A DNA stretch of 64,000 nucleotides. Source: a virus. Location: positions 1 through 64,000 of IMG/VR virus record IMGVR_UViG_3300045256_000058, one strand, 5' to 3'. The notes beneath the pieces are model-generated. The model did not search any database and was not told where the DNA came from. It saw only the letters and a list, made by a program, of their open reading frames with translations. Positions 1 through 64,000 of the stretch are shown here, one piece after another (within the stretch, counting starts at the first letter, position 1; every line of letters starts with the position of its first letter). The translations under genes were made by a program, and so were the position numbers.

Positions 1-4
1 TAAT

Positions 5-538
5 ATGAGTAACTTAGTAGTTTGCGGTACAGGTCATAGACCTCAAAGACTAATAGGTGGCTGGAATACATACTATATGCGAGAGCTAAAAAGAGTTACC
101 GATTTAGCTATGTCTGCCCTTTTATATATAAAACCGGATATTGTAATTACCGGGATGGCACTAGGATGGGATAGTGGATTAGGATTCGGAGCATCTCTTG
201 TTAGAAATGTAGAACCAGACTTAAAAATTCACGGATATTTACCTTATACGAATTACAATGCAAATTGGAATGACAAGAATAAGCTAATGTTCGAGAAGTT
301 AGTAGACCAGTTAGATGAATTAAAAGTAATTACGACTGGTGAAGTTACTGACTTTGGGAAAGCTAATATTGATAGAGACATTGCTATGGTTGATGCATCA
401 GATATAGTTTTAGCTCTATTTGATGGAACTGAAGCTGGTGGTACATTTCAAACTATTAAGTATGCGAAATCTCAAGGTAAAACAGTGTTAAACTTATGGG
501 ATATGTATAGGTTACGAGCGGATTATGTACAAAAGTGA
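5..538 (+). CDS. SLOG superfamily protein (YspA/DUF1273-like)
   Basis: TGHRP, GMALGWD, R-x3-MVD-x-SD, FDG..GGT..T..YA...GK motifs typical of the YspA-type SLOG fold. Confidence 0.8.
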   Translation: MSNLVVCGTGHRPQRLIGGWNTYYMRELKRVTDLAMSALLYIKPDIVITGMALGWDSGLGFGASLVRNVEPDLKIHGYLPYTNYNANWNDKNKLMFEKLVDQLDELKVITTGEVTDFGKANIDRDIAMVDASDIVLALFDGTEAGGTFQTIKYAKSQGKTVLNLWDMYRLRADYVQK

Positions 539-1385
539 GACTACAAACAATAGCACAGGCGAAAGATTTTACGTTGACAAGGACAATGTAAAATACGTCA
601 GTACAACTACTCTTATCGGATATTACGAGGATAAGAGCGGTCTTCAGGCATGGTATAACAGGCTTGGAGAAGAAGAAGCAAATAAAGTAAGAGATGCTTC
701 TGCTGACAGAGGTAAACAAGTTCACAGCTATGTAGAAGATTACCTTAAAGATAAACTGGCTACTTTTGATATATCTAATTTTGAGGATGTGGGTACTGAA
801 CATCAAATTATTGATATGTTCAATCAACCTATGTCCAGCAAGATTATTGAATTAGGTGAAAGAGCAGTCAATAATTTCTATCGACATACTGTACCTGTGC
901 GAATGGAAGAAGTAGTCTTCTTTTCAGATTCAGTAGCTAGATTTGCAGGTAGATATGACCAGCTTCTCTATATTCCAGAGAATAAATTTTGTCTTGCCAA
1001 CAGTTTTGACACAATCCCAGAAGGAAACTATTTAGTAGACTTAAAGACCAAGAATAAAATGCCTAGATTCGATAAGGCTGACTATTTAATCAAGTATTTA
1101 CTGCAAGGGTCAGCTTATGTTCAGGCATTAAAAGAGATTGAAGGAATTTCAGTAAAGGGATTTATTTTAGTATTTGTTACGTCAAGAAAGTGTCGAATGA
1201 TGTATATCGATGCAGCTAGACTTAGTTTCTACTGGAATCATTTCTACAATATGATGCTTGATTACTACAAAATTAAGCCACTTGACTATACTTGGTCTGA
1301 TATTATTCGAGAGGCAAATTCGACTTACGATTTTACCACACTGGATATGATGGACTACATTCCCGAAGAAATTTATGTTGTCTAG
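525..1385 (+). CDS. PD-(D/E)xK exonuclease (RecB/Cas4-like phage exonuclease)
   Basis: YVSTTT, RGK.VH, EE, AGRYD, LVDLKT, Q..AY motifs. Confidence 0.8.
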   Translation: MYKSETTNNSTGERFYVDKDNVKYVSTTTLIGYYEDKSGLQAWYNRLGEEEANKVRDASADRGKQVHSYVEDYLKDKLATFDISNFEDVGTEHQIIDMFNQPMSSKIIELGERAVNNFYRHTVPVRMEEVVFFSDSVARFAGRYDQLLYIPENKFCLANSFDTIPEGNYLVDLKTKNKMPRFDKADYLIKYLLQGSAYVQALKEIEGISVKGFILVFVTSRKCRMMYIDAARLSFYWNHFYNMMLDYYKIKPLDYTWSDIIREANSTYDFTTLDMMDYIPEEIYVV

Positions 1386-1422
1386 GTGTTAGCATGGTAT
1401 AAGTCACAGTCAAGGGATTACT

Positions 1423-2337
1423 ATGTTCAATATTCTTAACCATCTGGATAAATTGCGAGATTACGGAGAGGTAAAGGAATATGGAACTTGGATGCTTGCT
1501 ACTTGCCCCGTATGTGGCGGGAAACTAAAAATAAATACAAATCCTTCCAAAGAGGGTGCTTACGCTTGTTATACGAACTTTTGTCATGAAAGCTTCGGAA
1601 ACCCAGTTAGAAAACTGTTATATAAGCGTAAGCCTTTTTCTGTTGCAAATAACTTTAATCCTAAGTCATCGGGATATAAAAAATTACCAGACTTAGTGTA
1701 TCCAATACCGATAAAAGCTGAAGCAAAAGATTTTCTAACTAAGGTTACATTCATTCCTCCTACTCAAAAGCGAGAACTAACTAATGGTCATAAAAAACTA
1801 TTTACTTATTTCGAGTACAAAGATTTTCGAGTAGTGAGACTGGATTATCAGTCAGATAATGTGATTAAGAAATTCATTTATCCTGAATATTTCGATAGCG
1901 GAGTTTGGATAGAAGGAGTACCTTTAACATTGACTGAAATTCCGCTATATCGACTTAGTTATTTACAGCCTTCAATAGTTTTTACGGAAGGAGAGAAGTG
2001 TGCAACGATAGCTCAAAAATTAGGGCTTGCAGCAGTGACATTTCCAATGTTTGCATATTCAGAAAGATATATCGATAGATACGTTAGAAAACTTAAAGAG
2101 CGAGGTGTTGACAACGTTCTTTATTTGGAAGATAATGATAAGATTGGTCAGAAAAAAGCTGATACAGTACTGAACTACTGTTATAAAAATGGTATTGGAG
2201 GTAAATCAGCTAATCTAGTATCTATTTTTCCTGATTATTCTAATGTGTCTGGTTTTGATATATACGATGCACATAAGGCATCATTAATTACTACGGGTAA
2301 TGTTATCGATATAGTGGAGAAATGCCTATGTCAGTAG
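1423..2337 (+). CDS. DNA primase (Zn finger + TOPRIM)
   Basis: N-terminal CPVC...C..(FC)H Zn finger; TOPRIM EGE and DND motifs; lies upstream of the helicase. Confidence 0.8.
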   Translation: MFNILNHLDKLRDYGEVKEYGTWMLATCPVCGGKLKINTNPSKEGAYACYTNFCHESFGNPVRKLLYKRKPFSVANNFNPKSSGYKKLPDLVYPIPIKAEAKDFLTKVTFIPPTQKRELTNGHKKLFTYFEYKDFRVVRLDYQSDNVIKKFIYPEYFDSGVWIEGVPLTLTEIPLYRLSYLQPSIVFTEGEKCATIAQKLGLAAVTFPMFAYSERYIDRYVRKLKERGVDNVLYLEDNDKIGQKKADTVLNYCYKNGIGGKSANLVSIFPDYSNVSGFDIYDAHKASLITTGNVIDIVEKCLCQ

Positions 2338-4031
2338 TGAACGTAAAAGCACTAGCACCTCTTGACTTTAATGTTGAGAGTTATTCAGAAATATTTAAGG
2401 CATATAAAGAAGACCTTGAAAATTACATTCAATCATTTTCAGGGAAAAGAGATGATGATACTCAATATGCTAAAGATTATTTTCTAAGCAAACTGACTGA
2501 AAGATGGCAACCTATATTAGATTTTAATCAAAATAGAATTTTACGAGATATTCAAGAGCTTCAAACTCCAAAAACAGAGTTTATTGCCTCTCTTGGATTA
2601 AAAGAAGCTCTAGCTCACTATAAGCCTGCGGGTGCTTGGTTGATTCCAAATCTTCTAAGAGCGCATGGTGCTATGTATCTATTAGGTGGTGAACCTAAAG
2701 CTGGTAAATCTCTATTGGTTAACTTTCTAATCTACGGTGTTGCACTTTCAGGAGAGTTTCTTGGAAGACCTGTAAAGACAGGAAACGTATTGTATATTCA
2801 GTTAGAAGAAAGTCTAGACACTATCGGTGAAAGATTGTTTCTAGCTGGATTCGGTGATATTACAGATGAAGATACCTCAATGGTAGTCAACTTTGGTCAC
2901 TTAGAAGAAATATCAAGAAAGGTTCAAATAGAAAGAGTCTTTGATATTACCAGTGACTTAGATTGGCTCATTAAAAAGATTCAAGAAGTAAAACCAGCAT
3001 TGGTAGTTGTAGATAGTTTAAGAGCGGCTAGTGTCAAGTCTAGTGCCTCTGAGAACTCAAATGAATTTGGTAAGCTTGTAATCTCTCTTCAACAAGTATT
3101 TAATGTTACGAATACTTGTGGTGTCGTAATTCACCACATGAGCAAGTTAGGTGGTAGAAATGTCAAGAAAACCTCGCTAATTGAACGGTTAGCTGGTCAT
3201 ACTTCTATCTCAGCAGCTTGTTCTGGGATTATTGGTATTATGTCTGAGGAAACTCAAACAGGAAGACTTATGACTCTTAAGACTCTTCCTCGTAATGGTA
3301 CACCTTTGACTCTTACCTATCAAATTAAGACTTCCGATGAAGGTCTATGGAAGTTAGAAAAGCAATGGGAAGATACTCCTATTAACAGTCCTTTTACATC
3401 TAAAATTCTACGTTTTCTAGCTAACAATCCAGACGAGTATTATTCTCAACGTACTCTTGCAAAAGAAATTGGTGTAGAGCTTAGTAACGTTGACTTTAAG
3501 GAAGCATTGCTCTATCTGCAAAACAGTCAAATTATTACTAAGAAGTATCAGAATAAGAAGTTTCATTATTCACTACCTTCAGATTCTCTATGGATTGTAA
3601 ATCCTCAATCTGTAAAGCAAATGTGTGATAACGAAACTATTATCGATGCTAACAATATGGTTCGTTGTGGAGATAGAGAAACATTACGTTCTCTTGTGTC
3701 TATGTGGTCTAAAGAACGTCAGCTTAAAGCTACTGAGGTTCTATTAGCTGAAGAAAGAGCAAGAATTAAACAGCTAATGTGTAGTTGGGAATATGAAGTA
3801 GGTGATGTAGCTCTATACGATGGTGTTAAAGTCACTGTAAAGAGTAAGCATAGTGCTAGTCCTAGTTTGACTCGTAACGAATATGTGATTGATTTCTTAG
3901 GTGAAGATACAATTGTTTCTGAGCAAGCATTGTCACCTGTTTCTATCGTTGCTGAAGAAGTAGAGGATGATGAAGAACTTATTCTCATTGACACACCTAT
4001 TGCTGAGGAAGAATTAACTTTTGAACTGTAA
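2328..4031 (+). CDS. RecA-fold SF4/RepA-type replicative helicase (AAA_25)
   Basis: Walker A GGEPKAGKS, LYIQLEE, Walker B VVVDSL, IHH motif; acidic C-terminus; start at 2322 or 2328. Confidence 0.8.
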   Translation: MSVVNVKALAPLDFNVESYSEIFKAYKEDLENYIQSFSGKRDDDTQYAKDYFLSKLTERWQPILDFNQNRILRDIQELQTPKTEFIASLGLKEALAHYKPAGAWLIPNLLRAHGAMYLLGGEPKAGKSLLVNFLIYGVALSGEFLGRPVKTGNVLYIQLEESLDTIGERLFLAGFGDITDEDTSMVVNFGHLEEISRKVQIERVFDITSDLDWLIKKIQEVKPALVVVDSLRAASVKSSASENSNEFGKLVISLQQVFNVTNTCGVVIHHMSKLGGRNVKKTSLIERLAGHTSISAACSGIIGIMSEETQTGRLMTLKTLPRNGTPLTLTYQIKTSDEGLWKLEKQWEDTPINSPFTSKILRFLANNPDEYYSQRTLAKEIGVELSNVDFKEALLYLQNSQIITKKYQNKKFHYSLPSDSLWIVNPQSVKQMCDNETIIDANNMVRCGDRETLRSLVSMWSKERQLKATEVLLAEERARIKQLMCSWEYEVGDVALYDGVKVTVKSKHSASPSLTRNEYVIDFLGEDTIVSEQALSPVSIVAEEVEDDEELILIDTPIAEEELTFEL

Positions 4032-4033
4032 TT

Positions 4034-4231
4034 ATGTATGTAGTTACTTATATAGAAGGTGTCTGGGAGTTTTATGAGGCAGGTTTGTTAGGTACATTTT
4101 CTACAATAGAAAAAGGTAAAGAAGCAGCAGAGAAAGACCAAGCTAATCCAAGTAATTTCTATAAACGAGGATATTCTGTTTTTCTTTGTATACCTGACGA
4201 ACCTCCTGAATATGTAGAACATTGGGATTAA
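4034..4231 (+). CDS. hypothetical protein
   Basis: ORF coupled to the helicase stop (TAATTATG junction). Confidence 0.6.
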   Translation: MYVVTYIEGVWEFYEAGLLGTFSTIEKGKEAAEKDQANPSNFYKRGYSVFLCIPDEPPEYVEHWD

Positions 4232-4242
4232 AGGAGGTTTAT

Positions 4243-4911
4243 ATGAAATTTCCTCGAACTCGTCATTTTTGGTTCTCACCTGGGGCTGGAAGTGGTGACA
4301 AGATTGGCACTGAGTACGGAATGTCTGGACAGTTTAGAAATAAAACTCTAGTCATGACGGAAAAGTTAGATGGTGAGAATCAATTCTGGTCAGCAGATGA
4401 GTTTCACTTAAGAAGCGAATCTTCTACAGGTGGGGCTATTAGAAGTAGAGCAAAAAGTAAGTGGGCAGAGGTAAAACACTTATTGCCTGAAAATATAGGT
4501 GTTTTTGTAGAGGATATTAGTAATATTCATAGTATTCAATACTTAGACTACAGTGACACTTTCTATGTAATTCGTGCCGTAAATACTAAGTTTAATCTGT
4601 ATTACGACCATGAATTTACTCGATATATTGCTAATAAAATCGGGCTACCTAGTGTCCCGTTCATTAAGGAATTCAAAGCAGATACAGCTTCAGGACTTAA
4701 AGCTGCTGTAATGGAGGAAGTCTATAAGCCTTCTTTACTTGGCGGTGAAAGAGAAGGAGTTGTAGTTACTTGCGAATTCAATCATACTAATGGAACTATC
4801 CCTGAGTTGCCAGTGTGGACTGACTACACCGGGAAATGGGTAAGAGAGAATCACGTAAGAACAGATGAACATTGGTCACATAATCCTAAAGACTTTAAGG
4901 ATATTGAATGA
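4243..4911 (+). CDS. ATP-dependent RNA ligase family protein
   Basis: KFPRT, motif I TEKLDGEN, EGVVV, KWVRENHV..HW; AGGAGG RBS before ATG at 4243. Confidence 0.8.
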   Translation: MKFPRTRHFWFSPGAGSGDKIGTEYGMSGQFRNKTLVMTEKLDGENQFWSADEFHLRSESSTGGAIRSRAKSKWAEVKHLLPENIGVFVEDISNIHSIQYLDYSDTFYVIRAVNTKFNLYYDHEFTRYIANKIGLPSVPFIKEFKADTASGLKAAVMEEVYKPSLLGGEREGVVVTCEFNHTNGTIPELPVWTDYTGKWVRENHVRTDEHWSHNPKDFKDIE

Positions 4912-6773
4912 AAGTACATTACATTACACAGGCTTCACAATTAGACTATGTATTTCGTGCTTTTACTTCTAAGGGATATGTTGGTCTAGATACAGAAACT
5001 ACTGGTCTAGACCCTCATACCTCTCGATTACGATTGATTCAACTCGCTACAGATAACGGCATATTTCTAATCGACTGCTTTAAGGTTAAGAATGCGTATG
5101 AATGGGTAAATAAATTACTTCATGCACATCCTTACTGTGTTTATGTAGGTCATAATCTAAAGTTTGATATGAAGATGCTATGGGCTAACGGTATTGAATT
5201 AACTGGCTTAAAGATATTCGATACAATGTTAGCTGCCAATATTTATGAAGGTGGTTTACCTTATAAATTCGGCTTAAAAGATGTAGCAGAGAGATTTCTA
5301 GATGAGAATGTAGATAAAACAGAGCAATTATCAGATTGGTCATTGCCTGAACTCTCTTCATCTCAGTTACATTACGCCGCAAAAGATGCTTGGATGGTAA
5401 AAGAGTTAGCCCCTATTCTTTCTAACTATTTAATAGAAGATGGATTAGAGGCAGTATTTGAGCTAGAAATACGAGCATTATTTTGCTTGGCTGCAATGGA
5501 GTATTTTGGTACTCGACTTGACTTGAATAGATTGAATGAGCTTAGACCAGTTTATGAAGCAAAGCAGCTAAGAGCAGAGAGTGATTTTCTACTTTATGTT
5601 CCGTCTCGTTTTGTTCGCTACAATCTTTTCGGAGAAATCGTAGACAAAGGTGTTGAAGTTACTTCTTCTGACCAAGTATTAAAAGTATTACGAGAGCTAG
5701 GTATTCCAGACCCAGATTGCTTAGAAAATGAGAGTGATGAATGCATACTTGACCCTTTTATTAAATCAACTGGGTCTAACGTTCTAAAACTCTTAGATAC
5801 TGATGAGTATCCCATTCTTGATGCATTATTTGCTCATAGAAAGGTATCTAAACTTTTGAGTGCATATGTATACTCGCTTCCAGAACTAATTAACCCGAAA
5901 ACGGGTAGAATACATCCTCATTTTAATCAGTGTGTTAGAACAGGTAGACTTTCTTCTTCTAATCCTAATGCACAGAATATGCCTCGTCCTAATCCTGATG
6001 AACCTTTATCTATTCGCAGTTGTTTTATTGCTAATCAAGGTAATGTTCTAATTGATTGTGACTACTCGCAAATTGAACTTCGAGTAATGGCTGAAGTATG
6101 TGGTGACGTAGGTATGTTAGAAGAGTTTCTAACTGGTAAAGACCCTTACGCTAACACTGCTGCATTACTAAGCTCTATGACTTACGATGAATTTGTAACT
6201 CTTCCTAAATCTGAGTATAAAAAGCGTAGACAAAATGCGAAAGCTGTTAGATTGGGATATAACTATGCGATGGGTGCTAAGAAGTTTAAGAGATATGCAA
6301 AACAGACTTACGGTGTATCTATGACAGAGAAAGAAGCATTTGAAAATAGAAGACTATATTTTGATGCTTATCCTGCGCTAACCGAGTATCATAAACAGTT
6401 TTTCGATAAGTCAATTTTAGAGGTACGAACATTACCTCCATTTAATAGACGTAGGCAATGGGAAGAATATCCTGGTGTACCTGCGTTAGCTAATCATCCT
6501 ATTCAAGGAACAAGTGCTGATATTACTAAACTTGCAATGGCTCTTATTTATGAAAGATTGTATGACAAAGGTTATTCTCCTTTACAATCTTGGGATATTA
6601 TGCCTATTCTTCAAGTTCATGATGAAATCGTACTTGAATCTACTATTGAATTAGGTGAGGAAGCAAGATTAATAGAACAAACTGCAATGATAGAAGCTGG
6701 CGAGGTAGTGTTGCATGAATGCCCCGTTCTAGCCGAAGCAAAGATTATTGCAAATCTAAGTCAAAAGGACTAA
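4908..6773 (+). CDS. polA: DNA polymerase family A with 3'-5' exonuclease
   Basis: Exo DTET, HNLKFD, YAAKD; TGRLSSSNPN; motif A DYSQIELR; motif B R..AK...G..Y; motif C VHDE. Confidence 0.95.
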   Translation: MKVHYITQASQLDYVFRAFTSKGYVGLDTETTGLDPHTSRLRLIQLATDNGIFLIDCFKVKNAYEWVNKLLHAHPYCVYVGHNLKFDMKMLWANGIELTGLKIFDTMLAANIYEGGLPYKFGLKDVAERFLDENVDKTEQLSDWSLPELSSSQLHYAAKDAWMVKELAPILSNYLIEDGLEAVFELEIRALFCLAAMEYFGTRLDLNRLNELRPVYEAKQLRAESDFLLYVPSRFVRYNLFGEIVDKGVEVTSSDQVLKVLRELGIPDPDCLENESDECILDPFIKSTGSNVLKLLDTDEYPILDALFAHRKVSKLLSAYVYSLPELINPKTGRIHPHFNQCVRTGRLSSSNPNAQNMPRPNPDEPLSIRSCFIANQGNVLIDCDYSQIELRVMAEVCGDVGMLEEFLTGKDPYANTAALLSSMTYDEFVTLPKSEYKKRRQNAKAVRLGYNYAMGAKKFKRYAKQTYGVSMTEKEAFENRRLYFDAYPALTEYHKQFFDKSILEVRTLPPFNRRRQWEEYPGVPALANHPIQGTSADITKLAMALIYERLYDKGYSPLQSWDIMPILQVHDEIVLESTIELGEEARLIEQTAMIEAGEVVLHECPVLAEAKIIANLSQKD

Positions 6774-6775
6774 TT

Positions 6776-6967
6776 ATGGCAAAAGGATTTACAGTAAAAC
6801 AACAAATGCACCCAAATATTAAGAAGCTTCTTTTAAGAGACTTTCGTAGTCCGCTAAATGAAGTACGCCGTTTGGATGCAAGTGCTTATGAAGATGAATT
6901 TCTAAATTCTCTTTCTGAGGAAGACCGTAAAAAGCTAAAACAATTAGCGCATGGAACCGGGAGGTAA
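6776..6967 (+). CDS. small hypothetical protein (MAKGF... N-terminus)
   Basis: TAATTATG junction after the polA stop; 63 aa; the track start at 6719 lies inside polA. Confidence 0.6.
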   Translation: MAKGFTVKQQMHPNIKKLLLRDFRSPLNEVRRLDASAYEDEFLNSLSEEDRKKLKQLAHGTGR

Positions 6968-7321
6968 TTGTCCAGGTTGCATCATATTCGGATTAGGATT
7001 TCCTACTGAAACTTTACCAGGCGGCATATCTGGAGCATTTACATCCATGCCAGGAACTTTGAAAGGTAAACCTAGACCTGGGTTCTTTTTAATGTCTGCA
7101 AGCATTTTTTCTTGTGCCCGTGTATCAGCACTAGGCATAAAAAGCGGAGCCATCATAAGAGGAAGAGTAGCAGCATTAATAACATCAAATGTTTTACCTA
7201 GCAAGCCTTTTTTGGCTACTTGTTTTGCTGCTGGAGCTGCCGCCTGAACCCCTTTTTGAACTAGAGGATTAGCAAACGGAAGACCGAAATTTGCTGAATT
7301 AGTATCTTTAAGTAATCTCAT
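6944..7321 (-). CDS. putative virion/internal protein with N-terminal A-N-F leader
   Basis: MRLLKDTNSANF leader shared with many late genes; P/M/Q-rich; opposite strand to its neighbours. Confidence 0.6.
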   Translation of the reverse strand: MRLLKDTNSANFGLPFANPLVQKGVQAAAPAAKQVAKKGLLGKTFDVINAATLPLMMAPLFMPSADTRAQEKMLADIKKNPGLGLPFKVPGMDVNAPDMPPGKVSVGNPNPNMMQPGQLPPGSMR

Positions 7322-7387
7322 AGACTTGAAGTAACTGTACCTATATAACTGTTATTTCTAGTATATAATAAGGACAAAATTGTTTTT

Positions 7388-7639
7388 ATGACAACAATAC
7401 TTGAGTACGAAAAAAGAATGAGTGTTAAAGGACGAAGAGTTTTATGCAAGTACGATAGGTTACTTGTCGATAAAGTAGGTCTTCCGATATTTTTAAGTTT
7501 CAAACCAGATAATCACCTTGTTTTAGTCTTGAAATCTGATGTATCTTCTGATAAAATAAAAGAACTGTTGCAAGTTATATCAAAGTGGTTTGCTAGCTTA
7601 AAAGTTATAGATTGGAATTATTCGGAGAACCATAAATGA
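7388..7639 (+). CDS. hypothetical protein
   Basis: AAGGA upstream; ATGA overlap with nrdA. Confidence 0.6.
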   Translation: MTTILEYEKRMSVKGRRVLCKYDRLLVDKVGLPIFLSFKPDNHLVLVLKSDVSSDKIKELLQVISKWFASLKVIDWNYSENHK

Positions 7640-9336
7640 GTAAGAGATTAGAAGCTAAGGTTTCTAGAGTAAAAAATGAACTTAAAACAATGTTAGAAAG
7701 TACACCTCAACTGGGTGTGGTAGGAAGAGTAAGGGATTGGTTATATGACCCTGAATCTCGGTATCCAGTTAGCTGTACCATTCTAGCAGTTGAAGATACG
7801 ATGGAAGGAGTTAACTCTATTGAATATTCTTGGCTATTTACGTCAAAGAATCTACGCTACGGTGCAGGAGTTACTCTAGATTTAAGTAAATTACGTGCAA
7901 ATGGTACTGACAACGGAAGAGGCTTAGTGTCATCAGGGGCAGTCTCTTTCGCAAAGATTTACTCTTCACTAAACGAAATTCTTCGCAGAGGTGGGAAGTT
8001 CAAGAATGGAGCAGTTGTTGTTTATTTAGATGCTAATCACCCGGATTTACCTGAGTTTCTAGCTCTAAAACCTTCCGAAGCTCCTTGGATTAAGAAAGCA
8101 GTATATGTAGACTCTAATCCCAAATCATCCGACTACATTATGAATAATCCACATTTGGATGCAATTCTTGATGGTGTTAGATATGGTACTGTTTGGCTTG
8201 CTAAAAAGAGATGGGAGCATCCAGATACACATGAAACTATTGATTATGCTCCTGACCCAGCTAATCCTGATAATTACCGTTTATATAGTAATGTCTGCTT
8301 AGAAATTCTTCTACCTAATCGTGGTACTTGTACACTAAGTCACGTTAATTTAGGTCAATGTAATCTTAAGACTATTCGTAGAGCATTTCGTCGTGGTATG
8401 AAGTTTCTCTGCGAACTTCACGGTATTACTGGTGCTGGACGAGATAATTACTATCTATCTCCGACAGAAGATAAGCAAGTAGGTCTTGGAGTCTTCGGAT
8501 TAGCGAATCTATTAGCTCGATATAAAGTTTCATATTCAGACTTTACATTTGCTCTGCAAGGCTATCTGAATCTCGATACTGCTGATGAATTAAACAATAA
8601 AGAAGCATTGCAAAAATACTACGGTAAGAAGGCTGTTGCTCTTGTAGAACAAATCTATCTCGGTTTTCAAGATGCCGCAAAGATTGCTCGTAGATACAAA
8701 ATGAAGAGAGCATTTACTGTTGCTCCTACAGCATCTTGTTCATTCCGTTATCAAGATTTAGACGGGTATACAACTACACCTGAAATCTCACCTCCTATTT
8801 GTCATGCAGAGACGAAGAAGACTGTTAGAGATAGCTCAACATTCGGTCAAGTTGAATATCAATACCCATTAAATGTTGAAACTGCGGCATCGGTTGGATG
8901 GGATATTTATGAAACTCTGGTAGAAAATTGGCAAGACTTAATGGCGACTACTGGATTAGCTCATAGTATTTCATTTAATATTTGGAATCAATGTCCGGTA
9001 GACCGTGAATGGTTTGAAGGTTGGTTAGAAGGTTCAACAATCACCACTTACTATCGTATGCTTGTTGAGCAAGATTTTGTAGATAAGTCAACTGTGGGCA
9101 CTGGATTAGAAGATGATGAACTATTAGCTTCTACTCAAGACTTCTTTATGCCAGTAGATGATGAAGATTCCTATTCTATTCCTCTTGATTTAGAGAACGA
9201 TATTGTTTACACAGATGAACAAACAAAGACAGATTTTCTATCAATGTTTGGTTCTGCTGCGAAAGCCAATGTAGGAACGGATATTGAGCCTGGAGCGATG
9301 TGTACTGAAACTATGTGCGTAGCTTGTGCTGAGTAA
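7636..9336 (+). CDS. nrdA: ribonucleotide reductase class I alpha subunit (short cyanophage type)
   Basis: PVSC, NVCLE (NxCxE), GTCTL, APTASCS, TTYY, C-terminal CxxC; adjacent ferritin-like beta gene. Confidence 0.9.
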   Translation: MSKRLEAKVSRVKNELKTMLESTPQLGVVGRVRDWLYDPESRYPVSCTILAVEDTMEGVNSIEYSWLFTSKNLRYGAGVTLDLSKLRANGTDNGRGLVSSGAVSFAKIYSSLNEILRRGGKFKNGAVVVYLDANHPDLPEFLALKPSEAPWIKKAVYVDSNPKSSDYIMNNPHLDAILDGVRYGTVWLAKKRWEHPDTHETIDYAPDPANPDNYRLYSNVCLEILLPNRGTCTLSHVNLGQCNLKTIRRAFRRGMKFLCELHGITGAGRDNYYLSPTEDKQVGLGVFGLANLLARYKVSYSDFTFALQGYLNLDTADELNNKEALQKYYGKKAVALVEQIYLGFQDAAKIARRYKMKRAFTVAPTASCSFRYQDLDGYTTTPEISPPICHAETKKTVRDSSTFGQVEYQYPLNVETAASVGWDIYETLVENWQDLMATTGLAHSISFNIWNQCPVDREWFEGWLEGSTITTYYRMLVEQDFVDKSTVGTGLEDDELLASTQDFFMPVDDEDSYSIPLDLENDIVYTDEQTKTDFLSMFGSAAKANVGTDIEPGAMCTETMCVACAE

Positions 9337-9345
9337 GTTGTAAGT

Positions 9346-9412
9346 AATACCTCACATTACTATCTAGATAGAACAGTTTTACTGGACTTGTAGTGTGGGG
9401 TATTGTTATAAT
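9346..9412 (+). promoter_or_regulatory. stem-loop (9346-9360/9390-9404) overlapping an extended -10 promoter (TGtTATAAT) for nrdB
   Basis: AATACCTCACATTAC...GTAGTGTGGGGTATT (2 G:U pairs), then TATAAT at 9407-9412. Confidence 0.6.
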
Positions 9413-9472
9413 GAAAAAACGAGCGAAAAAGATTTTTTCTAAATTTAAGTTTTAGTATTTTAGAGGCGGTTT

Positions 9473-10201
9473 ATGGGACTAAGTTTTTATGCACAAGTAG
9501 AAAAGAATCGGAAAGTGTGGAGTCCAATTGAGCCTGTGAAATCTGAAGCCGGAGTACCAGGGAGTGAAGATACACTCTCTAGATGCTTTTCGTTAAAGGC
9601 TTTAGAAATTCCAGTAAAAGATTTTATTCTTGATGGATTAGCACGTTCAGAAAGTCAAATTTTAGGTGAAGAAGGTAAAGCTTCTCTGCTTAGAAATACA
9701 ATTGATGAAGAAAAGCATGATATTGCGCTGTATAACTGTATTAAAGTATTTAGTGCATACAATAAAGATTACGAGCGTCTAGTAGCACCTATTGTAGAAG
9801 CATGGATTAATCATCCAGACCATCCAATTACAAAAGCTGCCACCTTAGAGAATGGGATTTTTTTTGTCGTATTACCAATCTATAGACAGTTTGGTGGTGA
9901 GGCAGCTAGAATGACATCTCTAGACATTTCTGCGGATGAACGTAATCATGTGCAATTGCATCGTTATGCTGCAAAGGAATTAGGTTATAGACCATCTAAG
10001 TCTTTGGATAATCTAAGAAAGGCTACTGTTGATTGGTTGGTTGAAAAGTTTGAAGTTCCAGGCTATAATAAAGAAGTCTTTCTAAAAGCTTCAGATAGCT
10101 TGATGTATAAAGGTATTACTTCTGAGCTTGACTTTACACGTACATCGACTGTTCCCGCATTCTTTGAAAGACGTTCAGATACATTACCTTCATATTCCTA
10201 A
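9473..10201 (+). CDS. nrdB: ribonucleotide reductase class I beta subunit
   Basis: Ferritin-like ligands ALE, DEEKH, LENGIFF, DERNH; C-terminal FFE...Y; follows nrdA. Confidence 0.85.
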   Translation: MGLSFYAQVEKNRKVWSPIEPVKSEAGVPGSEDTLSRCFSLKALEIPVKDFILDGLARSESQILGEEGKASLLRNTIDEEKHDIALYNCIKVFSAYNKDYERLVAPIVEAWINHPDHPITKAATLENGIFFVVLPIYRQFGGEAARMTSLDISADERNHVQLHRYAAKELGYRPSKSLDNLRKATVDWLVEKFEVPGYNKEVFLKASDSLMYKGITSELDFTRTSTVPAFFERRSDTLPSYS

Positions 10202-10203
10202 TT

Positions 10204-10248
10204 ATGAATTTCTATGATGACGGCGAACCGAGAGGTAGCGGACGTTAA
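10204..10248 (+). CDS. PatS-like RGSGR peptide, 14 aa (MNFYDDGEPRGSGR)
   Basis: ATG 2 nt after the nrdB stop (same TAATTATG junction as at 4029 and 6771); ends in RGSGR-stop; resembles Anabaena PatS (...[11 protein letters not shown]); followed by a hairpin. Confidence 0.7.
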   Translation: MNFYDDGEPRGSGR

Positions 10249-10260
10249 TATACTACTGAT

Positions 10261-10296
10261 TACCCCTTGACAAACTCAGGGGGTACTTAGTAGAAT
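10261..10296 (+). promoter_or_regulatory. sigma70-type promoter (TTGACA-18-TAGAAT) embedded in a hairpin
   Basis: TTGACA at 10267-10272, TAGAAT at 10291-10296; inverted repeat TACCCCTTGA/TCAGGGGGTA at 10261-10285. Confidence 0.7.
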
Positions 10297-10327
10297 AGAA
10301 ATAGTTAAGTAGTAGCTAATATATGAA

Positions 10328-10552
10328 ATGCCATATCCTAAGACTAAAAAATGGAAAAAGGTTTATTTCGTAATACAGACTTATCCATTTTTCCAAACTT
10401 GCGGGTTCACATTTTCCCGTAAATATGCTGACAGTATTGCCAGTCAAATCGGACACCTGACTGGGACAAAGGGAAGAGTGGTTGATTTTACAAGAGAAAA
10501 TCTAAAAAAGTTAGATTTCCTTGAAAACCACCCCTTTATAGTAAAGAATTAA
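10328..10552 (+). CDS. hypothetical protein
   Basis: ORF downstream of the promoter and adjacent to thyX. Confidence 0.55.
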   Translation: MPYPKTKKWKKVYFVIQTYPFFQTCGFTFSRKYADSIASQIGHLTGTKGRVVDFTRENLKKLDFLENHPFIVKN

Positions 10553-10555
10553 TTT

Positions 10556-11449
10556 ATGTTTGTACAAATTGTTGCAGATTCGTATAACGAGGATACTCAA
10601 ACTCGTTTTACTTCTTTTATTGTTCGTTTCCCTAAAGTTCTACTTGCAGAATTAAATACTCACAGACAGTTAGTAAGAAATGCTCCTTCTAGTCGAGCTA
10701 TTACAATTACTCGAATGATTCGAAAGGTAGAAACTAATCCTTTTATTCCTACCTTTACTCTAACGCAAAAGGGTATGTCTGGCAATGAAAATATCGAACC
10801 AGACCAAGTAGAAGAAGCAACTAAATTATGGTTAGCTGCGAGAGATTCAGCAGTTAGCTATGTAGGAATGCTTGAACAACAAGGTATTCATAAACAAAAC
10901 TCCAATCGTCTACTAGATACATTTGCATATGTAGACCTTATTCTAAGTGGTACGGATTGGGATAACTTTTTCACACTTCGTACTGCACCTGAAGCTCAAC
11001 CAGAGTTTCGAGCAATTGCTATTGAAATGAAGAGGTTATATGACCAACGTAATTACAAAACTTTATCTCCTGGTGACTGGCATATCCCATTCGGGGATAA
11101 AATTCCTGATGATGTGCCGTTAGAAACAAAGATTCAAATTGCGGTAGCTAGATGTGCGCGTATCTCTTATGAGACTTATGACGGACAATTTTCTATTGAT
11201 GCAGATGTTGAATTATTTCATCGTCTAAAGGGTAGTGGACATCTATCACCATTCGAGCATGTAGCTAAAGCAATTCCTTCCGCAGACTTGGGTATTTTCT
11301 CATACACTTATGGCTATGCAATTCAATTACCAGAAGGTTTACGAGATAAATTATACCTGCTAGATGACGATAGTAAGGTATTGTGGACAAGACAGTATTC
11401 CGGTTTTTATACTTATCGACACCACTTAGAAGATGGTGTTTCTTTATAA
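10556..11449 (+). CDS. thyX: flavin-dependent thymidylate synthase
   Basis: AELNTHR..RN..SSR, FF.LR...AQPE, ARCARISY, H.SPFEH. Confidence 0.9.
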   Translation: MFVQIVADSYNEDTQTRFTSFIVRFPKVLLAELNTHRQLVRNAPSSRAITITRMIRKVETNPFIPTFTLTQKGMSGNENIEPDQVEEATKLWLAARDSAVSYVGMLEQQGIHKQNSNRLLDTFAYVDLILSGTDWDNFFTLRTAPEAQPEFRAIAIEMKRLYDQRNYKTLSPGDWHIPFGDKIPDDVPLETKIQIAVARCARISYETYDGQFSIDADVELFHRLKGSGHLSPFEHVAKAIPSADLGIFSYTYGYAIQLPEGLRDKLYLLDDDSKVLWTRQYSGFYTYRHHLEDGVSL

Positions 11450-11464
11450 CTAAGGGTAATCAAT

Positions 11465-11818
11465 ATGAGAAATTACGACCCTGAAAAGATTGAGTTCTAT
11501 ACAGATGGATTAGCCCAACACATTGCTAACACAAAAGCTGTATTAGACTTATTGAACAATCAACCTCGAACTAGAGATACAGATATTCTTCGAGATAGTT
11601 TACTCAAAACCACAGTAGATTTAACAAGTAAGGTAGGTAATACTTTACTCGAATCTATGCTGGATTATTATGATGTTGAACTTCCATATCCTAGACCTGA
11701 TTTAGTTACACATACATTTAATGTTCCTGAATTAGATGATGCGTATGACGTGGCGGATGATTTCGAAGACGATGAAGAATTCTTTGATGAGGAAGATGAT
11801 GATTATGAAACAGCCTAG
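11465..11818 (+). CDS. hypothetical protein with acidic tail
   Basis: ORF in operon; D/E-rich C-terminus. Confidence 0.6.
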   Translation: MRNYDPEKIEFYTDGLAQHIANTKAVLDLLNNQPRTRDTDILRDSLLKTTVDLTSKVGNTLLESMLDYYDVELPYPRPDLVTHTFNVPELDDAYDVADDFEDDEEFFDEEDDDYETA

Positions 11819-11823
11819 TAGAA

Positions 11824-12399
11824 ATGAAGAATATAGTTACGAAATTCGAAAACATGGTCAGACGACTTAATTATAATCAGATTAAGTTAGTCGGCATTAA
11901 CGCAGAACACGTCAAACAGTGGTCTTGTGAAAAAATGCCCCTTGTAATAGAACAATTAGAACCCCTTGGATGGGACTTGAGTAAAGACACAACTTGGACA
12001 GAAACAGTTTTTGTCAGTACAGTATTAGATTGGTACGGTAATAGAATAGCTCTTTTTCTAACACCGTCATATACGGATTTTGATTTAGCTAAGTCAGTAA
12101 TTAAGACTAAATGTTTTGCTGATTTTAGAAAAGAATTTAAGATTGATGTTCATGCTACCGTACTGATTAATCCTGTAATATTTTTGATTCCTGAAGACTT
12201 AGATAGTCTATACGTTAATTTTGATTTTAATAAAGGCTATAGTGCCATAGACTTTTCACACTTTGATGACGAGGATGAACTAGAAGAAAGTTATGTTGAA
12301 GAGTGGGGATGGTTACAAGCCGAAGATAGTGATGCTATCGAATGGTCAGGCTATCAAATTAAACAGATATTTACTAATACATATACGGAGTCAAAATGA
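11824..12399 (+). CDS. hypothetical protein
   Basis: ORF in operon. Confidence 0.6.
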   Translation: MKNIVTKFENMVRRLNYNQIKLVGINAEHVKQWSCEKMPLVIEQLEPLGWDLSKDTTWTETVFVSTVLDWYGNRIALFLTPSYTDFDLAKSVIKTKCFADFRKEFKIDVHATVLINPVIFLIPEDLDSLYVNFDFNKGYSAIDFSHFDDEDELEESYVEEWGWLQAEDSDAIEWSGYQIKQIFTNTYTESK

Positions 12400-12812
12400 A
12401 ATTGACAAATAAATATTACACCAAGAAAACTGCTACTGAAGAACCAGTAAAAAGAAGAGGCTTTAGAAAAAGTACTAAGGCAAAAGAATTACCTCCCGAA
12501 CCAGAAATTACTGACATTGTACCAGCTACACCAAGTATTGAACATTACCCTGATTCAGTACTCGTAACAGTAAAGCGGGAAATTGCAGATATTAATAGAA
12601 AATTAGACCTTATCGAAGACCTTAAAGCTATCGAAAAACCACTACAAAAGCGGCTTAGAGTATTAGAGAAGTGTCTTGATAGCCTTAATGTTTTAGAACC
12701 TATTGCAATGATTACAGTTGATACCGATTATATTGAAGAATCAATAGGTGAAACAATTGAAGCTATTAGAGTTGTAGATTCTCCAGTAGCGAATTTATCA
12801 GATTTTGAGTAA
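12396..12812 (+). CDS. hypothetical coiled-coil protein
   Basis: ATGA overlap; GGAG RBS. Confidence 0.6.
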   Translation: MKLTNKYYTKKTATEEPVKRRGFRKSTKAKELPPEPEITDIVPATPSIEHYPDSVLVTVKREIADINRKLDLIEDLKAIEKPLQKRLRVLEKCLDSLNVLEPIAMITVDTDYIEESIGETIEAIRVVDSPVANLSDFE

Positions 12813-12818
12813 ACATTA

Positions 12819-12857
12819 TACCGAGGTATTGTGTTTTACTTACCTCGGTGCTATACT
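12819..12857 (+). promoter_or_regulatory. promoter (TTGTGT-17-TATACT, extended TG) within an inverted repeat; likely drives the tRNA/lysis cluster
   Basis: ACCGAGGTA/TACCTCGGT inverted repeat; TGcTATACT at 12849-12857. Confidence 0.6.
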
Positions 12858-12863
12858 ATACAT

Positions 12864-12939
12864 AGCAGGGATAGAGCTACGGTGCGCTCGCCGTCCCCAT
12901 AAGTCGGAGCTTAGGAAGGTTCAACTCCTCCCCCTGCCA
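12864..12939 (+). tRNA. tRNA-Met(CAT), initiator-like, atypical
   Basis: Cloverleaf GCAGGG/CCCTGC, D stem GAGC/GCTC (A11:U24), 1:72 mismatch, anticodon loop CCCATAA, T loop TTCAACT. Confidence 0.75.
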
Positions 12940-12959
12940 TTACCTTATATTTTCTAACT

Positions 12960-13493
12960 ATGATTACACTTAACGTTCCTTATGCAAGTCAACTAGATAA
13001 TAAATATAATCCTTATGGAACTTGTAACATTACGTCTGTTGCAATGTGTTTACGTTATTTTGGGATTGTTGGAGACGGGTCTGAATCTCAATTAGAAGAC
13101 CAACTATATGACAAGTGTGACCAATTAGGTTTAGATAGACATGACCCTTACGAACTAAAGAAACTTATCGAAACTTTCTATGGTAAACGAGTTCAAGATG
13201 ATTTCAAACCAAATGGAACTTTAGAAGATATTAAAGTTGCTCTAAATAAAGACCAACCATGTATTGTTCACGGTTATTTTACACGTTCAGGTCATGTAAT
13301 CGTAATTAAAGGTTATGACGAAAAAGGATTCATTGTAAATGACCCTTACGGAGAGTATTATGCGACTGGATATGATACGTCTGTCTCAGGAGAAGGTTTG
13401 CATTACTCTTACGATTTGATTGCTGGTGTATGTTCTCCAGAATCTAAATATAATCCAACTGATATTTGGTTACATAGAATTCGTAAAGTATAA
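12960..13493 (+). CDS. peptidase C39-like protein, putative endolysin
   Basis: VPY.SQ.DN, catalytic GTCNITSVAM, GHVIVIKGYD, VNDPYG. Confidence 0.8.
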   Translation: MITLNVPYASQLDNKYNPYGTCNITSVAMCLRYFGIVGDGSESQLEDQLYDKCDQLGLDRHDPYELKKLIETFYGKRVQDDFKPNGTLEDIKVALNKDQPCIVHGYFTRSGHVIVIKGYDEKGFIVNDPYGEYYATGYDTSVSGEGLHYSYDLIAGVCSPESKYNPTDIWLHRIRKV

Positions 13494-13499
13494 ATTCTT

Positions 13500-13580
13500 G
13501 GCAGTATGGTGGAATTGGGTATACACGTCTGACTTAAAATCAGATGCTTCGGCTTGTGGGTTCGAATCCCTCTACTGTCA
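13500..13580 (+). tRNA. tRNA-Leu(TAA)
   Basis: GGCAGTA/TACTGTC, TCTGA-CTTAAAA-TCAGA, variable arm, GGGTTCGAATCCC. Confidence 0.95.
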
Positions 13581-13605
13581 TCTCAATTAACTAAAGGAAA
13601 AACTT

Positions 13606-13770
13606 ATGCCTACATTTACTTGGTCACTAATTGATATTGCTATTGCAGTACTTACCGTGCTTCTTATTGGAAGTGCGCTTGGAGTAAATATTGTAACCGG
13701 ATTAAGTATTCCAATCTTACTGTTGGCTCTTGTAGTTTTAGTAATTATTAGAGGATTACCTAGAGCATAG
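13606..13770 (+). CDS. small two-TM membrane protein, putative holin (54 aa; absent from the ORF track)
   Basis: MPTFTWSLIDIAIAVLTVLLIGSALGVNIVTGLSIPILLLALVVLVIIRGLPRA; AAGGA RBS; next to the peptidase. Confidence 0.6.
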   Translation: MPTFTWSLIDIAIAVLTVLLIGSALGVNIVTGLSIPILLLALVVLVIIRGLPRA

Positions 13771-13776
13771 TTACGT

Positions 13777-13848
13777 GCCTCTTAAGCATATGTAGTGATG
13801 TTCCTGTCTTGTAAACAGGGGAACTGGACGCAACTTCCAGAAGAGGCT
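13777..13848 (+). tRNA. tRNA-Thr(TGT), atypical T loop
   Basis: GCCTCTT/AAGAGGC, CCTGT-CTTGTAA-ACAGG, CTGGA-CGCAACT-TCCAG. Confidence 0.85.
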
Positions 13849-13852
13849 TTTT

Positions 13853-13925
13853 GGGACATTCGTATAGTGGCTATTATGGCGGACTCTTAATCCGTTCGAC
13901 GGGAGTTCAAATCTTCCATGTCCCA
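13853..13925 (+). tRNA. tRNA-Lys(CTT)
   Basis: GGGACAT/ATGTCCC, GCGGA-CTCTTAA-TCCGT, TTCAAAT loop. Confidence 0.9.
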
Positions 13926-13941
13926 TTATTGGAGGTGGATA

Positions 13942-14505
13942 ATGTTTGGTAATTTACTAAAAGACTTACTGGAAGCACAGTATGGTGATTTAGAAGAAGG
14001 TATGATTCATTTATCTCTTGTTACTGAATGGGATAAAGAAGAGGTAGAAAATGTACTTAACAATAATCTCGTTCCTACTAAAAAAGTCTGTCAATTAATT
14101 GAAGATATTCTTCCAGATATGGATAGAGAAGAGACAAATCTTTTCTATGCTACGAGACAATTAACTGAACGACAAATAAAAGGCATGGCTATAAATCGAA
14201 GATTAGTTAAATCGGAGAATAATGTGGCAGCAGACCCAGGCTTTGATTATGATTATAAACCTAGTCGTAAAAATCTTCCAGAAGACCTAAATTACGTACT
14301 TACACATAGACTGAGTAACGATGAAGGGTGGGTAAGGGAGTTTAGTAAACTTTATGGTCATGATTACGATGATATAAAGTATATGTTTCGACATCTTTCA
14401 AACGAGGATGTAAATCATTTATATAGAACAGGTTTATTGACGACAGATGAAGCCAGAGAAATCATTTTCTATGAAGATTTGAATAGAGTTACAGGAAAAT
14501 TCTGA
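13942..14505 (+). CDS. hypothetical protein whose N-terminus is paralogous to the scaffold (58354-59172)
   Basis: GGAGGT RBS before ATG at 13942; FGNLLKDLLEAQYGD vs FGELLLDLIEAQYGD. Confidence 0.7.
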   Translation: MFGNLLKDLLEAQYGDLEEGMIHLSLVTEWDKEEVENVLNNNLVPTKKVCQLIEDILPDMDREETNLFYATRQLTERQIKGMAINRRLVKSENNVAADPGFDYDYKPSRKNLPEDLNYVLTHRLSNDEGWVREFSKLYGHDYDDIKYMFRHLSNEDVNHLYRTGLLTTDEAREIIFYEDLNRVTGKF

Positions 14506-14726
14506 TGAATACACAAGATGCTTTTGCAGTATTAATGGACAATATTCAAAAAGATGACTCATATGCTATCGCATGGCAATGTAATTTAGCAATGCCATTT
14601 TATGATGCAGGCGGAGATATAAAAACAGCAAACAAAGGAGCAGATGCTATTATGAAACTATTTTTTAATGTAGATATGAAGGAAGTACGAAAACGTTTAG
14701 GTGACAAGAGTGATTTGTATACTTAA
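14505..14726 (+). CDS. hypothetical protein
   Basis: TGATG coupling with the upstream gene. Confidence 0.6.
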   Translation: MNTQDAFAVLMDNIQKDDSYAIAWQCNLAMPFYDAGGDIKTANKGADAIMKLFFNVDMKEVRKRLGDKSDLYT

Positions 14727-14730
14727 ACAA

Positions 14731-14802
14731 GGGCTATTGGCGTAATGGTAGCGTAGTGGACTTTTAATCCATCAGGTCAGAGTTCGACCCTCTGGTAGCC
14801 CA
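14731..14802 (+). tRNA. tRNA-Lys(TTT)
   Basis: GGGCTAT/GTAGCCC, GTGGA-CTTTTAA-TCCAT, CAGAG-TTCGACC-CTCTG. Confidence 0.95.
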
Positions 14803-14839
14803 TAGTATAATGTTTCTATCAGAGCATTTTGAAACATTT

Positions 14840-15475
14840 ATGACATACTCCTACATGGTGGATATAGCCACATTCGGAAACCCACAAAATCGGCAATTAA
14901 AAAAAGCGTGGGAAGAGTTCCAAGGTATTAAAAGTTCAATAAATAGAGTCCCAAGATTGGGTATTCCAGATGATTCTACGCAATATTTGAATCCATCTCA
15001 TATAGTTAGACAGATTAATGATACGAATGAACGTAATCAACTGTTAAAAACTGTCGGTGATGATGTAATTCGAAGAACAGGAAGAGAAACTGGTGTTGAC
15101 CGTAACGTAATGGATGCAATAAATAAAAGCGATAATATGTTTAACTCTGTAGTAAACAAATATCGAGGTAGTGATACTAATCTATTGAATCAAACTGGAA
15201 GAGATATTTACGAAACACCTAGATATGATATAGATAGCAGACAATACGTAGCTTTTCCGCACGGAGGTATGGGAGAAGAACCTATACCGAGCAATCTATT
15301 AAATACTCGCAGATTAAATGCTCATATTAATATTGCTTCTGACCCTGGACATCCCTATAACATGCTGACTCGTCACAGATTATATGACCAATTGACCGAT
15401 ATTAGAACTACTAAAAGACAAACAAGAACTCCAGTAATAGACGATTTACTATCTAGTAATGATGGAGCGATTTAG
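14840..15475 (+). CDS. putative internal virion protein with YSYM..ATF leader
   Basis: MTYSYMVDIATF; TATAAT upstream overlapping the track start at 14810. Confidence 0.6.
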   Translation: MTYSYMVDIATFGNPQNRQLKKAWEEFQGIKSSINRVPRLGIPDDSTQYLNPSHIVRQINDTNERNQLLKTVGDDVIRRTGRETGVDRNVMDAINKSDNMFNSVVNKYRGSDTNLLNQTGRDIYETPRYDIDSRQYVAFPHGGMGEEPIPSNLLNTRRLNAHINIASDPGHPYNMLTRHRLYDQLTDIRTTKRQTRTPVIDDLLSSNDGAI

Positions 15476-15923
15476 TCATATAGCTAAAGTTTCTAGCTTC
15501 TGCTCCAGCTTTTTTAGCAGCTTTTGCATTACTTACAAATTGTTTACCTTGCTTAAATCCTTGTCTTTTTGCTCGATTTGTAGCACCCACTTGACCCGGA
15601 CTTAATTGCTTCCATGCAGCAGCAGGTAAATACCGATTTACTGTAATTACATTACCATCAATATCTCTTTGAATTGCAGGGCTACCATCATAAGTAGTCC
15701 AATCTTCTGCTAACCATTTTTTGAGAGAGTTATTTTCAGGTGAAGGCATATCGTCAAGATACTCTCCACCTCTTTCTTTGTATAGTTGAACTGCACGCGA
15801 TGCTTTTCTAGCATTCCATTGACCAGGAATACCATATTTATCACCAGATTTTGTTTCTTCAACTACTTCATCCCAAATTACAGGCTGTTTTCTTTTTGCG
15901 GTTTTACTAAAATATGAGTACAT
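15453..15923 (-). CDS. basic protein resembling the DUF5872 family, putative internal protein
   Basis: GQW.ARKA....YK..GG.Y, LKKW..EDW, RYLP..AW motifs (family recalled, not searched). Confidence 0.6.
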   Translation of the reverse strand: MYSYFSKTAKRKQPVIWDEVVEETKSGDKYGIPGQWNARKASRAVQLYKERGGEYLDDMPSPENNSLKKWLAEDWTTYDGSPAIQRDIDGNVITVNRYLPAAAWKQLSPGQVGATNRAKRQGFKQGKQFVSNAKAAKKAGAEARNFSYMTKSLHHY

Positions 15924-15925
15924 AA

Positions 15926-18691
15926 TTAAGGCGTAGTATCGATAGTTGATGCAGATGAAATACCAGAGATAGAGTGACTGTTAAATCCGTATACTCTCAC
16001 GTAATATACACTTGTACCGGATAAATTTGAAAGCAATGCTTGAGTAGTATCTAAGAAGTCTACAACTATACTTTTTTCTAGGTAATTAAAAGTATTTGTC
16101 TTTGATATTTCAATCTCATATCCTATTGCACCAGAAATAGCTGACCAAACTATAATAGCTTCATTCTCGTTAAGGATAGTTACTGTAGATATAGTAGGTG
16201 TACCGCTTAAATCACTTGATAATGCTGGTAATGCACTCAGAGTAAAGTTAGTAGTAGCAGGTAATGTTCTTGTAGTACCGCTAATACCGTAAGCTCTTAC
16301 ATAATAAGTAATTCCAGCATCTCCGAGAAATGTAACTGCATTTGTACTTGTTTCTATATAGGCTTCTGTAGTTAGAAAATCAGAACGTCTTGACACAAGT
16401 ACTACGTAGCTACTATATACTGTCGCTCCAAGTGTAAGTGTCGTCCTATCAAATGAAGTAGAACCAGCACTAACTGTGATTGTTGATAAAGCTCCATTTT
16501 CAGTAGTATCAGTTAGAAAATCAGCATAATCTTTGCTCTTTTGCGTCGTAAAGTATGCGGGTAATGACATATCTGTATAAGAATTAGAGCTTTCGTTATA
16601 CTGCTGTATGATTACACTATAATCACTATTTGCTGTTAAACCGCTTACATAATAGTTGTCAGTATCTCCAACTGCTACCGGAAATGTATGACCTGTAATA
16701 GGTGTATATGTTCCAGCAATATTTTTCTTTACCTGAATTCGATATAACTTAGATGATGTCTTTTTCCATCTAATTATTGCCGTTGTATCAGTAAGTATTG
16801 GAGGTAACAATATAGGATTACGAGTATAAGCTGAGATAACATTGCTTTTAGCACCGTCAATACCTCCTGCATTGTTATATCCTCTAAAGTAATAATTAAT
16901 TTCATCATTCATTAAATTAGAGATGTCATATTTATTATTTACGGATGTGATTGTTCTTGGATTCCAACCTTGCTTTAGAAACTTAAAATCTTTATCAGTA
17001 GAAACAAGTAATCGATTCAAAATACCTGACCATTCTAGGTATCTTCCATCCGCTGAGAATGAAATAATTGGAGCAGTAGCTAGTGTAGTAAAAGTACCTA
17101 GTACAGAACTGTTTCTATCACCACTTGATGTTTGACCTGTAATGACGTAAGTATACGTAGTTGCAGGCTCTAAAAAGATGTCTAAATAGTAGCTAGAAAC
17201 ATAGCCAATATCTCTTTGATTGTAAAAACCGTCACCTAGAAAATTTGATGAGTCTGCTTGCTTGTAAATTGTAAGCAAATATTTCGTATAGGCAGCATTT
17301 ACAGTCCAATTTAGTCTTGCAGTACTTTGACTTAATTCAGTAACAGTACCTAACCCAATTACAGGTAATGAGCTATTTGTAGTCACTGAAACAGAGTTAG
17401 ATGCAGGACTGATTTCAATATTATTTAGAGCGTATACTCGAACATAGTATGTCGTAGAAGCACTCAATCCATCAAATACAAAAGTATCAACATCGCGTAC
17501 ATAAACTGACCGAAGTATTGAAGCAAAGTTAGAAGCAGTAGAAACTTGAATGTAATATCTAGTGGTGTATGTTCTTTTTACCCAAGTAAACACAAATCCT
17601 GTGGCAAATGTAGTACTAGGAACTAATGCTTGAGGAGGATTAAGAGAGCTATTTATCGCAAGAGTATTAATAGGTCTAATAGTGTATGAACTTGTATTAG
17701 ATGGATGTATTGCTCTGACTCTAAAATAGTAAAGAGTATTAGCAGTAAGCCCTGTAGCTAAGTATCTTGTATCAGTAACCACCGCATTTTCGACTACAAA
17801 TGTACCAAAGTCTGAAGCAGTAGAAATATCTACTCTATATGATGTTGCGTATTGAACAGCATTCCAGGCAACCTCAAACTCAGTATCTTTAGTGTTTCTA
17901 ACTTCACGAATACTGGGGGCACTTAGTCCTACTGTTAAATCACTATAAGTTGCCACATCATCAAGTGTTGTAAATGTAGCAGTATTACTGTATTTAGATA
18001 ATGTAGAGCCTTGTTTAGCTCTTACTCGAAAATAATATGTTGTATTTTCTACTAAAACTGGAATATCGTAGAAGTTTACATTTCCTACATCTAAAGCATT
18101 AACTACAAGAGAAGTAAACGAGCTATCCGAAGCAACATCAAGTATATAACTGGTTGCAGAAGGTACGTTAGTCCAATTTGCTGTAGCCGTAATTGCAGTT
18201 AAATTTGTAACACCAATTGCAATCGGAGCAGTTAGATTAGTTAATGTAGTAAATGTAAAGGTTGTATAGCTAGAAATAGAAGTAGAGTTAGATACTCGTA
18301 CTCGACCATAGTATGTAGTGTTTGGGTCAAGATTTTGAACTTCAACTGCTACAAAACCCTCATTATTGCGTATAGCGGTACAAGTATTTTTACCAATTAT
18401 AAAAGTTAAGTTGTTATAAATCGGAGCTGAATAATCGGCATTAGGTGAAATAGTAACCTTTATTTCTTCTATCTGTTCGTTTGCAGGAAAGAAATTAAAA
18501 GCAATATCTAATGTACCACTTGATACATTTGTAAAGGCTATTACTGGTGCAGATGCACTTAATGGTGTTGTATAGCTAGTATTATCTGAAAGAGTAGTAA
18601 CTGGAATTGTTTCAGAATATTCACTCTCTGATTCAGTTGTAATTGCTTTTACACGATAGTAATAAGTAGTATTTGGTCTTATTGTACTCAT
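15926..18691 (-). CDS. fibronectin type III repeat virion protein
   Basis: Multiple W...Y.(L/V)DV....F ... L...T.YY.RV.A repeats. Confidence 0.85.
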   Translation of the reverse strand: MSTIRPNTTYYYRVKAITTESESEYSETIPVTTLSDNTSYTTPLSASAPVIAFTNVSSGTLDIAFNFFPANEQIEEIKVTISPNADYSAPIYNNLTFIIGKNTCTAIRNNEGFVAVEVQNLDPNTTYYGRVRVSNSTSISSYTTFTFTTLTNLTAPIAIGVTNLTAITATANWTNVPSATSYILDVASDSSFTSLVVNALDVGNVNFYDIPVLVENTTYYFRVRAKQGSTLSKYSNTATFTTLDDVATYSDLTVGLSAPSIREVRNTKDTEFEVAWNAVQYATSYRVDISTASDFGTFVVENAVVTDTRYLATGLTANTLYYFRVRAIHPSNTSSYTIRPINTLAINSSLNPPQALVPSTTFATGFVFTWVKRTYTTRYYIQVSTASNFASILRSVYVRDVDTFVFDGLSASTTYYVRVYALNNIEISPASNSVSVTTNSSLPVIGLGTVTELSQSTARLNWTVNAAYTKYLLTIYKQADSSNFLGDGFYNQRDIGYVSSYYLDIFLEPATTYTYVITGQTSSGDRNSSVLGTFTTLATAPIISFSADGRYLEWSGILNRLLVSTDKDFKFLKQGWNPRTITSVNNKYDISNLMNDEINYYFRGYNNAGGIDGAKSNVISAYTRNPILLPPILTDTTAIIRWKKTSSKLYRIQVKKNIAGTYTPITGHTFPVAVGDTDNYYVSGLTANSDYSVIIQQYNESSNSYTDMSLPAYFTTQKSKDYADFLTDTTENGALSTITVSAGSTSFDRTTLTLGATVYSSYVVLVSRRSDFLTTEAYIETSTNAVTFLGDAGITYYVRAYGISGTTRTLPATTNFTLSALPALSSDLSGTPTISTVTILNENEAIIVWSAISGAIGYEIEISKTNTFNYLEKSIVVDFLDTTQALLSNLSGTSVYYVRVYGFNSHSISGISSASTIDTTP

Positions 18692-18716
18692 GGGAACCTA
18701 TAACTCTTATTTAATT

Positions 18717-19412
18717 CTACACTGGAACTCCCCTTGGGAATATCTGACCTACTACTGGTCTTACTGCTCCTCCACCACCACTTCCTACTGGAATAGTAAT
18801 TGTTCCTGCGCGATTTACTTCTTTATAATCAAAATACTCTATTTTTCCATAACTACTACTAAGTATGTAGGAAGTTCCATACTTAAAATTACCGTAACTA
18901 TAAATAACTTGAGAGTTTGAATCTGTATGCTCTAAAGTAAATTCACTAATTTGTACTTTCGCACTTGGTTGACTTGTAAAGAGTAATCGATAGACATAGT
19001 AGTTATTTATACCTATATTTGCTTGACCACTTCCAGAACTAGCATAGCCAGTAGATGTAGTTGGTGTAAATGTAAATAATCTAGCTACGTTATCTGTCCA
19101 CCCAGAGCTTAAACTACTTTGAGTATTCATATCAATCCAATTAGTTCCGTCATCATATGAACCCTGTAGCTTAAAATCAGTAGGTGCATGAGTGGCAACA
19201 CTAGGACATTTAATACTGTAAGAATCAACTAGAGTATTAAACGGTAGAAATATTCTTAACCATTCATTCGAAGCGTTTGTACTAGGTTCCCAATATGTAC
19301 CACTACTATTATCAAAAGCTTTGTACGCATCACTGCTATTGCTACTTGCATCAGCAGTAAATTGAGCAGGCGTAGTATTCGATGTAAGATTAGTGGGTGC
19401 AAAATTAGTCAT
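18717..19412 (-). CDS. discoidin/F5-8 type C carbohydrate-binding virion protein
   Basis: ASS..AYKAFD...W, EWL, P.DFKLQGS.D..W, YRL, E motifs. Confidence 0.75.
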   Translation of the reverse strand: MTNFAPTNLTSNTTPAQFTADASSNSSDAYKAFDNSSGTYWEPSTNASNEWLRIFLPFNTLVDSYSIKCPSVATHAPTDFKLQGSYDDGTNWIDMNTQSSLSSGWTDNVARLFTFTPTTSTGYASSGSGQANIGINNYYVYRLLFTSQPSAKVQISEFTLEHTDSNSQVIYSYGNFKYGTSYILSSSYGKIEYFDYKEVNRAGTITIPVGSGGGGAVRPVVGQIFPRGVPV

Positions 19413-20620
19413 TACACAATACGGATAGCAAGCTTGGAATATGTATATACAGGGTTGTGATTATTAGATATAACTAAATATTCTTCTGTGCCCGAACTAA
19501 CTACAATTCTATCGAACTGATTTACTCCTTGCGAAGCAACCAAGATAATATCGTTAGAAAACTTACCTGTATAACCTTTGCCGCTATAATCTACAAGTAC
19601 CGGAGCCTGAATAGCATCAACTTTATTTGAATTACCTGGATTTTTATAATAAGGAGGGGTACTATCGAATCTCATTTCAGGCAAAATAGTTGGAATATAG
19701 AAACCAGTTCCCATTGGATGATATGAGCCAGAAAATGTCATAAATCTATCAAACCAAGGGTCTACGGGGATAAAGCAATAAGGATAGCTATTTTCATCCC
19801 AATATGAAGGTTTTACAGCAGGTCTAATATACCCGGTAAAGATTGGAGCATGTTGCTGTTGAAGAATAAACACACCTCTTATCTCATCGTGATTAATTGC
19901 TTTGAATTGAATAGGTGCGCTTTGATTTAGTGCATAAGATAATGGGTTAGAAGTACTAATAGTACCGTAAGCCCTTGTTTCTGGTTGATTACTATCTTGA
20001 AAATAACCAATATGATGACTCCATCCAAAAGGTTGATAAGCAGTTTCAGTCATACCATTTACACCTCTATAGTTAGCATCAAATTCACCGTTAGTTAACC
20101 CTGCTTGAGCATTTCTATTTGCACCCGTAGATGGGTTATACCAGTAATTTCTATAAGCTTGACTAAAGTTGCCTGGAAAATGTGGTGCATACCCTCCAAT
20201 TACTGTATCAGCAGATGAAGTTAGATTAGGTCGTTTATTTGTACTGTCCCAACCACCAAACATTGCCCAATGACCACAAACGGTGCGAACATGGGGACTG
20301 CCATATCCCGAATCATATCCCTGCATATAACCACTCCAACCTGCGCGAGTATAGAAATTAAATTGAAGTGTTCCTTTAGTCTTACCAGCATCAAATACGA
20401 TTTCTTTGATGAATCCAGCTAAAGAATTTGCATTTCCTCCATTCCATATATTGTTTCCACCATAATCTTTAAGATATTGGTCAGTAATGTCATAAGTATC
20501 GATGTCAGTATTGGGGAATCCAGCATCTACTAATGCAGATTTCCAAGCAGTTATAAAATCTGTCTTTCTAACCCAAGGAGTTGTTGTTAAATAGCTATCT
20601 GTAATAATTGCGTTTGTCAT
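19412..20620 (-). CDS. putative tail/receptor-binding protein
   Basis: G/Y/N-rich beta-type protein within the structural cluster. Confidence 0.5.
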   Translation of the reverse strand: MTNAIITDSYLTTTPWVRKTDFITAWKSALVDAGFPNTDIDTYDITDQYLKDYGGNNIWNGGNANSLAGFIKEIVFDAGKTKGTLQFNFYTRAGWSGYMQGYDSGYGSPHVRTVCGHWAMFGGWDSTNKRPNLTSSADTVIGGYAPHFPGNFSQAYRNYWYNPSTGANRNAQAGLTNGEFDANYRGVNGMTETAYQPFGWSHHIGYFQDSNQPETRAYGTISTSNPLSYALNQSAPIQFKAINHDEIRGVFILQQQHAPIFTGYIRPAVKPSYWDENSYPYCFIPVDPWFDRFMTFSGSYHPMGTGFYIPTILPEMRFDSTPPYYKNPGNSNKVDAIQAPVLVDYSGKGYTGKFSNDIILVASQGVNQFDRIVVSSGTEEYLVISNNHNPVYTYSKLAIRIV

Positions 20621-20624
20621 ATTT

Positions 20625-21704
20625 TTACCATTTTACGCCTGTAAGAGTACAGGTAATACTACGTGATACTGAATCGTTGTTTGTAATGATTATCCAAAGA
20701 GTAGAAGAAGTAAGTGTATAGAAAGCTACTACAGGTGATAAATCAAGTATTAAATTACTTCCTGTTGTTACACACTCTAAAATACATCCATGCTCACCAC
20801 TTAATTCTACCGTAACTGGTCTACTTGCGTCAGCAGATGCGTATGCGGAACTAATATAAACTCTTATTCTCGCTGGGTAGTCTGTTTCTACTTTTGTGAA
20901 AAATCCAATATCATTACCACAGTTAAAACTTTGTGTTTCCGAGGTATTAGATGCGATAGAAGATGTTGTAATTGCAGCACTGTTAGTCGTTAATGAACTC
21001 GGTGCTGAAATATTAATCGTAGCATCACTTCCACTTACGGAAGCGGTTACAGCAGACCCCGTAAAGTTAATACTTGTTGCAGTTCCTTGAGATGTACCTT
21101 CATCTTTAATAGTTAAACTACTTCCGCCGCCAGAGCTAGAAATAGTAAGAGTATTCGCTGTATCGTCATAGGTAAGTGTAATACCTGTACCTTGTTGAAG
21201 AAGTAAAGCTACTCTATCGTCTACCGCTTCACTAAAATTAACGACATCCGCAGCTACGTGAGTATGGTTTACACTAGCTTTTCCGGCTAAATCTGTAATT
21301 AAATTAGCAATTTTAGATTGAGTAATTGCGGCACTAGGAGATATTTGAGCATTAGTAATACTATCGTTAACTAATGTAAAAGTAATTTGATTAGATGCGT
21401 CATTATAAGTAACATCAATCAATCCTGTGTCCACTAATAATGCACCTACTCGGTCATCTACCGCTTCGGAGAAATCTAAAATATCCGTACTCGTTACTAC
21501 AGCTTTAGTCTTATACCATCTACCTATTCCGTCATCAGGATAGATAATATTAGGAATACTTTCTGATTCCATAGAGGCTGGTACAAATATATACCATGCT
21601 TTCTCAGAAGCTACAAGAACTATGTATCTACTTGTCTTAATTGTATTGTCAATTGCTCGTAATGCAGTTAAATCGTCTACTGCATAACCTGTAGAAGCTG
21701 CCAT
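20625..21704 (-). CDS. tail fibre/spike-like protein
   Basis: N-terminal 'L.ALRA...GRW' domain; duplicated FSEAVDDRV repeat; IKDEGT..INFTG motif. Confidence 0.65.
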   Translation of the reverse strand: MAASTGYAVDDLTALRAIDNTIKTSRYIVLVASEKAWYIFVPASMESESIPNIIYPDDGIGRWYKTKAVVTSTDILDFSEAVDDRVGALLVDTGLIDVTYNDASNQITFTLVNDSITNAQISPSAAITQSKIANLITDLAGKASVNHTHVAADVVNFSEAVDDRVALLLQQGTGITLTYDDTANTLTISSSGGGSSLTIKDEGTSQGTATSINFTGSAVTASVSGSDATINISAPSSLTTNSAAITTSSIASNTSETQSFNCGNDIGFFTKVETDYPARIRVYISSAYASADASRPVTVELSGEHGCILECVTTGSNLILDLSPVVAFYTLTSSTLWIIITNNDSVSRSITCTLTGVKW

Positions 21705-21705
21705 G

Positions 21706-22890
21706 TTAGAAAGGAGGTAAGTTTATTCTTGGTTGTGTTGGGTTTCCAGTAACCGTATCATACCAATCATGAATTTCATTTAATCTAAGCGGATTTTTAG
21801 AGACGTTAGTTTTGTTAGTAGCACCTAAAGATTTATATACTACTTTTTGCATCTCAGGATGTCCAGTTACATTCAGTACTGAGCTTCCTGGGTAATTTTC
21901 TTTAAGACCTCTTACAAAACTTTCACCATCAAGCATTGCTTTTGCGTCTCTTCTACTTTGAGGTAGCCATGACGTAACTTGTTGTAGATTTGTACCTACT
22001 TCATCGGGTAAATAATGTCTTGGATTAGGAATGAAATCAGTATTTACAATTCCATTATGTTCAGTAGCACTAGAGATACCCTGTAGTTTATTACCATTCA
22101 TAATCGGACGTACTTGCATATTCGGTACTAGATTATCTTTCATAGAAGCATTTATACCTCGTAAACGAGATGTCAAATTATCTTCTACCTCTTGCTGTTT
22201 TTGAAGATGACGATAATCAATATTTTTAATGAGTCCGGTATTTAACTCAGGATACATTTGACCCCATCTACGAGATAGAATATCCATTCTTAGAGGAGTA
22301 ATCCTAGCAGCAAAATCAGCATGTTTTCTAGCAGCATTATAAGCTGCACCCAATGTAGGATTATCAGTTTTTTCTAGCTTACGAATAGTTTTACGAAGAT
22401 GTTGCGGAATCTTTTTCCATTCATCAGGTGGAATATACGTATACGCATCATTTTTAGTGCTTTTTGGAGCAGACGGAATATCAAAACCATTATCATCGCG
22501 CATTTTGAAGTTAACTATATCGCTCATAAAGCTCCAATTCGCTTTAGTAGCATAATATGCAGGTTGTCTAGGGTCTTCTGCTGCTGGTTTACCACTTTTT
22601 AACTTAATTGCACCGTGTCTCTTTTGAAAGTTTTCACGTCTTTTCTTGTCTTTATGCACATAGTAGTCATCGTACTCTGTGTGACCCCAGTGAACGTTGT
22701 GTGTCTTACCAGTATTAGTATTCTTTACGGTCGCTACATACTTTTTATTTTTACGAGGTGATTTATCAATTTTTTGAATCTTATAAGTCTCACCATCATA
22801 ATCTACAGTTCGACCACCTCTAACTCTTAATTTATTAGGGTCAACAGGGTCACTGGTAGCAGCAAAATTAGCTTGTAATAATAGTCTCAT
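21706..22890 (-). CDS. multi-module putative internal protein with a DUF5754-like N-terminal domain and three A/V-x-F motifs
   Basis: KKYVATV..VHWG..Y.DY..HKD..RR.NF.KRH..P.YY..W (family recalled, not searched); QANF, SFMSDIVNF, HADF. Confidence 0.6.
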   Translation of the reverse strand: MRLLLQANFAATSDPVDPNKLRVRGGRTVDYDGETYKIQKIDKSPRKNKKYVATVKNTNTGKTHNVHWGHTEYDDYYVHKDKKRRENFQKRHGAIKLKSGKPAAEDPRQPAYYATKANWSFMSDIVNFKMRDDNGFDIPSAPKSTKNDAYTYIPPDEWKKIPQHLRKTIRKLEKTDNPTLGAAYNAARKHADFAARITPLRMDILSRRWGQMYPELNTGLIKNIDYRHLQKQQEVEDNLTSRLRGINASMKDNLVPNMQVRPIMNGNKLQGISSATEHNGIVNTDFIPNPRHYLPDEVGTNLQQVTSWLPQSRRDAKAMLDGESFVRGLKENYPGSSVLNVTGHPEMQKVVYKSLGATNKTNVSKNPLRLNEIHDWYDTVTGNPTQPRINLPPF

Positions 22891-22895
22891 AATCC

Positions 22896-23693
22896 CTATT
22901 CTAGGTTATTCCAGTCGTCTTCAGTCATGCTATTCCATATATCAATACTAACATCATTCCACGTAATTGAGCCTAATCCACCCAATAGTATGTTTGAAAT
23001 ATCGACTAACTGAGCATTAGTAATCTTAGGAATAAATACTAGAAAATAACACAATTTACCTGTAAAAGGACTACCCGCAGTATTGTCATTACCTAGATAG
23101 AAAAGATATGGGTCAAAAGTAGGTAAATATCCTTTATTGCTGTTAATAAATCTATCGAATGTAGCACTATTTACTGAGAAATTAGTAATACCTAGTTTTA
23201 CATCGTGATTAAAAATAATTGATTGAGATACTGTTGTTCCAGTAGTCAAATCCGATATATTAGATGTCGCTTTTTCGGCTCCTACATTTCGAATAGCAAA
23301 GTTTTGCACTGCTTTAAGAGTATTTAACTTGTAATCGAGTACATTCGGATAAGTAGATAGCCTGTTTCCAATAGTCAATAACTGCTGAGTAATACTTACA
23401 TCAGTTTGAGTGATAAATAGTGTTGAATATGATTTAGCATTAGCAAATAAAGACCTATCTACCGGATATAAACGGTCATTACTAGAAAAAGATACTCCTT
23501 TACCGAGTATAGATGGATGATACGCACTATTCGATTGTACGAAATCATATTGAGGATAGTCTACTGTATTTTTCCAGTAAAAATTAGTACCTGAGATATA
23601 CAATTTACTACCATTTCTACCATCTAAAAATACTTTGCAAGGTAGATTGTTATCGCTAATATAATCTAAGACTTCTGCTGTCGGTGATGGCAT
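22896..23693 (-). CDS. putative virion protein (LamG/ConA-like)
   Basis: FYLGN...F.GKLC.F..F C-terminal LamG-like pattern. Confidence 0.5.
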   Translation of the reverse strand: MPSPTAEVLDYISDNNLPCKVFLDGRNGSKLYISGTNFYWKNTVDYPQYDFVQSNSAYHPSILGKGVSFSSNDRLYPVDRSLFANAKSYSTLFITQTDVSITQQLLTIGNRLSTYPNVLDYKLNTLKAVQNFAIRNVGAEKATSNISDLTTGTTVSQSIIFNHDVKLGITNFSVNSATFDRFINSNKGYLPTFDPYLFYLGNDNTAGSPFTGKLCYFLVFIPKITNAQLVDISNILLGGLGSITWNDVSIDIWNSMTEDDWNNLE

Positions 23694-24133
23694 ATTGCTA
23701 CTGCTGCTGCGTCTGCTTCGTGAGAACTTCTAAAGCCTATTCGAGGATTTTTGTTAGCTTCAGTTACATATTTAATTATATCTTCCTTTGTAGCCCTGCC
23801 ATTACCTGTAACTTGTTTTTTGATAGTAGTCGGAGCATATTCAAATACTTTTACTTCGTGTTTTTCGGCGCTATATTTAATAAGACCTATTACTTCGAGA
23901 GTTCGTATATTTTTAGCTAATGTAACCGGACTGAAAAAAGGTTTTTCTATCGCATAACAAAAATTAAAGTTTTCCTTGAAAAAAGGTGGGATATTGTCAA
24001 GTACTTCTACAAATTCAGTATAGGTTTTAATTTTGTATTCATAAGGTTGTAGAAACTCATCTCTTTCAGGACAATAACCGCAAATTCCAATATGTTGAAC
24101 TCCAGGGTCTATACCCATTATCATTGTATTCAT
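23666..24133 (-). CDS. ruvC: Holliday junction resolvase RuvC
   Basis: IMGIDPG, AIE, Y.P..IKK.VTG.G.A.K, EADAAAVA; start reassigned to ATG at 24133. Confidence 0.9.
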   Translation of the reverse strand: MNTMIMGIDPGVQHIGICGYCPERDEFLQPYEYKIKTYTEFVEVLDNIPPFFKENFNFCYAIEKPFFSPVTLAKNIRTLEVIGLIKYSAEKHEVKVFEYAPTTIKKQVTGNGRATKEDIIKYVTEANKNPRIGFRSSHEADAAAVAICHHRQQKS

Positions 24134-24179
24134 GTTATATAATAGTGGTGTACACAACGACAATAATATCACTAAAATC

Positions 24180-24344
24180 ATGAAGCTTAAGTTAACACCA
24201 GACCTAAAAAATGCTCTTAGAGGGCAACTCGCTTCGATTATTCTGGATGTTATGTTAGACGGTTCTTTAGATACTCCTGACGTAACAGCTACAGCACTTG
24301 AAACTCTTGCAGCAGAAATTAGAAAGCAAAACGTAAATGGCTAA
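24180..24344 (+). CDS. hypothetical protein
   Basis: ATG at 24180, divergent from ruvC; overlaps the next gene. Confidence 0.5.
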   Translation: MKLKLTPDLKNALRGQLASIILDVMLDGSLDTPDVTATALETLAAEIRKQNVNG

Positions 24345-24693
24345 ACCTACATATCAGTTACATCCGCTATCGGAATCAGTCAATTTTCTACCCATCAATA
24401 TTTCTGCCACTTCTTCGGGAACAGCTACATTGCTTCATGAAGTAGATGGTACTAACTATGATGAAGTATGGCTTGATGCGTATAACTACGGTAATACTGA
24501 TGCCATTATTACTTTATGTTTAGGGGGTACGGCAGCACATCAATTAGTGCCTATTCCTGTACCTGCTGGAAGAGGTATTATTCCTATACTTAGAGGTAGC
24601 TCATTTAATGGTGGTATTGACATTAGTGCTTATGCCAGCATTACAAATATGATTGCTGTACTTGGTAGAATCAATAGAATTATCTTTATCTAA
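24337..24693 (+). CDS. putative virion structural protein
   Basis: T.LH...DEVWL.A.N beta-sandwich pattern; in an operon with the LamG protein. Confidence 0.5.
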   Translation: MAKPTYQLHPLSESVNFLPINISATSSGTATLLHEVDGTNYDEVWLDAYNYGNTDAIITLCLGGTAAHQLVPIPVPAGRGIIPILRGSSFNGGIDISAYASITNMIAVLGRINRIIFI

Positions 24694-24695
24694 TC

Positions 24696-27600
24696 ATGCA
24701 TAGACACTATAGAGATTTGTATGGAATTCCTATTCCAAATACATACTCACATAAGCTCATAGACCCTAGTGCTAGTGAGAATTTATTTTATGAGTCTCTA
24801 TATGATTCTGTCCCAGTTAGTGCTACAAATGGAAGTTTAGATACTACTCATTACGTTATTAATTCATCTTCTGTAACATTTACTAATGGTTATTTAGACT
24901 TAGGTACTATTCAGTTAGAAAACAATTGGACATTAGATGGTTGGTTCTACTTAACCACAGATGTAACGCCAATTTTCTCAATTAATGGAATATTTTCTAT
25001 CGAATATGACCAATCCAACTCTGAATTTGTAATCAAAAGAACTCTTTATGATTCAACAAGTGAGACTCGATATTTATCTTGTACTTTAGCTCTAAATGAG
25101 TGGCATTTTATTAGTTTTGTACGAAATTTTAATATACTTAGTCTTTACGTAGATTTAGTATCAGTAGTAAATATTGATAACTTTTATTATCCTATTGCTG
25201 ATGGTCAAGCTTATGTTGGAAAAGTTGCAAGTAATACGTTTACTGGTAATTTAAGCAATATTCGACTATTAAATCAAGCTTTGTATCCAGTACTAAATAC
25301 TGAAATAGTAGAAGGTATTAAGCACCCTTATTTTGAGTCAAATAACTCAAATAAATACGAAATTATTCATCTTAAGGATAAAGAGTACTGTAATGGAGGG
25401 TTGATTTATCCCTTTTCTAACATTAACAATACTTTTTATGATTATCTAAATTCAAGATGGACTATATCTCCTTCTTCTATTAATACTTCTTGGTTTACAG
25501 GAAGTAATGGACTTGTATTAACACTTGACCCAGGAATAGAGATACCAATTTATTACACATTGGAATTCAGCTTCTCCTTACCTGTAAATGTAAGTAGTAA
25601 TGTTGTTCTATATGCTCAATGGCAATCGAGTGTCTATAGAGGATATTATTTTCTATATGACAATATAGACGGTAAAATTAAATTCGTTTATTATAAACCA
25701 GAATTAAACACTATTGAGACAGTAATTGTTGGTAATTATGTACCTAATTCAACTAATTACATAGCGCTACAACGAATTTCATCAGGATTTGAAATATATC
25801 TAAATGGTGCTAGAACAGTTACCTCTTCTTATGCTTTAGGAAAGCCTCTATCACATACTCACCGATTTAATACAAATGTAAATAATGTAGTTGGTAATTC
25901 TAACCTTTATCTGTATGAATTCATACTTTCAAATCTTAAAAAATACGAGTTTGGATATTTTCCATATCAAGATAACTTTAATTATCAAAAAGTAATACCT
26001 GCTACACTTTCATATCCGTATCATCAAATAGTAGACCCTTTTAAGAATACATTTACTACTGCTATTGACTTTGATTTAAGTGGTAGTAGCTCAATTAGTC
26101 CTGGAGATACAAATGTTTACACTATCTCACAAAAAGGTAGATATAAGTATCCGATTACATACAATATTTACGTCTTATTCGAGGATTTAGATGAGTTATC
26201 AGGAATTGACATTACTAAGCCTAATAGTGTTATTGTTTCTGCTGGTAATGTAGGTACTACTTTTACACTTGAATTAGCTAATTATGTCACTAACCCATAC
26301 AAACGTAGCTTTACAGTAGTTGTAGTTAGTAAATTTGCTAGAAAAAATGTTTATGTCGAGATAAATGATTCTCGTACTTTAGCCCTAACACCGATTACAA
26401 GTATCTCAGGATACGTAGACGGATATTTAACCTCTCAATCAACTGTTTCTGGTACATTACCTAATCTCGCTAATACTCATAACGGAACTACAAGTGCTAC
26501 TAGAAAATCAAGTAATTCGTATGGTTATATCTACCCTCTCACTGATACTGCTGATGCAATTACTATTCCCGAAATAACTGGAATCAAAACTATTGTATTT
26601 TTGTATCGAGAGCTAGTAAATACACCGAGTAGGAGCTATATAGGTCATACAGATTACTACACGCTTAATGGTGGTACTACGTATGAGCTAGTAGGAGCCA
26701 GACAACTTATTACTAATGACTTTATACAAGCAATTAATTTAGAATATCGAGCATCGAGAGTCGAGATTTCAGGTAATGACTCTACTTTTATTGTGTTTGA
26801 TGATAATCTAAATAAACTGTATCTTTATGAAAAAGATTTAACTGGTGCATGGAAATCTACACCTTCTGAAATTGTTCTTGACCTAAATGATACTAATTTA
26901 TTGCAAGAAGCTGCTCTTTCAATTACTAATGACGGTACTATCTTTGCACTAGGTATGAAGAATGGAAATGATGGTGAAGGAGTAGTTCAAATCTGGAGAA
27001 AGACAGGAGATACTTGGACTAAAGACCTTCATCTTGGAAGTCCTGTACCTGCTCCCTATCAAGGTGGTTTCGGACATTCAGTTTCGTTATCAGAAGACGG
27101 ATTGACACTATTTGTCGGAGAAATAGGTTCTAACGCAGTTTATGTATTTGAAAAGAGTACATTGTGGTCTGCTATACCTACAGAAACATTTTTAGGAGAT
27201 TTAAGATTTGGTTTTTCCATCGATACTAATGAGGATGGGACATTATTGGTAGTTACATCAGTAGATGCAAATAGTCTTGATGGTGAAACTCATATTTATA
27301 GAAAAACAACAGGATGGGCAGAAGAAGAAGTACTAAATTACGGCTCTATCTGTAGACTTAACGAAATTACAGAGAAATTATTAATTAGTAACTATCTACA
27401 GTCAGAAGTAAGACTATACGAGAAAATAACGGGTACATGGACACTAATTACTACCTTAACGTCTGCTACTCCTAACTTTGGATATTCAATTGGATTAAGT
27501 CAATCATCTAATATCTGTATTGGTAGTCCAGATGAAAGTAAACTATATCTTTATAAAGAAAGTGATACATGGACAGTACCTCTACAGTTTTCTAACGAAA

Positions 27601-27965
27601 ATGAAACATATGGCTATACAATGTCTGTAAATAACAGTACAATTGTAGTCTCTAACTATGCAAATGTGGTGGAACTAATTACTAATGACCCCGCTGCTGT
27701 TCCTCAAAATGTAATTGCAGTAAGACAAAAAAATATGCCAGCATTACTATCCGATGTAATAGATAATACTGACATACAAATTTTAAGCTTTAGACTAAAT
27801 ACACCACTAACTATAAATAGAATTGGTGTTAGTAAGATTGATACAGGATTAAATGGTATATTTGCGGGTGTTTTATTCTTTAATAGAGTTTTAGCTACCT
27901 CAGAATTAGAAAGTATAGAAACATCTTTAAGTCGCTATCTATCTCTGTATTCTTACTCTTGGTAA
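24696..27965 (+). CDS. large virion protein with LamG and FG-GAP-like beta-propeller repeats
   Basis: WT.DGWF...NEWH...F.G..SNIR; FG.SV.LS.DG..L.VG repeats. Confidence 0.7.
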   Translation: MHRHYRDLYGIPIPNTYSHKLIDPSASENLFYESLYDSVPVSATNGSLDTTHYVINSSSVTFTNGYLDLGTIQLENNWTLDGWFYLTTDVTPIFSINGIFSIEYDQSNSEFVIKRTLYDSTSETRYLSCTLALNEWHFISFVRNFNILSLYVDLVSVVNIDNFYYPIADGQAYVGKVASNTFTGNLSNIRLLNQALYPVLNTEIVEGIKHPYFESNNSNKYEIIHLKDKEYCNGGLIYPFSNINNTFYDYLNSRWTISPSSINTSWFTGSNGLVLTLDPGIEIPIYYTLEFSFSLPVNVSSNVVLYAQWQSSVYRGYYFLYDNIDGKIKFVYYKPELNTIETVIVGNYVPNSTNYIALQRISSGFEIYLNGARTVTSSYALGKPLSHTHRFNTNVNNVVGNSNLYLYEFILSNLKKYEFGYFPYQDNFNYQKVIPATLSYPYHQIVDPFKNTFTTAIDFDLSGSSSISPGDTNVYTISQKGRYKYPITYNIYVLFEDLDELSGIDITKPNSVIVSAGNVGTTFTLELANYVTNPYKRSFTVVVVSKFARKNVYVEINDSRTLALTPITSISGYVDGYLTSQSTVSGTLPNLANTHNGTTSATRKSSNSYGYIYPLTDTADAITIPEITGIKTIVFLYRELVNTPSRSYIGHTDYYTLNGGTTYELVGARQLITNDFIQAINLEYRASRVEISGNDSTFIVFDDNLNKLYLYEKDLTGAWKSTPSEIVLDLNDTNLLQEAALSITNDGTIFALGMKNGNDGEGVVQIWRKTGDTWTKDLHLGSPVPAPYQGGFGHSVSLSEDGLTLFVGEIGSNAVYVFEKSTLWSAIPTETFLGDLRFGFSIDTNEDGTLLVVTSVDANSLDGETHIYRKTTGWAEEEVLNYGSICRLNEITEKLLISNYLQSEVRLYEKITGTWTLITTLTSATPNFGYSIGLSQSSNICIGSPDESKLYLYKESDTWTVPLQFSNENETYGYTMSVNNSTIVVSNYANVVELITNDPAAVPQNVIAVRQKNMPALLSDVIDNTDIQILSFRLNTPLTINRIGVSKIDTGLNGIFAGVLFFNRVLATSELESIETSLSRYLSLYSYSW

Positions 27966-28163
27966 TTATTTAGTGGCATCTCGTTTAGCTCTAGCATCTC
28001 TATCCTCAGCTTGTAGTTTTTCTGATTTAGCTTTAGCTTCTGCTACTTTTGTCTCTGCTTTCGATACAGCATTAGCTACCGTATTTGCAGCCTGTTTACC
28101 ACTCTGATTAGAGGTATCTAAGCCAGTTAATGATGTTAGTTTATACCTATCTTCTTGAGACAT
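27966..28163 (-). CDS. small A/K-rich hypothetical protein
   Basis: GAGGA RBS upstream; fills the gap. Confidence 0.55.
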   Translation of the reverse strand: MSQEDRYKLTSLTGLDTSNQSGKQAANTVANAVSKAETKVAEAKAKSEKLQAEDRDARAKRDATK

Positions 28164-28228
28164 TGCACTATCCTCTTAAATAAGTTAGACTATTAATATG
28201 TATTATACATAACACTAAAACACTTACT

Positions 28229-28453
28229 ATGGCATCTAAATATTCATATATGGCAAACTTTAGCCTTCTTCGTAACCTTGCAATTGCAGGAGGAGGAGGG
28301 GTAGCTTATGCTGGAGGCTATCTAGGAGCAAAATACCTTCGTGGTGACTTAAAAGACCCTGAAACCGCAGTAAGTGAGACAGTCGGTAATTTAAGCGGCG
28401 GACTTGCTGGCGGTGTAGGTGGTTATCTACTTACAAAAGCATTAAAGGCTTAA
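28229..28453 (+). CDS. glycine-zipper membrane peptide with YSYMANF leader
   Basis: MASKYSYMANF followed by two Gly-rich hydrophobic helices. Confidence 0.65.
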   Translation: MASKYSYMANFSLLRNLAIAGGGGVAYAGGYLGAKYLRGDLKDPETAVSETVGNLSGGLAGGVGGYLLTKALKA

Positions 28454-28456
28454 ATT

Positions 28457-28681
28457 ATGTCTAAAATTCAAGTATGTCCAATTTGCGGTATTCAAAAAAT
28501 TGATGGTACATTTAGATTTAGCTATAAACCTAGCAAACCTGTATCAGACGCAGAAGTATTTTCAAAGGTGTGTAGAAGAGTAGTAAAACCAGGCTGTATT
28601 AACTCTTCTACAGAATATTCATCAAATCTTGACTACCCGGAAGTAACAGATGCTCCGTCAATCTCTAGCCATACGTCTTAG
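28457..28681 (+). CDS. small Cys-rich (CxxC...C..C) protein
   Basis: CPICG, KVC, GCIN. Confidence 0.55.
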   Translation: MSKIQVCPICGIQKIDGTFRFSYKPSKPVSDAEVFSKVCRRVVKPGCINSSTEYSSNLDYPEVTDAPSISSHTS

Positions 28682-29113
28682 TACAGCGATATTATTATTT
28701 CTATTAGCCATATTCTGATATTCAGGAAGCACTTGTTTAGCGAATCTATCGTTATTTTCAAGTGCTTCTGCCATTTCTGATTGATGGTCTAACCACGCAT
28801 TTACATATTTAGGATTGCTAATGTTTCTACGATTTTTAGGTAATCCTCCTACTTCATCAGCAAAACCTCTTCTACTATCTTTAATACTAGAAATATTAGA
28901 CATGCGAGTATAATCTCTACCAACTTGACGTTGTTGAGACGGCTCTAAGCTTTCAATCCACTTTAATTTCTCTTCTGGATGAACATTAGGATTACGAAGA
29001 ATCATACCAGTAGGAGTTTCATTAATTCTAGCCATAATGTTATCAAACCCTTTAGTTTGAGTAGGCATTATAACTTTGGGCGGCTTAAATCCAAATTTAG
29101 CTAGTAATTTCAT
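28658..29113 (-). CDS. putative internal protein with AKF leader
   Basis: MKLLAKF; ATGA overlap with the upstream gene. Confidence 0.55.
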   Translation of the reverse strand: MKLLAKFGFKPPKVIMPTQTKGFDNIMARINETPTGMILRNPNVHPEEKLKWIESLEPSQQRQVGRDYTRMSNISSIKDSRRGFADEVGGLPKNRRNISNPKYVNAWLDHQSEMAEALENNDRFAKQVLPEYQNMANRNNNIAVLRRMARD

Positions 29114-29313
29114 TCTCGTACTGCCCTACTATAACTATTTTGAAGTTTATTTTGTTGTTGCTGTTGCTGAGGATTTTGATTTCTATTCATCATAATAGGT
29201 AGAATATCATCTCCTACCTGCATAATAGGCTTGAACAGTTTCATTGCTCCGCTAGTAGCTTGTTCCTCAGCTTCACTAGCAATAGAAAAATTTACCATGT
29301 ATTTGTATTTCAT
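29110..29313 (-). CDS. small poly-Q protein with YKYMVNF leader
   Basis: ATG at 29313 directly after the portal stop; MKYKYMVNF. Confidence 0.6.
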   Translation of the reverse strand: MKYKYMVNFSIASEAEEQATSGAMKLFKPIMQVGDDILPIMMNRNQNPQQQQQQNKLQNSYSRAVRE

Positions 29314-29314
29314 A

Positions 29315-30847
29315 TTATGCTCCTGGTGGATAATCCCCTCCTCCGCCACCTTGGTCTGGAGAGGGTGCATTAGGGTCGCCTCCCGGAGGTGCTGGGGGCA
29401 TTGGTGGTTGAGATGCCATCATTAATTGTTGCTGCATCTGAGCCATTTGCAGTTGATTCTGTACTTCTTTTTGAATAGCAGCAGTCATTCCATCATTTTC
29501 TTTCTCTGATTTTTCTTTTTCATTCAGAGCAGGTAGACCAAGATTCTTACGAATTAGTGAAATCACTTCTACGTCATTTTGGTCAAGAATACCCGAAGCA
29601 ATTAGCGATGCAATTGTAGTAAGACGAGAATTAATAATATCTTGGTCTTCTTCTACGTCAAAGATGAATTCTCCGTAGTTATTCTTGAACCAATCAGCAG
29701 GAAAATTAAAATGTAGAAGACGTTTAATTAACTTAGATGTTAACTCTTCTTTTAATAGAGTAGTGAGAGCAAAAATAGTGCTGTCAAAGATACTCTTAAA
29801 GTTCTGTGATAATCCTACGTTTTGAATACCTGACATACCACTATCAAAGATACCTACAGGTACTCCAAAAGCTTGTTGTATCGATTTGTCAATATATCCA
29901 AGTACGTACTCCCAGAATTGACTATCATTTTCTATCTGAATACGTTGAATATCAACATCTAAGTCAGTAACAATGTAATCTTTTTTGTAAAGGTCTTGCA
30001 TCTGATAGTTAAGAGCAATTTGCTTCGTAACTTCAATAGGTTTACCAGACGCATTTTTTAATGGTTCCATTTTGCTATCAACAAGAATAGTTCTACCATT
30101 ATTAGGTACTTTTACGTGAACTAATCCCATCGAGTTATTTTTAGTAGCAAGAGCAAGCTGAGTTAGAACAACTCTCTTTAATTTATAGTAATTAAGAGCC
30201 GCCATTCCATCTCCAACACCCCATACTTCTTTTTCGTTAAAAGTAACACCACTATTATTAATTACGTGAATACATTTCTTATATGGAATGTTAATAGTTT
30301 TTCCATCACCGTTATCGTACTGAATAGCGATAATTTTACCGTTTTTACCAATAAATTTGACTATTTTTTCAGGGTCAAGAACATTGAGGGTAGCTAACCT
30401 CCACTGCCCTTGATGTCCTCTTGCTTTAGAAGTAAATGTAAACTCAGCTATACCGAATCCATAAAGAATTACTGAACTAATTAACTTAAATAATGTTCTC
30501 TTGAAGGATTTATTTAGAGTCTGTAAATTTCCGTTTACAAATGATTCAATTTCTTTCTTAGGATGGGTATAGTTACCGAAAGACTGTACTGCTCTAAGTG
30601 CTTTTAGCGCTACACACTTTGCAGCTACAGGGTCACGTTCGACCATATCGGTAAGGTCTTTAATCGGAGGTCTTTTATCTTCTCCGGGATATGCTAACTC
30701 ACTAATTGTGATAGTAGAGAGAGCTGCAATATCCGTGCTGTATTGCCCCTGATGATATACGTTAAGAGGAGCTGGAATATCTTCGTAGATTAGGCTGTCT
30801 GCTAGGTCAGGTCTTACTTTTGGGTTTTTATACAAATATTTGTCCAT
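29315..30847 (-). CDS. portal protein (Mu gp29/DUF935-like)
   Basis: 510 aa; M.E.D..., YGF...E, I..AFGVP, LI..L...NF, IR..LGLP patterns. Confidence 0.8.
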   Translation of the reverse strand: MDKYLYKNPKVRPDLADSLIYEDIPAPLNVYHQGQYSTDIAALSTITISELAYPGEDKRPPIKDLTDMVERDPVAAKCVALKALRAVQSFGNYTHPKKEIESFVNGNLQTLNKSFKRTLFKLISSVILYGFGIAEFTFTSKARGHQGQWRLATLNVLDPEKIVKFIGKNGKIIAIQYDNGDGKTINIPYKKCIHVINNSGVTFNEKEVWGVGDGMAALNYYKLKRVVLTQLALATKNNSMGLVHVKVPNNGRTILVDSKMEPLKNASGKPIEVTKQIALNYQMQDLYKKDYIVTDLDVDIQRIQIENDSQFWEYVLGYIDKSIQQAFGVPVGIFDSGMSGIQNVGLSQNFKSIFDSTIFALTTLLKEELTSKLIKRLLHFNFPADWFKNNYGEFIFDVEEDQDIINSRLTTIASLIASGILDQNDVEVISLIRKNLGLPALNEKEKSEKENDGMTAAIQKEVQNQLQMAQMQQQLMMASQPPMPPAPPGGDPNAPSPDQGGGGGDYPPGA

Positions 30848-30917
30848 ACACGCATAACTAAAACTTATAATAGTTAGTGATACTAATATTAATATCTTAA
30901 CATTACACCCTAGAACT

Positions 30918-31742
30918 ATGGCAGAACCACGATTTCATACAGTTCCTTATTATACTTTTGCCTCACCTAGATACCGAGCAGTAAAGAATAAACAAATAGA
31001 ACTAATTCCAGAGGATTATAATCGCTATGACAGTATTAATGGAACATATGATAAATACTTCCCTCTATATGCTGTAGACGAAAATGAACCCCCAGTATTA
31101 GAGCTTGTAAATGAACAAGGACAAGCTACTAAAATGAAGGGATTAATGGAGTTCATTCCTTTTAGAGATAAATTTACTTACCGTGAAAAAGGTAAGAAAA
31201 ATGAGCGAGTAAATTTGGCTAACAGTAATTTAGAGTATAAGAAAACCTTTTATCAAGAACATCTTTCTATTAAACTCAATCCTGGCTGGAGTTTAATTCA
31301 ATCGAATGTAACTACTGTTGCTGGTAAAGCTAAATTTACTCCTAAATATATTATTCGAGCATTAGGTAATAACACCAGTACTCGGTACAATTTGGCAGTA
31401 AAACTACCTAAACTAAAGTCTACAGAAAGCGGTTATGCGGCAAATGAGTTTAATCCAGGTACTATTGTTGAATACAATGGTAATTTATGGAAGTGTCTAA
31501 AACCAACTAAACTTTATCCACCTTTAACTGTAGCTACTCGTAATGTTGGTGATGACCCAACTACTGAAGAATGGGACAATATTAATCTAGTTACAAATGT
31601 CTTTAATGCTGATGTATTTATAGTAGGAGGTCAGGGAATTGGTTATCTTGCAGAAATAAATGATGAAACCCGTCAATTTAACCCAAATAAAAAAGATGGT
31701 GACGACACTCTAGTAGCTTGGAATCTTTCTTACTATCATTAG
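30918..31742 (+). CDS. hypothetical protein with a small CBM5/12-like motif
   Basis: F.PG.IV.YNG.LWKC...W. Confidence 0.5.
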   Translation: MAEPRFHTVPYYTFASPRYRAVKNKQIELIPEDYNRYDSINGTYDKYFPLYAVDENEPPVLELVNEQGQATKMKGLMEFIPFRDKFTYREKGKKNERVNLANSNLEYKKTFYQEHLSIKLNPGWSLIQSNVTTVAGKAKFTPKYIIRALGNNTSTRYNLAVKLPKLKSTESGYAANEFNPGTIVEYNGNLWKCLKPTKLYPPLTVATRNVGDDPTTEEWDNINLVTNVFNADVFIVGGQGIGYLAEINDETRQFNPNKKDGDDTLVAWNLSYYH

Positions 31743-33769
31743 AAACTTGTGACTACACTAGCATCTCCATTTTCATCGTAAGCAGTAAATGTACCGTTAT
31801 TTGTGTTATTTAGAGTAACACTAAATTTATCTGCATCCCAAAAACCACTAGGGAATGTTTCTGGAGCTTCTTCTAGTGCCGCTTTTTGATAAGGATTAGG
31901 GTCACGTACTACAATACTCTCTTTATCATTACCTGCCACTGTAATCATACCGATATTAAGTGATGTAAGTCCTCCTCCACCCAATGCTCCAGCTAATTGA
32001 GAATAAGCAAATAATAATTCATTTTGTCTACCTTGAGCAGTACTATCCGCACCAGCTTCTCCTCCTACAAATGCTCCTTCTGCTGCTGCACCTGTCGCTG
32101 CAATTGAAGAGTCAAATTCTCGGTCAGCAGAGGTACTTCCAATACCTACTCTTGGAGGGTTCAGATGATAGTAGTAAACTCCATCATGCCCAGTAAGCGG
32201 AGGATTCAAATACTGGACAATAAAACTTAATCTACCCTCAGTAGTACCAAAAAACCCAGTCTCAGGAAATGGAGGTGCATCCCAAGTAGTAAGTACACGA
32301 TTTGCCCATTCAGGGTCTTGCTTAAGCTCCCCATAATCGAACATACTTCCTACTTCAGAACGTAACCCAGTAGATTTAGCTCGATGATACCTTTTTGTAT
32401 CTCCGTAGGCATATACAGCAAGTACTTGACCATATCCCCACCAATATTTATATGGTTCAAAATACGAGTATGCCCGTGAACCTCCTGTACTCTTTACTTC
32501 ATATCCGTGTGTAATTGAACCTTTTGCAACACCGAAATTTACTCGTATATAATGTCCCATTGAAGGGTCAGCACACATAATTGGTATAAATCCAGGTGCT
32601 TGATAGCTAACTTTATTTGCAGTTAAATCATAAGTATCTTCTTCATAAGTAGGACGAATAATATTTGTCTCAGAAGTATAGTTTGCAATAGAAAGTCTTG
32701 CTGAATCAGTATTGTAATCAGGACATTGATAGGTAGAACAAACAGTACGATTAGTATTACCGACATAGTTAGCAGTCCCAGTTACATATTCCTGTTTAGT
32801 TACTCTTTCAAGATTATATAAAGCATTTTTAATCTCAGGTCTTTCTACCAAATCAAGTTTATAGTCATGAGTACGAGTAACTCGAATTACTCTAGTGCCA
32901 ATATATTCAGGTTCTTGAAAATTAATCTCAGCGCTACGTTCTCTATGATTTTTTTCTAACTTACCTCTGCACCATGTAAAAGAATAGGTTGGAGTACACG
33001 AATATGCCACTAGAGACATAGAACGAGTTTCTCCATAGGCTCTAAAAGGCTGACCTACAGAAATATATCTACCATTATTAGGGGCAGGCGCATAAATAGG
33101 AATTCTATCAGTTGGTTCTATCGCTAAGGATGCCCAGCAACCCCCTCCTAAATATACAATGCTGGATATATCAAATTGATGTTCAAAACACGGTGGTAAG
33201 TCATTGGAGTCCAGTACATAAGATACTGGAGATGCTAGTGTTCCTAGTCTATTATCCAGAGTATAAAGTCTCCATTTTGTACGTACTGTTTTATCTGCAT
33301 TAGTAATTTCGTCTACTACGTGACATACATGAATACTCCAATCTTCTTTACCGTCACCATTAGCGGTAATAAAACAACGGATATTGCTAGAAGGACTGTA
33401 GAAAGTGTATACAGGTATGTCTGTACCGTATAAATCTTCATCTACAAATATTCCGTAATACTGAGCAAGTTTATCAGTAGTAGGTGCAGGACTAGGATAA
33501 GGTATAGGACTACCTTGACGTAATGCGGCACTTTCTAAATTTTTCTGGGAATCTGCTAGTTTTTTATTTACTTGTTCAAGAGTATATTTTGTTAGTCGTC
33601 TTACAGTAACTAACTTAAACTGATTCTTTTTAAGAGTAGTAGGTCTTCTAGCAGTAGAAATAGTTGTTTTCTTAATTAGGTCAGGATTTACTAACCTTTC
33701 TATGTCATCTCTACCTCGAATATATGACTTACCTGTGTTCTCAGTTCTAATCGTATTAGATTGACTCAT
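31739..33769 (-). CDS. hypothetical structural protein
   Basis: Long ORF in the tail region. Confidence 0.55.
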   Translation of the reverse strand: MSQSNTIRTENTGKSYIRGRDDIERLVNPDLIKKTTISTARRPTTLKKNQFKLVTVRRLTKYTLEQVNKKLADSQKNLESAALRQGSPIPYPSPAPTTDKLAQYYGIFVDEDLYGTDIPVYTFYSPSSNIRCFITANGDGKEDWSIHVCHVVDEITNADKTVRTKWRLYTLDNRLGTLASPVSYVLDSNDLPPCFEHQFDISSIVYLGGGCWASLAIEPTDRIPIYAPAPNNGRYISVGQPFRAYGETRSMSLVAYSCTPTYSFTWCRGKLEKNHRERSAEINFQEPEYIGTRVIRVTRTHDYKLDLVERPEIKNALYNLERVTKQEYVTGTANYVGNTNRTVCSTYQCPDYNTDSARLSIANYTSETNIIRPTYEEDTYDLTANKVSYQAPGFIPIMCADPSMGHYIRVNFGVAKGSITHGYEVKSTGGSRAYSYFEPYKYWWGYGQVLAVYAYGDTKRYHRAKSTGLRSEVGSMFDYGELKQDPEWANRVLTTWDAPPFPETGFFGTTEGRLSFIVQYLNPPLTGHDGVYYYHLNPPRVGIGSTSADREFDSSIAATGAAAEGAFVGGEAGADSTAQGRQNELLFAYSQLAGALGGGGLTSLNIGMITVAGNDKESIVVRDPNPYQKAALEEAPETFPSGFWDADKFSVTLNNTNNGTFTAYDENGDASVVTSF

Positions 33770-33816
33770 GAATATGACATAATTAATAATAGATACATAC
33801 CAATTTTAGTATAGAT

Positions 33817-34116
33817 ATGAAACAAATTATCACCAAACCTAAAGATGACGGAACTAAGGAAGGTTCTATCTATCTGAAAATGAATAAGGTAATTAGTACC
33901 TCCAATGAATTTCCTGTAAATAGTAAGGCAGCAGGGGGAGAGCAACCTAAAAAGAAAAAAGGATTGCTAAGAACAGTCGATGACGAAATTTCAGATAATC
34001 CTGCGATTCCTTATATGAGTTCGTATACTAAGCCAATACAAGTAAATAAACACTTGTTTACAAATGCAAAGAACGAAGTAGATAAATTTAAGAACACAAA
34101 AGGCTGGGAAAAGTAA
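33817..34116 (+). CDS. basic hypothetical protein
   Basis: Fills the gap exactly between two minus-strand genes. Confidence 0.5.
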   Translation: MKQIITKPKDDGTKEGSIYLKMNKVISTSNEFPVNSKAAGGEQPKKKKGLLRTVDDEISDNPAIPYMSSYTKPIQVNKHLFTNAKNEVDKFKNTKGWEK

Positions 34117-34117
34117 T

Positions 34118-37100
34118 TTAATCTTTCGAATACGGCAATAAGGGTGGTAAGAATTCAGTAATGTATCTTGCCACTCCTTTTGTTATGCGTAATCCAGTAA
34201 TATAACCATAAAAGTGACCAATACTGTATCCAATGTCAAAATCAGTACTAAATCCCACGTTTCTAACTTTATCCTCTAACTTACCATTTACATATAGATA
34301 AGTATATTTAACTGTGTTGACTATTGCAATATGTAGCCACTCATTTGTGTCTATGTCTTCTGCAATAGCAGGTAGAGTATAGTTGTCATTTTTGTATAGT
34401 CGAATCGTACTTTCTTCAAGGAAGTAATAAAGCTTAGGATAGCTGTTATTACTAAGTAATCCTGTTAATACTACTCCTTGACCCGGATGTAACGTAGTAT
34501 CTGAAGTATCTTCATCGTCACTGTAGACTTGAGACAATCCGTATTTTAAGTTACCTACTACCTTATAAGGAACAACAGTGAATCGGGTATCGTAATTATA
34601 AAGTTTAGAACTAAAATTAGAATCCAATGCTACATCAATTACATAGCCTATTTTATCCGTATTGTTATAATCCCAATCAAATGCAAATCCTTTTGGAGCA
34701 ATAATCTTAGCTTTATTAGCTTCTGGTAAAAATGCTAATTTCTCACTAAAAATATTAAACGAAGTAGTATCACCAACGTAGAGATTCTTATAGCCAGGTA
34801 CAAATGTATTAAAACTACTCTCCATTGCTACATCTAAAGTATACCCATTTGCTTCGTCTACTTCATCCCAATTAGCATCAAATGAGTTAGAAGTAACACT
34901 GGATGCTGGTAAAGCTGTTGGTCTAGCTAATCTAAACACTGTAGAGCTTTTACTATTCATATAAAACTCAATCGTATATTCTGAGTTGCTTTGAAGAGTA
35001 TCACTTAGATTAAAAGATAGCGAAGAATCTTTACCGTTAAAATAAATAGATTTAGCCAATCCAATTGGACTCGTATCATTTACGACACTTACATTAGTAG
35101 CTGTAATATCAAGATTATGAATCGATTCATCGACAATGTTTACATCTTCTGGTTGTAGTAATACAAGTACATTTGAGTAATTAGTATCAGGAATATAATC
35201 AGGTACTTCTGCTGCTCTAGTTAAAGATGTACCAGCCGTATTATATGTACCTGCTAAATCTTGAATAGTATGAGTAGGTAATTCTACTGTTACATCCCCA
35301 GTGCTTAAAGCAGTTACATAAAAGCTATATTTAGACTCATTAGGGTATTTAAGAAGATTACTTACCTTACAATTTGTGAGGGTTAATTTATCTAATGTAA
35401 ATAACTGTATTGGCTCACTAAATGTTAGTAGTACAGGAAAAGTATAAGAGTTATCATCCGGTTGACTTGTACTTAATGTTGCAGTAACACTGGTATTGTC
35501 TATAAATACGGCACTATTGTTAGTAGTTGCAGTAAATGTTTTATCAGGTATTCCTGGTTGGTCACTAATTGCGATACTGAAATTGCATTGACCATCACTA
35601 AAACTATCTGTAATATCAAGGGTTGCAATGTATTCGTTATATGGCTTTGCAACTACATCTGCTGTATGACCTGCAATCAATACCGTTGGTAGACCTACTA
35701 ATGGAATAATAGATGTGAACTTAAGTGTAATTTTATTACCTGCTGTTGCTACTGAAGAAATATTGTTATTTGAGTATATAGAGATATAGCTAAGTAATTG
35801 TGTCTCATCTGTAATATTCGGTACTTCTTCAAATGGTAATCCTGGCACATTTACTGAGTATGCAGTATATAATGCTTTTCCGAGAGTAAATCGAATGTTA
35901 GAAATGAAGAAATCTACATCATCTACCCGATTTGGATAATATCCAATAAATAAATCACCTTTAGTAATATCGATTGCAGTATTACTTTGAACAATACCCA
36001 CTCTAATACCATTTCGATAAAAACGATACACATTATCTTTTTTAGTAATTGCAAAATGCGGATATTTACGAAGCTGGCTATACGAGTCATTATCCCAAGC
36101 AATAAAATCTGTAGTATCCCGGTCATTCCATGTAATAGAAGGAAATAAATTGCTTATGTTTGTAGCACTACGTTGAAACTTAAGTTGTCCGTTATCAGCA
36201 AATAGAGCAAAACCAGTCTGAGCATTTTCTACTGATAGAATATGAGATTTTTTAGTTGTTGTATTTTGTGTAGAGTTAATTCGTAAAAAGAACTCTATTG
36301 TCCAATCTTGATTGATAGCAGTAGTATATGTGCTTGCTACCGCATTAAAATTGTCATATGTTAGCCCACTTTGTTCAAGTAGTGGACTTACAGCTAATGA
36401 AGATGTCTCACCTAATGGAGCAATTGCATTAGAAAATGAAGTGTTATTTGATATAACCTCAAATAATAATAATTTTGAAGGACTTAAATCATTCAGTGTC
36501 GTACTTATTGATAGCGGAGTCTGAAGTATTGGAAATGAGTCTGAGTAAATACGAACAAGAGGAGCCGATTTTGTTGAAAAAATACCAGTTGATGTACTTG
36601 CACAACCTTCCATTACTTGTACAATTACTGGGTCTTGTTTAATAGGTTCAATATCTAATTCATAAATATGATTGTCTTCATCAATAAATCGAAGCTGAGA
36701 TAACTTACCATTTACAATGCCAATCTTACTTGGGTCAAAATTGGCAATTGCGGCATCAAATCTAAGAGTAACCGTAAAGATGTCTGCGATATAAGGTGAA
36801 CTTCCAGAGCTTAAAAGCGGTACTGGTGCATTCTTATTAACTCTATATGCCTCGCCTTCAAAACTTAATTCTCCTATAGCATAAGAAATATAAGTATTTG
36901 TATCCGCATATCTAACTGTTTTTCTATCTACAAAATTTGCTTGTAACGTACCATTTCCAGTACCCGTACTTGCTTTAAGAGAATAAACATAATTATTTAT
37001 CTTTGTTAAAGATGTAAGACTTGCTCCTGATATACCATCTAATTGAGTGAGACTAAAATCTGCAAGAACTAGATTATCTATTGGTTGAGTCACATAAACA

Positions 37101-39109
37101 TACCATTCTGCTTCATCTGATGAGATAGAAGAAGAAATATCTTTCTTTAGGATTGCTAGTATTCTCGCTCTAGGAGGGGCTAGTTTATTAGCAGCTAATG
37201 GCAGAGGTTGCAATGAATTTTCGTAGAAATAATTATTACTTGACACTAGATTGTATCTAACTTCATTAGTGACTCTGACTCCTTTTATCCCGAATGATAT
37301 TAGAGAATTAATAGTATCTCCTGATTTTCTACCTGCAATTTTATTATATGTACCACCAATCTTTAGACTTAGATTGTTAGTGTATTGATACAAGTCATAG
37401 GCAAATGGAATTGTTTTTTGTACAACTCCGTTTACTAACACATAAATATTATCGTTGTAGCGACAAATGGCAATATGAGTATTTGGTTCGTCATATCCAG
37501 CATTGTACTTAATACTGTCATAGTCAGTTAATCCACTAATACTTGCTCCTCTTTGCATGAAAAATTTAATTTCATTATCGGGAAGTATTTTAGAAGGAGT
37601 TCCACCAAATCCACCAGATAACCCTTCATTCCAATTAATATTTGCTTCAGAAGGATATGTAAGCCAATCCGTACCATTACTAGAAGTTAAAAGAGAGTAA
37701 TATACGCCAGGAGTATTTTTAGTAAGTACGTTTAGATTTACTTTGAGTATTTTTTTGTTATTGCTGTCTAATTCAATGAGAGGTACTTGTTCATATACTT
37801 CATCAGTATTTATGTATTGAATACCATATACATCAGTAAGAAATGACCGTAAACTTCTTCTATTTTCAGCTAAATAATCTCTACTTGGTATTCCATTGAT
37901 AAAAGTAGAAATATAAAACTCAATTGTCCAAGCATCTCCTAATTCAGCACCTATAGTTTTAGTGATGTATTCATTTACACCATCTAGCTCAATAAAACCA
38001 GTTGAAGTATTAGGTACTGTTCTTAGTAACTCTTTATTTGTAAAGTGAGCAGAATAAGAAGAATAATCGTAAACATCATATAAAGCTGGGATGTTAAATA
38101 ATACGTCTTCATAATAACTATCAATTTTATTTCCTATCGGAGTAACTAACGGTAACGGTAAGTTTACTGTATAGAAGGACTGTAAATATCTCGCAGCTTT
38201 AGTAATTCTAAAGTTTGAGATACCTCCTGAAAAAGAAGTATCAATAATATTCTCAGTTGTATCATATGGAGTGAATCCAGAAAAAGGAAACTGAGTATGA
38301 TGAACGTGTGCCCCTATTACCAGCGTATCTCGTAAAGTAGAAGCCGAATTATACCCATTACTTAATGTAAAGTTATAACTAAAAGTATTAATTAGTTGAC
38401 CGTTTTGATAGTAATATAGAGTATTTCCTCGTCTTTCTAACGAAATTGTATACCAAGTATTTTTTACTAAGGGTGCAGAAGTAAGTGTAATTAGATTTCC
38501 AGCAGCAGTATGTACTAATTGACCAGCTACTAGAAATAAACCAAACCCACCCAAATATCCGTTGTAATTAATTGAAGTTGCTACACTAGCTAAATCAGAA
38601 ATACTTCCTTTAGATAAAGCCGACCCTATACAGAATAATGTCTGCCATCTCCAAGGTAATGCAGTCTCATCAGTATAAAAAGTAAGGTCAATTGTAAACT
38701 CATCTGTTCCTAAACTGAAATCAGGATTACCACCATAAAGTACTTCAAAATAAGAAGGATTTACAATAGATGTCCATTGACTTGAGTTAATTTCTGCAAG
38801 TCTTAGAGTATGATTTCGTTTGTTTGGTAGTGTTAGAAAAGTATCTACATTAATGTCTCCAGTACTAGGTAATATTGGATAATCCGTATTTCCATTACTA
38901 ATTACTGTAGGAGCAGAGTCAGAATCAGTACCAGTAAAACTACGTACTTGATACTGATATTTTGAATAATCTCTATATACTGGTAAACCTCTTGAATTTG
39001 TAGACCCATCTAGTCTTAAACATAAAACAACATCATTCCAATACGGGTCTTCGACTATTGGTGCAGAAGCACTGTTCAATAGATATTGTATAAACGTATT
39101 CTTATTCAT
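34118..39109 (-). CDS. large tail protein with LamG, Ig-like (Big) and FN3 domains
   Basis: DPYW..V.L...DG; repeated FTI(D/E)F...ISNFRITK.ARY; F.V.L.F.E Ig-like repeats; FN3 module. Confidence 0.8.
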   Translation of the reverse strand: MNKNTFIQYLLNSASAPIVEDPYWNDVVLCLRLDGSTNSRGLPVYRDYSKYQYQVRSFTGTDSDSAPTVISNGNTDYPILPSTGDINVDTFLTLPNKRNHTLRLAEINSSQWTSIVNPSYFEVLYGGNPDFSLGTDEFTIDLTFYTDETALPWRWQTLFCIGSALSKGSISDLASVATSINYNGYLGGFGLFLVAGQLVHTAAGNLITLTSAPLVKNTWYTISLERRGNTLYYYQNGQLINTFSYNFTLSNGYNSASTLRDTLVIGAHVHHTQFPFSGFTPYDTTENIIDTSFSGGISNFRITKAARYLQSFYTVNLPLPLVTPIGNKIDSYYEDVLFNIPALYDVYDYSSYSAHFTNKELLRTVPNTSTGFIELDGVNEYITKTIGAELGDAWTIEFYISTFINGIPSRDYLAENRRSLRSFLTDVYGIQYINTDEVYEQVPLIELDSNNKKILKVNLNVLTKNTPGVYYSLLTSSNGTDWLTYPSEANINWNEGLSGGFGGTPSKILPDNEIKFFMQRGASISGLTDYDSIKYNAGYDEPNTHIAICRYNDNIYVLVNGVVQKTIPFAYDLYQYTNNLSLKIGGTYNKIAGRKSGDTINSLISFGIKGVRVTNEVRYNLVSSNNYFYENSLQPLPLAANKLAPPRARILAILKKDISSSISSDEAEWYVYVTQPIDNLVLADFSLTQLDGISGASLTSLTKINNYVYSLKASTGTGNGTLQANFVDRKTVRYADTNTYISYAIGELSFEGEAYRVNKNAPVPLLSSGSSPYIADIFTVTLRFDAAIANFDPSKIGIVNGKLSQLRFIDEDNHIYELDIEPIKQDPVIVQVMEGCASTSTGIFSTKSAPLVRIYSDSFPILQTPLSISTTLNDLSPSKLLLFEVISNNTSFSNAIAPLGETSSLAVSPLLEQSGLTYDNFNAVASTYTTAINQDWTIEFFLRINSTQNTTTKKSHILSVENAQTGFALFADNGQLKFQRSATNISNLFPSITWNDRDTTDFIAWDNDSYSQLRKYPHFAITKKDNVYRFYRNGIRVGIVQSNTAIDITKGDLFIGYYPNRVDDVDFFISNIRFTLGKALYTAYSVNVPGLPFEEVPNITDETQLLSYISIYSNNNISSVATAGNKITLKFTSIIPLVGLPTVLIAGHTADVVAKPYNEYIATLDITDSFSDGQCNFSIAISDQPGIPDKTFTATTNNSAVFIDNTSVTATLSTSQPDDNSYTFPVLLTFSEPIQLFTLDKLTLTNCKVSNLLKYPNESKYSFYVTALSTGDVTVELPTHTIQDLAGTYNTAGTSLTRAAEVPDYIPDTNYSNVLVLLQPEDVNIVDESIHNLDITATNVSVVNDTSPIGLAKSIYFNGKDSSLSFNLSDTLQSNSEYTIEFYMNSKSSTVFRLARPTALPASSVTSNSFDANWDEVDEANGYTLDVAMESSFNTFVPGYKNLYVGDTTSFNIFSEKLAFLPEANKAKIIAPKGFAFDWDYNNTDKIGYVIDVALDSNFSSKLYNYDTRFTVVPYKVVGNLKYGLSQVYSDDEDTSDTTLHPGQGVVLTGLLSNNSYPKLYYFLEESTIRLYKNDNYTLPAIAEDIDTNEWLHIAIVNTVKYTYLYVNGKLEDKVRNVGFSTDFDIGYSIGHFYGYITGLRITKGVARYITEFLPPLLPYSKD

Positions 39110-39114
39110 TCAGA

Positions 39115-40728
39115 TTAGCCGATGTCTTTTTGTACCATAAAGCCTCTCTTTTTAAGAGTGCCTGTGCTATCTTTTATTATACTCAAGACAAACAAATCAT
39201 TCTTACCATTACCGCTTAATAGAGGTATATTACCACCAGGAAATAGAATACTTGAATGAAACTCTACTGTACCTGTATTTTGTCTTAACTCAATAATTAC
39301 GGCTTTAGATGTATTGTTACTTAGTGTCCCAGTTAGGTTAATAATAGTAGATGAACCATCATCTGTAGGCGTATTAACCACATAGTAATCGTAAACTGAT
39401 ACCGAATCCAAATTGATTGCATAAGTTTGGCTAGTTGTAATATTTACTGTAGTAGTTTTAATGTTCGGAGTAAATGCAAGGACTACTTCATTCGATAACT
39501 TAGCTAAAGTAATACTTTCTGCTGGTACACTGCTTGATTTAACTATCCATCTACCGCTTACTGGATTTGAATTAGGTGTAATTACCGTGTCACCATCATC
39601 ATCCGTTGTACTATCCGGGTCAAATACATAGTCTTGCCGTTGTGTAGTTACATAACGTGATTGACCTGCAATATATGAACCACTAGGTAATGCTCTCAGC
39701 GCATCTAAGTCAGCAACAGGTTCACCAACATAAGCGAGAGATTCAATCGTTGTATACGCACTAATCTTTGGATATAGTGATACATAAGTACCTTTTGTAA
39801 TTGCTGAAATAAGCGCTACATTAGGTGTTACTTTAAGTACGAATACTGAGTTTGCTGGAAGTGTTTTACTTAATCGAATTTTAGTATCAGGATATGTAAC
39901 AACAGTATTTACATAATCGATACCAGTTGTGTCTAATAAAAACGTATCTAAACTTAAATACCCAAGTACTTCGACATCAAATGTACAATCAAGAGTACTA
40001 TCTGATACATATGCGTTTAACTGTAACTCTCCTGCTTCTAATCCAGCTACCGCATTATTATGAATGTAATATTTAATAGCTACAGGGTCTTGTGTCACAG
40101 ACGGTAAAGCAGCATTTAGAAACTCATCTTTAGTGACTTGATAAATTTCTTTAGTAGCATTTGTATCGGTTTCATTCAAAGAATTAGAACTAACTAGTTT
40201 CCAGATTCCCTCTGAGCCAGCAATTACTGTAATATTGTCTACTGTTAATACTTCAGTAGATGTAAACTCATATATCTTATTTACGGCGGTTACTTTAATG
40301 CGATAGCCATCAGATGCGCCAAGTGAGTTTAAGTCTGTAATAGCAGCAACTTCAGTAGACCCATTTAATACTCTGTCTGAATTAATAATGACATCACTAA
40401 TAGTAATTGGAGTTACTTGGTCATCTTCATAAAGTCTTTGTTTATAGATAATATGACCTGTATTGAAATTATTTGTAGTATTTGCAACCACATAAATATA
40501 ACGCCAATCTTCATATCCAAAAGTAGCAAATGAACTAGCCGAAATTGTAATCTGTTTATTATTTGGAATAGAGATAGAAGTAGGTTCAGAAGCACTGTTA
40601 CATCCTACTCTGTTTCTAGCCTTTAACCAAAAATAGTAAGTAGTATTACCACCTTGAATAGTTCCTGATTGAAGAGTAATAGTAGGAGCGGGTAAAGTAC
40701 TTCTACCGTGAGCATATGTTGACTTCAT
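39115..40728 (-). CDS. tail fibre/baseplate-associated protein
   Basis: 'DLDALRAL...DDG.TVI...GRW' domain; C-terminal FPGG..P.LS..G..D. Confidence 0.6.
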   Translation of the reverse strand: MKSTYAHGRSTLPAPTITLQSGTIQGGNTTYYFWLKARNRVGCNSASEPTSISIPNNKQITISASSFATFGYEDWRYIYVVANTTNNFNTGHIIYKQRLYEDDQVTPITISDVIINSDRVLNGSTEVAAITDLNSLGASDGYRIKVTAVNKIYEFTSTEVLTVDNITVIAGSEGIWKLVSSNSLNETDTNATKEIYQVTKDEFLNAALPSVTQDPVAIKYYIHNNAVAGLEAGELQLNAYVSDSTLDCTFDVEVLGYLSLDTFLLDTTGIDYVNTVVTYPDTKIRLSKTLPANSVFVLKVTPNVALISAITKGTYVSLYPKISAYTTIESLAYVGEPVADLDALRALPSGSYIAGQSRYVTTQRQDYVFDPDSTTDDDGDTVITPNSNPVSGRWIVKSSSVPAESITLAKLSNEVVLAFTPNIKTTTVNITTSQTYAINLDSVSVYDYYVVNTPTDDGSSTIINLTGTLSNNTSKAVIIELRQNTGTVEFHSSILFPGGNIPLLSGNGKNDLFVLSIIKDSTGTLKKRGFMVQKDIG

Positions 40729-40919
40729 CTACAAAATCCCGATGTTATTTTTGATTGTTTAGATAAAGGAATACTAATTTCAACACCTTTATGCGTAACC
40801 TTGTATCTATCGCCTTCACTAATTATAACAGGGCGTAAATTCTTAAAGGCTTGTTGAAAGTTCGTCATAGTCTGCGAACTAATGTTGTTAATTCTAATCG
40901 TTGTAGGAAATGATGCCAT
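40725..40919 (-). CDS. hypothetical protein
   Basis: Translationally coupled on both sides. Confidence 0.55.
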   Translation of the reverse strand: MASFPTTIRINNISSQTMTNFQQAFKNLRPVIISEGDRYKVTHKGVEISIPLSKQSKITSGFCR

Positions 40920-43558
40920 TATGAGTTACTATCCAACCATCTAGAGAAGTTTGCAGGAATTTGATTTAGAGGAGTACCGTATGTTTGACCAAGTATAGGA
41001 TTAATGAGTACTTTTACTGACTCTTGATTGTTATTTTCATCAGCAATCTGTACTGTTCGTGAACTTATCCCTACACCTACTAATGCTCCACATTCTACTT
41101 GAATATTTTGAGGAAAAGGTATTCCATTAGAGTATTGAACAACTTGTGTAGCTCTTTTTACCACCCAAGCCCCAGGTGTTCCCGGTAGATTACATCCTGT
41201 ATTTATAATACTGCGACCAGAGAAGCTAGTAAATGATAGCTCTGCTGATGCTGTACTTCCACTCATGAGTACATCTAGTCTAAGCTTATTTGCGGCTCCT
41301 CTTAGTGCTTCATCGATGTTTTGAGCAGCAGATACACTTACTGAACCCATAATTTCAGCACCATTGGCAATATTAGAGGTTACATAAGTAATGCTGTTAG
41401 AAAGAGGATTATTTTCATTGCCGTTCTTTACTTCTTCATATACAGGTTTTCTAAGTGTCGCTTTTGGAGGTCTACCATCAGCCAGTGTAAATGTAGTAGT
41501 AGTTAAATGCGATTTATATGAATGGTCTTGAGCGACTCTTAAAGATATCAAGCTAGTATACTGGTCATCTCTTTCTATTCGTTTTGCAGGATATGAAGCA
41601 GCTACTTTTGATGTGTCTACTTTTTGTACTGGAATACTTTTGATACCATAATCTCCAATGGTCATATAATCATGCGACTTATAATACGTACCAGGGGCAC
41701 TTTGTCCTGTTTCCACAGCAGCAATAATCTCATTAATATCCGCATACGCAGTATAACTAAGACCAATCGTATCTCTAGTATTCTTTGATGGTAATACGCT
41801 ATATTTTGTTAGTTCATATTCATCACTACCAGTAAGTACGGTAAGAGGATTAGAGCCAAAGTAATTTCTAGCGTTGATATTGTAGTTTGGGTTCCCAGAT
41901 ATACCTACTGAACTCTTAAATCTACTTCTAGCAATAATCATTAGATTAGGCATCCAATTAGGGTCAGGAAACAATACAGGTACAGGAGTATCATCTCCCT
42001 CTCCTGATTTATTATCTAATTGACTCTTTGGAATATACTGTACTTCCCAATCAATTTCATCTTCGTCTTTATAGTACTTAGAATAAGGTTCAAGAGCATA
42101 ATCTACCTGCTCCCATAGTGGAATCTTTCTATATAGATACTGTTCTAGGTTTACTTTCGCATAGTAAAGTGTCCAGAAGTACTGTTGTCTAGTTAGAAAA
42201 TCAGTGCCTAGTAATAAATCTTTAGTTTGAATAAGAGTCTTTAATGCTAACCAAGCGGCAATACTTCCATTAGCCCAGTTACTAGGGTCTTCTTGAGCAA
42301 ATCTTTTAATTTCCCATCCGGTACTAATTTCTCTTTTTAGATATTGAAGATTAGTATTTAGATACTTTTGATACTCAGGAGGTATAATTACAGGTTCTAA
42401 TGTACCATCCTCTTTTTTTAGCATCGGAGAAATGTTAGGAGTAAAAGATTCATAAACATAAGTAGTTGACTTAATACTTAATAGTCTCCAAACCATAGGA
42501 CGACTGAAATTAGCTTCATCTGGATACCCTAACTTATCTGCTTTTAATGCATTGAGTACATCTTGATAAGCATTATCACTCTCTTGAATATTATCTTTCA
42601 TTAGAGCGAGAACCACATCAGTTTGACTATTAGGTTTTTCGGGGTCTTCTACAAGCTCCAAAGCTGTATGTGCAAATCCAAACACACCAGATAATTCGTA
42701 TGCTGGTTCTCCCCATTTATACTTAGTAATCTTAAATTCTTTTACTGTTCCAGAATTGTCTATCATAATACTCAAATCTCTGGGAAAGATGTCAGCATTT
42801 TGAGCTTCTGGAGGGGGTAAATGAGGTTGATATGCACCTTCGTAGATTACATACTCTTGGTCTTTAATCTCTTGATATTTTTTTTGATTTAGACTATTAT
42901 CGTATTCTTGTTTCTTTGACCACTCTAGAATAGTGTTCTTGTAACAGGGGATAGTATTATATCCGTAAGTAATATTACTAACTACTTTTCCGTTAGTTCC
43001 TCCACCACCTAATCCTCGAAAAGTAAGTGTTGACCCAGAGAATGAATATACTAACCCAAGAATTTCAATTTTATCGTCTACAAATTGTTTAATTGTGGCT
43101 GTTTCTTCTGGAGAAGGTACTTTAGATGTTTCAAATATAAAACCAGGAGGAGCGACATTTCCGGGTAATCCTGCTCTACCTGTAGCAAATGATACCAGAG
43201 AACCGATATTGAAGAATAAAGATGTTTGAGTCTTTTTTACAGCACTTCCTTTATGAGAATCCACAAAATCTTTCATATTAATTGGATACTCGTAAATAAG
43301 CTTAGACACATGAGTACAGCTATATGTTACTTCATTAGTCTTACCTTGATATTCAATTAAATTTTTATTAATCGTTACACCATCTACATAAAATGTAAGA
43401 CCACCAATAGAAATAAGACTACGTACAGGTCTAGTTACTGGTGAATCTGTGTACTCTATGATATTTAATTTAGGGTAATCGTTTATACCCTCTTCTAAAG
43501 TAATAGCTCCGTGTTGGATTTTTAGTCCAAAATCGGCACTTTTATAATTGGTTTTCAC
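40919..43558 (-). CDS. putative tail tip/hub protein
   Basis: 879 aa; position downstream of the tape measure; GTG start. Confidence 0.5.
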   Translation of the reverse strand: MKTNYKSADFGLKIQHGAITLEEGINDYPKLNIIEYTDSPVTRPVRSLISIGGLTFYVDGVTINKNLIEYQGKTNEVTYSCTHVSKLIYEYPINMKDFVDSHKGSAVKKTQTSLFFNIGSLVSFATGRAGLPGNVAPPGFIFETSKVPSPEETATIKQFVDDKIEILGLVYSFSGSTLTFRGLGGGGTNGKVVSNITYGYNTIPCYKNTILEWSKKQEYDNSLNQKKYQEIKDQEYVIYEGAYQPHLPPPEAQNADIFPRDLSIMIDNSGTVKEFKITKYKWGEPAYELSGVFGFAHTALELVEDPEKPNSQTDVVLALMKDNIQESDNAYQDVLNALKADKLGYPDEANFSRPMVWRLLSIKSTTYVYESFTPNISPMLKKEDGTLEPVIIPPEYQKYLNTNLQYLKREISTGWEIKRFAQEDPSNWANGSIAAWLALKTLIQTKDLLLGTDFLTRQQYFWTLYYAKVNLEQYLYRKIPLWEQVDYALEPYSKYYKDEDEIDWEVQYIPKSQLDNKSGEGDDTPVPVLFPDPNWMPNLMIIARSRFKSSVGISGNPNYNINARNYFGSNPLTVLTGSDEYELTKYSVLPSKNTRDTIGLSYTAYADINEIIAAVETGQSAPGTYYKSHDYMTIGDYGIKSIPVQKVDTSKVAASYPAKRIERDDQYTSLISLRVAQDHSYKSHLTTTTFTLADGRPPKATLRKPVYEEVKNGNENNPLSNSITYVTSNIANGAEIMGSVSVSAAQNIDEALRGAANKLRLDVLMSGSTASAELSFTSFSGRSIINTGCNLPGTPGAWVVKRATQVVQYSNGIPFPQNIQVECGALVGVGISSRTVQIADENNNQESVKVLINPILGQTYGTPLNQIPANFSRWLDSNS

Positions 43559-44329
43559 TTATAAAACTTGGTAAATATAACTACTATTAATTATAAACCC
43601 TGTTTTATCTATGGCTGTAAAGAAGTCATTTCGATAATACTCTTGACCTCTTTCGGTAATAAGCATATCAATATCTGACCAATTACTAATAGTATGTGTG
43701 TATGTATTTACTGTTTTTCTACTTACACTTAGATGATTATTAAACACATAAGTAATCGCATCCGTAGAATCAATGAGTTTATATCTTAGATGTACTTTTA
43801 CGGATGTAGAGGGTGTAATTGTAGCAGCTAAGAGAAATTCTTTAGTGACCACTTGATAATCATTTTCAAAGGCACTCTTAAATTGTAACTGAGTAACAAT
43901 ATCGTTGTTCCCAATAAAAGGATAAATGTCCTTAAGTGTAGACATATTACTAATCTCATACTCAACCTCTAAATAAATATCTTCATTGATAGGGCTGAAA
44001 ATATAGATAGCGTCTAAAGTGTTCTTTTGATAGAAACTAATCGGAGAGATATACTGACGTTCAGTATTTAATGTCTCTAATGTCGCATCTTCATATGTAT
44101 CTGTATCAGAAGTAATACTAACAATGCGAGTATTAGCATTTATGCTTGCAAATAAATTGCTTTCAAATGAAGGTGTAAACTCAATCTTAAATAAATAGAT
44201 TGGAGTACTATCTAGAGTATTGACAGTATATGAATCATAGTCATCTATAGATACAAAGTCTTCTGGCTCAATATCTGTAGTAACAAATACGGGTTGTATT
44301 TTAGAAACTGTAGTGTCAGTAGTCCACAT
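43559..44329 (-). CDS. putative tail protein
   Basis: Position in the tail operon. Confidence 0.45.
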   Translation of the reverse strand: MWTTDTTVSKIQPVFVTTDIEPEDFVSIDDYDSYTVNTLDSTPIYLFKIEFTPSFESNLFASINANTRIVSITSDTDTYEDATLETLNTERQYISPISFYQKNTLDAIYIFSPINEDIYLEVEYEISNMSTLKDIYPFIGNNDIVTQLQFKSAFENDYQVVTKEFLLAATITPSTSVKVHLRYKLIDSTDAITYVFNNHLSVSRKTVNTYTHTISNWSDIDMLITERGQEYYRNDFFTAIDKTGFIINSSYIYQVL

Positions 44330-44335
44330 TGTTCT

Positions 44336-44692
44336 CTAAATCTTAATTACTGGATTGTCTAAGTCTACACCTGTCACTGACCACGAACTATACTTTTCTA
44401 CATCAGCTATTCTAAATTTAGCTCCTTGTTGAGTATCTATTACCTTCCATGTTCTACCTCTAAACGAAAAACTACTACTACCAAAAGAAGTAGGAGTAGG
44501 TTTCGGAATAGGTGGATTAGTAATACCTTTTAGAGTAATAGTAACTGTTTCGAATGAATAGCTACCACTAACCACTACGTTATTTATTTCAACAAGAGTA
44601 GTAATGTTGTTAGCTGAGATTTGTCCAAAAGATACTCCGTCATCAGGTATAGGTATTCCGAGAAGCTTCTCGTTAGAATAACGGATAGTCAT
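44336..44692 (-). CDS. tail tube/distal-tail-like protein, paralog of the next gene
   Basis: EKLLGIPIPDDGVSFG vs QKVFGVPVAPDAISQG. Confidence 0.45.
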   Translation of the reverse strand: MTIRYSNEKLLGIPIPDDGVSFGQISANNITTLVEINNVVVSGSYSFETVTITLKGITNPPIPKPTPTSFGSSSFSFRGRTWKVIDTQQGAKFRIADVEKYSSWSVTGVDLDNPVIKI

Positions 44693-44713
44693 ATCTTTAG
44701 TCTGCTAGTTAGT

Positions 44714-45115
44714 TTAGACGCTTGCTACAACCTTATCAGTTAAGCAAGTAACCTGGAATGAGGTATAGTTTCTAGTAGTACCGCCAATATCAAGAGTACC
44801 TCCATCTTGATAGCCAATAGGTACGCACTTAGCATCTCTGTACGTGAAGATTCCTTCTCCACTTGGGTTAGTCATATCGATTTCACCCTTAGCTAGAGAT
44901 TCAGCATTTGCGTCACATACTGCAACGATTTCTGCTGCCTTAGCTTCGTTAATACCTCTAAGGTCGAAAGTGTATGTCTTCATGTTCAAGTTAATATTTT
45001 GAACATAATCTCCCGTAATAGCCGGATAAGACGCTAAACTTGTTGACCCTTGTGAGATAGCATCAGGAGCTACAGGTACACCAAATACTTTTTGATATTT
45101 AATACTTAAAGTCAT
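44714..45115 (-). CDS. putative tail tube/distal tail protein
   Basis: Start reassigned to ATG at 45115 (MTLSIKY); paralog of 44336-44692. Confidence 0.45.
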   Translation of the reverse strand: MTLSIKYQKVFGVPVAPDAISQGSTSLASYPAITGDYVQNINLNMKTYTFDLRGINEAKAAEIVAVCDANAESLAKGEIDMTNPSGEGIFTYRDAKCVPIGYQDGGTLDIGGTTRNYTSFQVTCLTDKVVASV

Positions 45116-45220
45116 GTTTAGTTTTAGTTCCTTTGAGTGTAGAAATAGATAGGTCTGAAGTATAGACACTAGCTATCTTTTAGTATGATAATACTATTAA
45201 TATAATACCAGATGTAAATA

Positions 45221-48200
45221 TTACACTCCTCTAGCGTATTTTAGGAGTTGTTGAGACATCTGAGTACTTGTAATTTCAAGTCCTTTATTAATTTGTGTTT
45301 TAACTTGATTTGTAATATCGCCTAGTTTTGCAGCATCTTCTTTGCTTACATTAATATTGACTTGAACATTAGGACTTAAAGCTACGTTGGGTGATGATGT
45401 ACCTTGTGTAGCAGGATTAGAATTAGGTAGCCCTCTTAATCCTCCACCATCTCTAATTGAGTTAAGAGTATCAAGCATTTGACCGAAACTTTTATCTTGA
45501 CGTAATGGAGTTGAATCATAATTAATTTCTTTACTATTACGTAGAAGATTCTTAGTATCCAACAGTGCTTCTTTTTGTAAATCAAAATTAGCAGGACTAC
45601 GATTTTGACCTAGAATACCCAATCTATTCTTAGCACCTTCTCTACGAATATTTAGTTCTGTTAAGTCTTGATTAGTAAATACACTGTCTATCTTCTGTCT
45701 GTTTAGCTGTTGTCTAGCAGCAGTGAACTGTTGACCTTCCTTAAATGCAGCAGGTAAACCTTGTAATTGTTTTTTAATTTCATCAGATGCATTAAATTGT
45801 GCTTTACCGCCTGATGCAACACTAACTAAATCACTTAACAATGCTGTCTGAGTAAGCGAATTCTCATAAGCTTTTTGTTCTAACTCAAGCTGTAAATCCA
45901 TTACTTTTAAGTCAATAATTTCTTTCTTAGACTCAGTACGACTTTGGGCTAATTTAATCTTGTCATCTTCTTTAGATTGCTTTACATCTAAACGTTGTTG
46001 GACGATATTAGCAGCAGGATTATTCTGACCTAGAAAACCAAGTAATCCAGACTGTAGTGAAGATATTGATTTGTTGTTTTCAGAGGCTACTTCACGTTGC
46101 TTTTGGTCAAAATCCAATTTATCTTTGAATAAGTCAGCTTGCTTACCAATCTTGTCTGTTACTTCAGCTACTCTAGAAGCAAATACTGTTAGTTTTTGAT
46201 TTACAGTTTCTAATGCTAGACTTTGTGCTGCTGCTGATTTTTGAGCTTCACCTTCTACTCTTGTTCTTTCCGCAATTGCTTGAGCTTCACGTACAGTCTC
46301 ATCAGAAGCGCCACTTTTTTTAATACCCTCTGCCGCTTTTTGTGCTGCATCAATACGTGCATCTATTGTTCGTACTTCTTTATCATATTCCGCACCAGGC
46401 TTATTTAGAGAAGCTGTAGCAGTAGTAGAAATGCGGCTTAGAGTAGAACCAACACTTGATGTCTTAAATAAACTTCCAGCAGTAGATGATAGATTGTTAA
46501 AGCTAGTAATTACTCGTTCATTTGCTGCAATTTGATTATCTCTAACTTGATTTTCTTCTTCAATCTTTAATGCTGCGGCTTCTGCTGCTGCATTTACTTT
46601 CTTTAGTGCGGCTTCAGTTTTAATTGAAGAAACTTCGCTAGGTAACTCTTTCTTTGCGGCATCTAATGCTTTACCAATTTGTTCAGCTTGCTCACCACTT
46701 GCAGAAGCTAGAGCATCTTCTAATGCTTTTACCTTCGCATTAGCCTTATCGATAGCTTGATTTGCTTCTGTATCAATTTGTCTATCTGGATTCTTAATTT
46801 GAGTAGCTAATCTCTTAAATCCACTTGAGGCAATTGAGCCAGAAAATAGTGAGTTACTAGCTAGTGATTCAAATTGGTCAGCAACTTTATTTGTTTGCTC
46901 AATCAATTTGTTTCTAGCTGCGTATTCTTCATCTACTGATGCTGCTGCATTTTCAAGTGCAGTTGATAGTTTTTGAGCTTGTAACTCAGCTACTTTTGAT
47001 TGCAATTCAGCTTTTCTAGGTGCAGCAGTTGCAGGGTCTTCTAATTCTTTTTTAATGTTGTCAATTTGAGCAGTTAGATTCTTTTGTAGAAGTTCATCTA
47101 ATTGCTTTGTTAACCCACCTCTTGCTACTCCACTAGACTTAAGTACATTTAGAATAGCTGTGTCTGAGGATTGTTGAAACTGTAGAACACTTTGATTTGC
47201 TTCAGTAATTGCTGTCTTTAATTCTGTATATCTCTTTCTAAGTCCTGGGTCAGAGGCAAGTAACTTATTAAAATCAGCACCAGCAGCATTTAATGTACCT
47301 TCTAAATCAGAAAGTAGTTTGTTAGCTGATGCAGGGTCTAGAGATACTTGTGTTTCAATAGCTCCTAGTGAATTACTAATTTGAGGAATTAAATCATAAA
47401 ACTTACTAGGGTCAAGTAATTTACCGCTAAATACCTCACTAGCTTTCTTTCCTACATCAGAAATTTGAGATAGAACAGCAGATTCATTTTGCTTAGATAT
47501 ACTTAATGCAAGAGGTACGCTAGTATCAATAGAATTAAACTTCTTAATTAAGTTAGTACCTAGTGTAGCTTTTAATCTTTCCTCTCTAAATTTCTTTTGC
47601 TGTTCAACTTCACCTTTAGTTACTTTTAACGCAGCTTCAGCATCGGCAATATCTTTTTGACCACCACTAGCTTTGGCAGCATCATATTTTTGTTGAGCAA
47701 TTGCTACTCTCGCATCAAGTAACTCTTTTTCTAACCCAAGTTCTTTTTGTAGAGCTTGTTCATCTTGAGGTGTAATAATTTGACCTTTATCTAACTTAGC
47801 TTTAGCTGCTGTACCTTCAAGACTTAACTTACCCGAACCTGTTTCTTTACCAGAGAAACTGCTAATCTTGCTATTTAATGCTGTTTGAGCTTTATCTGCT
47901 TCCGCAGCTACCATACCGTACTTAGCCATTCCTCCAGTTACAAATCGCATAGAGTCACTGAAGTTTTTACCTACTTGTCCTGCAAAGTCTAGAAAACCAT
48001 TACCTGTCTTTGCTGTTGCGCTATTTAATCCTTCTAAATCATCTGCTAACAGTTTTAGATTAGGTGAGCTATCTAAAATTTCTTTATTTAGACCATTAAT
48101 AGCTTCACCCATAGCTTTGATGTTAGGGTTGGTACTCTTGTTCAGCATTTCACTAAACGTGCTTGCCCAACCAGTAACTACTTGGATACCAAAGGCAGCA

Positions 48201-50554
48201 GCAATACCAACTACACCTAATCCGGCTAATCCTTTTGCAACTACTCCAATACCACCAGCTAAACCTTTCATTACTGCTCCGCCAGCTTTAATAGGAGAGC
48301 TACTTAAAAATTTAGTTAGACCTTCAGGTGCTTTTAACGGTACAGATAGTGATTGATTTAGAAAACCACCAATACCACCTTTAGATAGAACATCCTTTTG
48401 ACTAGATATTAATTTACTTGCAGATTCTCTTACTGACCCTGCTCTATCACCTAATCCTTCGCGTAATGATTTAGCTCTAGCGGAAAAACTTTCCTTAAAG
48501 TCAGAAATAGCACCACCAGCTCTATCTTTGAAACCACTTCTCATGGCTTTAGATTGAGCCGCTTTTACCTTCTTAGACTGAGCTTCTTCAATATCTTTAA
48601 TATCACTTTCAGAAAAACCAATATCTCGATACTTTTGTTTTTGCTTATCTACACCGCTTTCTAAATCTCTTACAAAATCAGGATTAGAATAAGTACTATC
48701 TTCCAAGTCTTTTACTAAATCACCAGATTGACCTTTCTTAGGATTAAGTAATTGTTCTTTATCTAAATCTCTTTGCTTCGCTTTTGCATACTCAGGTGTT
48801 TTAGCAGCCGCAGCAGTAAATTGTTGCTCAAATGATGTTCGGTCAAGCTCACTTTGAATCTTTCTAACTTCAGCTACAGCTAACTTTGCAGCTTCAATAA
48901 TCTTCTCTTTAATTGTAGTAATCGATTCAACAGCTTTACGTTTGATAGTATCCCAGATACTTTCTCCGTCCTTTCTCGCATTACCAAAGGTCTTCTTAAA
49001 TTCTCCTCCAATCTTGCCAATTGCGGCGATTAATATTAGAGGAGCAGCAGCGCTAAACACACTTCCAAAGAAACCACCAATAGCGCTAAATTTAGTTTGT
49101 AGTCCTTGTAACGCACCAGCTACTTTACCAATACCCTCAGCAGCACCAGTAGTAAATGCTTCGGTAACTTCATTAGTTTTTGCAATACTCTCTACTACCG
49201 AAGGTGCAACTCCTTTACCAAAATCTTCTACACCCTCTTGAGATTTAATTCGAGCTTGCTCAAAAGCACCAGTAACAGTTTGACTTCTACCTTTTGCTTC
49301 TTCTTCTAACTTACCTGGGTCAGCTTCTTTAATTTGACCAGAATATTGTTGAAGAGTTTTCTTACCTAACGAACTAAACAATTGCACAGCTTCGACTGAC
49401 ATTTGATTAGTAAAGATTTTTTGAATATTTTCAGGTCTACCACCAGTAGCCTTTTGAAGGTCATCAAGTACTCCAGCTAATCCTTTGTCTTTTAGAACAG
49501 TGGCATTAATTTGAATTGGTTTACCAGCCTCATCTCTAAACTTAGAGAGATACAGGTTGGCTTCTTGTGAACCAGCAGTAATATCACTTAGTAAGCTGGT
49601 TAAACGGTTAGCAGCTTCATCAGCACTTACCCCCTGTGTGGTTAAACCAGCGATAGCTCCAAGCATTTCAGAGAAATCAATACCTAGTTGTTTCGATTGA
49701 ACAGCAAGTCCACCAACACTAGGAGTTAATTGGTCAAGAGTAAGTAGACCAACTTTTGTAGTTTCAAATAACTGAGCCGCTCTTTTATCTGCTGCTTCTG
49801 AACTATCTCCTAAAGCTCTTAAAGCTCTAACTACAGCATTTGTAGAACCACCTAAGTCACCGAAACCAGCTTGACCTAGATTAATAGCAGCTTTACCTAC
49901 GTTTAGATTATCTTTCTTGTTACCAAAACCAGCAGAAGCAATATCATATTGAGCATTAAGAATTTGTACAGAACCTAATGCATCATTAGTAGCTTTTTGT
50001 AGCTCTTTCATTGACTTGATATTTTTATCTATCGAGTCAATACTCTTTTCATTTCCTGTAACGCTAACAGTACCTAAACGATAAGCAGCTTGTTCTACAT
50101 CGGCGTATGCCTTTACTGATTTAGCAGCAAACTTATTGAAATTATCATTATCAAATAGAACACTAAAACCTTGTTGAATGCTACCAATTACACTATTAGA
50201 TGTCGCTTCTAGTGTTTCTAAATTATCTTTAAGCTCACTGCTACCTTGAATAGCTTCTTCAAATGTAACGGTTTTAGTAACACTACCAAACTCTTTCCAC
50301 GCTTTGAATCCAGCCTCACCAATCTTGGTAAGTACATCGAGTTTGAAAGATATGTCAGAAAGGGCTAGTAATGTTCCTACTACACCCTTTGCAGATACTC
50401 CAATAACTTGTAAAGATTTACCAAATTTATCAGCACTATTAGAAGCTAGTTTGAATTGTGCTGTTGAGATTTTTAAGTCAGTATTAAGACCCTTAACACT
50501 TTTTTTAATATCAGTTAAATTTTGGTCTAAATCAAGTAATAATGATGCTGTCAT
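45221..50554 (-). CDS. tape measure protein (TP901 family)
   Basis: 1777 aa, helical, A/K/S-rich; Y.IASAG, A.Q....G....L...GV.A.EA core; preceded by a frameshifted chaperone pair. Confidence 0.9.
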   Translation of the reverse strand: MTASLLLDLDQNLTDIKKSVKGLNTDLKISTAQFKLASNSADKFGKSLQVIGVSAKGVVGTLLALSDISFKLDVLTKIGEAGFKAWKEFGSVTKTVTFEEAIQGSSELKDNLETLEATSNSVIGSIQQGFSVLFDNDNFNKFAAKSVKAYADVEQAAYRLGTVSVTGNEKSIDSIDKNIKSMKELQKATNDALGSVQILNAQYDIASAGFGNKKDNLNVGKAAINLGQAGFGDLGGSTNAVVRALRALGDSSEAADKRAAQLFETTKVGLLTLDQLTPSVGGLAVQSKQLGIDFSEMLGAIAGLTTQGVSADEAANRLTSLLSDITAGSQEANLYLSKFRDEAGKPIQINATVLKDKGLAGVLDDLQKATGGRPENIQKIFTNQMSVEAVQLFSSLGKKTLQQYSGQIKEADPGKLEEEAKGRSQTVTGAFEQARIKSQEGVEDFGKGVAPSVVESIAKTNEVTEAFTTGAAEGIGKVAGALQGLQTKFSAIGGFFGSVFSAAAPLILIAAIGKIGGEFKKTFGNARKDGESIWDTIKRKAVESITTIKEKIIEAAKLAVAEVRKIQSELDRTSFEQQFTAAAAKTPEYAKAKQRDLDKEQLLNPKKGQSGDLVKDLEDSTYSNPDFVRDLESGVDKQKQKYRDIGFSESDIKDIEEAQSKKVKAAQSKAMRSGFKDRAGGAISDFKESFSARAKSLREGLGDRAGSVRESASKLISSQKDVLSKGGIGGFLNQSLSVPLKAPEGLTKFLSSSPIKAGGAVMKGLAGGIGVVAKGLAGLGVVGIAAAFGIQVVTGWASTFSEMLNKSTNPNIKAMGEAINGLNKEILDSSPNLKLLADDLEGLNSATAKTGNGFLDFAGQVGKNFSDSMRFVTGGMAKYGMVAAEADKAQTALNSKISSFSGKETGSGKLSLEGTAAKAKLDKGQIITPQDEQALQKELGLEKELLDARVAIAQQKYDAAKASGGQKDIADAEAALKVTKGEVEQQKKFREERLKATLGTNLIKKFNSIDTSVPLALSISKQNESAVLSQISDVGKKASEVFSGKLLDPSKFYDLIPQISNSLGAIETQVSLDPASANKLLSDLEGTLNAAGADFNKLLASDPGLRKRYTELKTAITEANQSVLQFQQSSDTAILNVLKSSGVARGGLTKQLDELLQKNLTAQIDNIKKELEDPATAAPRKAELQSKVAELQAQKLSTALENAAASVDEEYAARNKLIEQTNKVADQFESLASNSLFSGSIASSGFKRLATQIKNPDRQIDTEANQAIDKANAKVKALEDALASASGEQAEQIGKALDAAKKELPSEVSSIKTEAALKKVNAAAEAAALKIEEENQVRDNQIAANERVITSFNNLSSTAGSLFKTSSVGSTLSRISTTATASLNKPGAEYDKEVRTIDARIDAAQKAAEGIKKSGASDETVREAQAIAERTRVEGEAQKSAAAQSLALETVNQKLTVFASRVAEVTDKIGKQADLFKDKLDFDQKQREVASENNKSISSLQSGLLGFLGQNNPAANIVQQRLDVKQSKEDDKIKLAQSRTESKKEIIDLKVMDLQLELEQKAYENSLTQTALLSDLVSVASGGKAQFNASDEIKKQLQGLPAAFKEGQQFTAARQQLNRQKIDSVFTNQDLTELNIRREGAKNRLGILGQNRSPANFDLQKEALLDTKNLLRNSKEINYDSTPLRQDKSFGQMLDTLNSIRDGGGLRGLPNSNPATQGTSSPNVALSPNVQVNINVSKEDAAKLGDITNQVKTQINKGLEITSTQMSQQLLKYARGV

Positions 50555-50563
50555 TTATGAAAA

Positions 50564-50973
50564 CTACTCATTGTTAGAATCATCGTTAGAGAATATGTTT
50601 TCAGACCGCTTTTTAATTTGCCATAAGTTAAACTTGTCAGAAAGATGTTCCCATTCATGTTTTCTGTAGGAAATATCATCTAAAAACTTATTAAACTTAG
50701 TATTTTCAGCTACTTGTAATTTATCCTCTGGATTAATTCTACCACTACTAGCAATATCAATTAACTCCCGACACTTCCAGTAATCGAGAGTTTTAACTAG
50801 CGTCATCGCATTTTCTGCGTAGTAGCTTAATAGAGATGAGTAAAGAAGAGAAATACCCTCATAATTATTTGAATGTAAATTAGGGTAATTTAACTCTGTT
50901 AACGATTTTCTTTTTCTTTTTCTTTTTCTTCTTTCAGTATCGCTAGATACTTGTTCCACATCTCCATGTACGG
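50564..50973 (-). CDS. tail assembly chaperone gpGT, C-terminal part (reached by -1 frameshift)
   Basis: -1 frame is open from the slippery site: TVHGDVEQVSSDTERRK... Confidence 0.75.
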
Positions 50974-51372
50974 TAAAAAATGGAGTTGACTAATCTTACA
51001 TGGGGACATTGAAGTTAGATTTCGACTTTCTTCATTAATATCACCATTAAAGAATAGAGAAATAAGTTGTTCCCAGTTTTCTTTAATTAAATCATAGTCA
51101 AGATATTGTGTTTCTCCTGACTTAGTTTTTTCAACTAAAGGAATAATAGAACAAATGGCTCTTAAATCTGCTTCGAGGTCATCTCGATACTCAGAAGTAA
51201 AGTATTTACCGATTGCACCATCTGCCATTACATATCTTTCTACTAGCTTATCTTGTAAATCCATAAGCTTGTCCATGTCTTCAGCAGCGCAACGCATTAT
51301 ATTGACTACTTTGCCATCATCATATACAACTTTTTCAGTCTTGTAAGATGGTCTTGATTTTGTCGTACTCAT
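50899..51372 (-). CDS. tail assembly chaperone gpG
   Basis: Upstream of the tape measure; contains H-F-L encoded by CAT TTT TTA. Confidence 0.75.
   Translation of the reverse strand: MSTTKSRPSYKTEKVVYDDGKVVNIMRCAAEDMDKLMDLQDKLVERYVMADGAIGKYFTSEYRDDLEADLRAICSIIPLVEKTKSGETQYLDYDLIKENWEQLISLFFNGDINEESRNLTSMSPCKISQLHFLPYMEMWNKYLAILKEEKEKEKENR
50974..50980 (-). other. programmed -1 frameshift slippery heptamer T TTT TTA
   Basis: X XXY YYZ heptamer in the gpG frame; a -1 shift joins the downstream ORF. Confidence 0.8.
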
Positions 51373-51733
51373 CGTATATCTCAGTCTTTCCGATATTCAT
51401 CATCACGTTATCATTACTGAAAGAGAAGGTTCCTTTATATCCATATGACTCACTCGAAGTATTTGTTTTCATTAGGCTTGCTATATACAAAGTATCAATT
51501 GTGTAGTCAAATGTTAGCAAATAAGTAAATATAGAGAAGTTGTAAGTTAGAGGTAATATTGAGTCTAAATAAGAACTTACTCTAAATTCAATCATGTTTT
51601 TAAGGTTCTTCCTTTCATCCTCTATAGTAGCATAAATGTCTATAGGGGCAGGATATGTGTATTTATGCCCCTCATGTGTCTCAACAAATATATTGCTAAT
51701 TGCTTTGTAGTGTTTATCAAATACGTGTATCAT
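51335..51733 (-). CDS. hypothetical protein
   Basis: ORF in operon. Confidence 0.5.
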   Translation of the reverse strand: MIHVFDKHYKAISNIFVETHEGHKYTYPAPIDIYATIEDERKNLKNMIEFRVSSYLDSILPLTYNFSIFTYLLTFDYTIDTLYIASLMKTNTSSESYGYKGTFSFSNDNVMMNIGKTEIYDEYDKIKTILQD

Positions 51734-52310
51734 TCGAATACTTCAATTTGGTTGGCATTACAATCTTTTTACTCCAATCTACTTGTTGTTCCCATTCAAA
51801 GTATTTAATATCTTGATGTTTAAGAAGATTGCATACATCTCTAAACACCATACAAGCATATTTATGAGTATGTTCATGCTCTTTACCTAGAAAATCATAG
51901 AGTTTGTGATAGATGATATTTGATTTATAGTTTCCATCTTTATCTACCCATCTTGATGCTTCTAATACTGTAATAGAGTGACTAGGCTCTCCGTATTTAA
52001 TTCTACGTGCTTTCTTCTCTCTACTTTTTGGGTCAATAACAACTTGATTGTCTAATAAACCCAAATAGTCAAGACAAATGTGATAATCTTTTTGATTATA
52101 TACTTTGTTTCCTTTAATTACTGGTCGAGGAGTAAAAATATACGTCATTACAGCTCTAGGTGTATCTCTTTCAACTAATTTAAGTTGACCATAAACCCCG
52201 TCAAATGTATCTATTACTGCATACGGCTTTTTTTTGGTACTAAGTTTCTTAGACCAAAGGACTCTTCGTATCCAATCTAAAATATCTAATAGAATTTGAT
52301 TAAGCTGCAT
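51717..52310 (-). CDS. basic hypothetical protein
   Basis: ORF in operon; GAGAG upstream. Confidence 0.55.
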   Translation of the reverse strand: MQLNQILLDILDWIRRVLWSKKLSTKKKPYAVIDTFDGVYGQLKLVERDTPRAVMTYIFTPRPVIKGNKVYNQKDYHICLDYLGLLDNQVVIDPKSREKKARRIKYGEPSHSITVLEASRWVDKDGNYKSNIIYHKLYDFLGKEHEHTHKYACMVFRDVCNLLKHQDIKYFEWEQQVDWSKKIVMPTKLKYSNDTRI

Positions 52311-52325
52311 TTAATTACTCTCTAA

Positions 52326-52727
52326 TTATTTATTATCCTCATCGTCATCATCCGCAACCTCATCTTTTTCAGCACGTTTCTTTAATCGAATTGTGGTTTC
52401 AGTACGCTCTTTTGAGTCAGTGTACATTTTTACACCAACAGCAACAATACCACCACCTGTAACGATAGTAGTTAGAAACTTTTCTGCTAATTCATCTTGT
52501 TTTTTATTATCTAACGCATAGAAAGCACCACCAACTGCGACAAGTGCTAATCCTAATACAACTACATCTCGTAATTTATTAGCAATAGGCAATATTTCTT
52601 GTACAATAGCTTTTCTAGTACGTTGTAATTCTCTGCGGACTTGCTTTTGCTCACCTTTAATTTCTCGTAATAAGGAAATTATCTCGGTTTTCTCTTCGTC
52701 CATATTATCAATCAATTCCAAAAACAA
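52326..52727 (-). CDS. membrane protein (coiled coil + 2 TM), possibly holin-like
   Basis: VVVLGLALVAVGGAFYAL and FLTTIVTGGGIVAVGV helices; start uncertain (52727/52721/52703). Confidence 0.55.
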   Translation of the reverse strand: MFLELIDNMDEEKTEIISLLREIKGEQKQVRRELQRTRKAIVQEILPIANKLRDVVVLGLALVAVGGAFYALDNKKQDELAEKFLTTIVTGGGIVAVGVKMYTDSKERTETTIRLKKRAEKDEVADDDDEDNK

Positions 52728-52728
52728 A

Positions 52729-52757
52729 TACTCCTTTATTATATAGCTAAAGGAGTA
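52729..52757 (-). promoter_or_regulatory. 10-bp perfect hairpin containing TATAAT and AAGGAG
   Basis: TACTCCTTTA-N9-TAAAGGAGTA. Confidence 0.45.
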
Positions 52758-52787
52758 AGTGTACTTGTATCTATAACTTAGGTGGTG

Positions 52788-53627
52788 TTATGCAGTAGTC
52801 GGGCTTGGCACTCTAGCATTTGTAATGAATAAATCACCATCAACACTTAGGCTAGTTAAACCAATATAAGTAAGTGCTGTTACATCAATACCGTTAAGTC
52901 CATTAGCACTTCCTTGTACTAACTTACCGTCAAGATAAGCAACTGCGGCATTAATTAATAACTTACTTCCTGTTTCGTTGTCAACGGGTTCAAGTCTTAG
53001 TACCGCAAATACGGCTTCCTTAGCCCCATTGTTAAATACAACAGTCGAACTAGCTCCTGCTGAAGATACTGTACTATCGATGTCAACTTCATTTGGATTG
53101 ACAGTAGCAGTACTTTTTCTAACAGCAGTTACTCTTGTTGGAGGAGTAAAATCTAAGTCAGCAACAGCAGATGCGGTTAAGTTCTTATCTAGGAAGATTC
53201 TGCGTGTATCGTAGTCAATACGGTCTACCACACTATTTGCAGCTACTCCATCACCAGATACAGCATCTCCAGCTTTTACACCAATAGTACTTGAGTTAAA
53301 AGTATCAGCATAAACCACATACTTCTGTCCTTTGACAGTATATACAGTTCTTGTAACAGCGGACTTAGCTGTGATACCACCAGTGCTAGTAGAAGCTACT
53401 ATATCACCAACACGAATATTATCGAATGCGCCAGCAGAACCCACAAGCTTAGTAGCTCCATTTGAAAGAGTTACGCCGCTAACTGAGATGTCTGGTGCAG
53501 AGAAATCATCGAAAGTAAGAGGAAGATAAAACTTACCAGCAGCTTCAGCTACATATCCAGCAGAGATAACTCCGTCGAATTCACTTACTACTGATTGTAG
53601 TTTTCTTTGAAACGCAATATTTACCAT
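52788..53627 (-). CDS. virion structural protein
   Basis: T/S/A/V-rich beta protein with duplicated I.(V/A)GD.V motif; GAGA RBS. Confidence 0.6.
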   Translation of the reverse strand: MVNIAFQRKLQSVVSEFDGVISAGYVAEAAGKFYLPLTFDDFSAPDISVSGVTLSNGATKLVGSAGAFDNIRVGDIVASTSTGGITAKSAVTRTVYTVKGQKYVVYADTFNSSTIGVKAGDAVSGDGVAANSVVDRIDYDTRRIFLDKNLTASAVADLDFTPPTRVTAVRKSTATVNPNEVDIDSTVSSAGASSTVVFNNGAKEAVFAVLRLEPVDNETGSKLLINAAVAYLDGKLVQGSANGLNGIDVTALTYIGLTSLSVDGDLFITNARVPSPTTA

Positions 53628-53688
53628 AGAAATATATCTCTTGTTATTTAGTTATCGTATACGTCTAAATGTATTATATAACAGATTT

Positions 53689-54222
53689 TTATACGTTGTC
53701 GTCATCACCGTCAAGAGTAAAAATAGGACACGTAACAGTTACATACTTATAAACAGTGTTATCAGGTGCAATAAAATCTTCGTACTCAATATCAATAGTA
53801 TTCTCTCCACTATTACCCCAATCAATTTGATAGAGATTATCTAAAGAACCAGTAGACAGTACTCGTCTAATTTCTCTACCTACAAATGAAGATATATCGG
53901 CTACTTTAGTTTTTTGTGTGAAAGCAAGAGCATAAATAATCTTAAATTTAGTACTGATTTCGACTTCATTAAAACTATTAGTTTCAGAAGACCTATATAC
54001 TTTTAATACTGGAAAGTCAGTTAAAGGTACAAATAAATCATTAAAAGTACGTATACTCTTAATTACATTATATCTAAGAGCATCATAAAAAGTTTCATTT
54101 ACTTCATTAGCTATGTAATTAGCAATAAACTCACAATCTTTATCAATAAATTTATATCCAAAAGGATAAATAGGACGAGGTGCATACAAGCTTTCGTCAC
54201 TAGCCATCATGATATTTGTCAT
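53689..54222 (-). CDS. putative tail terminator/neck protein
   Basis: Size, FP.L.VY motif and position after the head genes. Confidence 0.5.
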   Translation of the reverse strand: MTNIMMASDESLYAPRPIYPFGYKFIDKDCEFIANYIANEVNETFYDALRYNVIKSIRTFNDLFVPLTDFPVLKVYRSSETNSFNEVEISTKFKIIYALAFTQKTKVADISSFVGREIRRVLSTGSLDNLYQIDWGNSGENTIDIEYEDFIAPDNTVYKYVTVTCPIFTLDGDDDNV

Positions 54223-54377
54223 TTGACCATAATTCCATTCTTCTTAATCTTTTTGAATCCCATTGCAGCAGTAGAAGGGTCAATTAAATCACTGGGTTTC
54301 ATTTCTTTTATTGCAGCAGGAATAGTTTTATTGAGATTCTTAATGATTATTTTTTCAATCTCATTACCTAAGTCCAT
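54219..54377 (-). CDS. small hypothetical protein, 52 aa (absent from the ORF track)
   Basis: MDLGNEIEKIIIKNLNK...; fills the gap; ATGA overlap with the next gene. Confidence 0.6.
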   Translation of the reverse strand: MDLGNEIEKIIIKNLNKTIPAAIKEMKPSDLIDPSTAAMGFKKIKKNGIMVK

Positions 54378-54382
54378 ATTAG

Positions 54383-55063
54383 TTACCAGAAATCAATCTC
54401 TGCTCTGCTTGGATTGTAATAAGTGCGGCGCTGTCGTACTCGAACACCATTACGTACTCCATAATCCCCTTCTTCTAACTTCTCAAAATTACCTGGCATG
54501 TAAAAAGACGGTTGAACATTTGCATTTAACTTATACAAATCAGTATCAGTAATACTATCACCATCAAAGTCATAACCAATTGAATCTTTCAGTGTTTCTC
54601 CTCTAAGAATGAGAGGACGAACTGTTAGCTGTTGTTTGCTCTCATCGTTTTGTAATTGATTCGAAGCATTACTGGCTCCAGGTACAAAAATACCTAAGCC
54701 ATCAAATAATACTTGAAACTCATTTAATGCTTGCTGTCTAAGTACGCTTGAATAGCTATCCGTACTATCAGAAGCTTCAGATTGAGTAGGAAAGTAAGTA
54801 ATATAAATATCACTAACGATAAGTTTTTCTACAATTGATTGAAGATATGGATGCTCGTTTACTAACGGCATTTGATAAATCATACCGAGAAACATATCTG
54901 CAAATTCTTCAATACCTGACCCCACAATGTAAATAAGGTCAGTACCAATCTGAGTACCAGTAATACCTGTAAGACCGTAATCCGTAGAATCTACAACACT
55001 AATCCTACTTTCTAATCTCTTAGAAATACTAGCAATTTTTCCATACTTAAGTGTATTACTCAT
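54383..55063 (-). CDS. putative head-tail adaptor
   Basis: Helical 'D..L...Y..PL....P.L..I...L' pattern; position. Confidence 0.55.
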   Translation of the reverse strand: MSNTLKYGKIASISKRLESRISVVDSTDYGLTGITGTQIGTDLIYIVGSGIEEFADMFLGMIYQMPLVNEHPYLQSIVEKLIVSDIYITYFPTQSEASDSTDSYSSVLRQQALNEFQVLFDGLGIFVPGASNASNQLQNDESKQQLTVRPLILRGETLKDSIGYDFDGDSITDTDLYKLNANVQPSFYMPGNFEKLEEGDYGVRNGVRVRQRRTYYNPSRAEIDFW

Positions 55064-55649
55064 TACCTAGCCCTAATCCACTTCTTACACTACGTTGCAA
55101 TTCTTTATCTAGTCCTAATGCTTTCGCACTACTTCTAGCTTCTCTTAGCACTCCAGTACTTGTGTTTACCCATCCTCTAGCTTCTCTAATGGATGCTAAC
55201 CCAAGCTCACGTTGTTTACGTTGTTCTTGAATTTTACGTCTAGTTTCAGGGTCTACATTAATTAAGTTAATCTCATTACGTTTAGCTCTTGTAGTGGCTA
55301 GTGGAGGATTCATCATATCCTCATACTGTGACTGAAGGGTAGAAAACTGCTCAGGAGATAGTCGTTGTAAATCCTCATAGCTCATATATTGAAAAGGATG
55401 TAATGGAGGTGAAGCAACCATATTATCCTGTGGTATCGGCATATTTGCATTAGGAGCAAAATTAGCTAGGTTAGTTAAACTATTCGCAAAAGTCATTTTT
55501 CTATTTGTATTAAGTAGATTAGGAACTACACCAATTCGTTTAGCACCCATTTTTCTAATCTTACCTCCTAATGGACGTTGCACTTTAATACCCGGAGAAT
55601 AGTTTCTCCAATTTTGTTCAAGCTGATTTACAAGTACGTTTCCTGGCAT
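55056..55649 (-). CDS. putative internal protein with internal A-N-F motif
   Basis: KMTFANSLTNLANF. Confidence 0.55.
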   Translation of the reverse strand: MPGNVLVNQLEQNWRNYSPGIKVQRPLGGKIRKMGAKRIGVVPNLLNTNRKMTFANSLTNLANFAPNANMPIPQDNMVASPPLHPFQYMSYEDLQRLSPEQFSTLQSQYEDMMNPPLATTRAKRNEINLINVDPETRRKIQEQRKQRELGLASIREARGWVNTSTGVLREARSSAKALGLDKELQRSVRSGLGLGNE

Positions 55650-56137
55650 TATAAATACTTAATAGCGTTGTCGTTAGAATAGGGGACTACTGTTTCAAAA
55701 TCTATATCAAATATATCTTGCCAATGTCTTCCACCTTTTAGAGGAACTCTTTTATCTAGTTCCATTTCAGTTGTAAATCTCTCTTTAGCTCTTTCAGCAA
55801 CTACTTTATTAGCAGTAATCTTACCGATGTATTTTAATGCTGCAATTTCTTCAAGCGTAGCTGAGTTAATCTTCAAACTCTCTTTTACAACTGTCTCTGT
55901 TACTGGCTCTAATACTTTTTCAGTAATATCAAAACTATTGTCAGGTGTGGCGCTAAATTTCTTCTCAACCACTTTATCTACTTCAGGTACTTTCTTTGTC
56001 GGAATTTCAATGTCTGCTAGAGTAACAATACTTTTTCTTCTTGCTTCTGCTAGGTCAATATCTTTTTCATCATGTACACCAGCAGGAACCACTGTTCCGT
56101 GAAAGTTAACGTATGCTGTATGTAATTTATATTTCAT
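55649..56137 (-). CDS. helix-hairpin-helix (ComEA-like) DNA-binding protein
   Basis: KINSAT.EE...L..IG...A..VV..R...F....EL..RV. Confidence 0.8.
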   Translation of the reverse strand: MKYKLHTAYVNFHGTVVPAGVHDEKDIDLAEARRKSIVTLADIEIPTKKVPEVDKVVEKKFSATPDNSFDITEKVLEPVTETVVKESLKINSATLEEIAALKYIGKITANKVVAERAKERFTTEMELDKRVPLKGGRHWQDIFDIDFETVVPYSNDNAIKYL

Positions 56138-56189
56138 AACTACTCTTAAATAACTATTCTTATTCTACTATAAGATTACCTAAGACACT

Positions 56190-56214
56190 AAAAAACCTCC
56201 CATAAAGAGAGGTT
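56190..56214 (-). terminator. intrinsic terminator after the major capsid gene
   Basis: AACCTCTC-TTTAT-GGGAGGTT-TTTT on the minus strand. Confidence 0.75.
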
Positions 56215-56251
56215 AATTAGTTTTATTCCGACTTATTTATTCGCGTCTAGT

Positions 56252-57424
56252 TTACGCAAAGTTAAAGTCTTCAAGGTGCATTGCTGTTTCTAGGTCGTTC
56301 AGGTCACATACCTTACGTGCCATACCTTGCTTAGAAATAGTTGGTGCAGTAACAATCATCATACTTGCTGTTGCTGAAATATCTAGAGGTGGTTCCTTAG
56401 ACTTTTCATAAGTACGTTGATACACACCAGCTTTTCCATTGTTTTCTAGAGTTCCACCCAAGCAACGTTCAGCCATTCCCTTCTTCAGGAATACGATGCG
56501 AGTAGGGTCTAGATAACGAGTAGGAATATTATTACCAGTGTTGTCACCATCTAGTTCAAAGTGGTCATCAACAGTTGTAATTGCAGGAAGGAATCTACGA
56601 CGCATTACTTCATTAAGTTGCTCGATAGATACTGTACCTGTCATTGTGCTACCAACAGTTAAGCTGGCAACAACTGCTTCCTTCACAGACTTTTGACGAA
56701 GTAAACAATGTAGAAGTTGTTCTGACATTGCAATTTCATCAGCAGGGAATCCATTCGTGTACTTGTACACATAATGCATGTCCACCAAGTCTTGAATACC
56801 ATCAGCAGTTTCAAACTCAGTCCATTGACGGTCGCCTGTCAAAGGAGCAGGGTAGTGATTGTAAGGAGCATCAAGTGCTTTCTTCCAATCTAGGTTGATG
56901 TTAAGACCAGTACGACTATCCGTGTACTGCATCGAACCTGTTTGAAGTACCTGCCATGCAAGGTAATCTAGAAGGTTAATATGCCCTCTTACTAGAGCAG
57001 AAAGAGTACCAAAAATCAATTCTGCAAGTGAGTTGTCTTGTCCAACTTGAATCTTATCTGTACCAACAGAGATGTTTTGAACAGTGATGCCCTTAGCTCT
57101 TGCGAACTCTTGAACATCCTTCATTCTCCATTGTAAGTCTTCATTCCATTCGTGGCGCAGAGCAGCCTTGAATAGCTTTGCTTGGACTTGACTGAACTTA
57201 CCTTTGGCAATTGATGGGTATTCAGCACCCGTTGCGACTAGAGACGCGATTGGGTCTACTTGCTCAGTAATGTATGCCAACCAATCACGACCATCTTTAG
57301 TCTTCATTGGTACATATTTATCGAGAACTCTAGAACGTTCTTTAAGCTGACGAAGAGTAGTATCAACTACCATATCGGCTGTTCTAGATTCTCTTTGCCC
57401 TTTTAGCCAAGTTTCAATATACAT
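56252..57424 (-). CDS. major capsid protein (lambda gpE-like, HK97 fold)
   Basis: 390 aa; 'LAWQVLQTG', W....AD...DL; GGAG RBS; downstream terminator; follows scaffold and decoration genes. Confidence 0.85.
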   Translation of the reverse strand: MYIETWLKGQRESRTADMVVDTTLRQLKERSRVLDKYVPMKTKDGRDWLAYITEQVDPIASLVATGAEYPSIAKGKFSQVQAKLFKAALRHEWNEDLQWRMKDVQEFARAKGITVQNISVGTDKIQVGQDNSLAELIFGTLSALVRGHINLLDYLAWQVLQTGSMQYTDSRTGLNINLDWKKALDAPYNHYPAPLTGDRQWTEFETADGIQDLVDMHYVYKYTNGFPADEIAMSEQLLHCLLRQKSVKEAVVASLTVGSTMTGTVSIEQLNEVMRRRFLPAITTVDDHFELDGDNTGNNIPTRYLDPTRIVFLKKGMAERCLGGTLENNGKAGVYQRTYEKSKEPPLDISATASMMIVTAPTISKQGMARKVCDLNDLETAMHLEDFNFA

Positions 57425-57440
57425 TTTTTTCTATATCTCC

Positions 57441-58331
57441 TTAAGCGTTGCGGTAGAATCTCTTGTAAATACGCAAATCACTTAATTTACGTTTAATTTG
57501 TAGGTCGATATATGGTAGATTTTGTTCATACACACCATCGGCTTCAGCAATAGGTGCAATGTGTTCCATTGGCACTTCACTAAAGTCTAGGTTATGCGGG
57601 TAAATACCCAAGAATTCATCTACTCTTGTACCTACAGGTGAGCCACTAGGTAGTGCATAAGCAGCGTTAGCAGCTAGAGTTGCTACTCTTTCACCAGCAT
57701 TGTTAGGTGCAGCGATAGAAAGAATAGTTCCAAGAGGAATAATGCAATCACCTAAGTATCCAGGTTCAGTTGTATTAACGGTTAGAGTAGCTCCACCCGC
57801 TGAACTAAAGGTACTAATTGAATAAGCATCATTAGCTCTAAACAGCAGAGTTCCTGTGCTTCCGATTTGAGTGACGGTTACACCAGCGGCAAGAAGTGCT
57901 GCTGCGTTAGCAGTTACAAATGCTGCGGCTGTGTTGTTTCCAGTCGGAGTTGCAGGTGCAGTTACACTGTAAACTGTGTTTCCAATCTTGATTGAATACA
58001 CGTCATCTTGTGTAAGTGTTCCACCAATAGTTACTTTTGCGTAACCAGCAACACCATAAAGAACATCCCCTACCTTGAATTGGTAAGAAGGATATCCTAA
58101 GCTAACTGCGGTTGAGTTTGTAGCTGTAGCAGCAGTTAGTCTTGTACGAGGAAGGAATCTAACTGCATCATCGATACCGACAATGAAGCTTCCTTCTGGT
58201 ACTAATTTTCTAGCATCGATATTAGGAAGTACATCTTCTCCTTTAAGGACAACTGAAAATGGTGTACGCACCATTGTTTGCCCAAAGAGAATTGGCTTAC
58301 CAGCACCGAATTGTTTTACTTTAATAAACAT
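57441..58331 (-). CDS. head decoration protein with inserted domain
   Basis: K.VPEG..I N-terminus and G.VYE..LP C-terminus; directly upstream of the MCP; GAGG RBS. Confidence 0.65.
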   Translation of the reverse strand: MFIKVKQFGAGKPILFGQTMVRTPFSVVLKGEDVLPNIDARKLVPEGSFIVGIDDAVRFLPRTRLTAATATNSTAVSLGYPSYQFKVGDVLYGVAGYAKVTIGGTLTQDDVYSIKIGNTVYSVTAPATPTGNNTAAAFVTANAAALLAAGVTVTQIGSTGTLLFRANDAYSISTFSSAGGATLTVNTTEPGYLGDCIIPLGTILSIAAPNNAGERVATLAANAAYALPSGSPVGTRVDEFLGIYPHNLDFSEVPMEHIAPIAEADGVYEQNLPYIDLQIKRKLSDLRIYKRFYRNA

Positions 58332-58353
58332 TTGTGTTATACCTCGTTATCTC

Positions 58354-59172
58354 TTAGTTACCAAAAATAGCATCGAGGTCGCTCTTAACTACTTCATCAA
58401 GTGAAGCTGAGAAGTTAGCTACTGCTGCTTCATCTTCAGTGATGCTATAGTCTTTGAACTCTACGAAATCAGAAGCACTTGTTAGCATTCCTAGTGCATA
58501 ACGTGTAGCAAACAACATTGTGTCAACGTCTACACCATTGTCAGTAGCAATCTTTGCAAATCTAGCAACTCTTTGATTTTCATCAGCAAAGTCACCGATA
58601 AGCATTGCTTTGTATGACGGAGGTAGCAATTGAGCGTCTACATATCTTGAAGCTAATGTATCTAGATTCTTTAGTTCGCTAGAAAGAGCATTAGTGTATT
58701 CAAAAGATGCAAGACGGCTGTTTACGTTCGAAATTTGATTCTTTAATTGGTTATTCTCATTTTGGATATATGAGAAGTATGCTGAAGGTACAGCACCGTA
58801 ACCATATGCAGCCGCAGCCATGTCTTCGGTTTCTCCCATTCCCATGTTGTCTTCATCAGCTTGACCAGCACCTAATTCGTCACTTTCAAGTTGACCAATT
58901 AAGTCTTGACGGTCTTGTGCGTCAACAGAAGTAGCCACATTAACGATTACTTCTAGGTCTTCATCATCTGCTTCTGGAAAGCTTTCAACGATTCCAGCAA
59001 GTAGATTTTCATCTTCTACGATTGTGTCGCCTTGGATAATTGCAACAACTTCTTCTTCAGATAGTCCTGTAGAGTCCATAATTGCTTGAATACCACTATC
59101 CATGTCGCCATATTGGGCTTCAATTAAGTCTAGTAGTAGTTCTCCAAAAGCATTAGTAGGATTAAGTTCCAT
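58354..59172 (-). CDS. putative capsid scaffold protein
   Basis: Highly acidic with a coiled coil; upstream of decoration/MCP; several A-x-F motifs; GGAG RBS. Confidence 0.6.
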   Translation of the reverse strand: MELNPTNAFGELLLDLIEAQYGDMDSGIQAIMDSTGLSEEEVVAIIQGDTIVEDENLLAGIVESFPEADDEDLEVIVNVATSVDAQDRQDLIGQLESDELGAGQADEDNMGMGETEDMAAAAYGYGAVPSAYFSYIQNENNQLKNQISNVNSRLASFEYTNALSSELKNLDTLASRYVDAQLLPPSYKAMLIGDFADENQRVARFAKIATDNGVDVDTMLFATRYALGMLTSASDFVEFKDYSITEDEAAVANFSASLDEVVKSDLDAIFGN

Positions 59173-59202
59173 ATTTTTTACTGTCTCCTATTCATGTATT
59201 TT

Positions 59203-59769
59203 CTAATACATTCCGGGTTGTTTGTTTTGATTCATCAATGCGTTAGCTCCCATTCCAGCACCTAATGCACCTACACCAATTGCTCCAGCCCCGGCAATAT
59301 TCTTAGCGGTATCACTTCCTAGCTTTTGACCTACGTTACCCCAGCGTTGTACTCCTCTTGTACCTTGGTTATATTGATTAATACCTTGGTTTAGATTACC
59401 CCAACGTTGTCCGAACGCTTCTTGTTGTTGAGCTAGTTGTTGCGCTCTTGATGCACTATCTCCGACTTGTCCAGCACGTTGTTGTAACTGTCCCGCCTGC
59501 TTTTGATACATCTGATTGCCGCGCTTGTTTAGAGCCATCATGCCGTCTTCACCCGCTTGTACTAGACCTCTACCTTGTTTATTGATAATTTGTCCAGCAG
59601 CAGCAGCTTGATTTCCAGCACGATTACCTAAATACTGCACACCTTTTTGTAATGGATTAAGAATTGCTTCTCCAAGTCCAGCTACAAAGAAGTTAGCTGT
59701 ATTAGGATTTTGTCCTGTGCGGTAGCTAAAATAAGCGTTAGCACTGTTATATCTATATCCTCTTTTCAT
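59203..59769 (-). CDS. Q/G-rich putative internal protein with C-terminal glycine-zipper helix
   Basis: AYFSY...TANF leader; QG low complexity; AGAGAIGVGALGAGMGA. Confidence 0.65.
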   Translation of the reverse strand: MKRGYRYNSANAYFSYRTGQNPNTANFFVAGLGEAILNPLQKGVQYLGNRAGNQAAAAGQIINKQGRGLVQAGEDGMMALNKRGNQMYQKQAGQLQQRAGQVGDSASRAQQLAQQQEAFGQRWGNLNQGINQYNQGTRGVQRWGNVGQKLGSDTAKNIAGAGAIGVGALGAGMGANALMNQNKQPGMY

Positions 59770-59796
59770 GCTTGTTTTTAAGCCTATATATAAAAG

Positions 59797-59828
59797 AAAA
59801 ATATTAGATTACAATCTCTAATATTTTT
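59797..59828. repeat. 12-bp AT-rich inverted repeat in the intergenic region
   Basis: AAAAATATTAGA-N8-TCTAATATTTTT. Confidence 0.5.
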
Positions 59829-59878
59829 ACTTTAGGGTATTTAATTGAGTTAGAAAATATAAATACGCTACTTAGTCG

Positions 59879-60421
59879 TTAAGCGCTTACAATTGGTTGA
59901 TTTTCTATATTTTGTGAAGAATCAGGTAATTCATTTAACTTACGTAATGCTAACCCTGCCCCTGCGCCTAATGCTCCAAGTCCTCCAACAGTACCCGCAG
60001 TTCCTAATAAAAATCTATTTGCAGCTTGTCTTTGCTCTACTGGTGATGAAAGTATTTGTACTCCTCGTTGTTTTAGTTGAGTACCTCTTACATATTTAGA
60101 GCTAGTAGGTACATTGGTAGTTCTTAAAGCTGCTCCTTTTACAACACTACCTAATCCAACACCCGCACCAATATCTTCTTGCACGCCTCTTAAATATTGA
60201 CCGGGAGTATTTGATACGCGAGGTAAATATCTATCCTTAAACTGCTTTAGCTGCATTGCATGATTTTCTATCACATCAGGATTATCAGGTATCATATTGC
60301 CTACCATACCCATCATTGGAGATGTAGGACTATTACCAGATGCTAAACCTAATGTATTCCAGAGTTGTTGTTTCGCTTGCCCCATAAAGGCAAAGTTAGA
60401 AAACCTAGTTGTATGTAACAT
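59879..60421 (-). CDS. putative internal protein with glycine zipper
   Basis: MLHTTRFSNF leader; GTAGTVGGLGALGAGAG. Confidence 0.6.
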   Translation of the reverse strand: MLHTTRFSNFAFMGQAKQQLWNTLGLASGNSPTSPMMGMVGNMIPDNPDVIENHAMQLKQFKDRYLPRVSNTPGQYLRGVQEDIGAGVGLGSVVKGAALRTTNVPTSSKYVRGTQLKQRGVQILSSPVEQRQAANRFLLGTAGTVGGLGALGAGAGLALRKLNELPDSSQNIENQPIVSA

Positions 60422-61283
60422 TGACTTGTGGCATTCTTGCAAGAGCATCATTTTTCATAACCTTAATTTTACTAGCAATTGCGGCTCTATTGTTATAAAC
60501 CCTACCTCCTAAATCTCCTGCAATATAACCACCAAGAGCATTAGTCCCTATCTTGTAAAGCCTATCCATCGGTGATACTTCAGGTTCGAGTATATTATCT
60601 GATTGTTCAGTTGCACCTTTTACTACACCTAATCCTAATCCTAATTTACGAGTATATGAAAGAGGGGCTTGCATCGCTCTTTCTACTGGTTGTAATGATG
60701 TAATTCGAGTAGGTATTGCAACAAAAGATGCTATCGAGTTGTGTTTTTTCATAAATTGTAACTGCCCACTATCTGCTATTGCTGTTGGTATGTGTTCTGA
60801 TAACTGAGATACGGTTCCATGTAAATCATTAATTTGCTTTTGAAGTACACCTCTTGTTACTCCAGCACCTACACCTACACCTAGTAATCTAAAAGCATTT
60901 TGTCTTTTATATTTTTTGAAATCATTCTGTAATATTCCGAGTTGTGCCGCTATACCATCATTAGGCTCACCGAATACGTACTTATTTGCATAGTTAAGTG
61001 CATCCGTATTATTAACACCTCTAACTCTATTTAGTAATACTCCACCACTTAATCCAGTTAAAGTACCTAATGTTGCTCCTCCAGCTACATTCAATGCTCC
61101 CTTTGCAATTGCTTTCGGTAAAGGCATTCCTTCATCTTGAGCATCTTGTATAGTTTTTTCTAATCCCATACCTCCGCCGATAACCGCACCAATTTGAGAA
61201 CCTCTAACTAATGGAGATACACCACTAGGAGCATTAGCTAGAGGAATAGAAGGAATAGGAGAATGTAGAGTTAGATTAGCCAT
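60405..61283 (-). CDS. glycine-zipper repeat putative internal polyprotein
   Basis: Two G-zipper hairpin modules separated by NSIASF. Confidence 0.6.
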   Translation of the reverse strand: MANLTLHSPIPSIPLANAPSGVSPLVRGSQIGAVIGGGMGLEKTIQDAQDEGMPLPKAIAKGALNVAGGATLGTLTGLSGGVLLNRVRGVNNTDALNYANKYVFGEPNDGIAAQLGILQNDFKKYKRQNAFRLLGVGVGAGVTRGVLQKQINDLHGTVSQLSEHIPTAIADSGQLQFMKKHNSIASFVAIPTRITSLQPVERAMQAPLSYTRKLGLGLGVVKGATEQSDNILEPEVSPMDRLYKIGTNALGGYIAGDLGGRVYNNRAAIASKIKVMKNDALARMPQVNVTYN

Positions 61284-62823
61284 AGATAAGTGTATTAATA
61301 GCTCTCGAAATACGAGGTGGTTTTGGTTTACCGTAGTATAGATTTTGCCAAGTCATAGGATTAGCAAGTTTGTTATAAGCTATAACACCAGCTCCGCCTA
61401 ATGCTGCTCCAGCACCAGCCCCTAATCCCGCAGCTAATGCAGCATTTCCAGCAGTATTTGTAATATTAGATGCCGTTTTTCCTAGTCGAGTTAAGTCACT
61501 ATTGTAAATTTCATATTGACGTAATCTTTGATAAGGGTCAGGAATAGCTGCAATAGTATTTAATCTCTCTTCATCGGCATCTCGTTGACTTGCTAGTGCT
61601 GATGCAGTTCCAGCTACACCCCCACCAACAGCACCAGCTAAAGCACCATACTTAAGCCCCTCTACATAAGGAGGTGCGGGCATTGGTCTTGGTACTTCAA
61701 ATCCAAAGTTAGCTGTGTCACCCATATAAGAAAAAGGAAGTATTCCACGAAGTTTAGTGGCAGCTTGACTACCTGTTCTAAGAATATTTCTAGTACCATC
61801 AACAATACTATCTACAGGTCTACTTGTTAAATTCTTTAAGTCCGCTTGTGCCCGTGCCTGTACATATGCAGCAGGATTAGCTCTAAACCCTTGCTGTAAT
61901 GCTTGTTGCTGCGCTTGTTGTTGTCTAAATGCTTGCGCTCTTTTTTGAACTTCAAGTGAACGGTCAGCTTTACGTTGTGCCCTACCAATATCTGCTACTG
62001 CTTGTTGACGTGCTAATTTTTGTTGTTCAGCTTCTTGTAATTTACCTAACTTATCATTAGTCTTTTCTAAGCTACCAAGTCTAGCATTTAAGTTTTCATC
62101 AGTACCCGGAATAAGAGTTTTAATTCCAGTAATACCACCATTAACTGTACCTGCAATAGTACCTGAGATACCTCCAAGTGTACCTCCAAGACCTTGACCA
62201 ATAATTCCACCTAAGCCAGGTAATACAGCTTCACCAGCTACGTGACCAATACCAGAACCAATTAAACTTCCAGCACCTCCACCAATAATAGCCCCAGTAC
62301 CTTTATCAATATAACCAGGAGCAGTTTCTAACACTCTCTTTGCTTTACCGATTGTGTCGTCCACATCCATCTTTCCGATAGATAGAACATCTTTTGCTTG
62401 ATTATATAGCCCAGGCTTCTTAATACCTATCGCACCTTGAGTAGCTCTTTGACGTAAAATTCGTTGTCTTAAGGGTTCATTTACTCCAGGTAAACCAGTA
62501 GCAGATGCTAACTGATTGATTTGTGAGGGATAATCTTTTCTAATAGCGTCAGTAACTAATCCTGCTCCAGTTCCAAGTAATGCACCAGCACCACTATTGG
62601 TCATTACTTTCAACAGTCTTTCGTCTACCGGAACTTCTCGATTATCATCTTGCTCTAATCCACCTTTGGCTAATCCAAGACTTCCTCCCAGTGCTGCTCC
62701 TGCAAGTGCCGGATTAAGAAACTGTGCAGTATCTTTTTTAGAGCCAAGAAAGTATCTTAGGTTTTGTTTTGTACTTTTGTTTTTATACAGGTCAAACTGT
62801 TTTGCTATAAGACTTTCTTTCAT
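61276..62823 (-). CDS. glycine-zipper repeat putative internal/ejection polyprotein
   Basis: DTAQF and FSYMGDTANF motifs each precede a G-zipper module; Q-rich coiled coil. Confidence 0.65.
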   Translation of the reverse strand: MKESLIAKQFDLYKNKSTKQNLRYFLGSKKDTAQFLNPALAGAALGGSLGLAKGGLEQDDNREVPVDERLLKVMTNSGAGALLGTGAGLVTDAIRKDYPSQINQLASATGLPGVNEPLRQRILRQRATQGAIGIKKPGLYNQAKDVLSIGKMDVDDTIGKAKRVLETAPGYIDKGTGAIIGGGAGSLIGSGIGHVAGEAVLPGLGGIIGQGLGGTLGGISGTIAGTVNGGITGIKTLIPGTDENLNARLGSLEKTNDKLGKLQEAEQQKLARQQAVADIGRAQRKADRSLEVQKRAQAFRQQQAQQQALQQGFRANPAAYVQARAQADLKNLTSRPVDSIVDGTRNILRTGSQAATKLRGILPFSYMGDTANFGFEVPRPMPAPPYVEGLKYGALAGAVGGGVAGTASALASQRDADEERLNTIAAIPDPYQRLRQYEIYNSDLTRLGKTASNITNTAGNAALAAGLGAGAGAALGGAGVIAYNKLANPMTWQNLYYGKPKPPRISRAINTLIYG

Positions 62824-62866
62824 GATTAGTTTTCTATACTTAATATAAGTATACCGTTAGATTGAA

Positions 62867-64000
62867 TTAGACATATGGATAAGGAGGATAACCAGGATAG
62901 ACACTAGGAGCGGGTATAGTAGGTGTCGGAACTGTATCTTTTTTTCTCATTGAGTTAGCTAACATATTACCTCCAAGTAATACACCTCCAGCACCAGCAA
63001 TTGCGGCTCCCGCTTTTAGTAATCCATTATCAGATGAACCAAGTGTTCTTAATTTATTAATTAAATTAGCTCTACCCGCTTGCTCTACTACTTGTTCTCC
63101 CTTTTTGGCAGTAGATGCAGCTTTAGTTCCAACATTAGGTAAATTAGCTGGTATATCAACTGTTCTACCTGTACTTGGTACTTGTGCGGGTGTACCGTCT
63201 GGCATTGTAATGTTAATAGTCAAAGACTTATCTTGAGGAGTAGCTTTACCCCCAGTTTTTATACGTCCTTGTCTAGGTTGTCTTCTACTTGTTGTAGTTG
63301 GTTCTGGAGTTGAAATACTAGAAGCACCTGTAAGTGGGTCTTGTGTAGCAGTATAGTCAATATCAAATGCTGGTTGAGTAGCATTAGGGTCTACTGTTTG
63401 TTGTGTAATTTCACCATTAGTTGATTTAATAGATTTCTCTCCTACAGGTGGTAATCTATTAGGAGCATTAATAAATTCATCTAGCTTCTGTCCAGCATTA
63501 TCACGAAGTCTAGCTAATCGTTGTCCACCAATAGAAGCTAATTGCTTTAATCTATCTGGTGTTAATTGAGATTGAAGTAATTCAGTATCTTGTTTAGCCT
63601 TATCTAATAGATTTGTCTTGCCGTAAACATCATTACCTCCTTCATTATCAAGTAGTCTAATTACTCTACGAATTTTATCTCTACGAGTACGTAAACCAGC
63701 TTGCTTACCTGTAGGAGTGTATTGAATCTCTACAGGTGTTTTTGCTTTAATACCAGTAGGTGAATTATTATCTCTAGCACTAGGAGCAATGTAACTAGGA
63801 GCTACGCTTACTTTGGGATTTACTCCTCTTTGTACAGCGACATCTCTATCGTATATTTGACCTGATGCGATACGGTCAGCTTCTCTTTTATTTCTATCGG
63901 TAACAACTTCTTTAATACTATCTCCAAGACTTCCTTCTGGTAATGCTTCTTTAGTAGTTGGATTCTTACCAGCTAGTACATCAGTAGCAGGTCTAGCATT
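62867..64000 (-). CDS. partial large protein with C-terminal Gly-rich helix (5' end outside the window)
   Basis: Frame reads NARPATDVLAGK... from 64000 and appears open to the stop at 62867; the track shows only the last 118 aa. Confidence 0.7.
   Translation of the reverse strand, partial: NARPATDVLAGKNPTTKEALPEGSLGDSIKEVVTDRNKREADRIASGQIYDRDVAVQRGVNPKVSVAPSYIAPSARDNNSPTGIKAKTPVEIQYTPTGKQAGLRTRRDKIRRVIRLLDNEGGNDVYGKTNLLDKAKQDTELLQSQLTPDRLKQLASIGGQRLARLRDNAGQKLDEFINAPNRLPPVGEKSIKSTNGEITQQTVDPNATQPAFDIDYTATQDPLTGASSISTPEPTTTSRRQPRQGRIKTGGKATPQDKSLTINITMPDGTPAQVPSTGRTVDIPANLPNVGTKAASTAKKGEQVVEQAGRANLINKLRTLGSSDNGLLKAGAAIAGAGGVLLGGNMLANSMRKKDTVPTPTIPAPSVYPGYPPYPYV

Follow-up and report, generated by a model that had tools for sequence, protein, structure and literature searches.

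A candidate PatS-type mini-gene behind the RNR genes of an uncultured cyanophage

A 14-codon open reading frame (mini-ORF) at positions 10204-10248 (+) of the window, which covers the initial 64 kb of an IMG/VR record of 146,347 bp called complete by CheckV, is predicted to encode MNFYDDGEPRGSGR followed by a stop (translation of the window) and is a candidate PatS-type mini-gene. PatS is the signal by which filamentous cyanobacteria turn off HetR, a regulator of their development. Judged from its sequence, the likeness of this peptide to PatS is far beyond chance. Whether the mini-ORF is a genuine mini-gene of the PatS type that acts on HetR, which would imply a HetR-bearing filamentous host, is a question that we regard as evenly poised. 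That a lytic cyanophage encodes its own version of the morphogen, makes it with its nucleotide-synthesis genes and switches off HetR, the filaments being kept vegetative, is a possibility that we advance tentatively, a little short of an even chance. The RNR genes and the parts of the mini-ORF are as follows (window coordinates):

7636-9336, plus strand: RNR large subunit, 566 aa, 5′ of the mini-ORF within one transcription unit (PF02867, E = 7.8e-26; the phrog search agrees)
9473-10201, plus strand: RNR small subunit (nrdB) of the cyanophage “Cyano SP” type, 242 aa (phrog_6799, E = 5.5e-58)
10199-10206, plus strand: TAATTATG, the stop-2nt-start junction of the RNR beta gene and the mini-ORF, an octamer that recurs at three real junctions
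10204-10248, plus strand: candidate PatS-type mini-gene, 14 codons (the first being ATG) plus stop, identical in L051 and L052
10207-10221, plus strand: codons AAT TTC TAT GAT GAC for N-F-Y-D-D, which fit the PatS signature N-F-x-D-[DE] (45-locus patS pattern set)
10222-10230, plus strand: codons GGC GAA CCG for G-E-P, a 3-residue insert that divides the two PatS blocks and is present in 0/45 PatS
10231-10245, plus strand: codons AGA GGT AGC GGA CGT for RGSGR (PatS-5, the HetR-binding pentapeptide; function from PMC4649674), with TAA directly 3′

The mini-ORF and the PatS signature

The initial annotation had described a 14-codon ORF that ends in RGSGR-stop and starts 2 nt 3′ of the nrdB stop; translation confirms both statements, the TAA of nrdB occupying positions 10199-10201. 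The frame of the mini-ORF differs from that of nrdB, no alternative canonical start is present upstream in frame besides the ATG at 10204, and an SD motif ahead of it is absent. The residues are ordered N-F-Y-D-D, G-E-P and RGSGR-stop, with both PatS blocks present, and the insert places a proline immediately N-terminal of RGSGR. This RGSGR is the sole one in the six frames of the 146-kb genome. Among the 1,444 small ATG-ORFs of 8-30 aa in the whole genome, RG[ST]GR is found in one and NFxD[DE] is likewise found in one, namely the mini-ORF in both cases.

The specificity of the PatS pattern was assessed by a scan of one genome per species for 185,579 prokaryote species (596 Gb). N-F-x-D-[DE]-RGSGR-stop was detected at 45 loci in these genomes, all of them (45/45) in cyanobacteria, with none seen outside that group. 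The record titles name heterocyst-forming genera or Nostocales in nearly all cases, the exceptions being a few MAGs called just “cyanobacterium”, one Chroococcales and one Leptolyngbyaceae. All 45 loci are short patS ORFs, 13-17 aa long counted from Met and of the form M..(V/C/T)NFxDERGSGR-stop, in which DERGSGR is contiguous and invariant (45/45) and position x is occupied by L (20 loci), F (10), C (9), V (2), S (2), Y (1) or A (1). Since NFxDERGSGR is shared by all 45 loci with x free, N-F-x-D-E is a hallmark of PatS and not a quirk of the PCC 7120 sequence. The N-F-x-D resemblance to PatS that the initial annotation had pointed out is thus genuine, and the signature is a highly specific one.

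With the six-frame composition of the genome itself as the basis, chance would produce RGSGR 0.09 times per 146-kb genome in six frames, and ATG..RGSGR-stop about 1e-3 times per genome. A further 4,840 small ORFs from fetched phage loci contained NFxD[DE] at three loci, all of which encode a single distinct peptide, and the joint expectation for ATG..NFxD[DE]..RGSGR-stop is about 1e-7 per genome. A search of the 2.9 million viral contigs of IMG/VR, with the window's own record excluded, for NFxD[DE] followed after 0, 1, 2 or 3 codons by RGSGR-stop gave no matches; one reversed control pattern also gave 0 matches in the 2.9 million contigs. Allowing for the size of the scan and for the choice of the pattern after the peptide was known, we estimate that the expected number of coincidences that fall in a cyanophage, in an intergenic region, on the coding strand and 2 nt past a stop is well below 1e-3.

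In size (14 aa, compared with 13-17 aa), in the lack of a signal peptide or any hydrophobic stretch, in the N-F-x-D-acidic block and in a C-terminal RGSGR immediately ahead of the stop, the phage peptide resembles PatS, and its NFYD is also found in the natural PatS of Richelia sp. UBA3308 (L066). It differs from PatS in that the G-E-P insert splits the two blocks, leaving no contiguous DERGSGR, in that D replaces the invariant E of PatS, and in that Met abuts N-F, whereas the Met of PatS lies 2-3 residues upstream. The usage of arginine codons is different as well. Furthermore, the phage copy is viral and stands behind RNR genes, while PatS is encoded in the cyanobacterial chromosome, and the HetR/HetZ-dependent DIF1 motif TCCGGA occurs 0 times in the phage genome, although it is not expected of a viral copy. 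Since three sequence features of PatS are shared, a contiguous DERGSGR is lacking and the copy is viral, we class the peptide as a PatS-like variant and not as a PatS orthologue.

Two other RGSGR-containing products were compared. The phage peptide has in common with PatX (Asl2332 family) an RG(S/T)GR core that follows a proline; prolines precede the motif in PatX (PMC5812504), whose active product is the HetR-binding hexapeptide XRG(S/T)GR (PMC12756182; PMC5812504). PatX is an exported protein of 50-115 aa with a Sec signal peptide, a proline-rich stretch and [HY]RG[ST]GR; the periplasmic peptidase PatP cleaves it, and its gene usually adjoins hetR. In contrast, the phage peptide has 14 aa and no hydrophobic leader, and its single proline is the only resemblance beyond the core. 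With HetN, which is ketoacyl-reductase-like and carries an internal ERGSGR, only the RGSGR pentapeptide is common; HetN, which we take to be a protein of roughly 290 aa, has a short-chain dehydrogenase fold with the motif inside it, as opposed to an ORF of 14 aa. By sequence, the phage peptide is therefore neither PatX, given its length and the missing signal peptide, nor HetN.

Phage lineage and host

The phage genome has a GC content of about 35%. Its proteins are related to those of the Pseudanabaena siphoviruses PA-SR01 and Pam2 (57% identity for MCP, 48% for DNA polymerase and 34-41% for large tail proteins), and no cultured phages besides these two are comparably close. The host of these nearest cultured relatives is Pseudanabaena, a filamentous cyanobacterium. 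Pseudanabaena is reported to have lost hetR (PMC12669612). A comparison of MCP with 401 cyanobacterial genomes gave 0 matches.

All 56 matches obtained with the RNR small subunit in a tblastn search against cultured phages (56/56) were to cyanophages. The phage also encodes NblA, a protein of phycobilisome degradation (G000:115881-116165 in whole-genome coordinates), with identities of at most 48% to Nostocaceae copies and of 47% to Microcystis-phage copies. From NblA together with the Cyano-SP RNR, a phycobilisome-bearing cyanobacterial host is secure. We further infer that this host is a HetR-bearing filamentous, probably heterocyst-forming, cyanobacterium; the similarities of NblA and of a pilin-like protein to Nostocaceae sequences are not host-diagnostic. 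The initial annotation had held that both the RNR and a C39 peptidase fit a cyanobacterial host. For the RNR this stands, and NblA adds to it, whereas the C39 gene is uninformative: it was considered as a host clue and as a processor of PatS and was rejected on both counts, its domain being Peptidase_C39_2 of endolysin type.

Several other features of the genome were recorded. Outside the window, in stretches that include G000:134114-134548, the early region holds the genes of NblA and of the type IV pilin-like protein. Also in this region are genes for an RF-1 domain protein, DUF2828/DUF7788, ArdC-N with a zincin MPTase, a poly(A) polymerase head domain, dCMP deaminase, dUTPase and NUDIX. Within it, positions 12863-14802 contain tRNA genes (Met-CAT, Leu-TAA, Lys-CTT and Lys-TTT) that are interleaved with the Peptidase_C39_2 gene (12960-13493) and with small ORFs.

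Avoidance of palindromic restriction sites is extreme throughout the genome (G000). Observed and expected counts are 0 and about 490 for GATC, 0 and 67-163 for GGCC, 0 and 104 for GGWCC, 0 and 41 for CYCGRG, and 0 and 78-149 for TTTAAA; ACATGT, CTGCAG, TGCGCA, TCCGGA and many other 6-mers are likewise missing from the genome. Avoidance of GATC, GGWCC and CYCGRG is common to Pam2 and most metagenomic relatives, while avoidance of TTTAAA is not.

Gene context and conservation of the mini-ORF

The octamer TAATTATG that joins nrdB to the mini-ORF recurs at 4029 and 6771, with a further copy at 15921 (minus strand), and in each of these places it joins two real ORFs. The initial annotation had listed the first two of these junctions (4029-4036 and 6771-6778); they are confirmed, and the one at 15921 is an addition. 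In this genome, 48 of 149 same-strand junctions overlap or are at most 5 nt apart, and an SD-like motif is present in only 41% of the ORFs. It follows from these two figures that coupled re-initiation without an SD motif is the norm here. A stop followed after 2 nt by ATG is thus an ordinary coupled-gene junction in this phage genome, and translational coupling of the mini-ORF to nrdB is, from its sequence, likely.

The mini-ORF lies 5′ of a hairpin and inside the RNR transcription unit. The features 3′ of it are as follows:

10253-10293, plus strand: hairpin with a 17-bp stem, 4 nt past the mini-ORF stop (RNA fold z = -4.8)
10267-10296, plus strand: TTGACA-18-TAGAAT, a sigma-70-like promoter for the downstream genes (11/12 consensus matches)
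10328-10552, plus strand: conserved 74-aa gene at the end of the variable slot (a gene of 62-74 aa is found there in L056-L061)

None of 200 shuffled sequences folded as well as the hairpin, and the genome contains no second copy of it. The U tract of a terminator is absent, and the hairpin is not a canonical terminator; the initial annotation was right in placing a hairpin behind the mini-ORF. The -35 box (TTGACA) of the promoter-like site sits within the hairpin. The role of the hairpin may be to end the nrdAB transcript or to make it more stable; a U-less terminator, an RNA-stability element and an operator-type inverted repeat are all conceivable. A HetR site was ruled out, since the sequence reads CCCC-N13-GGGGG and not GGG-N5-CCC. 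An Rfam search of positions 9300-10700 gave no match. In the relatives, the gap behind nrdB contains a canonical terminator followed by promoter-like hexamers, as judged by reading the sequences by eye.

The check proposed along with the initial annotation, a scan of related phages for short RG(S/T)GR ORFs next to nrdB, speaks against conservation. Relatives were found by way of nrdB homologues, and a comparable ORF after nrdB is absent from all 8 syntenic ones, whose nrdB is 59-68% identical. No RG[ST]GR was found in Pam2, for which the whole genome was searched, or in the relative G001, a contig that is 58% complete and ends about 1 kb past the DNA polymerase, with the nrdB region outside it. 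A scan of JGI metagenomes returned 6 matches, all out of frame in unrelated GC-rich or soil contigs, and no homologue. The only other copies of the mini-ORF are in L051 and L052, two further assemblies of this phage that show 100% identity along 6.7 kb and 1.6 kb; since all three copies are identical, they permit no codon-level test of selection. The mini-ORF is a singleton, unique to this virus.

The distance between nrdB and the next gene varies from 36 to 177 nt in the relatives, and in L053, the closest relative by nrdB (68% identity), an Endonuclease VII gene (PF02945; L053:3707-4183) overlaps the end of nrdB and takes the place of the mini-ORF. The variable gap and this insertion indicate that the post-nrdB site is a slot for accessory DNA that comes and goes. 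The RNR genes in front of the slot vary, too. Their compact Cyano-SP form (566 + 242 aa; window 7636-10201) is found in this phage and about 33 metagenomic relatives, while the syntenic site of Pam2 (L107 13083-16462) is occupied by an NrdA/NrdB pair of the canonical class Ia (747 + 377 aa), which indicates that the RNR type has been exchanged within the lineage (non-orthologous replacement).

Searches on the cyanobacterial side revealed no insert variant of PatS in 401 genomes (GTDB order) and no EPRGSGR-stop in 201 Nostocaceae genomes; there is thus no known donor gene. The arginine codons of the pentapeptide are swapped, AGA...CGT in the phage and CGT...AGA in patS, and this reversal leaves no DNA-level trace of a recent transfer.

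Proposed action on HetR and competing readings

In crystals of the HetR hood domain in complex with ERGSGR, contacts are made via both arginines, the serine and the peptide main chain; the free N-terminal amine of the residue preceding RGSGR is clamped by HetR Glu254 and Asp256, while the side chain of this residue is irrelevant (PMC4649674). The active form is XRGSGR, and peptides of at least 7 residues bind HetR less well (PMC4649674). Processing of PatS-8 to PatS-5 and PatS-6 has been described (cited in PMC5812504). Synthesis and cleavage of PatS precursors are believed to take place in the cytoplasm, whereas PatX is exported (PMC12756182).

With this background, the mini-ORF can be pictured as an accessory gene of small size that occupies the variable slot behind nrdB. 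Because it sits between the nrdB stop and the hairpin, co-transcription with the RNR genes would be expected, and ribosomes that end at the nrdB TAA would re-initiate 2 nt further on and translate it. The product of 14 residues, having no signal peptide, should be cytoplasmic, as PatS is. Since longer peptides bind HetR less well, the 14-mer would need to be trimmed from its N-terminus by some peptidase, giving an X-RGSGR peptide, PRGSGR or EPRGSGR; the proline before RGSGR could stall trimming by aminopeptidases and stabilise this active core. X-RGSGR would then bind in the cleft of the hood domain and cause HetR to leave the DNA. For as long as the phage replicates, the infected cell, possibly along with neighbours reached via septal junctions, would not embark on heterocyst formation or on any other differentiation that depends on HetR. 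Transcription, translation, processing, binding to HetR and diffusion to neighbouring cells are all proposed steps of this scheme.

Three other readings of the locus have to be weighed. One can suppose that the 47 nt after nrdB are plain spacer and that the PatS-like frame is a chance ORF brought to the surface by a very large motif-directed scan. Such an origin would explain why the ORF is conserved in no relative and has no homologue in viral or metagenome collections; short ORFs are plentiful (1,444 of 8-30 aa in this genome), G-rich sequence of the hairpin type does yield R-G-x-G-R, as in the RGTGR at 13817 and the out-of-frame HRGSGR of L055, and the genus infected by the nearest cultured relatives reportedly lacks hetR. 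However, chance would have had to produce a combination expected about 1e-7 times per genome, built on a pattern that is PatS-specific in 596 Gb and gave 0 matches with all five patterns applied to IMG/VR, and to place it on the coding strand of a cyanophage, in an intergenic position 2 nt past a stop. We therefore consider a chance ORF unlikely. No more probable, in our judgement, is a peptide derived from PatS that is inert toward HetR, either as a decaying passenger from a former heterocyst-forming host or as a repurposed peptide. The singleton status of the mini-ORF and the hetR-less Pseudanabaena hosts of the relatives are in line with this, and so is the fact that DERGSGR is broken by a 9-nt insert and altered by an E-to-D change. 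Yet the frame is intact, a new ATG stands exactly before N-F, RGSGR is still directly before the stop and the junction is that of coupled genes, features that one would not expect passenger DNA to retain when a phage genome is densely packed.

The sequence could also act in cis: the passage of ribosomes might, for example, control whether the hairpin forms or where the nrdAB transcript ends, or the site might be an operator that overlaps the promoter. The peptide itself would then be irrelevant. Four nt separate the mini-ORF stop from a 17-bp hairpin, in the stem of which the -35 box of the next promoter is found, and the relatives show a terminator and then a promoter at the equivalent place (again, in sequences read by eye). 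This arrangement leaves the PatS-like residues unexplained, though, and a leader ORF is found in no relative, nothing in Rfam matches and the hairpin is unique in the genome; we give a purely cis-acting role little credence.

If the peptide is made and is active on HetR, we would be dealing with a virus that manipulates multicellular development in bacteria, and with the first case in which a virus mimics a signal for bacterial cell differentiation. Since heterocysts are terminally differentiated cells that are unlikely to produce much phage, blocking commitment to this fate would protect the investment of the phage; nitrogen fixation in infected blooms could drop as a result. In this respect the mini-ORF would resemble the auxiliary genes of cyanophages, e.g., NblA, which is also present here, in being a small host-like gene that would keep the infected cell in a condition that favours replication. 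The known auxiliary genes, in contrast, act on metabolism or on the photosynthetic apparatus, and among described ones we found none that acts on a developmental regulator. A full-text literature search retrieved no published phage PatS mimic or phage RGSGR peptide, in agreement with the initial annotation, whose author knew of none. As a natural insert variant, DD-GEP-RGSGR would bear on PatS processing and on the role of the conserved N-F-x-D-E block. The mini-ORF also amounts to a host prediction for an uncultured lineage of 146-kb phages whose cultured members infect Pseudanabaena only.

Two further RG[ST]GR sequences were considered as candidates and rejected. The second RG[ST]GR of this genome, RGTGR at 13817-13831 (in the context VNRGTGRN), belongs to a 31-codon GTG-ORF (window 13795-13890) and was judged to be due to chance, as it falls in a terminator-like non-coding hairpin located between a 54-aa membrane-protein ORF (13606-13770) and a tRNA-Lys gene (13852-13926). 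In L055, a 145-kb relative, a 21-codon ORF at L055:3030-3100 (+), MDSCKAYESRIPHRGSGRYNF, which is absent from this phage, contains a PatX-like P-HRGSGR. It is out of frame within nrdB, is not conserved and is probably a chance occurrence, the expectation for the scanned sequence being about 0.05.
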